Below, piece after piece: positions 1 to 33,273 of a stretch of DNA of 33,273 nucleotides; the stretch's first letter is position 1, and the number at the start of each line of letters is the position of its first letter. The stretch spans positions 1-33,273 of the IMG/VR virus record IMGVR_UViG_3300034349_000012. One strand, given 5' to 3'. This DNA comes from a virus (lineage: Duplodnaviria > Caudoviricetes). Below the pieces are notes generated by a model. That model ran no database searches. It saw only the letters and a program-made list of their open reading frames with translations, and was not told where the DNA came from. The translations under genes and the position numbers were made by a program.

Positions 1-159
1 TCAATTGTTATTGCCATCTTTCAACCTCCTAATTTGCAAACCAAATCCATCTAAATTGCAAACTTAAACTGTTAGTGTCTGTATCTCTTTCAAATTTAAA
101 TAAATATTTCTTACTAAATTTTAATAACCTTTCAACATTTTCTTTCAGAATATTGGATG
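1..159. repeat. Terminal direct repeat (circular assembly overlap), copy 1
   Basis: 1-159 matches 33115-33273 except A127 versus T33241. Confidence 0.95.
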
Positions 160-547
160 CTTGGGGAAAATCGTTTTGCCTAATATACGGTTTAAAATCA
201 CTTATAATAGATCCTTCCCCGCCATAAACGCCGGTTGGGTTAATGGAATAAGTACAAACTGGAATATCAGAAAAATTCCTGTTTAAATTTATTGCTATTA
301 TTGGTGATCCGGTATTCATGGATGTTACCCCTTCTATAAGTGAAATTTTAAATGTTTTATCATAAGGTAGAATTGTTAACCCTTGTACAACATATTGGCA
401 CGCTACATCTGTAGGTATTTCAAGTAGCATATATTTTATGGTTTCCCCTGCTGCAAATGTAAAATTGGCAATACCATTATAAAGTGTTCCTGTTATTATA
501 TTGCTTGTAACATTATCAACGCTTTTAAAGCTATTTATTGTTGGCAT
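29..547 (-). CDS. Putative virion/decoration protein, paralog of 32493-33131
   Basis: 172 aa in the structural operon; shares NLNRN..P......P.G..GG and a C-terminal F.W motif with the next gene. Confidence 0.55.
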   Translation of the reverse strand: MPTINSFKSVDNVTSNIITGTLYNGIANFTFAAGETIKYMLLEIPTDVACQYVVQGLTILPYDKTFKISLIEGVTSMNTGSPIIAINLNRNFSDIPVCTYSINPTGVYGGEGSIISDFKPYIRQNDFPQASNILKENVERLLKFSKKYLFKFERDTDTNSLSLQFRWIWFAN

Positions 548-549
548 TT

Positions 550-903
550 TTATACCTCCACTATAGATACAATATTTGCAACGCCATAACTGATCCCATA
601 TATTGGCGTTGGTACATTTACATCTACGTCAAATGATCCACTTGCGCCTGCGCCAATAAAAATACCTTCTGTTTTGCTAACTGTAATTTTATTAGATATA
701 TATATAGCGCTTAATCCATTATTTTGAATCGTAACATTTTTACGCCCTATTAAATCGGTGCCGGTTGCATTAATTAATGTTGCTGTTGTTAAGATTTTTT
801 TTGTCGCAAACTCTGAGGTTGCTGTTATTGGCGCTACTATTACGGTTAATGGTGTTGTTGTTAGAGGTGTTAAATCTACTACTAAACCGGATGTTACGCC
901 CAT
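550..903 (-). CDS. Small beta-rich putative capsid decoration/fibre protein
   Basis: 117 aa, Thr/Val/Ile-rich, RKNVTIQNNG..IYI motif, downstream of the major capsid gene. Confidence 0.55.
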   Translation of the reverse strand: MGVTSGLVVDLTPLTTTPLTVIVAPITATSEFATKKILTTATLINATGTDLIGRKNVTIQNNGLSAIYISNKITVSKTEGIFIGAGASGSFDVDVNVPTPIYGISYGVANIVSIVEV

Positions 904-906
904 TTT

Positions 907-1530
907 TCACCCCTCCCATACTAATATCTGGCCTGTGCCTGTCGCCGCGTCGCTTACTAATGTAATGCCTGTTACTAAATTACATTCTATTACACTACCG
1001 CTGCTACACTTAAAACCATTGTCTAATGTTAATGCCTCACTATTTAATAGATCCACCCAAACGTTACCACTTAATAATTGTATGCTTACATTTTTTCCTA
1101 CAATTGCAAACTTTTGCATACCACAACTTACCTTACCAATTGCAATAGTATCTATTGTTGCCGGCCCCGTTTGTTTCTGGATTAAAATATTTCCAATTGC
1201 CCTTTTTGATATTACGCCTGTGGAATCTCCTAAATATGCGCCATAAATTTTCTTCCAATTATTAACCGCTAATGTGCTAACAACTGGTGTAACTCCGGTT
1301 AATATATATTGTTTAACTTGTACAACGTCGGCGTTATCAATGCCCCAAATCGTAATTATTTGTGTATCGGATGCGCTGCTACTAACTAATAAAACGCTAT
1401 CGTTTGCCGGTTGGTTGGATGTCGGTATTATTCCTATTTCAACCGGCGAAATAATTCTACTTTGTTTTTTATATGTGTTTATGGCTGCTATGGAATCGGT
1501 TATACTTCCCGTATTGCCTGCAAATATCAT
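907..1530 (-). CDS. Putative decoration protein; C-terminal domain paralogous to 1530-1802
   Basis: Start re-called at ATG 1530 (SD GGGGGTG, TAATG overlap with the upstream stop); SGNVWVDL..NGFK motif. Confidence 0.55.
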   Translation of the reverse strand: MIFAGNTGSITDSIAAINTYKKQSRIISPVEIGIIPTSNQPANDSVLLVSSSASDTQIITIWGIDNADVVQVKQYILTGVTPVVSTLAVNNWKKIYGAYLGDSTGVISKRAIGNILIQKQTGPATIDTIAIGKVSCGMQKFAIVGKNVSIQLLSGNVWVDLLNSEALTLDNGFKCSSGSVIECNLVTGITLVSDAATGTGQILVWEG

Positions 1531-1802
1531 TAAATCACCCCCCATTCCATGATCTGAATAGCTGCGCCGGCTGCATCTGATATAAAACTAATAATATTAG
1601 AGGTTTCCAAATCCATTGTTGTATTTGCGGTTAATTTAAAACCATTTAATGTTGTTAAATCTGATCTACCATTTAAGTCTATCCATACATTGCCGCTTAT
1701 AACCCATAATACGGACTTAGATCCTACTAATGTTATTGTAACTACTGCGCCGGCTGTAACTGCTGTGCTTGGTGTAACCTTAGTTTTATTTAACTTTGCC
1801 AA
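1530..1802 (-). CDS. Small beta-rich putative decoration protein
   Basis: Likely TTG start after SD GGGGTG; SGNVWIDL..NGFK motif. Confidence 0.55.
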   Translation of the reverse strand: MAKLNKTKVTPSTAVTAGAVVTITLVGSKSVLWVISGNVWIDLNGRSDLTTLNGFKLTANTTMDLETSNIISFISDAAGAAIQIMEWGVI

Positions 1803-2073
1803 TCTTAACACCCCGCTTTAATTTCTTTAATTCTGGATCTTTAAAATTATTAGATAATTCTTCTAATCCTGCATTTTTAAAAGAAGAGGCCGCAATATTT
1901 TCTTTTGCTGCCTCTGCTGCATCTTTAATAATTGGATCTTCTTTTTTTTCTTCCTTGATGATCTGATCATAATTTTTATCTTTAATTAATCTTTTTACAT
2001 GATCCGCATTTGACACGCTCCAAACTATGCCGGTTTCTTTATTCTTAAAATAAAATACTTTAAAATCTTCCAT
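1786..2073 (-). CDS. Hypothetical head-region protein
   Basis: 95 aa, charged, overlaps both neighbouring genes. Confidence 0.6.
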   Translation of the reverse strand: MEDFKVFYFKNKETGIVWSVSNADHVKRLIKDKNYDQIIKEEKKEDPIIKDAAEAAKENIAASSFKNAGLEELSNNFKDPELKKLKRGVKIGKVK

Positions 2074-2429
2074 TATTTTAATGTCGCTACTGCAAATATT
2101 TTGCCAACATAGCCAGTTTCAAAATCAACATATATTTTCCCGCGGTCTGTGCCACTTAATATTTCATATTTCATAGTTTCAAGCAAAATTAATTCAAATC
2201 CTGTTGTTGCTCCCATTGTTACTATAAGATCATCCGCGGTCCCATACTGGCTTTTAACTGTTAGTGTATGTGCTGCGCCATTTGTCTGTGTTGCTATGAG
2301 CATAACATGCTCGCTTACTCCTGCATCAACTATGCATCCATCCGCGGGTACTGGTACTAATGGTAACGCGGCAACGTCTAACCAAACGTTTTTAACTGTT
2401 ACTGCTACTGGTAAAACTTGTCTAGCCAT
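2073..2429 (-). CDS. Putative capsid decoration protein
   Basis: 118 aa beta-rich protein right after the major capsid gene, SD GGAGG; distantly similar to 30856-31194. Confidence 0.55.
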   Translation of the reverse strand: MARQVLPVAVTVKNVWLDVAALPLVPVPADGCIVDAGVSEHVMLIATQTNGAAHTLTVKSQYGTADDLIVTMGATTGFELILLETMKYEILSGTDRGKIYVDFETGYVGKIFAVATLK

Positions 2430-2508
2430 AAAATAAAACCTCCTAATATTTTTCTATTATTTTCCTAACATTTCCCTAACATATTTGTAACACTTCTGTA
2501 ATATTTTT

Positions 2509-2533
2509 AAAAAGGATCTATTCAAGATCCTTT
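2509..2533 (-). terminator. Rho-independent terminator after the major capsid gene
   Basis: AAAGGATCT-attca-AGATCCTTT hairpin with a T-run on the minus strand. Confidence 0.65.
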
Positions 2534-2536
2534 AAT

Positions 2537-3478
2537 TTATAAAGATGGTCTATTAACGTTTAAAACTGCTAATGCTGTTGGTCTTGTTACTTTAGCGCCA
2601 TATAAATGCAATCCCTTTACCGCATCCGCGAATCTCTTCTCTGGTCTGTATGCTTCTGTATCATTAATCTGTTCTGCATAACTCCATGCGCCATTATAAC
2701 CGGCTAGGATTTTAAACTCTGTTGTTATTGTTAAATATGGTACATTATTTGATTTAAGTATTGTAAATCCTGCGGCTTCACCAACTTGGCCATTCAATCG
2801 TGCTGCTGTGCTTGCTGCATCCGCTGCCTTTACAAATCTATCGTCTTTCAATAATAGGCCATGATACCAAGGTGGTACAACTACAAATCTTCCCATTTCT
2901 GGTACATTGTTTTCATCTAAAAGTACGCCTAATCTAACCAAACTTTCGTATGCGTCGGTAACCGCTGTAAATACAATAGGTGCCCCAACTGTACCTATTA
3001 AGTTTGTTCCGGCCACTTCTGTATATAATCCTGCAATATATTGATCTGCTACCCTAGCTATTGCGTATGCTGCCTCTGTCATGGCTTGTTGCATAACCTG
3101 TGGGTTTTGCTGTGCGGAATCTATATCGTCAATCTGAAAATTATATGACTTGCTTTGAGATATTAAAAGGGATCTTGAATCATCTGTCAAGGTTTCCGGA
3201 TCTGCTAAATTAGTATTTTTGGTATAATCTCCAACGGTAACGGGACCTATTCCATTAATTTTTACGGTGTCGCCATATGCTGTAATTTCGCCTTCATAAT
3301 CGCGGTTAATAACATTAGCTTGACCATAAACTAATGCTTGTTTCAATGTAACAAGTAACTGCGCGGACCATATAGCCGGTATAAAATTATTAATTGTAAA
3401 TCTATCTAATTTTAATAGATCAATTCTTTTAAAACTTTTGATCAAATTATTTTCTTGAATGAAATTTAAATTAAGCAT
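2537..3478 (-). CDS. Major capsid protein (P22 coat-like family)
   Basis: NFIPAIWSAQLL, NRDYEGEI..GDTVKI and GLHLYGAKV motifs; follows scaffold. Confidence 0.9.
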   Translation of the reverse strand: MLNLNFIQENNLIKSFKRIDLLKLDRFTINNFIPAIWSAQLLVTLKQALVYGQANVINRDYEGEITAYGDTVKINGIGPVTVGDYTKNTNLADPETLTDDSRSLLISQSKSYNFQIDDIDSAQQNPQVMQQAMTEAAYAIARVADQYIAGLYTEVAGTNLIGTVGAPIVFTAVTDAYESLVRLGVLLDENNVPEMGRFVVVPPWYHGLLLKDDRFVKAADAASTAARLNGQVGEAAGFTILKSNNVPYLTITTEFKILAGYNGAWSYAEQINDTEAYRPEKRFADAVKGLHLYGAKVTRPTALAVLNVNRPSL

Positions 3479-3501
3479 AAATAAAAACCTCCTAAATTTT
3501 T

Positions 3502-4257
3502 TTATCTTTTTAACGGGTTCGCTGCCATAAATTCATTAATGGCCGGTAACTGCTTGGCTATTTCTTCCTTACTCATCTTCCGGATCTTCTCATAACTTAA
3601 TGGTGTTGTATCGGTACCGCCAAAACTCGCGCCCCCCTTGTTAGGTAACGTATTAACACTTCCTAATAATTCCGGTATGTCACTAGTGATCTGTTTAATC
3701 TGGCTATTTAATAAAACGGAATCCACTTTACCATCTACCAAATCCAACGCGCCTAGATCCATTAGTTTTATTAAATAGTTTACGCGTTCCGGCTTAACCC
3801 CTGCTGCTATTGCTGCGGCTTTAACTTCTTGATTTTTTACATTAGCATTGTTTTTATCAATGGCTGAATCTCTTTCGGCTATCAATTCCGCTTGCCTATC
3901 TAATGCTTTTTGTAAATCTGTCTTGCTTGCTTCATCCGCCGCTGTCTTTGCCTCTATCAATCCTTTTAATGTTGTTTCGTCTTTTATGCCTAATGTCTGC
4001 AACATTGATGCCATTTGTTTTTTTGCTTCGCGTGATACTCTGCTCATAAATGATTTTTCATCTGGAAATACTGCAAATGGATCTTTAGTTGTTGTTGTGT
4101 CCGCTCCGGTTGCCGCTTCGTCACCTGTGGCGGTGCCTGTTACATCTGCCGCGGTGCCTGTTGCGTCGGTTGTTGTTGTATCATCTGATCCAATGCCTGC
4201 CTCTGGTCCAAATAAAAAAAGATTTATTTTAATTTTTTCTGTTAATTTCTTGTTCAT
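3502..4257 (-). CDS. Capsid scaffolding protein
   Basis: KINLFLF-G leader, acidic low-complexity N-terminus, coiled coil, immediately upstream of the major capsid gene. Confidence 0.85.
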   Translation of the reverse strand: MNKKLTEKIKINLFLFGPEAGIGSDDTTTTDATGTAADVTGTATGDEAATGADTTTTKDPFAVFPDEKSFMSRVSREAKKQMASMLQTLGIKDETTLKGLIEAKTAADEASKTDLQKALDRQAELIAERDSAIDKNNANVKNQEVKAAAIAAGVKPERVNYLIKLMDLGALDLVDGKVDSVLLNSQIKQITSDIPELLGSVNTLPNKGGASFGGTDTTPLSYEKIRKMSKEEIAKQLPAINEFMAANPLKR

Positions 4258-4339
4258 AATTTTGCTCCTTCCGTTTTATGGATTAAACGTTTCCATCTTA
4301 TACCTATCTTATTTTAGATCCTCATAGTAGGATCATATA

Positions 4340-4534
4340 TTAATTTTTAACTATCTGTAAATCGCTTATAGTAACCTCAAGATCCTGCGGGTATCTATCT
4401 GCTATCGCTTGTAATCCCAAAACCGCGGTTTCTAATATTGCACTAATTGCAGCGCATATAATTGGATCTGTCGCATGATCAACCGCGTATATTTCCATTT
4501 CACCGTTTCGCATCCTAACTGTTACCTTTGTCAT
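4340..4534 (-). CDS. prp: Prp-family (ribosomal-processing-type) cysteine protease
   Basis: DHA..PIICAAISAILETAVLGL matches the Prp His/Cys motif (GHA...DIVCAAVS). Confidence 0.75.
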   Translation of the reverse strand: MTKVTVRMRNGEMEIYAVDHATDPIICAAISAILETAVLGLQAIADRYPQDLEVTISDLQIVKN

Positions 4535-4544
4535 TGCTTCACCT

Positions 4545-4862
4545 TCACCCTGTCGTTAATCTTGGATTATTAACCATTAAATCATGTCTTGCCGCGTACC
4601 ACTCTTTTAATTTTGCCTTACTCTGGATAATATCCCGCTGATCAAATGCCACTTCTTTTCTATTCTTCCATTTTTGGATCTGCCGGTTAATATAATTTAA
4701 TTTCTGTGTATCTTGATATAATTTTTGTTCGCTTTGAATTTCTGCCGGCGTTCTTGTTTTCGGTGTTGTGCTGATACCTTCTATAAATATGCTAACGCTA
4801 TGCCTACAATTCGGATGAAATAATCCCGCTGCTCTGGCCTCTGCTAATGTTGGATATGCCAT
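4545..4862 (-). CDS. Minor capsid (head morphogenesis) protein, C-terminal part
   Basis: YPTLAEARAAGLFHPNCRH signature and Q..R..ER-type helical tail; own SD GGAAGTG. Confidence 0.8.
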   Translation of the reverse strand: MAYPTLAEARAAGLFHPNCRHSVSIFIEGISTTPKTRTPAEIQSEQKLYQDTQKLNYINRQIQKWKNRKEVAFDQRDIIQSKAKLKEWYAARHDLMVNNPRLTTG

Positions 4863-5056
4863 AAAATCACTTCCATTTTGATACGTCTAATTGACGTATG
4901 CGTTAATATTTAATCATTCTTAGCTTCGTTTGTTATGCGACCTTCGCTAAATCTAAATTTAGCGACGTTATTTCGACAAATAATTTGCATATATAGAATA
5001 TAAAGGTAGCGGAATGTATAAAAAAAATTAAATCATGTATAAAGCATGTATAATTT

Positions 5057-5260
5057 TTATGTTGCCGCCATTATGCGGGTTAAAACATCTTTTATTCCTT
5101 TTATGCTGCTCTGGCTTTGTAATTCTTTCCCTAGTAATTCGCCTAGAAATGTTATTTGTGCGGCTGTTAATCCTGCGGCAACTGTTGCATCTGTACTAGC
5201 AGGAAATGCATTTGTTAATAATGTCTTTACTGCTGCATTAACTACAATTGTTTTTGCCAT
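5057..5260 (-). CDS. Small Ala/Thr-rich hypothetical protein in the insertion
   Basis: 67 aa from ATG 5260 with SD GGGAGG. Confidence 0.6.
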   Translation of the reverse strand: MAKTIVVNAAVKTLLTNAFPASTDATVAAGLTAAQITFLGELLGKELQSQSSIKGIKDVLTRIMAAT

Positions 5261-5370
5261 TGTAAAACCTCCCATTATTTGTATATTTTAAATTATATTC
5301 AACCCGTTTGTTAATGTGTCAAATTATTTTGACAAATAAACGGAATATTTAGTTATTAATCTATAAATAA

Positions 5371-5398
5371 AGTTTACCATATTTTGTGGGTTTTTCAA
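5371..5398 (-). promoter_or_regulatory. Putative sigma-A promoter of the inserted cassette
   Basis: TTGAAA-16-TAAACT with extended TG. Confidence 0.45.
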
Positions 5399-5445
5399 TA
5401 TGGTTTAAAGGATTTTTTGATAAATACTTTTGTGTTACTTTTTTG

Positions 5446-6225
5446 TTACTCTAGCCGCAAAACCTTACCTTCCCATGGTAAACATTTGTCGTCAGATCCG
5501 GAATGTGTTGATACAATAACTAAATTTACTCCTAGTTCTTCCATTCGGCTCATGGTGCCGCTTAAATTCGCTTGTACTAAATTGGACCTGCACGCCATGT
5601 CTGCGTATGCGCTTAATGACCAATGTCTACCCGCTTTATCTATAAAATTTGTTATGCCCATATTTGCGAATTTATTTAATGCCGCTCTAATTGCTTCTAA
5701 TCTGGTTGCGGTCCCTGTTATCATCTGCATAGCGGAATCTGTAATTATTTGCCTGTAAATATCATCTGCCGCTCGTATAATTTGTGGATGTGTACTTTTT
5801 AGCTGATCTGTTAATGCCTTTGCCATGGCCTCAACTTTAGTTTGATCTATCTTCCCAAATGCCATGGATATAGTTTGTTCTAAAAAACCTAATTGATTTT
5901 TAAAATATAACTGGCCATTCTTTCGTGCTGCAATGCCCTGCTGTATTAAACTTAAATCTACCCCGTTTAATCCTTCTTTATATGCTGCGGCAATAATTCC
6001 ATTTATTGCTTTGTCTAATTCAAGATCTAATATTGCTATTTGCTCCTCTACATCTTGCCGCATTTGTCTGATCATCTTTAATTTTTTTTGCTCCCATAAT
6101 GGACTGTCTAAATCTGTTTTTAATCTTGCTGTCATTTTTGCCATTATAGAATTTTCCGCGCTATTATAAAGATCTACAATTTTTTGCGCTAATATTCTAT
6201 TTGTATTTGCACTTATCCCCGCCAT
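5446..6225 (-). CDS. Minor capsid (head morphogenesis) protein, N-terminal part
   Basis: FIDKAGRHWSLSAYADMACRS and VSTH....C.PWEGKV motifs; follows portal; lacks HPNCRH. Confidence 0.85.
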   Translation of the reverse strand: MAGISANTNRILAQKIVDLYNSAENSIMAKMTARLKTDLDSPLWEQKKLKMIRQMRQDVEEQIAILDLELDKAINGIIAAAYKEGLNGVDLSLIQQGIAARKNGQLYFKNQLGFLEQTISMAFGKIDQTKVEAMAKALTDQLKSTHPQIIRAADDIYRQIITDSAMQMITGTATRLEAIRAALNKFANMGITNFIDKAGRHWSLSAYADMACRSNLVQANLSGTMSRMEELGVNLVIVSTHSGSDDKCLPWEGKVLRLE

Positions 6226-6236
6226 ACTGTCACCCC

Positions 6237-7709
6237 TTAAACCGGCATACTATCTATATTTACGGTGCTTATTCCTTGTTCTCCTAATATCGTATTAACT
6301 TCGTCGTCAATGGCTTGCTTGGTCCAATCTGGATGTGCCATTTGTACCTTTACCCTTGTGCTTGCAGCTTGCGCCCTATTTAATGTATCTATGGTTCCGC
6401 TAACTTGTCCTAGGTCAAAACTTAAACTATCTTGAAATTCTATAGATGGCGCTAATACTTCTATATTCGGTGTCTTAAATATTGATTTATCTATTTGCAG
6501 CAACATTTCAATTATATCCTGCAATGCCTGCTTAAAAAATATTTGTTTCTTGCCGGTTGTTATAATACTTTTTCTTTCCCTAACGTTTAAAGCTAGCCCG
6601 CTTTCGCCTGCTCCGGATATGTTCATTCCAAAACTTTGTGGACTATATCCGGAATCTGTAATTGCTTGTAATACTAATTGTGTGACGGTGTCCTTATGCT
6701 CTGTCACTCTTAAATTAAATTGTACTTGATCTATTCCCTTACCTTTAGCGCTTAATGGATCTATGTCTAATGCTGTAAATATTTCACGATCTGCATTAAA
6801 TTTAAATTCGCCATTGTCGCGCTCTAGCCATTGTTCCGGTACAATAATCCGCGCTTGGCCTAACTTAATTTCTTTTATCCAACTGGTATAAACTTGATTA
6901 ATGGAATCAAATAATCCTTCATTCCCTTGGTAATCGCTATTACCTAATCCACTACCCCTAAACATTCTATTAGGTTTTACGTTGGGAATATATCTGACCA
7001 TAATATCATCTATGCCGGTTAAAATTTCGTCTTGCATTTCCGCTGTATCATCCAAATCTGTTAGCGGTACTCTAACGCCTAAATTATCAGATGTCCCCCT
7101 ATATAAAGCATTTATAACCATGCCTTTAGTGTGATTTTCTAGTAATCTATATGTGTATCTGTCAGTTTCGCATACGATTTTATGAAAAGTAACTTCTTTT
7201 AAAAATCCCCATTGGAAACATGGTAACGCATTGTCGGCTTGTATAATGTCAATAATTGGAATATCTTTAAATTCTACATCCCAATTAGGTTTTAAAAATA
7301 CTCCACCTAATGCGCTTGCGCTTTCTGCTGCCTCTAATAATTTAGAATAAAATTCACCTTTCTGCAATATAACATCCATTCTATCTTGTGTTGCCTTGGC
7401 TCCCGCGCTTGCATTATCCATAAATGCATCTGGTATTCTTATAATAGGTTGTTCACCAAATAACATGTTGGCGCTTGTGGCTGCAATATCTGCGGCAACG
7501 GGTACGTGTAAATAGGTTTCTATTTCCCGCCTTAACTGGCGCAATGCAAATCTATTGCTTGGTACATATGGCGCTTTTAAATGATCTGTATATAAATTAA
7601 TTAAGTTTTCAATATTGCTGCTATACCACGCGGCCCATTCTGCATACTTATAATATACATTCTTCCAACGTTTCGGTAACCATGGCGTGTTATCTAATGG
7701 TAATGCCAT
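6237..7709 (-). CDS. Portal protein (SPP1 gp6/A118-like)
   Basis: 490 aa after terminase; SA.MLFGE, YIPN, SGYSPQSFG, ESG.AL motifs. Confidence 0.9.
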   Translation of the reverse strand: MALPLDNTPWLPKRWKNVYYKYAEWAAWYSSNIENLINLYTDHLKAPYVPSNRFALRQLRREIETYLHVPVAADIAATSANMLFGEQPIIRIPDAFMDNASAGAKATQDRMDVILQKGEFYSKLLEAAESASALGGVFLKPNWDVEFKDIPIIDIIQADNALPCFQWGFLKEVTFHKIVCETDRYTYRLLENHTKGMVINALYRGTSDNLGVRVPLTDLDDTAEMQDEILTGIDDIMVRYIPNVKPNRMFRGSGLGNSDYQGNEGLFDSINQVYTSWIKEIKLGQARIIVPEQWLERDNGEFKFNADREIFTALDIDPLSAKGKGIDQVQFNLRVTEHKDTVTQLVLQAITDSGYSPQSFGMNISGAGESGLALNVRERKSIITTGKKQIFFKQALQDIIEMLLQIDKSIFKTPNIEVLAPSIEFQDSLSFDLGQVSGTIDTLNRAQAASTRVKVQMAHPDWTKQAIDDEVNTILGEQGISTVNIDSMPV

Positions 7710-7727
7710 ATAAATTCACCCCCTTTA

Positions 7728-7862
7728 TTATTTCTTTTTAGATCCTTTTTTAGCGCTTAATTTACTAAATGCAATTGCAATTGCTTGCTTTTGTGGATGT
7801 CCTTTAGCCATTTCTTTTTTTATAATAGGCCCTAATTTATTAGATCCTTTTTTCGCCGCCAT
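7728..7862 (-). CDS. Small basic KQAIAIA-motif protein (not in ORF track)
   Basis: MAAKKGSNKLGPIIKKEMAKGHPQKQAIAIAFSKLSAKKGSKKK, 44 aa, SD GGGGGTG; motif typical of small basic phage head-region proteins. Confidence 0.75.
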   Translation of the reverse strand: MAAKKGSNKLGPIIKKEMAKGHPQKQAIAIAFSKLSAKKGSKKK

Positions 7863-7880
7863 CTTATCACCCCCTTATAT

Positions 7881-9128
7881 TTATAATATAAATCTGCTCC
7901 ATATTTGTCTAGTAGAATAAACTACATAGCGTAACCCGTCTAGTACGTGGTCATTTAGTTTAACTGGCTTATCTTCCCCACGCTTTTGTGCTTTACTATC
8001 CCATACATAACTACTTAATTCTTGTAATAAATTCTTGCATTTTTTATTAACCCTAAACATTCCGGCCCCCATTAAATTAGAAGTTAATTCAATCCCATTT
8101 TTAACGCTGTTATCTGCTTGTACTATCCCCATTACTCCATCTTCATAAAGCTGTACAATAAAACCTTCGGCGCTTGGATCTATAAAAATCTTTTCTGGCC
8201 GGATCTTGGCCCCGCTTTTATTATGCAAACGGTCCCGCCATTTAATAAAATCTTTGCTATATTGTGCCGGTGACTTTTGCAATCCTTCGCGGCCGCTGTG
8301 GTAATATTCGTTTATAGCATATAGTTTATGATCAATACCTAAACCGCATAGTAAAAAGGTTGTGGCGTTACTTGTACCATAATCTACACCTACGAAATAT
8401 CTTTGCATATCTGGCATTTCATCATTTGTTATAGTCATTGTTTCCGCGTCGAATTGATCATATATTACCCCGTCGGCAAGTACCCATAACCCCAAAATCA
8501 TGCGCTTAAACCATAGCCCACTATATGCCTTTTTTATAAATTCTATATATTCTTTACTTAAATTAGGATTATCTTCTAAAACGAAATGTATAACCCTAAC
8601 CATGCCGCTATCAATTTTTTTTTGATCTGTAATATAATCTTTATAAAGATAATGATATGGACTATCTGGGTTAGTTGTCCCGTATAACTTGGCCCCTTCA
8701 ATGCTTAATCTATTTAATAATTGTTTAAAAAAATTCTCTGGCATTAATGAAATTTCGTCACAATATGCCCCTGCTAATGTCTTGCCTCTTAAATACTTTT
8801 CAGATCCTTCATCCTTGGCGCCTATGATCTTAATTCTGCGGCCACAAATCAATAACTCACCACTATTAAGGTTGTAATTATAATTGCTTGATCCAACTGT
8901 ATCAAATAAATCGAATAAAATATTATCGTGTATTGTTTCTTTTGATACCCCCGTCATAATTAGTAATCCTTCTGGTGCCTCTTTAATATAGGTTAACCAT
9001 TTTGGTATCATTGTTACCGTCTTACTACTTCTTACACTACCTTCTAATATATTTATTCTTGCATCCTGTGCAATTGGTGTTGTTATAAATCGTGCTGACT
9101 TTTCACCCCATTCCCCCCAATTAATCAT
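7881..9128 (-). CDS. terL: Terminase large subunit, PBSX family
   Basis: Walker A EGSVRSSKT, Walker B AYCDE, TTNPD, GVDYGTSNAT, DHVLDGLRY. Confidence 0.95.
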   Translation of the reverse strand: MINWGEWGEKSARFITTPIAQDARINILEGSVRSSKTVTMIPKWLTYIKEAPEGLLIMTGVSKETIHDNILFDLFDTVGSSNYNYNLNSGELLICGRRIKIIGAKDEGSEKYLRGKTLAGAYCDEISLMPENFFKQLLNRLSIEGAKLYGTTNPDSPYHYLYKDYITDQKKIDSGMVRVIHFVLEDNPNLSKEYIEFIKKAYSGLWFKRMILGLWVLADGVIYDQFDAETMTITNDEMPDMQRYFVGVDYGTSNATTFLLCGLGIDHKLYAINEYYHSGREGLQKSPAQYSKDFIKWRDRLHNKSGAKIRPEKIFIDPSAEGFIVQLYEDGVMGIVQADNSVKNGIELTSNLMGAGMFRVNKKCKNLLQELSSYVWDSKAQKRGEDKPVKLNDHVLDGLRYVVYSTRQIWSRFIL

Positions 9129-10071
9129 TGCTTGTCACCTCCGGCGTATCAAATTTATTAAGATCAATATTGTTTATTGAATCTATCAGTAAATCTAAAT
9201 TACCTTTATCAACTGCGTTTGTGCCTCTAGCCTGCGCTAATTTTAATTGTTCTCTATATAATTTTAATTTTTCTATTTCTATTAATCGCTTGTTATCATC
9301 TTCCATGAATCCATTGTATTTACTCAAAACTTCCAATGCTTTCATTTTGTCGTGCATTTTTAAACTTGTCCCATTTTCGGTGATCCTAATTTCTTGTATC
9401 GGTCCACCTTCCATAAGATCCCCATGTTTTAAATTTGCGTAATCATAATCTATGTAAATTTTTTTGCCTTTGTCATTAACTGTTAATTTCTTTTTTCTTC
9501 CTACATCCATATAGTTTGTTATATCGCTAAATGCTATTTTCATATATTCCATAAGAATTTTTTCTCTATTAACATCTACTTTTATAATCATTTCATTCCG
9601 CATTTTTGTTATCTCTGCGCTAATGTTAGGTTTTGTTAACAATTCAGATGCAATGGATCTTGCAGTTTTTTTACTATATCCTGCTGCAATCGCTGCCCTT
9701 GTAGCGTTAAAATCAATTAATAATTCGTGGCAAAATATCAATTGTTTGCCTGTTAAACCGGTCCCCGCCGGCGCCTCTGTTGCATTATTTTGGCCCGCGT
9801 GTTGCAAGTTTTCGTTATTGTTTAACTTGTTATCGACTGTTGCATTTTTCTGTTGCACTGTTGCATAATGTTTTATAGGTTTTTGTACTTTTGGCGGCTC
9901 TGTTGCGTTTTCTGTTGCATTAATTGGATCTATATCATCCCATCTATCGCGCGCTTTCTTGCTTCGCAGCGTGTTGCAATTAACATTAAATTTCGTTGCA
10001 AGATCTTGCAAACTTATTTTACCTTCTGATTGGATATAATCATTTTTTATAAGATCCCAATTAATACGCAT
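9121..10071 (-). CDS. terS: Terminase small subunit with N-terminal HTH
   Basis: LTGKQLIFCHELLIDFNATRAAIAAGYSKKTA motif and KMHDKMKALEVL; likely ATG 10071. Confidence 0.9.
   Translation of the reverse strand: MRINWDLIKNDYIQSEGKISLQDLATKFNVNCNTLRSKKARDRWDDIDPINATENATEPPKVQKPIKHYATVQQKNATVDNKLNNNENLQHAGQNNATEAPAGTGLTGKQLIFCHELLIDFNATRAAIAAGYSKKTARSIASELLTKPNISAEITKMRNEMIIKVDVNREKILMEYMKIAFSDITNYMDVGRKKKLTVNDKGKKIYIDYDYANLKHGDLMEGGPIQEIRITENGTSLKMHDKMKALEVLSKYNGFMEDDNKRLIEIEKLKLYREQLKLAQARGTNAVDKGNLDLLIDSINNIDLNKFDTPEVTSND
9778..10000. repeat. Cluster of (T)GTTGC(A) direct repeats inside terS (candidate pac region)
   Basis: Copies at 9778, 9800, 9838, 9851, 9859, 9901, 9913, 9972, 9994. Confidence 0.55.
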
Positions 10072-10087
10072 TACCACCACCCTCTTT

Positions 10088-10405
10088 TTATCTGTTTATT
10101 TTTTTAATATCAAAACTTTTTATATTATTTAAACATTCTTTACATACAATTTTGTTTTTAAATTTTATAACGTTTACATGTGATCCACAAAATATGCAAT
10201 ATGGTTTAAATTCTGTGAATATTATCTGGTCATTATTAACGCCTATTTCAAATTTAATTCTATCCATCCAATCAAAACCCAATTTATATTTTATTTTAGA
10301 AGGTATCAAAACACGCCCCAACTGGTCAATATGCCTTATAAATACTATTTTTTTATTGCTCTTTAAAGGAATAATATTCTCAAAATTGTTTATTTTATTT
10401 TCCAT
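10088..10405 (-). CDS. AbrB/MazE/SpoVT-family regulator with C-terminal CxxC...CxxC
   Basis: IRHIDQLGRVLIP and CIFCG...VCKECL, as in clostridial AbrB homologues. Confidence 0.85.
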   Translation of the reverse strand: MENKINNFENIIPLKSNKKIVFIRHIDQLGRVLIPSKIKYKLGFDWMDRIKFEIGVNNDQIIFTEFKPYCIFCGSHVNVIKFKNKIVCKECLNNIKSFDIKKINR

Positions 10406-10563
10406 GGTCTGATCCTCTTTTCTGTTTCTTATTTTATAGTTTATTATACATTTAATTACATTTAATTTAATTATTAGTAAAATGTTTTTAATCTAATTAA
10501 CAATTACTGGGTTTATTATAATACCATTCTATTATTATTTGTCGTAAATAACAACATAAAAGT

Positions 10564-10598
10564 AAAAAAAAGTATTACGCTTATGTAATACTTTTTTT
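10564..10598. terminator. Bidirectional terminator
   Basis: AAAAAAAGTATTAC-gcttat-GTAATACTTTTTTT. Confidence 0.75.
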
Positions 10599-10767
10599 AA
10601 TCTTCAATTTTTCTTATTATTTCTTTATCGTCGAAATTAAAAATTCCACTTTTTTTATCTAATACCACAAATATAGTATATTTTATTGCTACAATTCTAC
10701 CCTTTATTTTTCTACCCATATAAAGTATTTCTACTCTATCCCCATTCTTTAAATCATTCATATTCAT
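10597..10767 (-). CDS. Small KOW/SH3-like hypothetical protein (not in ORF track)
   Basis: MNMNDLKNGDRVEILYMGRKIKGRIVAI..., 56 aa, ATGA overlap with the upstream stop. Confidence 0.6.
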   Translation of the reverse strand: MNMNDLKNGDRVEILYMGRKIKGRIVAIKYTIFVVLDKKSGIFNFDDKEIIRKIED

Positions 10768-11396
10768 TCGCTTAATGCCCTTCTTTCGGCGGTTCTGGCT
10801 CGCAAATCTGGCATAAATAAAATCTCTTTTGGTATTTGAAATATAGTTTCAAACTTATCTTTTATAATTTCTTTTGGCTTTTTATCTGTATATAAAATTC
10901 GTTGGATCATCTTTAAACTTAATCCCATTTCATTAGCTAACATATTTAAATTTATTTGATATAACCAAATCAAACCAAATATTAGTGGCTTATCAACTTT
11001 TCTTTTGGCCGCGGTTAAATCATGCCGGCCGGTATTACCTTGTTTTATTAAAAGATCTTTGATAGGTTGCGGGTTCATACTAGCATAATGACTAAATAAT
11101 ATTTCCTGCTGCATATTAAAATAAAATGTTATCTTGCACATATTAACATAATTAGGTGTAGCGTCTTTATATATCCATGTATCTACACTCTTTTGTGTTA
11201 CCCCGCAATAATTTGCAAGATCAACTGTTTTACAATCAAACGCATAAAGCAATGCTAATATAAATTTATTGCGGACCTTTAAATGATCTATTTTAATGTA
11301 TCGCGTTTTCGTGCTGCCTTTGCATAAATTTTTATGATAATATTCGTCATTCATAAACGGTAATATCTTTTTTTTAATTGCTTGATCCATGGCCAC
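10764..11396 (-). CDS. Tandem XRE-type HTH DNA-binding protein
   Basis: Two repeats: DLANYCGVTQKSVDTWIY..P...YFNMQQEILF and MLANEMGLSLKMIQRILY..P...IFQIPKEILF. Confidence 0.75.
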   Translation of the reverse strand: MAMDQAIKKKILPFMNDEYYHKNLCKGSTKTRYIKIDHLKVRNKFILALLYAFDCKTVDLANYCGVTQKSVDTWIYKDATPNYVNMCKITFYFNMQQEILFSHYASMNPQPIKDLLIKQGNTGRHDLTAAKRKVDKPLIFGLIWLYQINLNMLANEMGLSLKMIQRILYTDKKPKEIIKDKFETIFQIPKEILFMPDLRARTAERRALSE

Positions 11397-11431
11397 GCCT
11401 CCTATACTTTAGTAACACTTCTGTAATATTA

Positions 11432-11686
11432 TTATATATTATCTGAATCTAAAAACATATAATAATTTTTGTTAAATTCATCCCAAATTAATTTTTTAGC
11501 TGCTGCGGTTTCTTGTTCTACTATCTCTCTTTTTTTAATAACTTCTTTTTTGGAATTTATTTTGCGCTGCATCTTAATACGCATAATTAAAAGTGTTGAA
11601 GGATCTTTATGTAGCTTATAAAGATTGTTGTATTTATCTTCTAATTCTTTTAATTCTTTATGTAATGTATCTAATAGTTTCCGCAT
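11432..11686 (-). CDS. Hypothetical coiled-coil protein
   Basis: 84 aa, SD GGAGG. Confidence 0.6.
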   Translation of the reverse strand: MRKLLDTLHKELKELEDKYNNLYKLHKDPSTLLIMRIKMQRKINSKKEVIKKREIVEQETAAAKKLIWDEFNKNYYMFLDSDNI

Positions 11687-11758
11687 ATAATGGCCTCCTT
11701 ATATTTGTAACATTAATATAACACTAATATAACACTATTGGATAAATAAATAAATAAA

Positions 11759-11795
11759 AAATGCAGCTGCGAATATTATTTTCCGCTGCTGCATA
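11759..11795 (-). terminator. Terminator-like hairpin after the rep operon
   Basis: AATGCAGC...GCTGCATT stem with an adjacent A-run (T-run on minus). Confidence 0.55.
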
Positions 11796-11867
11796 TTATA
11801 AAATAAATCATTCTATCATAATTCTAATGTTTTTATAATTCATGGCGGCGCTCCTGCCGCTATTAAA

Positions 11868-12227
11868 CTATTTTAAATTGTTGGTATACTCTTCCCGCTC
11901 TTTCCTATGTTCCTTTTCCAATTGATGTTTTATAAATTTCGTGCTTGTATTAAAACTAGGGAAATAATACATATCAAACTTAAAACTAAATTTTAAACAT
12001 TCTAACGCTCTAATTGTCATAAAATTAGGGTTGCTTTTTGCTAAATAATTAATCATTCTTTTTCTTTTTTTTATTTCTTCTTTACGTTTTTTTATTTCTT
12101 TTTTATTTACTTTAATATCATCTTCTAAATCATTTTCTAGCTGTATTATTTCCCCCGCCTCAACTAAAACTTTATTATATTGCATATTTTCAATAAATAC
12201 GTGATCTTGGTATTCGTTTCCATCCAT
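11868..12227 (-). CDS. Hypothetical protein downstream of rep
   Basis: 119 aa, SD GAGGAG. Confidence 0.6.
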   Translation of the reverse strand: MDGNEYQDHVFIENMQYNKVLVEAGEIIQLENDLEDDIKVNKKEIKKRKEEIKKRKRMINYLAKSNPNFMTIRALECLKFSFKFDMYYFPSFNTSTKFIKHQLEKEHRKEREEYTNNLK

Positions 12228-12252
12228 TTTTGTTTCTCCTCTGTTTTTAATA

Positions 12253-13257
12253 TTATTTTTCTTCTGGATCTTCTATAAAACTAAACTCAATGCTATCAAA
12301 ATTAATTTCAAGATCTTTTAAAACTTTTGTAATAATGTCTAAATGTTTACTTTTAACAATGCCTAGAATAAAAGTATTATCAGATGAAATGTTTAATACT
12401 TGATCTTTAAATTCAAATATTAATGGCTCTATAAATGATATATAATGCGGTTCTGTCATTGTTTTATGAATGTTATTTTTTATTTGTGTTATTAAATCTA
12501 TATCATTTTCTGGCATATCAATTTTGCTTTGCTCCATTTCTTGCCCATTAAACATTAATTTATTCCTATTCGGATCAACTTTTTTAATTAAAAATTTAAT
12601 TTTTTTAACTGCGGTTCCTTCTTTTATTAATTGATAGGTAAAATTAATATCACTTTTAACATTAATTTCTTTTTCTGCCGCCTCTAAAACATTAACCCTA
12701 AACGCCGAAAATAAGCTATAACTTTTTGGGCATATTAATTTTTCTTTTAGATCTTCTAATCTATCAATTCTATATCCTGTGTTTTGGTATTTTTTTAAAT
12801 AATAATAAAATCTTTGTGAATATATATTTTTAAAATTTAAAGGAATCTTTATATCATAAAATATAGCTTGCTTCATTTCGTTAAACATTTGTTTTACTTC
12901 TGGATGCAAATCTACTAATATTTTCCCTTCTGTTTTTATATATTTTATTTTTGGGAACCATACATAAAATGTTTCATCAACAAATTTGCCATTATTCTCA
13001 AATAATCTAAATCCTTTCCCTTCCATTGTGCTTACTGCTTTTTTTAAAGTATCATAAATATTATCCTTTTTTGTACTAACATCATAAAGTTTTATATAAT
13101 CCTTAATGTTAATTTCATAGCTTAAATTATCATCCACTTTAATTAAACCTAATACCATGTCTAAAATATCATTTTCATTTTTAGATAGTTTAAATCTTGC
13201 CTCTAAAAATTGTTCTGGCCTGCCGCAAACTAAGTTACCACCTTGTTTTTTCTTCAT
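12253..13257 (-). CDS. Plasmid replication initiator (Rep_3/RepB family) with DnaA-N-like C-terminal domain
   Basis: EARFKLSKNE, WF..IKY...G, K..YSQRFY..LK, F...VLE.A..EIN.KSDI motifs; adjacent iterons. Confidence 0.85.
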   Translation of the reverse strand: MKKKQGGNLVCGRPEQFLEARFKLSKNENDILDMVLGLIKVDDNLSYEINIKDYIKLYDVSTKKDNIYDTLKKAVSTMEGKGFRLFENNGKFVDETFYVWFPKIKYIKTEGKILVDLHPEVKQMFNEMKQAIFYDIKIPLNFKNIYSQRFYYYLKKYQNTGYRIDRLEDLKEKLICPKSYSLFSAFRVNVLEAAEKEINVKSDINFTYQLIKEGTAVKKIKFLIKKVDPNRNKLMFNGQEMEQSKIDMPENDIDLITQIKNNIHKTMTEPHYISFIEPLIFEFKDQVLNISSDNTFILGIVKSKHLDIITKVLKDLEINFDSIEFSFIEDPEEK

Positions 13258-13366
13258 TTGTTAAACCTCCATTTATTTAATAATATTACAATAACATATA
13301 TAATGTAAAATGTAACTGTATTAATTTACATAAAAAAGGTGGTTTTGTAATTTACATTATCATTTC

Positions 13367-13455
13367 ACCGGATTATACTATACATTCATACCGGATTATA
13401 CTATACATTGTAACCGGATTATACTATACATTCATACCGGATTATACTATACATT
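13367..13455. repeat. Four iterons (replication origin)
   Basis: ACCGGATTATACTATACATT x4 at 13367, 13390, 13413, 13436 (23-bp period), upstream of rep. Confidence 0.9.
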
Positions 13456-13498
13456 ACCCTATTGCAATCTATGGCTGTCACTGGCTTTGATGCCCCCC

Positions 13499-13546
13499 TA
13501 TTATCTTAGTTATTATCTTATCTATTATATTAGTTATTATAGTAGT
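13499..13546. repeat. AT-rich repeats, candidate DNA-unwinding element
   Basis: TATTAT(C/A)TTA(G/T)-like 12-mers about 45 bp from the iterons. Confidence 0.55.
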
Positions 13547-13704
13547 ACAAAACCGCCCTCTTTTTATCTCGATTTTTTTAATCTCTAAATTATTTTATAC
13601 ATTGATAAAATAGGCCATAATTTAATTAACAAATATAGTGTCGTTTTATGAATGAAAATGTTTTCAGAATATTTGTAATATATTTACTATAAAGTGCTAT
13701 ACTT

Positions 13705-13842
13705 GAAATATCAGTTTTCCTCTGATTTCACTTATTGTAAAGTTGGTTTTTTGTATAATGGTTCTTTAAAAATAACTTTCACACAAAACACTATATGTTT
13801 ATTTTCCCCCCATGGGAAATATTAAAACATATGGTGTTTTTT
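13705..13842 (+). ncRNA. Putative ~140-nt structured RNA divergent from rep
   Basis: TGcTATACT (13695-13703), two hairpins, then a long terminator stem 13785-13842. Confidence 0.45.
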
Positions 13843-14115
13843 GTCGAATATAGATTAAACCACAACTAGTACATAATAAATTAAAAACATTTTCCGGCGC
13901 TGCGCGGGTTTTGCTGTTCAAGATGCCATAACTTCAACCCTAAACAAAATTATAAATAACCTAAGTAATGGTATCAATATTATATAAAAATCAATCTGTG
14001 GCCATCTGTGGCCTTTAGAATTATATTTCTAATACAATACTCTGGGTATATTATTTTAAAATGGATGTAGCGGTTATAATTTGATTTATTTAATGTTTTC
14101 CGCTCCCAAATAGGA

Positions 14116-14230
14116 TATAATAATAAATAGGATCTATCGACGGTTTAACATCCCATCATAGATTACTAAATATAATGTCAATTTACTTATTCGATAGATA
14201 GAAAAGTATGGATGCTCACCATGCTTTTTT
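14116..14230 (+). ncRNA. Small-RNA cassette 1
   Basis: TATAAT 14116; GGATCT-opened stem; TTACTAAAT 14163; unique segment; terminator AAAAGTATGG/CCATGCTTTT+T. Confidence 0.55.
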
Positions 14231-14241
14231 ATTTTGTTTTA

Positions 14242-14371
14242 TGATATAATAATAGCGGAATCTTTTAATAGTTTTATTCAAACAATTCTATTAAAAAATT
14301 ACTAAATAGACTATGTAACATTTTAACATTTTAATTTCACTCTTTGCAGCGGACTTGATAAAACCGCTGCA
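14242..14371 (+). ncRNA. Small-RNA cassette 2
   Basis: TGaTATAAT; GGAATCT; stem TTTTAATAG/CTATTAAAA; TTACTAAAT 14299; hairpin TGCAGCGG/CCGCTGCA (weak T-tail). Confidence 0.6.
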
Positions 14372-14381
14372 TATGTATTTA

Positions 14382-14530
14382 TGATATAATAAAAATGGAA
14401 TCTGTTAATAGTATTTTTACGGTGATTATGCCATTAATAGGTTACTAAATATAATTTATGTTTGTCTAATATTTTTACCTTGTCCCAATAAACGCCGCGG
14501 CTGTGATGATCCGCGGCGTTTATATTTTTA
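14382..14530 (+). ncRNA. Small-RNA cassette 3
   Basis: TGaTATAAT; GGAATCT; stem AATCTGTTAAT/ATTAATAGGTT; TTACTAAAT 14442; terminator ATAAACGCCGCGG/CCGCGGCGTTTAT. Confidence 0.6.
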
Positions 14531-14695
14531 TTTATTTTTTATTTTAATTAACGCGTCGCATTTTAACCCTGCAATTAAACACGCCATTGTTATTTTATCT
14601 ATCTCATTAGAATCTATTATTATACTTTCTTCTATCAATCTATCTAATATTTTTAAATATATGCTATCTTCTTTATTATTTTTGCTGCATATCAT
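14528..14695 (-). CDS. Small hypothetical protein (not in ORF track)
   Basis: MICSKNNKEDSIYLKILDRLIEES..., 55 aa, SD GGAGG, ATGA overlap. Confidence 0.55.
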   Translation of the reverse strand: MICSKNNKEDSIYLKILDRLIEESIIIDSNEIDKITMACLIAGLKCDALIKIKNK

Positions 14696-15252
14696 CTGTT
14701 AACCTCCAATTTATTTAATATAGATCCATCCATTGCAAAGATCTTAACGCTTATTATTTTATGCGGTGTATTTGCTATATATATATCCCATTCGATAATC
14801 CCTTTATTTAAACTTTTTGCAACATCTTCTGATCCATCCTTTGCAGCTTTAGCGCTTAAACTCGTATATACTTCTAAAAATATATTACCCTTGGTACCTC
14901 TTAAAGCATTGATAGATAAAAACACGCCCTGCCACGCGTCACCCTTATAAGTTTTATCAATAGTCTTTTGAATAACTGCTCCGGCTCTTTCTTGAAATGC
15001 TTTATTTTGGTTGGCCTCAATTGTTTCTGGAATAACTTTAACAACTTCCTTTACTGCAATTGGTGTTACTTTTGTGTTAATTGGTGTTACCGTTTTAACT
15101 GCTGTTGATGGCGCTGTATCATTCCCATTAACAAAACTTAAAACTATTAATAATAATATTGATGCAAAAAACCATCTTCTTTTATAAAACTTTTTTCCTT
15201 TATCTGCCTTAAAAAATGGTATAATAGATTTTATAAAGTATTTCATTTTCAT
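14692..15252 (-). CDS. Single-pass membrane-anchored extracytoplasmic protein
   Basis: KKFYKRRWFFASILLLIVLSFV TM segment, Thr/Pro/Val linker, globular C-terminus; architecture common in prophage surface/exclusion proteins. Confidence 0.65.
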   Translation of the reverse strand: MKMKYFIKSIIPFFKADKGKKFYKRRWFFASILLLIVLSFVNGNDTAPSTAVKTVTPINTKVTPIAVKEVVKVIPETIEANQNKAFQERAGAVIQKTIDKTYKGDAWQGVFLSINALRGTKGNIFLEVYTSLSAKAAKDGSEDVAKSLNKGIIEWDIYIANTPHKIISVKIFAMDGSILNKLEVNR

Positions 15253-15287
15253 TTGTATGATCTCCTTTATAATTTATTTTTAGTAGG

Positions 15288-15312
15288 ATGCAGCGGGTTA
15301 ACGCTGCATTTT
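15288..15312. terminator. Terminator-like hairpin
   Basis: ATGCAGCG-ggttaa-CGCTGCAT followed by T-run. Confidence 0.55.
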
Positions 15313-15316
15313 AATT

Positions 15317-15655
15317 TTACTTTGTGTTGTCTGCTTGATCTTCTGATGCTAACCCATAACTAAGATGATCATCTTTAAAATTTTTCATTTCTTCATCATT
15401 TCTTTTTATATTTTCTTCGTCTTGGATCTCTTCATCTGACAAACCATAATTTTCTTCTTTATCATATTTTTTTACTTTGTCCGGCGGTTCAAAATTTTCT
15501 TGATCTTCACAATCTTTGCAATAATATTTACATTCTAATAATTTTAAATCTTCATAATCAAAACCATTTTCATTATATTCTGCATTTTTACATTCTATAC
15601 AATTTTGGCATTGATTGGTGCATATATCGCATAAACAATTTTTGCATAAATCCAT
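15317..15655 (-). CDS. Cys-rich, highly acidic hypothetical protein
   Basis: CKNCLCDICTNQCQNCIEC N-terminus, D/E-rich C-terminus. Confidence 0.65.
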   Translation of the reverse strand: MDLCKNCLCDICTNQCQNCIECKNAEYNENGFDYEDLKLLECKYYCKDCEDQENFEPPDKVKKYDKEENYGLSDEEIQDEENIKRNDEEMKNFKDDHLSYGLASEDQADNTK

Positions 15656-15679
15656 GTATTCACTTCCTTTCTATTTTAA

Positions 15680-15889
15680 TTAAACTTTTAAAAATAAATT
15701 TTTATAATGGTTCATGTCCTTAGTAATTGCATTTGTTAAATAGTCTATTACATCACCGCATTTATTATAATGTTGTAAATTCCATTCATCATCTTCTGGA
15801 TGCACTCCATTAATTTCTGCTAAATATGCCATCTGAGATATTTTTAATTCTTGAATTATAGTTTTTATATAACTTTCTTCAATGTCCAT
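15680..15889 (-). CDS. Small acidic hypothetical protein
   Basis: 69 aa, SD GGAG. Confidence 0.6.
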   Translation of the reverse strand: MDIEESYIKTIIQELKISQMAYLAEINGVHPEDDEWNLQHYNKCGDVIDYLTNAITKDMNHYKNLFLKV

Positions 15890-15904
15890 TAATCTACTCC
15901 TTTA

Positions 15905-16195
15905 TTAATCATTTGCAAATAAACTTAATAAAAATTTTGCATCATGCTCATTTAATGAAATTTGATGTACTTCCGTTATTTTATTTTTAATATCTGTTGT
16001 ATAAAATCTTGAAATTGATATTACTTTTCCACCGCAACATTTTACATATAATTCTATGTCAACCGAACCACAACTATTAAATTCTATTTTTTTATTAACT
16101 AATATATATTTTTGTGTTTCATCTGTGCAATCACTATTTTTTTCATATAAATATTTATCAATAAAATCATTAACTATTAATTCTTTTTCTTCCAT
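15905..16195 (-). CDS. Small hypothetical protein
   Basis: 96 aa, SD AAGGAG. Confidence 0.6.
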   Translation of the reverse strand: MEEKELIVNDFIDKYLYEKNSDCTDETQKYILVNKKIEFNSCGSVDIELYVKCCGGKVISISRFYTTDIKNKITEVHQISLNEHDAKFLLSLFAND

Positions 16196-16214
16196 GTGAT
16201 CCGCTCCTTTATGG

Positions 16215-16247
16215 TATTACGTACGTAATATTATAACTACGTACGTA
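16215..16247. promoter_or_regulatory. Twin palindromic operators flanking a -10 box
   Basis: TATTACGTACGTAATA (16215-16230) and TACGTACGTA (16238-16247) either side of minus-strand TATAAT (16230-16235). Confidence 0.55.
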
Positions 16248-16252
16248 TATTT

Positions 16253-17161
16253 TTATTTTTTAGTTTGAAATGGTGTATCTATAAAGGTTTCTTGATATTC
16301 CAAATCATTAAAATTATTAAATTCCTGCTCTACCATTTCCATATTTTTTAGATCTTCATAAAGTTTTACTGCTTGCAAATAAGTTAGATCTTTTAATTCC
16401 TTTTGTTTAACATGTTTATATGAAAATTTTATAAGATCTGGCAATGTCATTTTATTGCTTTTTGCTTGGTCCCATATTGCAGCTTTTTGATCTAAATTAA
16501 TTAATTCCTTTTCTTTTAATGCTTTCTTGGTTTCCTTTAGCTTTTTTTGGGCCTCTACTTTGTCCTGCTGAATTTTTGCTATTTCTTTAACCGCTTGTAC
16601 CTTTGGTTTAATTTTATCTTGTGGTGCTTGCTGTGGCTCTAATTGTTGTGGTTGGTCCGGTAATGTGTTAAATTCTTCCGGCGAATATATGCCGCTAATA
16701 TTAAATGCTTTTCTTAATGCTTGACTTTCTGCTACTTTTTGAATCATAGTCTTAGGTTTTTCTTTCCAAATCTTTGAGTTACCATTGTATTCTAAAAAAT
16801 CCACTTCTACATAAAACGTATTAGTCATATCTTTTCTGAATACTTCACAATAGCCCACCAAATCGCCGCCTCTAACGCTCCCATTTGTCCCGCTTTTCAT
16901 CCCGTCAAACATTCCGGATCTATGCGCTAATGTTAGGAATCCATCACGCCCCGCGAATATTTGCGCCACGCCGCCATATTTCATAAAGAATATTTCTTTT
17001 GTTAAGATGTCTAAATTATATTGTTTACTCATATAAAGTAATAATTCAAACTCGCTACTGGTTGCCCCTGCTGCGTATACACTTTTAATTAATTGTACTT
17101 GCTCGCTATTATAGTTTATTTGCTGCGGCTGCTCTGGAATTGTTGTTAATCCTTTGTTCAT
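16253..17161 (-). CDS. bet: Single-strand annealing recombinase (Bet/RecT family)
   Basis: YNLDILTKEIF, GRDGFL..AHRSG.FDG, W.EKPKTMIQKVAESQALRKAF..SGIYSPEE. Confidence 0.9.
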   Translation of the reverse strand: MNKGLTTIPEQPQQINYNSEQVQLIKSVYAAGATSSEFELLLYMSKQYNLDILTKEIFFMKYGGVAQIFAGRDGFLTLAHRSGMFDGMKSGTNGSVRGGDLVGYCEVFRKDMTNTFYVEVDFLEYNGNSKIWKEKPKTMIQKVAESQALRKAFNISGIYSPEEFNTLPDQPQQLEPQQAPQDKIKPKVQAVKEIAKIQQDKVEAQKKLKETKKALKEKELINLDQKAAIWDQAKSNKMTLPDLIKFSYKHVKQKELKDLTYLQAVKLYEDLKNMEMVEQEFNNFNDLEYQETFIDTPFQTKK

Positions 17162-17337
17162 TTCTTAATGCCTCCCTTAAATTTATCTATCCATGCCATA
17201 ACAATATCATTCTCAAATCTTATGGATCTTCCAATCTGCTTAAATGGCATCCCTTCACCCCGCCATCTTTCTATTGTTGTTTTTGTGATCTTTAAATATG
17301 TTGCTAACTCTTTAGTTGTTAATAATGCTCTATCCAT
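17158..17337 (-). CDS. Excisionase/Cro-like winged-HTH protein (not in ORF track)
   Basis: MDRALLTTKELATYLKITKTTIERWRGEGMPFKQIGRSIRF..., 59 aa, SD GGAGG. Confidence 0.85.
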   Translation of the reverse strand: MDRALLTTKELATYLKITKTTIERWRGEGMPFKQIGRSIRFENDIVMAWIDKFKGGIKK

Positions 17338-17569
17338 TTTGTGCCTCCTTAAATATTTTTATATCATCTATTCCGCGAGGCTTAATTTGTCTATAAAATT
17401 GATCCACCAAAATAAATTGAAAAATTACTTTATTGGATCTTATAGAATGTACACATAAAATATCAATTATTTTATAGACTTCTTTTGAATAAACCTTTCC
17501 ATCTGAAACTAAATTTACAAAATCATTTATTTCAAATGGGCAAACTGAATTAAATTCCGCGTATTGCAT
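17330..17569 (-). CDS. Small hypothetical protein
   Basis: 79 aa, CPFEIND motif, SD GGGGG. Confidence 0.6.
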   Translation of the reverse strand: MQYAEFNSVCPFEINDFVNLVSDGKVYSKEVYKIIDILCVHSIRSNKVIFQFILVDQFYRQIKPRGIDDIKIFKEAQNG

Positions 17570-17607
17570 TTTTAACCCCCTATTATCATGTTATCTCTTA
17601 TTGTTTC

Positions 17608-17636
17608 ATTATATCATATGTTGCATTATATTGTAA
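17608..17636 (-). promoter_or_regulatory. Sigma-A promoter, early operon
   Basis: TTACAA-17-TATAAT with TG; spacer contains GCAACAT. Confidence 0.6.
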
Positions 17637-17642
17637 TGTATT

Positions 17643-17885
17643 TTATTGTCTATTAATCCATGAATCGTAAACCGCATTAATATATTCATTTGCATTTAAT
17701 TCTCTGTTACTTTCTTCCCATTCTTCATATACCCGCGCAAATCTTCCCTCTGATCCTTCGTAATCAATCATCATTTCATTTATTTTGTTTCTGTTATCCC
17801 TTGTGATCTGTTTTATAAATTCCTTTTCAGTATATTTAAATTTTTCAACTATGGCTTTGCTTGCTAAATCTTTTAATATTCCCAT
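17643..17885 (-). CDS. Hypothetical protein
   Basis: 80 aa, adjacent to upstream gene. Confidence 0.55.
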   Translation of the reverse strand: MGILKDLASKAIVEKFKYTEKEFIKQITRDNRNKINEMMIDYEGSEGRFARVYEEWEESNRELNANEYINAVYDSWINRQ

Positions 17886-18191
17886 TTAAAAATCCCCTTT
17901 ATTTTTGTAATATTCCGCGCTGCTTTTTTCGCCTTTTTTTATAACATTTTCAATATCTTCTATTAATTTATAACTATAATCTATTACATATATTTCCTCT
18001 TTGCCTATTTCAGAATTGCATAATTCTAATAACTTGGTGCCGCCTACTTTAACCGCAAACTTATTGCTACCGGATGATCCAAACGCATACTCTTTATTAT
18101 CTATGGTAACAATTCCACAACATTTTTTATATTCTATTTTTTCAACTTCAACTTCAATCTTCTTACCATTTTTTAAAACTTGATATTTCAT
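17886..18191 (-). CDS. Hypothetical protein
   Basis: 101 aa, SD GGGAG. Confidence 0.6.
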   Translation of the reverse strand: MKYQVLKNGKKIEVEVEKIEYKKCCGIVTIDNKEYAFGSSGSNKFAVKVGGTKLLELCNSEIGKEEIYVIDYSYKLIEDIENVIKKGEKSSAEYYKNKGDF

Positions 18192-18239
18192 TTGATCCGC
18201 TCCCTTTAATAATTTATTATTAACTCTTTATCTAATATT

Positions 18240-18271
18240 ATTATACCATATGAGGCAACATAGAGCAACAT
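18240..18271 (-). promoter_or_regulatory. Sigma-A promoter overlapped by GCAACAT direct repeats
   Basis: TTGCTC-17-TATAAT with TG; GCAACAT at 18255 and 18265. Confidence 0.6.
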
Positions 18272-18356
18272 TTATTTATAAAAAAAAGAATATAAATTTA
18301 ATTATATTCTTCCCGCTTATCCTATATACTTTTATAACACTTCTTTAACACTTACA

Positions 18357-18755
18357 TTAATTATGATCCTTATTTTCATGTAAAGTATTAATCATATCTT
18401 TAACCGCTTCAACATTTAATCTATCATATGTTAAAAATTCCTTTAACCTTGCAACTACATCAATTATTAATGTTTCAAATAAGTTATTATATATTGATAA
18501 AATATCTATAGGCTGATCTGATCCAAATTTTAAATTTAAAAAATCGCCATCATGGTTAATAACAAGATCAAATAAATTAACGCTGTAATCAATTCGGATC
18601 ATATCATCTGTACAATTTTTAATAATATTCTTTATATCATCAAATACGTTTGCTTGTTTTATGTTAGGTAAACAAGTAATCCTATATGGCTTATTGCCAT
18701 CCTTTGCCGGTATAATCAATTTTACTGATAATATCGTAATATCTTTTTTATTCAT
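18357..18755 (-). CDS. Hypothetical protein
   Basis: 132 aa, SD GGGGG, probably co-transcribed with 18769-19467. Confidence 0.55.
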   Translation of the reverse strand: MNKKDITILSVKLIIPAKDGNKPYRITCLPNIKQANVFDDIKNIIKNCTDDMIRIDYSVNLFDLVINHDGDFLNLKFGSDQPIDILSIYNNLFETLIIDVVARLKEFLTYDRLNVEAVKDMINTLHENKDHN

Positions 18756-18768
18756 ATCCTGCCCCCCA

Positions 18769-19467
18769 TTATTCGTATTTTAACATAAATTCATGCAACG
18801 CTTGGCTAATAAGATCCTGCTGCTTAAAGCTTTTATTATCATTACAAAATTTAATAAAATTTAATAAAGTTTCTGTGTAAACCTTAAAAGATCTTGTTTT
18901 TAAATCTCCGGCCATAACTTCACTTGATATTTTTATTGATCTGCTTTGATTTTCTTTATCTGGTAACTGCTTTGATTTTCCTAACTCTCTATCTAAATCA
19001 TATAGTATATTACCATAATTAGTAACTATATCTAATAGATTATCTAATCTTTCGGATAATAGTTTTATTTTTTCGTGATCTTCTGTAGCTTCTTTATATT
19101 TTGTATCTTCTATTGGCCATAATCCTGCATCCGTTTCATCTGGTGCCTCTTCTGGTGTCCAATCATCTATAGTATTATCTTTATCTAAATTTTTTGGACT
19201 CTCTGCCAATGCTGCATTTCTTCCATCCGCTATTCTTGGATCTAATATATATTTTTTATCGAATAAAATATAACCGGCCTCTTTAAATTTAATTCTATTC
19301 GACTTTTTATAGATCTTTTGTTTTTGTTCAATGCTTGTTAATGTTTCCCCTAAATCAATACATTTATTTATATAATAAACTTGGTCCGCTATTTTTAACA
19401 TATGAAATAAATCCGCTTTGTTTTTGTTTTCTGCTTGTAAAATATCTTCTAATACAAAACCATCCAT
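18769..19467 (-). CDS. Plasmid-type DNA-binding protein (N-terminal HTH-like, coiled coil, C-terminal RHH-like)
   Basis: QVYYINKCIDLGETLTSI...FKEAGY N-terminus; KTRSFKVY...FIKFC...KQQDLISQALHEFMLKY C-terminus. Confidence 0.55.
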   Translation of the reverse strand: MDGFVLEDILQAENKNKADLFHMLKIADQVYYINKCIDLGETLTSIEQKQKIYKKSNRIKFKEAGYILFDKKYILDPRIADGRNAALAESPKNLDKDNTIDDWTPEEAPDETDAGLWPIEDTKYKEATEDHEKIKLLSERLDNLLDIVTNYGNILYDLDRELGKSKQLPDKENQSRSIKISSEVMAGDLKTRSFKVYTETLLNFIKFCNDNKSFKQQDLISQALHEFMLKYE

Positions 19468-19492
19468 AAACTATAACCCCCCATATAATATT

Positions 19493-19526
19493 GTGTTACA
19501 TTAGTGTTAACATTATAACACTAATG
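19493..19526. promoter_or_regulatory. Inverted-repeat operator over the promoter of 18769-19467
   Basis: CATTAGTGTTA-acatta-TAACACTAATG overlapping minus-strand TATAAT (19512-19517). Confidence 0.6.
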
Positions 19527-19545
19527 CAATATATAAGGAATATAA

Positions 19546-19860
19546 TTATTTTTCTTTTTCATCTACTGCTAAACCGCTATTTTGAATGATCTTTATTAAA
19601 TCGTGAATGAAATTAGATCCGCGGCTAATCAATATGCCTGTTAATATTACCCCAAATAATTTATATCCATCTGTTAATCCAATTATACTTGGCAAGTCTA
19701 GCGAATAACTAAATGCAATTGTTAATCCTATTATTAAAGATCCTACCTTACCTATAAATTCCTTTTTGCTTATGCCTGCCGCATCTACTACCAACATAAT
19801 AGTTTCTAGCACGCTTTCCACTAATATTGCAGCTACTATAATTTTTATAAATGTATTCAT
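19546..19860 (-). CDS. Holin
   Basis: Three hydrophobic segments, TGILISRGSNFIHDL motif, next to endolysin. Confidence 0.85.
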   Translation of the reverse strand: MNTFIKIIVAAILVESVLETIMLVVDAAGISKKEFIGKVGSLIIGLTIAFSYSLDLPSIIGLTDGYKLFGVILTGILISRGSNFIHDLIKIIQNSGLAVDEKEK

Positions 19861-19866
19861 GGCCGG

Positions 19867-20583
19867 TTATATCTTTAGCATTAGATCATATAATGCTTTC
19901 ATTGCATATAATGTATTAGGCCCTACTATACCATCTAAAACTAATATATGGCCTGCTTGGTCCTTAATTCCTATATTATTTAATAGGTTCTGAATCTCTA
20001 CAACATATTTTAATGTAATTGGATTATCATTTACTACCCCAATATTAAGTAAATCTGTGCGGCCTGTTATACCTTTTGCAATTGCTGTTGCTGTTTTATT
20101 AGCATCAAATAAATTCATATCATGCACGCTATCCACAAAACTACATTCCACTAATACCGCCACGCATTTTGTATTTTTTAATACATAAAGATTTTTACCA
20201 TCTACGCCGCATAGTTTTGGGCCTCTATTAACATAACCTAATTTTTCTATTTCCTGCAATATTTTTAGGCTGTAATATTTCCCACCGTCGCTATAATACC
20301 AACATTCTGCGCCCTGCGTTTTGCCATCAAACTTATTCTGGTGGATGGATATATACAAATCACAATTATTTTTATTGCTTGCCTCCGCCCGCATTGCTAA
20401 ACCTGTGCTATATGTTGTCGCATTTTTGCAATATTCTAATGCGTTAATAACTATGGCGCCTGTATAAACTAATTTTTTAATTAATAAATTTCCTACCGCT
20501 AAATTTAAAGGATCTTCTTTCTTTATTCCTACCGCGCCGGTGTCTACTTTTGTATTATGTCCAATATCTACGCATATTTTCAT
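19867..20583 (-). CDS. Endolysin, N-acetylmuramoyl-L-alanine amidase (Amidase_3) with PG-binding C-terminus
   Basis: DIGH, E, SIH.N, AVLVECSFVD; C-terminal LDGIVGPNT. Confidence 0.92.
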   Translation of the reverse strand: MKICVDIGHNTKVDTGAVGIKKEDPLNLAVGNLLIKKLVYTGAIVINALEYCKNATTYSTGLAMRAEASNKNNCDLYISIHQNKFDGKTQGAECWYYSDGGKYYSLKILQEIEKLGYVNRGPKLCGVDGKNLYVLKNTKCVAVLVECSFVDSVHDMNLFDANKTATAIAKGITGRTDLLNIGVVNDNPITLKYVVEIQNLLNNIGIKDQAGHILVLDGIVGPNTLYAMKALYDLMLKI

Positions 20584-20642
20584 ATTAAAACCCCCTATTT
20601 ATTATTAATTTTACATTTCCCCCCGCTTCTGAATTGTAAAAT

Positions 20643-20993
20643 CTATAAATACCTAGTTTGTAATGTAATTATTGTGCTTTGAGATATTGCCGGTGTGATA
20701 GTATATGTTGTTGTGCCTAATCCAATTTTAAAAAATCTGGATGCAAGATCTAAATATTGCATTGCACTTACTCCATTAAGTGTTATAGATTGTGTATTTA
20801 GATTAATTACAATAACATCATATGAAATTAATGCTTTTACTATCCTAATGTATAAGCCGGTTAAATCATCTATAATTTTATACTCTGATATTTCTTCATT
20901 AACATATGCTGTAATAATCCCGTTCCCTGTCATGGTCCCAATGTTTATTATGCCGCCTCTAGTGCTTTGATTAAATCCTATGCTAATATACAT
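20643..20993 (-). CDS. Distal tail protein (Dit), C-terminal part
   Basis: DVIVINLNTQSITLNG..AMQYLDLASRFFKI..G...TRYL resembles Dit C-termini. Confidence 0.65.
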   Translation of the reverse strand: MYISIGFNQSTRGGIINIGTMTGNGIITAYVNEEISEYKIIDDLTGLYIRIVKALISYDVIVINLNTQSITLNGVSAMQYLDLASRFFKIGLGTTTYTITPAISQSTIITLQTRYL

Positions 20994-21005
20994 ATTGCCA
21001 CCCCC

Positions 21006-22526
21006 TTACATTCCATAGTCTGCCGGTAATGGTGTTAAATTAGTATCATTGTAAAAAAAGTCTTTAACAATTGCATTTAATAAATATAATGTTGAATTAT
21101 CAGATCCAATAGTTAAATTTGATAAAATTGCCGGACTTCTGGCATCTACTACAAATCCGCTATTTATTGTTGCCGCTGCTCCATTTTTATAATATAGAGT
21201 AAATCCTGCCGCTGTTTTAATTATAAATAATTTTAATTGGTTTCCTGCTGCATGTACTTGCGCCCCTACTGTTCCGTTTATAACTACTCCTGCTATCATA
21301 GTTTGCACATACCAACTTTTTGTACTATTATTCCAAACTATTTCAAAATGATTATTAATATCTCCAAATAATTGTAAAACATATCTAAAAAAATTAGCTT
21401 GTGGATCTGTATTACTCCAATTAGGATATATAGTTATTCCTAATTCAAATATTGTTCCTAATTTAAATGCCGGCCCTAAATTATAATTAAGGTTATCGGC
21501 TAATCTTGCTGTATCAATAAAGCTTGTATTATAAGATAGTTTTTCAAGCTGCGTACAATCTGAATAAAAAACATCTGTAATAATAAACCCTGTTGTTGGA
21601 TAAATAAAACTTCCTATTGCTGTACGATCTGCATAATCCATTACACTTGATACTTTTAATAATTGCCATCCTGCTACTAAAACAAAATTTGCTCTAACAT
21701 AAATTGTCCCATGCGCGCCTCCTGTAAATCTTATTGCCAACTGCATAGTTTTACCTACATTACCGGCTAACGCATATATTTGTACGCTAAATGTAAAATA
21801 ATCCGTAATTAATGGTGCAATTGCATATGATAGGTATGTTGCGCCGCCTGTGTTTGTTAAAACTGACTTTAAACTATGTGTACCTATATAAGCATAATCT
21901 ACGCTTGATGATACTGTGTGCGCATTGCCTAACCAACTATTTACGCCTGTTTCAAAATTATCCGCGCCTATTAAATTTGTGGTTCCCGCTTCCATAAATA
22001 AACCATAATTTAGGCCCGCCGCTTGGTATCTTGGTATATTTATTGCTGCTTGTGTAACCCCATTATATGCTGTTGAATTTCTACTAAATCTAAACTGTGT
22101 TGCATTATCTTGGTCCGCTATTCTTGCGTATGGATCAGATGCAATAAAAGTAACTGTAAATAATCCATAACTTAAAATTTCTTCTAAATCTGTTGATCCG
22201 TCAACTTTAGCATAATAATAGCGGCCATCTTCACCCATATTATTAGGCCCGTCAAGTATTTCTAGTTTCTTTTCAAGCTTATCTAATGGATATAACCATG
22301 CTGCAATTAATAGCATATTATTATATAATGCTTTTTTGGTTAAATGTGTTTTATCTTGAAATGTAACTTCAATTACTTTATTACCTAAAAAAGATCCAAA
22401 ATCAAAACTTCCATCACCCGCAGTTTTTCTTAATAATCTGGTTTCAACTGGTGCCAATATAGATTTTTTAATATTTTTAACGCTTAATCCTAATGTAGTT
22501 TCTTCAATATTATTAAATTTAAACAA
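21006..22526 (-). CDS. Evolved distal tail protein (Dit N-terminus + carbohydrate-binding/LamG-like domains)
   Basis: MFKFN, RYYYAKVDG, FTVTFIASDPYA; F.RNSTAY, EAGTTNL, QLEK..Y.TSFI..R.AD. Confidence 0.75.
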   Translation of the reverse strand: MFKFNNIEETTLGLSVKNIKKSILAPVETRLLRKTAGDGSFDFGSFLGNKVIEVTFQDKTHLTKKALYNNMLLIAAWLYPLDKLEKKLEILDGPNNMGEDGRYYYAKVDGSTDLEEILSYGLFTVTFIASDPYARIADQDNATQFRFSRNSTAYNGVTQAAINIPRYQAAGLNYGLFMEAGTTNLIGADNFETGVNSWLGNAHTVSSSVDYAYIGTHSLKSVLTNTGGATYLSYAIAPLITDYFTFSVQIYALAGNVGKTMQLAIRFTGGAHGTIYVRANFVLVAGWQLLKVSSVMDYADRTAIGSFIYPTTGFIITDVFYSDCTQLEKLSYNTSFIDTARLADNLNYNLGPAFKLGTIFELGITIYPNWSNTDPQANFFRYVLQLFGDINNHFEIVWNNSTKSWYVQTMIAGVVINGTVGAQVHAAGNQLKLFIIKTAAGFTLYYKNGAAATINSGFVVDARSPAILSNLTIGSDNSTLYLLNAIVKDFFYNDTNLTPLPADYGM

Positions 22527-22538
22527 TATATCACCCCC

Positions 22539-25500
22539 TTAATATTTAAATACAATTTTTATTGCATACTCCGTCACGCCCTCCAAAATAACATATGGGA
22601 CCTCTCCAACTTCATATATTGCGAGGCCGGTAACTAATCCGCTTTTAACATCTAATAAAAACTGTGCCGGCATATTAATATTTATTTGCTCGCCCCATTT
22701 AATACTTGCTATTTCGCCATAATCACGTTTTAAATAGCTGTCGTACCATGGCGCCGGTGCTGTCAATCTATCATGCCCCCATATTTCAATGTTTCTTGCC
22801 TCTGCATAACCGCCAATATTGCGACGCTTAATAGATAAGGTTGCTGCTTTAATTGTAACTGCTGCCGCTGCTATAGTGCTAAATTTAACCGCCCCATTGA
22901 ATAAAATTATGCCCATATGGTTACCGAATCCCCATGATCCTTGATAAATATAATCCTCTGCCGGCCTATATGCTTGATAAATATATTGCCAACTCAAACT
23001 ACTGGATGCCAAACTTGTATTTGTTATTAATGCCGCCGGTGCTAATGCTCCCGCCGGACTTGCTGCGCCTGCAACAACTGCTTCACCCGTCTGCGCGCTT
23101 GGTACTACCATGGCCCCCGCTGTCCAAACTATGTTACCCGCCGCCCCTTGTGGTATTGATCCAAAACATCCAATATATGCGCCTGTCATTGCTTTTATTC
23201 CATAGGCCCCAACTGTTGCATTTGTGCCTATGCATGTGGCAATGCTTATTTTGCTACAATAATTAGATAAAATACTAGCTATTGTTGCCCTTTCACAAAT
23301 ACATTGATCTATTGAAATAATTGACGCTTGGCCTATTACTGCATAATACCCAATTAAATTAGCGTTTAACCTTAAATATCGGACCAAAATCCATGTACAA
23401 TTATCTACATAAATCGGTATTGTTCCGGCTGCATCTACACAATTAATATAACCATATAAAACTGTTGCCGCCGGCTTTGATCCTTGTACATAAATAAATG
23501 CACTGCAATTAATAAAATGAATATTACCATTTAAAATTACGCCTTGATCAAAATTTAAATATAAACCCGCTGATCCTAATATACCGTCAATAATAACATT
23601 TTCATAATATGGACTACTTCCGGCGCCTGCGGGGTTACTATCTGTAATATGAATTGTAATAGAATCTAATAAAACTTTTGGGATGGTTCCATTCATCATT
23701 ATTCTACCTATTGTTTTATAAGGGAATCCAATTAATCCACTATTAAAATCATTTCCCGCATAACTGTCTATATAATATGTTAATGCTGTACTTATTGTTG
23801 TAATTATATTTTGGCCTATAAATTGATCTGATCTAATTACACTATAATTAAATTCTGTTGGACTAAAATAACCAATACTGTTAGGTGGTATATTATCATC
23901 TTCGTATTTTATAGCGCTTTGATATGTTCCTTCGACTAATCCCATTCTTATATTATTTCCGGTTGGACTTGTAGCAAAATTACTTCCACGATCCCATACA
24001 TTTGCTCTAGCTAAAACTTTTTTTTCAAGATCTGCCTGCCTTTTATTTATATCTGCATTATCTTGTATATAATTTCCTAGTGTTACATCTGTGTTTTCTT
24101 GTAGTAAATAATCTCTTTCTATTTCAATTATGTTGGCTAATACGTCAACTGGTACCCTAAAATTTTCATCTAATATATATATTAAATCTCCTATACGCAT
24201 TTTTTCGTGCGAATAACCTATTAAGGTTTCAAGATCTAATATTTTTGCTTCATACGTTATTTTTGGCGTATTATTATCTTGGATATAATCCCATGTTTTT
24301 TGCAATAAATTAGCGCTGTTTACTTCCTCTTCATCTTCAAATAACCCCATGCGGTTAATTGTTCCACCGGCGCGCCCATATAACGCTTTAGCTGCAATAT
24401 CTTCTACATATTCTTGCCCTGTTGGTTTGTTAGCTGCAAATGATGGATGAAATTCATCAACATACATATCGCCGGCCTCAACTACACTACTTATTCCACT
24501 AAATATAAATCTTACGGAATCAACCCCCGCCGGTACTGTTGCTATTAATGTTACCTTTTCCCAATTATTTGCCGCTATTGGCTTATAAATTGTTACCGCC
24601 TGCGCTACATATGCGCCCGCTAAATAAAAATTGTACATTAATTTAATACCTTTTTGGTACCCGTCAATTGTAGTAGGTGTATTAACCCAACAATAGCCGC
24701 TTATTACTTGCGCCGGTGTTACTGTATAATTTAATGTTGAATAAACTGTTGTATAAACTACTAATCCATCCGTCATTTTTAAACATTGTGATCCCCTATA
24801 ATATCTTAAAGTGTCTATTGCTGTGGTTCCTGTTATTGTTGTCCATTGATCAAAACCATCTTCAAAACCCGTATTGGTTAATGTTGGGAAATCATTTCGC
24901 CATAATGTAGTTTTAAAAGTTGTCCTTACATTACAAGTTTTTATTCCCTTTTGTTCAAGATCTGTATTAATGGCCTCTTGATCAGATGTAATTTCTTCAC
25001 CTTTCCCGCGGCCATATGCTGCGGTTATAAGATAGGTATTATCTACTGTTCTTTTAATACTTGTTAAATCTTTTCCGATAACCGCCCGTTTGCCTCTATA
25101 TGCGCCTGTGGTCCTTTTATAATCAACTATACGGGATGTTATAACATTCCCTGTCAAAATTAATCTATATTTTAATATACCGCTTTGTTTTTTACTGTTA
25201 ATATCTGTATATTGCCATCTTGTTTTAATATCATTCAATGCCTCTAAACTACTTTGATAATAGAAGTTTTGCGCATAAACTCCAAACGAATCAACTGTGC
25301 CTACGGTCCATCTTGTACCACTTAAAGCTGCTGTTAATGCTACTGTTGCGGTTGCTTGCTTTACTCTTCTATCTTCTATAACATAATCACGTAATTCATA
25401 AAAACAATTTTCACAATAACATGCTTTTAATATTCCTTGATCTGTTTCTTCATCTTCAATTGTTAATATTTCAAACATTATAAAATCATTATCAAGATCA

Positions 25501-25676
25501 TAAAATGCAAAATAATTACCTTCTAAAACATTTGTGCTTTTAATGCTACTATCTGCAACGCTAACATTTATATAATTTTCGCCTGTTAATTTTTCTGTAT
25601 GTTTAAAAGATATTAGATCTGTATTATCTAAAATGCTTATTAAATTTTCATCAAAATCAAATAAATATAAATTCAT
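22539..25676 (-). CDS. Tail spike/Tal (prophage endopeptidase-type) with CBM-like insertion and beta-helix receptor-binding region
   Basis: GKDLTSIKRTVD..LITAAYGRGKG; LTNTGFEDG CBM start; GND.NSG....PYKTI pectin-lyase-like motif. Confidence 0.8.
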   Translation of the reverse strand: MNLYLFDFDENLISILDNTDLISFKHTEKLTGENYINVSVADSSIKSTNVLEGNYFAFYDLDNDFIMFEILTIEDEETDQGILKACYCENCFYELRDYVIEDRRVKQATATVALTAALSGTRWTVGTVDSFGVYAQNFYYQSSLEALNDIKTRWQYTDINSKKQSGILKYRLILTGNVITSRIVDYKRTTGAYRGKRAVIGKDLTSIKRTVDNTYLITAAYGRGKGEEITSDQEAINTDLEQKGIKTCNVRTTFKTTLWRNDFPTLTNTGFEDGFDQWTTITGTTAIDTLRYYRGSQCLKMTDGLVVYTTVYSTLNYTVTPAQVISGYCWVNTPTTIDGYQKGIKLMYNFYLAGAYVAQAVTIYKPIAANNWEKVTLIATVPAGVDSVRFIFSGISSVVEAGDMYVDEFHPSFAANKPTGQEYVEDIAAKALYGRAGGTINRMGLFEDEEEVNSANLLQKTWDYIQDNNTPKITYEAKILDLETLIGYSHEKMRIGDLIYILDENFRVPVDVLANIIEIERDYLLQENTDVTLGNYIQDNADINKRQADLEKKVLARANVWDRGSNFATSPTGNNIRMGLVEGTYQSAIKYEDDNIPPNSIGYFSPTEFNYSVIRSDQFIGQNIITTISTALTYYIDSYAGNDFNSGLIGFPYKTIGRIMMNGTIPKVLLDSITIHITDSNPAGAGSSPYYENVIIDGILGSAGLYLNFDQGVILNGNIHFINCSAFIYVQGSKPAATVLYGYINCVDAAGTIPIYVDNCTWILVRYLRLNANLIGYYAVIGQASIISIDQCICERATIASILSNYCSKISIATCIGTNATVGAYGIKAMTGAYIGCFGSIPQGAAGNIVWTAGAMVVPSAQTGEAVVAGAASPAGALAPAALITNTSLASSSLSWQYIYQAYRPAEDYIYQGSWGFGNHMGIILFNGAVKFSTIAAAAVTIKAATLSIKRRNIGGYAEARNIEIWGHDRLTAPAPWYDSYLKRDYGEIASIKWGEQININMPAQFLLDVKSGLVTGLAIYEVGEVPYVILEGVTEYAIKIVFKY

Positions 25677-27998
25677 CTAATACCCCCTAACCCTTGTCTT
25701 TTTATTTGTTTCTTTATTAATCTCTCTACTAATTAATTTTGCAAATGTTGCAGGATCTTTAACATCACCCCTAATATTTATTGTAATACCTCCGGCCATG
25801 CTTAAAGATCCACCGCCTACTCCCTGCAATCTTGTTAAAAATGCGCTTGCGAATGTGTCCGCCGCTGATCCGGTTAATGGCACAACTGCCTCTAGTCCTC
25901 TTTCTCCTAACCCTGCAAATGTTGGGGAATCCACTATACCACCCTTACCGTACCATGTGAAATGTGGCACACTTGGCGGGTTAATACTAAATGATCCTGT
26001 TATTTTAATCCTTGGCATTGTAGGTAACTTAATTGATGGGATCTTTAAAATTAAATTAGTAAAAAATCCTTTAATTGTTGTTATTATACCGGATATAGCA
26101 GTTTTTGCTGCTGTTATTGGTGCTGTCATTGCTGCCTTAATTTTATTAAATCCTGTTGTTGCTGCATTTTTAATTGCTGTCCATGCTGTTGCTAATGCTG
26201 TTTTTAAAGATGTTATTGTTGTTCCAATTGCTGTTTTTGTGTTTGTTACTCTAGTAGTAATAGAAGTCTTGAAGGTATTAAATGCATTAACTGCCGCTGC
26301 CTTAATACTTGTCCATGCATTAGTAAATGCTGTTTTGATATTGTTTAATATTGTTGTAATTGATGTTTTTGTATTTGTTATTCTTGTTGTTATAGATGTC
26401 TTAACCGCATTAAATGCATTAACTACTGCTAACTTAACCGCGGTCCATGCATTAGTAAATACTAATTTTACCGCATTTAATGCTATTGTTAACGCTGCTT
26501 TTAATGCTGTTAGCTTTGTAGTTACTGCTAACTTAATTGCATTAAATGCCGCTGCTGTTGCTGACTTAATACCATTCCATATACGGTTAAATACATCCCT
26601 ATACATATTTAAATATAATGTTATTACTTTAATTATTAATTTTAATCCAATGCTTATTACATCCCATATTCCCTTCCATGTTGTAACTACTAACCCCTTA
26701 ATACCTTCCCATACTTTGCTCCAATTGCCGCTAACAATACCGGTAAATATAGTTATAACATTTTTGATAATATTTAAAGCTGTACGAATAACTGATGCAA
26801 TTAAATTAAATGCTACTACTGCAATCGTTAATAATGCTGATCCATATTTTGCCCATATTTGATGCACTACCGCCACAAATACAGTAAACACAATTTTTAA
26901 CTGTGCTAATATAACTGTTATAGTTGATTTTATATCTGTCCATAATGCCACAACACTACTTGCAAATCTTTTATTAGTCTTATATAAATAAACAAATACT
27001 GCTACTAATGCTACTATTCCAATTATAATTAATCCTATTGGACTTAATATAAATGCCATGGCTGCGCCTAATCCTGCTATAACTGTGCCTAATGTACCTG
27101 CCATTGTAATTAAAGATCCAATAACAATTAATACTGGCCCAATAGCTGCGGCAATGGCCATAATTATTAATATATTTTTTTGCATTGCCGGACTTAATTT
27201 AGTAAATTTATTTGCTAACTCTGTGGCCTTTGCAATAATCGGCGTAATAACTGGCAATAATATAGATCCAAACGCCACGCTTAAATTACTTATTGCTGCT
27301 TGAAATCCCCTAATCTGGTTCGCTGTTCCGCCGCTTGTTCGCGCATAATCTCCGGTTGCATTTTTTGTTTTACTCATTACAAACGCTAATCTAACGGTTG
27401 CCTTTTCACCATCTGTCATATTCTTCCATAACTTTTTCTGATGTGTTGATAAAGCAAATGCCTCTAGTGATCCTTCTGTCATAATAATTCCTAATTGCTT
27501 TAGTGAATCCCCTTCACCCGTAAACACTCCCGCTAATGCGCTTTGTGCTTGTTCAACGCTTATATTTTTATAACTTGATAAATCCGCCGCTAATCCTGCC
27601 ATTGATGTACTCATGGTTGCGGCTGATCCCGTATTAATCCCCATTCCGGTGGCCATGTCCCCAAATAGAGAAGTCATTTCAAGCGCTGCATTTCCGGATA
27701 ATCCAAAATTTTTGGTTGCATTACTGGCCCATGTTGATACTTGCCCCGCATTTTTGCCAAACGCAACATTAACTTTATTTAAATTTTCGTTATAATCAGA
27801 GGCCATTTTTACAAATCCTATTGCTGCGCCTGCTATTGGTAATGTTAAACCTTTGACAAGTTTGTCACCCATGCCGGAAATCTTTTCCCCTGCTTTTTTC
27901 ATGCTTGAATTAAAAGATGCTAAACTAGCATTTGCATGTGCGGAATCTAAATCTAATGTTGCATAAAGTGTTCCTACATTCAACGCCAATAAACTCAC
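25677..27998 (-). CDS. Tail tape measure protein
   Basis: LNVGTLYATL start, LTLPI, AADLSSY, GE.DSLKQLG, W/F periodic repeats, WYGKGG..GERG.EAVVPL end. Confidence 0.93.
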   Translation of the reverse strand: MSLLALNVGTLYATLDLDSAHANASLASFNSSMKKAGEKISGMGDKLVKGLTLPIAGAAIGFVKMASDYNENLNKVNVAFGKNAGQVSTWASNATKNFGLSGNAALEMTSLFGDMATGMGINTGSAATMSTSMAGLAADLSSYKNISVEQAQSALAGVFTGEGDSLKQLGIIMTEGSLEAFALSTHQKKLWKNMTDGEKATVRLAFVMSKTKNATGDYARTSGGTANQIRGFQAAISNLSVAFGSILLPVITPIIAKATELANKFTKLSPAMQKNILIIMAIAAAIGPVLIVIGSLITMAGTLGTVIAGLGAAMAFILSPIGLIIIGIVALVAVFVYLYKTNKRFASSVVALWTDIKSTITVILAQLKIVFTVFVAVVHQIWAKYGSALLTIAVVAFNLIASVIRTALNIIKNVITIFTGIVSGNWSKVWEGIKGLVVTTWKGIWDVISIGLKLIIKVITLYLNMYRDVFNRIWNGIKSATAAAFNAIKLAVTTKLTALKAALTIALNAVKLVFTNAWTAVKLAVVNAFNAVKTSITTRITNTKTSITTILNNIKTAFTNAWTSIKAAAVNAFNTFKTSITTRVTNTKTAIGTTITSLKTALATAWTAIKNAATTGFNKIKAAMTAPITAAKTAISGIITTIKGFFTNLILKIPSIKLPTMPRIKITGSFSINPPSVPHFTWYGKGGIVDSPTFAGLGERGLEAVVPLTGSAADTFASAFLTRLQGVGGGSLSMAGGITINIRGDVKDPATFAKLISREINKETNKKTRVRGY

Positions 27999-28004
27999 CC
28001 CCTT

Positions 28005-28247
28005 TTAAAAAAATTGTTTTATGATCCTTTCACCCTTGTTTTTATCTGCTCTAATTGCAGTTTTACCGGTACTTCTATTTTCAATTATATTAACAACTAC
28101 GCTGTTACTGCTTAAATTATTAAGAAGTAATAAAAACCGCCGCCATGTGATACTATTTAAAGATAAAGACAAATCTATACCATACTCGCGGTAAAAATCT
28201 GCCTCTATAATGTTCCAATCTTCTATAATATCTATTACTTCTTTTTG
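28005..28247 (-). CDS. Tail assembly chaperone -1 frameshift extension (Gp15-like)
   Basis: No own start; -1 frame reads EDWNIIEADFYREYGIDL...TWRRFLLLLNNL; slippery C AAA AAG at 28241-28247. Confidence 0.8.
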   Translation of the reverse strand, partial: QKEVIDIIEDWNIIEADFYREYGIDLSLSLNSITWRRFLLLLNNLSSNSVVVNIIENRSTGKTAIRADKNKGERIIKQFF

Positions 28248-28567
28248 ATAAAAACTTCTTTTTGTTCTTCTGTCAATTTATTATTTCCATATTCTTCTGA
28301 TGCCCATTGTATTAGATCTTCCATTTGATCCATTGTTAAACCTTTTTTTGTTAGATCTTCTAATTGCTTTTGACCTAATAAACTTTCTAATATACTTAGC
28401 ACAATAGCAGGATCTAAATTATCTTCCTTCTGGCCTCTTAAAATTTCTATCATCAACTTGGCCGGCATTGATGCCGGCATGGTATATTTAGTTTTAAACA
28501 TTGTAAATACTAAAAGTTCTTCTGTCTTTTCTTTGTAAAATGCGTCAAAATCTTTAAATTTTCCCAT
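28235..28567 (-). CDS. Tail assembly chaperone
   Basis: FKDFDAF..E start, located between tail tube and tape measure genes. Confidence 0.8.
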   Translation of the reverse strand: MGKFKDFDAFYKEKTEELLVFTMFKTKYTMPASMPAKLMIEILRGQKEDNLDPAIVLSILESLLGQKQLEDLTKKGLTMDQMEDLIQWASEEYGNNKLTEEQKEVFIKKK

Positions 28568-28593
28568 GTATGCCTCCTAAATAATTGTTAAAT

Positions 28594-29037
28594 TTATACT
28601 AATGTAGGTTTTCCACTTATTGTTAATGTATAACCCCATGATGTAGGATCATCATTACCGCCGCCAACGTCTACCATTTCAACGCTCGCGTAAAATCTTC
28701 TCAATGTGCCTGCCGGTGATACAATTTTAAAATCTCCTAAACTTGTAACGCCTACTAATTCGGCCTGTGCTTCAATCAATTCTTGTCCGGCGTTTCTATC
28801 TCCATTTGATAAATCTTCTAAATAATATCCCTCTGCGCTTATTTCTGTTGATCTTGAGGCTGCAAAACTTTCGTCGCGCCCATCACTCGCAAAATCTGTT
28901 GTTTCTGCATCTTTCTTTTTGTTACTAAATTTAAAAGTATTAATTCCCCCTGTTACATCTGCCCAAACTGGAACAGCAAATGTGCCGGTATTAATAAATA
29001 AATTCCAATCTCTAGCCAAAACTTTAGTAATCGCCAT
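28594..29037 (-). CDS. Major tail (tube) protein
   Basis: Start re-called at MAITK (SD GGAGG); ETTDF.SDG, GQE, GGGNDDPTSW..T..ISGKP. Confidence 0.85.
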   Translation of the reverse strand: MAITKVLARDWNLFINTGTFAVPVWADVTGGINTFKFSNKKKDAETTDFASDGRDESFAASRSTEISAEGYYLEDLSNGDRNAGQELIEAQAELVGVTSLGDFKIVSPAGTLRRFYASVEMVDVGGGNDDPTSWGYTLTISGKPTLV

Positions 29038-29452
29038 TATTCCTTCCTCCTTCAAAATTCTTTATTTCTAAATTAAAATTTAATGTAAATTCAAACTGTA
29101 AGCCTTGATTTTTACCTATATAGTTAGGTGCGCCTTGTGCTGCTAAACAATTTATAATATAGATCCCGCCATCTACAAAACTTTTATTATGGAATCCATG
29201 CAATGTATTATAAATATGTTGTGCTAACTGCTGCGTTAAAATAACATCTGATCCCCTTACTAATATTTCAATATCAACTGGATCATAACCTAGTTTTCCA
29301 TCTGCTAATGTGCCGCCTCTGTCATAGAGGCATATGGCTTGATCTGGTGTACTTGGCATTGTATATAAATATATGGTACCAACTTTTAAAACATCTTCAA
29401 ATACTCCTAAATTCATATCTTGCAAATACTGCGCCATTTCTGCAATTAGCAT
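29024..29452 (-). CDS. Tail terminator (minor capsid 3-like)
   Basis: MP.TPD.AI.LY..GG, ILVRG, EFTLNF; position before tail tube. Confidence 0.75.
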   Translation of the reverse strand: MLIAEMAQYLQDMNLGVFEDVLKVGTIYLYTMPSTPDQAICLYDRGGTLADGKLGYDPVDIEILVRGSDVILTQQLAQHIYNTLHGFHNKSFVDGGIYIINCLAAQGAPNYIGKNQGLQFEFTLNFNLEIKNFEGGRNNGDY

Positions 29453-29802
29453 TATTTTAGCGCCTCCTTAATACATCTAGCCATTACTTTTAATATTGCC
29501 GCGCTGTTTTCATTAGCTGCTGTTTGTAACCATTTACCGCGGCCCTTACCCTTGAATCTAAACTCTGGATGTTCATGCAATCTAACTGCGTACGGTGTAT
29601 CATAAAATGTTGTAGCGCTTGGCCCTTCTGTTTCATAGTCTGTACTACCGGAATTTTCAAGCATCCCCTTATCGTGCGGTACGTGATCCTTACTTTTTTG
29701 TAATAAAAATTCCGCGCCTTTTCTTACTGCTTGAATATTTCCGGCCTTTATTTTTTCTGTTGCTGCTGTAATATTAATTTCGTTTCTAACAACAATGCTC
29801 AT
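29452..29802 (-). CDS. HK97 gp10-like neck/tail-completion protein
   Basis: VPHDKGMLENSG, DTPYAVRLHE, GKWL. Confidence 0.8.
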   Translation of the reverse strand: MSIVVRNEINITAATEKIKAGNIQAVRKGAEFLLQKSKDHVPHDKGMLENSGSTDYETEGPSATTFYDTPYAVRLHEHPEFRFKGKGRGKWLQTAANENSAAILKVMARCIKEALK

Positions 29803-30107
29803 TTTAAAATCACTTCCTTGTGACTATATACATTTAATGCGTATTGCTTTTGTATCGATACAACTACAAATACAAGATCTTCAAAATTAATTCTACTTTC
29901 TGGTGCAATATCAATACTTGCATCTATAAACATTCTGGCGCTGCATATAACTTCATTTCCCATTGTATCAATTACCTTTTGTATAAATGGTTCAAATCTG
30001 CATTTAATTATTGTAGGTGCTGCGTACGTATCGCCATAAGCATTATTACCGGTATGCAATTCTAAATTTGCTACTTGGCATAATATAAAGCTTGGTATTG
30101 TAAACAT
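29799..30107 (-). CDS. Head-closure protein
   Basis: AYGDTY..P..IKCR, G.EV...AR.F, I.PESRI. Confidence 0.75.
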   Translation of the reverse strand: MFTIPSFILCQVANLELHTGNNAYGDTYAAPTIIKCRFEPFIQKVIDTMGNEVICSARMFIDASIDIAPESRINFEDLVFVVVSIQKQYALNVYSHKEVILK

Positions 30108-30120
30108 TTTAACGCCCCCT

Positions 30121-30540
30121 TTACAATCGCCATACGCCCCTATACATCAACCCCGCTAACATTAAATAACGGTTGGCCCTTGGTGCTAATACTGGCATAC
30201 TTGCCGCCCCTGCGCCGGTACCCCCATAATTCATGCTAAAATTTCCTATACTAAAATTGGATATACTTCCATTATTTATAACGTCGCTATCTGCTCCGCC
30301 GCTCTTGATCCAAAATTCTATTTGCGCGCATGTTGCATTTTTTACCGCTGCTAATATTAAAGGATCTTCTATTGCTGTTCCTAATGCGTTTAAATTATAA
30401 TCAATGATCCTGTTTAATGTACTATAATCTATTAATTCCTGTGCATTTATAATGTCGGTTAAAATTGTTGTTGGTAATGTCGTAACTACTACGCCCATGT
30501 ATGCGGCTACATCTGCCGGTGTTGCATAAACAATAGCCAT
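30121..30540 (-). CDS. Head-tail adaptor/connector
   Basis: YAT..D, A.ELID..T, VKNATCAQIEFW, LAPRA.RYL..AGL. Confidence 0.8.
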   Translation of the reverse strand: MAIVYATPADVAAYMGVVVTTLPTTILTDIINAQELIDYSTLNRIIDYNLNALGTAIEDPLILAAVKNATCAQIEFWIKSGGADSDVINNGSISNFSIGNFSMNYGGTGAGAASMPVLAPRANRYLMLAGLMYRGVWRL

Positions 30541-30552
30541 ATTATTACCCCC

Positions 30553-30855
30553 TTACTTTGCCAAAAAAGCTTGGCCAACGGTAACGCTTACTACCGCGCT
30601 AAAAGTCATTTTAACATTAGATCCCCCGTCGTTAAATCTTGCAGGATCTAATGGGCCTATTTCCCTTTCTTGTGCATTTGTTACGGTTACAACTATGTCA
30701 TGGTCAACCCCTTGGTTACATAGCGCAACTGAATCTATGGTGCATGTTATTGGCGCTCCGGATGCATTTTTAACTATAAATAATGTATGTCCATCATTGT
30801 AAAAAAATTTGACTGTTGTTGGTGCTGTGTAAACCATTAATGTGCTTTGTGCCAT
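30553..30855 (-). CDS. Beta-rich putative decoration protein, paralog of 30856-31194
   Basis: FF.NDG...VKN.S...IT...H..VVTV.......RFND. Confidence 0.6.
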   Translation of the reverse strand: MAQSTLMVYTAPTTVKFFYNDGHTLFIVKNASGAPITCTIDSVALCNQGVDHDIVVTVTNAQEREIGPLDPARFNDGGSNVKMTFSAVVSVTVGQAFLAK

Positions 30856-31194
30856 TTATACCACCATCCTTAATACCGCCACTGTAACGGTTGTTATCGC
30901 GCTATAGGCTACTTGTACATAACCATTAGTATCATTAAATCTTTTTTTGCTCATATAATTTATTACAACTTCACTTGTAGCGGGTACCGTAACCACTTCA
31001 TTATGTGTAATTCCAAAATTATCGGCCTTTTGACTTGTTAATGTTGCTGTAATGCTTACCGCTGATCCATTTTTAATATGCATACAAGATTTTCCATTGT
31101 TGGTAAAAAAATTCCCGTCTACGTTTGCCGCCTCATATGTTGCCGCTAACCCCGTATTAACTAATTGCTGAACTACAATTAAACTTGCTGCCAT
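30856..31194 (-). CDS. Beta-rich putative decoration protein
   Basis: FFTNNG...IKNGS..SIT...H..VVTV......RFND. Confidence 0.6.
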   Translation of the reverse strand: MAASLIVVQQLVNTGLAATYEAANVDGNFFTNNGKSCMHIKNGSAVSITATLTSQKADNFGITHNEVVTVPATSEVVINYMSKKRFNDTNGYVQVAYSAITTVTVAVLRMVV

Positions 31195-31209
31195 TTTTTA
31201 CACTCCCCT

Positions 31210-31881
31210 TTATTTTGTTGATTTATAATTTTGCATAATCTCGCTGCCTAATAAACCTCGGTTGTAAATTCTTGCCATCTTTAAATTACCATGAAATTGC
31301 CTGTTACTGCTTGGATTATTACCTATTAAAACATCATATGCATTTGTTGCAATTGTACCCGTAAATGCTATTCCATTATCCCACCTACCATTAACATAAA
31401 ATTTTGCATTTGTTCCATCTGTAGTTAATGCTATGTGTGTTAGGGTATTAAATGGCATCCTATAGGTGCTATATAATATTACTGTTGATTGCCTTAGAAA
31501 TGCGCATGAATGATCTGCGGTAATCGCTAAACTGTAGCTGTCCTCTGCTGTTGTTAATTCTTTTGTTATTAATCGCCCCGTAATAATTGGATCAACCGAT
31601 ATATATATTAACGCCTCTAGTGTAATATAATTAGAATTTAGGCTTGAGGCATGACCGCAATTAATTACGTCGTTGTTTCCATCAAACGCTATACCGCCAA
31701 AATTATTAGATCCACTTGCTGTTGTATACGCAAAATTTGCCGGTGTTCCATTATTTCCTGCTGCGCTCCTATCTGGTAATAAAACTGTATTCGGTGCGTT
31801 TTTAAAATCATAACCATTTAGATATAAAACTAACCCGCTTTTAACATATGGCTTTTTTATTGGTTTTATTAAATGATCCAT
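31210..31881 (-). CDS. LamG/concanavalin A-like domain virion protein
   Basis: GLVLYL, D.S..GNNGT, FDG.ND, HIALT.DG...KFYVNG, G.L..ARIYNR.L...EI.QNY. Confidence 0.85.
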   Translation of the reverse strand: MDHLIKPIKKPYVKSGLVLYLNGYDFKNAPNTVLLPDRSAAGNNGTPANFAYTTASGSNNFGGIAFDGNNDVINCGHASSLNSNYITLEALIYISVDPIITGRLITKELTTAEDSYSLAITADHSCAFLRQSTVILYSTYRMPFNTLTHIALTTDGTNAKFYVNGRWDNGIAFTGTIATNAYDVLIGNNPSSNRQFHGNLKMARIYNRGLLGSEIMQNYKSTK

Positions 31882-31892
31882 AATCCGGCCCC

Positions 31893-32480
31893 CTAATTAA
31901 GCAAATAAAATTTTAATATCAATGTTAATGTTTCGCCTGTTACTGGTGTATATGCCAATGAATTAACTGGCGCAAAATAAAGTTTACCCGTCGCATCTAA
32001 TAAACATTTTCGTAATACTTCCGTTTGCAATGATATATTAGAAGTTGTACCATATTTTCTTGTAACTGTTACGCCTTCTAATGTTGCAACAAAATTTGCA
32101 GCTAATGCCGCGGCGGTTGGATTAAAGGTAATATAATCCGCTAATGCTGTGGTTGTAACTGGATTATTTACGTTAAAAAAATCTATATATCCACTAAATG
32201 CGCTATTGGCTCCATTATCACTTATTAAAAACGCGCCTGTTATTGCTATACGCCTATTTGCTAAATTTAATCCGGTTGCTGTTGATAGATCTAACGCGGG
32301 TAGTAAACTAGCTGCATTGCCTAGAATTAACTGGCCTGCTGTGTATGCTGTTACTGTTGTTGATCTTACTATTGCAGCTTGAACGCTAAACGCCGGCGTT
32401 GTATCAAACAAAGGATTAATATTACTATGATCCGCCCCGCCTATTAATAAACTTACTTTTGGGTTGCTTACTGTTACCAT
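31893..32480 (-). CDS. Putative virion protein
   Basis: R...TAYTAGQ and AYTP.TGE..TL motifs; beta-rich. Confidence 0.55.
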   Translation of the reverse strand: MVTVSNPKVSLLIGGADHSNINPLFDTTPAFSVQAAIVRSTTVTAYTAGQLILGNAASLLPALDLSTATGLNLANRRIAITGAFLISDNGANSAFSGYIDFFNVNNPVTTTALADYITFNPTAAALAANFVATLEGVTVTRKYGTTSNISLQTEVLRKCLLDATGKLYFAPVNSLAYTPVTGETLTLILKFYLLN

Positions 32481-32492
32481 CTGTTCACCCCC

Positions 32493-33131
32493 TTAAATGC
32501 TTTCTTCATACCATGTAAACTCATAATAAATATCATTCGCCGCGTTATCATTATTAAACATTTCTACTATATATGTTGTGTTAACTTTATATATAAAATC
32601 TAATTCTATTGGTCTATTTATTGCCGGCGGGTTTCTTGATCCAACTATTGCCGGTAAATATATTTGATCTATTACCGTACCGCCGGATATGCCACTAGGA
32701 TCTATATATAATGTTGCTGTTGGTGTTATAACGCTATTTCTATTTAAATTAGTTTTAATCATTAAATTGGTACCCACGTATAAAATTGTTGGTGCCTCAT
32801 AAACATTTACGTTAATTGGTCCGCCGCTGCTTATAACTAATCTACTTAATGCATTAATTATTTTAGTTGATCCGGTCCGTAATTCTGCGTAAACCCTTCC
32901 GGATGCGCTAACACTTGGATATTTTCTAAATGCCTTAAAACATATACCGGCTTCAACTAATCGCTTATTAAATGGCTTTGCGGTATAAATCCTTATATCA
33001 TCCGTATTATTAGAAATATTATCACAATCGGCTAATACATCATCCATTTTAACGTTTATTCTATCGGCTGATATATTAGTTTCTCGTATGTCTGTATCAT
33101 TTGTGGCATATCTTTCAATTGTTATTGCCAT
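32493..33131 (-). CDS. Putative virion/decoration protein, paralog of 29-547
   Basis: YEAPT, NLNRNS...P, NTTY, FTWYE. Confidence 0.55.
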   Translation of the reverse strand: MAITIERYATNDTDIRETNISADRINVKMDDVLADCDNISNNTDDIRIYTAKPFNKRLVEAGICFKAFRKYPSVSASGRVYAELRTGSTKIINALSRLVISSGGPINVNVYEAPTILYVGTNLMIKTNLNRNSVITPTATLYIDPSGISGGTVIDQIYLPAIVGSRNPPAINRPIELDFIYKVNTTYIVEMFNNDNAANDIYYEFTWYEESI

Positions 33132-33273
33132 CTTTCAACCTCCTAATTTGCAAACCAAATCCATCTAAATTGCAAACTTAAACTGTTAGTGTCTGTATCT
33201 CTTTCAAATTTAAATAAATATTTCTTACTAAATTTTAATATCCTTTCAACATTTTCTTTCAGAATATTGGATG
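33115..33273. repeat. Terminal direct repeat, copy 2
   Basis: Matches 1-159 with one mismatch. Confidence 0.95.

Follow-up and report, generated by a model that had tools for sequence, protein, structure and literature searches.

The question raised by this locus is what three tandem, similarly built units in a viral genome encode and how their products would act. An earlier note had described them as small-RNA cassettes, each joining a constant scaffold to a variable, guide-like segment. The window, meaning the whole stretch of DNA that was analyzed, is the whole record of 33,273 nt and has a terminal overlap. This overlap, together with a contig of the likely source run that joins both ends, indicates that the molecule is circular. 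Genes for a terminase, portal, capsid, tail, lysis, RecT, and a Rep3 initiator all lie on the minus strand, and the 33-kb element is a circular phage-plasmid. The window DNA was covered without differences at a depth of ~13 in one peat metagenome run, the sole run containing it, and this run may be the source of the DNA. Lower-depth variant contigs in the run at 16343-16520, 2573-2705, and 1984-2095 (recT, capsid, and a neighboring gene) represent a related strain or phage, and none was reported across the array.

The 20 best plasmid matches to Rep were 44-50% identical and came from Clostridium estertheticum and C. tagluense. Because the relatives of Rep are plasmids of these species, the 30-genome genus with the best Rep DNA matches was taken as the candidate host group, and the true host may differ. 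None of the host-group spacers matched the phage, and the loose ends of the source-run contigs showed no spacer with repeats on its flanks. A 34-nt match in genome G157 was considered as a host spacer and rejected as coding sequence. The earlier note had seen no obvious effector encoded by the phage. This was borne out among the phage proteins scanned, as no RNA-loaded effector was recognized with PHROGs (30 ORFs), Pfam (51 ORFs), or NCBIfam (17 ORFs). A 232-aa ORF (18769-19467, minus strand) belongs to a Bacillota family that, among named proteins, most resembles RHH/HTH proteins, and in the plasmid state its product may serve in partition or DNA binding. A 96-aa ORF was without a reliable match, and a neighboring ORF of 186 aa had no homologue among 70 candidates of similar length.

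The three units occupy 14114-14525 on the plus strand, between the region upstream of rep and a convergent operon. Each consists, in order, of TATAAT, ~6 nt, a hairpin, the invariant sequence TTACTAAATA, a segment of 29, 36, or 36 nt, and a closing hairpin. The -10 box of unit 1, GATATAAT (14114-14121), is without a TG extension and without a clear -35. It is followed by a scaffold (14128-14172) that forms a long hairpin with a bulged A and ends in the motif (14163-14172), by a variable segment of 29 nt, or 30 counting the last A of the motif (14173-14201), and by an intrinsic-terminator-like hairpin with a U tract (14196-14240, core stem from 14202). Unit 2 begins with an extended -10 (TG-n-TATAAT, 14242-14250), and its scaffold hairpin (14257-14308) ends in the motif at 14299-14308. 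The 36-nt variable segment (14309-14344) then leads into a GC-rich closing hairpin with a weak U tract (14345-14371). Unit 3 also has an extended -10 (TG-n-TATAAT, 14382-14390), a scaffold hairpin (14397-14451, motif at 14442-14451), a 36-nt variable segment (14452-14487), and a terminator hairpin (14488-14530). The last ORF of the convergent operon stops at 14528, and this terminator is likely bidirectional, also closing the minus-strand operon.

The positions given in the earlier note were confirmed, with TATAAT at 14116, 14245, and 14385 and TTACTAAAT at 14163, 14299, and 14442; the invariant stem-end motif it reported is one base longer than first thought. The modular anatomy was also supported, as there is a constant part, an abrupt switch to an unrelated, spacer-sized part, and a separate -10 box and closing hairpin for each unit. 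Its promoters and terminators stood in part. The -10 boxes are present in all three units, but none was called as a full promoter and -35 boxes are absent. A terminator scan called hairpins 1 and 3 but missed hairpin 2, whose U tract is poor. Short ORFs on the strand opposite the units, read by eye, were dropped, since they have 12-15 codons and differ between units.

Several other elements were seen nearby. Immediately ahead of unit 1, at 14061-14112 on the plus strand, is a hairpin that opens with GGA and closes with a stem and AAATA. This hairpin may be what is left of a decayed unit, or a terminator that serves as an insulator. A fourth promoter-hairpin-terminator element at 13690-13850 (plus strand) is antisense to the likely rep leader, whose minus-strand promoter (13977-13949) is an 11/12 match. 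This element is likely a copy-control counter-transcript, and in the related phage L120 the corresponding position (~6240-6360) is occupied by an element of similar build. Short direct repeats at 13380-13460, upstream of rep, are likely iterons.

Next, we asked how far the regularity of the array exceeds chance. TTACTAAATA and GATATAATAA each have exactly three copies in the 33,273-nt window, all confined to the array. When 13461-14527 was put through 5,000 dinucleotide shuffles, three copies of one 10-mer spaced 110-170 nt apart had a P of 0.0008, and two such regularly triplicated 10-mers had a P of 0.0002. Whole units folded with z scores of -2.7, -2.9, and -4.3, and weaker values were obtained for the scaffolds alone (-1.6, -1.8, and -2.4). 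The scaffold hairpin has 13-16 bp, and exactly eight invariant bases follow its 13-bp core stem. The earlier note had claimed that stem pairing is largely kept while the sequence changes. In agreement with this, a MAFFT alignment of only three sequences, from which the structure itself was drawn, gave a 16-pair helix with one bulged A that was 91.5% paired and had three two-sided changes. This level of pairing was matched by 27 of 500 shuffles, and slid controls were 30-47% paired. Covariation among the three copies is modest support for the stem. Invariant columns made up 10 of 10 positions in the motif, four of 12 on the 3' side of the stem, and seven of 29 in the segment. The variable segments are unrelated to one another, as first proposed, with likeness no greater than that of shuffles (P 0.09-0.48). 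Similarity between units is mosaic: unit 2 resembles unit 3 at the 5' end, and unit 1 resembles unit 3 around the motif.

These data bear on whether the array acts only as DNA, either as operator or partition sites or as decayed pieces of duplicated promoters and terminators, with no functional RNA product. The lack of a full promoter call, the uncalled hairpin 2, the modest folding of the scaffolds alone, and the lack of an array in the closest phage would all fit such a repeat. The compensatory pairing, the same arrangement of -10 box, hairpin start, motif, and closing hairpin in every unit, and the z scores of the whole units argue against it, and we consider a purely DNA-level repeat very unlikely.

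Relatives of the array were sought in several ways. Assignment to a known cis-acting Rfam element, which the earlier note had named as grounds for giving up its reading, was looked for across 4,227 families; nothing reached gathering level and the weak matches were terminator-driven. None of the outcomes that the note had listed as refuting its reading turned up. The best that the Rfam CRISPR models gave on the array was E 4.4 and 8.2, both outside the motif. No homologous array was found in IMG/VR, GTDB, 401 Clostridiaceae genomes, or the closest phage. Patterns run on IMG/VR gave 116 loci (33 of 64 parts), 117 loci (40 of 64 parts), two loci, and one locus, all negative or at chance level, and the single-locus match apparently lies within coding sequence. 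A GTDB pattern gave 64 loci, all of which were folded, and none combined a stem closing at the motif with a terminator. A structure screen of 367 sequences yielded 49 candidates, and the best 24 of these 49 were viewed with no homologue among them. One similar-looking candidate, L095, was rejected because it reads as coding sequence. A two-unit pattern occurred in 33 of the 401 Clostridiaceae genomes, which was no more than the control, and a pattern search matched none of five prophage-bearing genomes. A motif-free architecture scan missed even the window's own three units.

A covariance model built from the three units (R1) matched two of the 30 host-group genomes at E ≤ 0.5, both unrelated on inspection, and gave one weak match to a host repeat (E 2). 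The earlier note had suggested that such a model might find arrays with changing segments, but R1 recovered only its own three source units, with whole genomes covered as the best 150 of up to ~3,000 candidates per genome. Searches by blastn of the region against phages and plasmids were negative or at chance level, and protein-led searches through Rep, terminase, and portal gave no relatives of the array. A metagenome scan with the terminase as query returned only a copy of L120. This closest phage has a terminase 72% identical and the same gene order, and at the position of the array it carries a different, single promoter-hairpin-terminator element. In the literature outside most subscription papers and preprint supplements, a layout of separately promoted units with this scaffold was undescribed. 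The three-unit anatomy is real and unusual, and it is so far a singleton.

The variable segments were then compared with possible targets. All three contain a -35-like hexamer, matching at 6/6, 5/6, and 5/6 positions; segment 1 has a perfect TTGACA on the opposite strand. In post hoc tests, three segments all with a hexamer of at least 5/6 had a P of 0.03-0.04, and three with one perfect hexamer had a P of 0.006-0.007. The start of segment 1 has seven sites in four of five host-group genomes, six of them intergenic and several promoter-like, compared to six for the control, and the sites have no common PAM. A TCA PAM with the segment-1 seed occurred at the control level. Segment seeds gave nothing above chance against 7.1 kb of cas promoters and leaders from seven cas loci, and no segment had a 24-28-nt match with up to three mismatches in any of the 30 genomes. 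Matches to annotated phages and plasmids were at chance level only. The comparison with host and competing phage genomes that the earlier note had proposed, run here on host-group, phage, and plasmid sequence, found no target beyond chance, and none was found in the phage's own sequence. Exact 16-nt matches to segment 2 in 39 viral contigs had unrelated flanks and no extension. One source-run contig aligns from 14313 onward, a point within segment 2, and carries a GC-rich loose end of 221 nt; this is probably chance.

The segments could also pair directly with messages. The three units would then be paralogous, trans-acting antisense small RNAs, each segment pairing with a different mRNA of the host or of a rival element, with no guide-loaded effector. 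The 5' hairpin would protect the RNA, and the A/U-rich motif would either bind a chaperone or be left over from duplication. In favor of this reading, segments 2 and 3 are mostly unpaired (mean 0.70 and 0.68, compared to 0.50 for segment 1), segment 2 in reverse complement looks like a ribosome-binding site with an ATG after it, and the mosaic similarity between units is what duplication would be expected to leave. However, an invariant 10-mer beside a stem with so few invariant columns and the sudden change to unrelated sequence suggest that a protein contacts a specific sequence and that the register is fixed. Also, no standout duplex was found with phage genes, 485 host-group gene starts, or the leader of the ATPase gene in host-group genome G144 (P 0.07-0.37). 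We regard antisense RNAs as an unlikely explanation.

Segment 2 has one further match. Positions 14307-14323 are identical to 17 nt of an intergenic element in G144, located between a TATAAT box and a strong terminator, and this is the only exact match in the 30 genomes. The G144 element has the shared segment start behind a different 5' part and without a repeat. It is convergent with a Gp49/XRE pair, divergent from an AAA_21 ATPase and TOPRIM pair, and downstream of an AbiD/F gene. The empirical P of a 5'-anchored 16-mer match was 0.06 over all loci compared and 0.02 over Clostridiaceae loci, and for a match anywhere it was 0.41. The match was found neither in five other genomes nor in plasmids, and G144 itself had no second site for the shared seed, no recognizable target, and no Cas6 match. 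We treat this match, which may be due to chance, as a lead and not as support for a reading. The surrounding region (L429/L430, G144:C7 ~52300-56600) is a defense island in which AbiD/F with a canonical abiF RNA and the Gp49/XRE pair accompany the minus-strand, small-RNA-like element at L430:1315-1432; the ATPase and TOPRIM pair is HEC-01A/AbiL/AriA-like. The contig of this island also carries a Rep related to that of the phage.

One reading to which this lead speaks is that the RNAs are guides or decoys of an undescribed, RNA-loaded, non-Cas host protein that reads the bulged-A hairpin and ACUAAAUA and either uses or ignores the segment. The scaffold matches none of the 4,227 Rfam families and no host-group repeat, yet it is invariant at the junction, and the G144 element puts the same segment start beside Gp49/XRE and AAA_21/TOPRIM genes in a genome with no Cas6 match. 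On the other hand, no host RNA matched the scaffold model among the best 150 of up to ~3,000 candidates per genome, there is no candidate protein, and the G144 match may be chance (P 0.02-0.06) and was found neither in the five other genomes nor in plasmids. Such a loader seems unlikely. A more far-reaching version, which we think unlikely, is an undescribed programmable class of clostridial RNA consisting of a bulged hairpin plus ACUAAAUA, a non-Cas host loader, and interchangeable 29-36-nt guides. At least one of these guides would have been copied from a regulatory RNA of a host defense island to switch that defense off.

CRISPR systems of the candidate host group were examined as possible loaders. 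Cas6 was found in seven of the 30 genomes, with arrays at six of the seven loci, and gene order and repeat form point to type I-B. The six arrays (five distinct repeats) have a median spacer of 36 nt (range 34-41). Segments 2 and 3, at 36-37 nt, match this median, and segment 1, at 29-30 nt, is shorter than any of the spacers. One of 18 alignments between units and host-group repeats reached a P of 0.012 and the rest had P > 0.06, in a candidate genus that may not contain the host. The earlier note had likened the motif to the ends of clostridial type I-B and some Cas13a repeats. This held unevenly, with 4-6 of the last eight bases shared with the host-group handles, only 2-4 of eight in the register suggested by the stem, and six of eight shared with a Clostridiaceae Cas13a repeat. 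Arrays with TACTAAA were sought in 401 Clostridiaceae genomes and none turned up, although a control pattern matched 25 times in one genome. Upstream of one cas6 gene (L381, G081:C54, ~13860-14120, minus strand) lies a solitary, near-perfect repeat. By eye, the bases following it agree with 13 nt that lie behind TCA in the cas6 promoter region. It is a candidate CreR-like RNA by which a clostridial Class 1 locus would regulate itself, and it is nearly a true repeat, unlike the cassette scaffold.

The Cas13a likeness raises the possibility that the cassettes are crRNA mimics that occupy a host type VI-A nuclease, as rAcrVIA1 does, or guide it against rival elements. The repeat of genome G402 has a stem followed by ACTAAAAC, compared to a stem followed by ACTAAATA in the cassettes, which accounts for the six of eight matches in register, and the Cas13a spacers of G402 are 32-34 nt. 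According to a review, the repeat bulge is essential in Cas13a and rAcrVIA1 mimics crRNA by shape (PMC13288109). But Cas13a was found in one of 391 Clostridiaceae genomes scored (10 of the 401 were unscored) and in none of the candidate genus, the G402 stem is 4 bp by fold compared to 13-16 bp here, folding prefers a single bulged A, and no RNA target was found. Cas13a mimicry is, in our judgment, quite unlikely. The G402 locus (L419, G402:C350:1-5253) encodes a 1,159-aa Cas13a with candidate HEPN motifs and has two flanking mini-arrays with three spacers in all.

The reading we prefer, with a probability of about 35%, is that the cassettes are crRNA-like anti-defense RNAs loaded by host Cas6/Cascade and resembling Cracr and Racr RNAs in action. 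Each unit would give a small RNA of its own, which would be cleaved at the foot of the 5' hairpin, leaving an 8-nt handle, and taken up by a host Cas6/Cascade complex of type I-B. Once loaded, the RNAs would act as competitors of host crRNAs and direct Cascade to the promoters of defense genes, silencing them. We infer transcription, processing, Cascade loading, and promoter targets from several features. The Cracr-like layout, the hairpin-then-handle logic, the spacer length, and the -35 content are all in keeping with Cas6/Cascade, as are the presence of Cas6 in the candidate genus and the CreR-like solitary repeat. Cracr spacers copy host regulatory spacers, and the recurrence of the segment-2 start in the G144 element (P 0.02-0.06) would fit this. 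The reading is weakened by a scaffold unlike host-group repeats, the lack of a PAM-flanked target, and the shortness of segment 1, as well as by G144, which shares the segment-2 start and has no Cas6 match.

Viral crRNA mimics have so far mostly been found by their likeness to known repeats. If the Cas6/Cascade reading is true, independently promoted, sequence-divergent mimics would be a class missed by such searches, and the cassettes would offer a compact scaffold for clostridia with one promoter per guide. If the loader is instead a non-Cas protein, a pull-down with the three natural RNAs would directly identify a new RNA-guided effector. As long as the array is known from one phage, its value is limited.

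Among known systems, two were set aside. A CRISPR mini-array, in which identical repeats would alternate directly with spacers in one transcript, was rejected because invariance is limited to 10 nt and neighboring units are separated by a closing hairpin and another -10 box. The abiF RNA (RF03085; RCd22) is likewise a promoter-hairpin-terminator RNA of ~100-130 nt in clostridial prophages, but it lies upstream of a toxin gene and has a GC-rich motif, in which the cassettes differ (10.1101/2025.04.15.648962). An abiF mimic, which bears on the comparison with the abiF motif suggested by the earlier note, was rejected since 13600-14600 had no RF03085 match up to E 10 and the 51 phage ORFs had no Abi_2. 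Host-group abiF RNAs, found at four of seven Abi_2 loci, were canonical, unlike the scaffold, and unmatched by R1.

A review and a preprint (PMC13288109; 10.64898/2026.06.03.729762; background also in PMC13187072) describe a 5' stem, an ACUAAA-containing flank, and a spacer-sized segment in rAcrVIA1 and the Cas13a crRNA, a layout that the cassettes resemble. Mimicry by shape, as for rAcrVIA1, needs little sequence likeness. The cassettes differ from both in having a much longer stem, and no linked anti-CRISPR gene was recognized.

The closest parallels are the Cracr and Racr RNAs. According to the Cracr study, CracrVA1 consists of a repeat-like part, a spacer-like part, and a terminator, Cracr spacers copy host regulatory spacers, and Cracrs, often with several spacers, are predicted also for type I-B (10.1101/2024.10.29.618823). 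Cleavage of crlRNAs falls between a hairpin, on its 5' side, and a conserved handle, on its 3' side (10.1101/2024.12.27.630466). Like Cracrs so described, the cassettes place a repeat-like part, a spacer-like part, and a terminator on a mobile element with no cas gene alongside, with hairpin 2 uncalled as a terminator. In contrast, Cracr repeats resemble the host repeat, whereas the cassette scaffold is a 13-16-bp hairpin unlike host-group repeats. Cracrs target cas or creT promoters with a PAM, whereas no target was found for the cassettes, and multiple Cracrs often share one transcription unit, whereas each cassette has its own -10 box and closing hairpin. Racrs, as presented in PMC10651486, are small RNAs with their own promoter in a viral genome, unlinked to cas genes, a setting shared by the putative small RNAs of the cassettes. 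Racr-style, dose-dependent competition would explain the three copies. Racr candidates were chosen there by similarity to CRISPR repeats in sequence and structure, a likeness that the cassettes lack. Judged by likeness to the repeats of the candidate host group, the cassettes fall outside the Cracr/Racr group, and no PAM-flanked target was found. Though not members by sequence, they would most likely work like Cracr and Racr RNAs.
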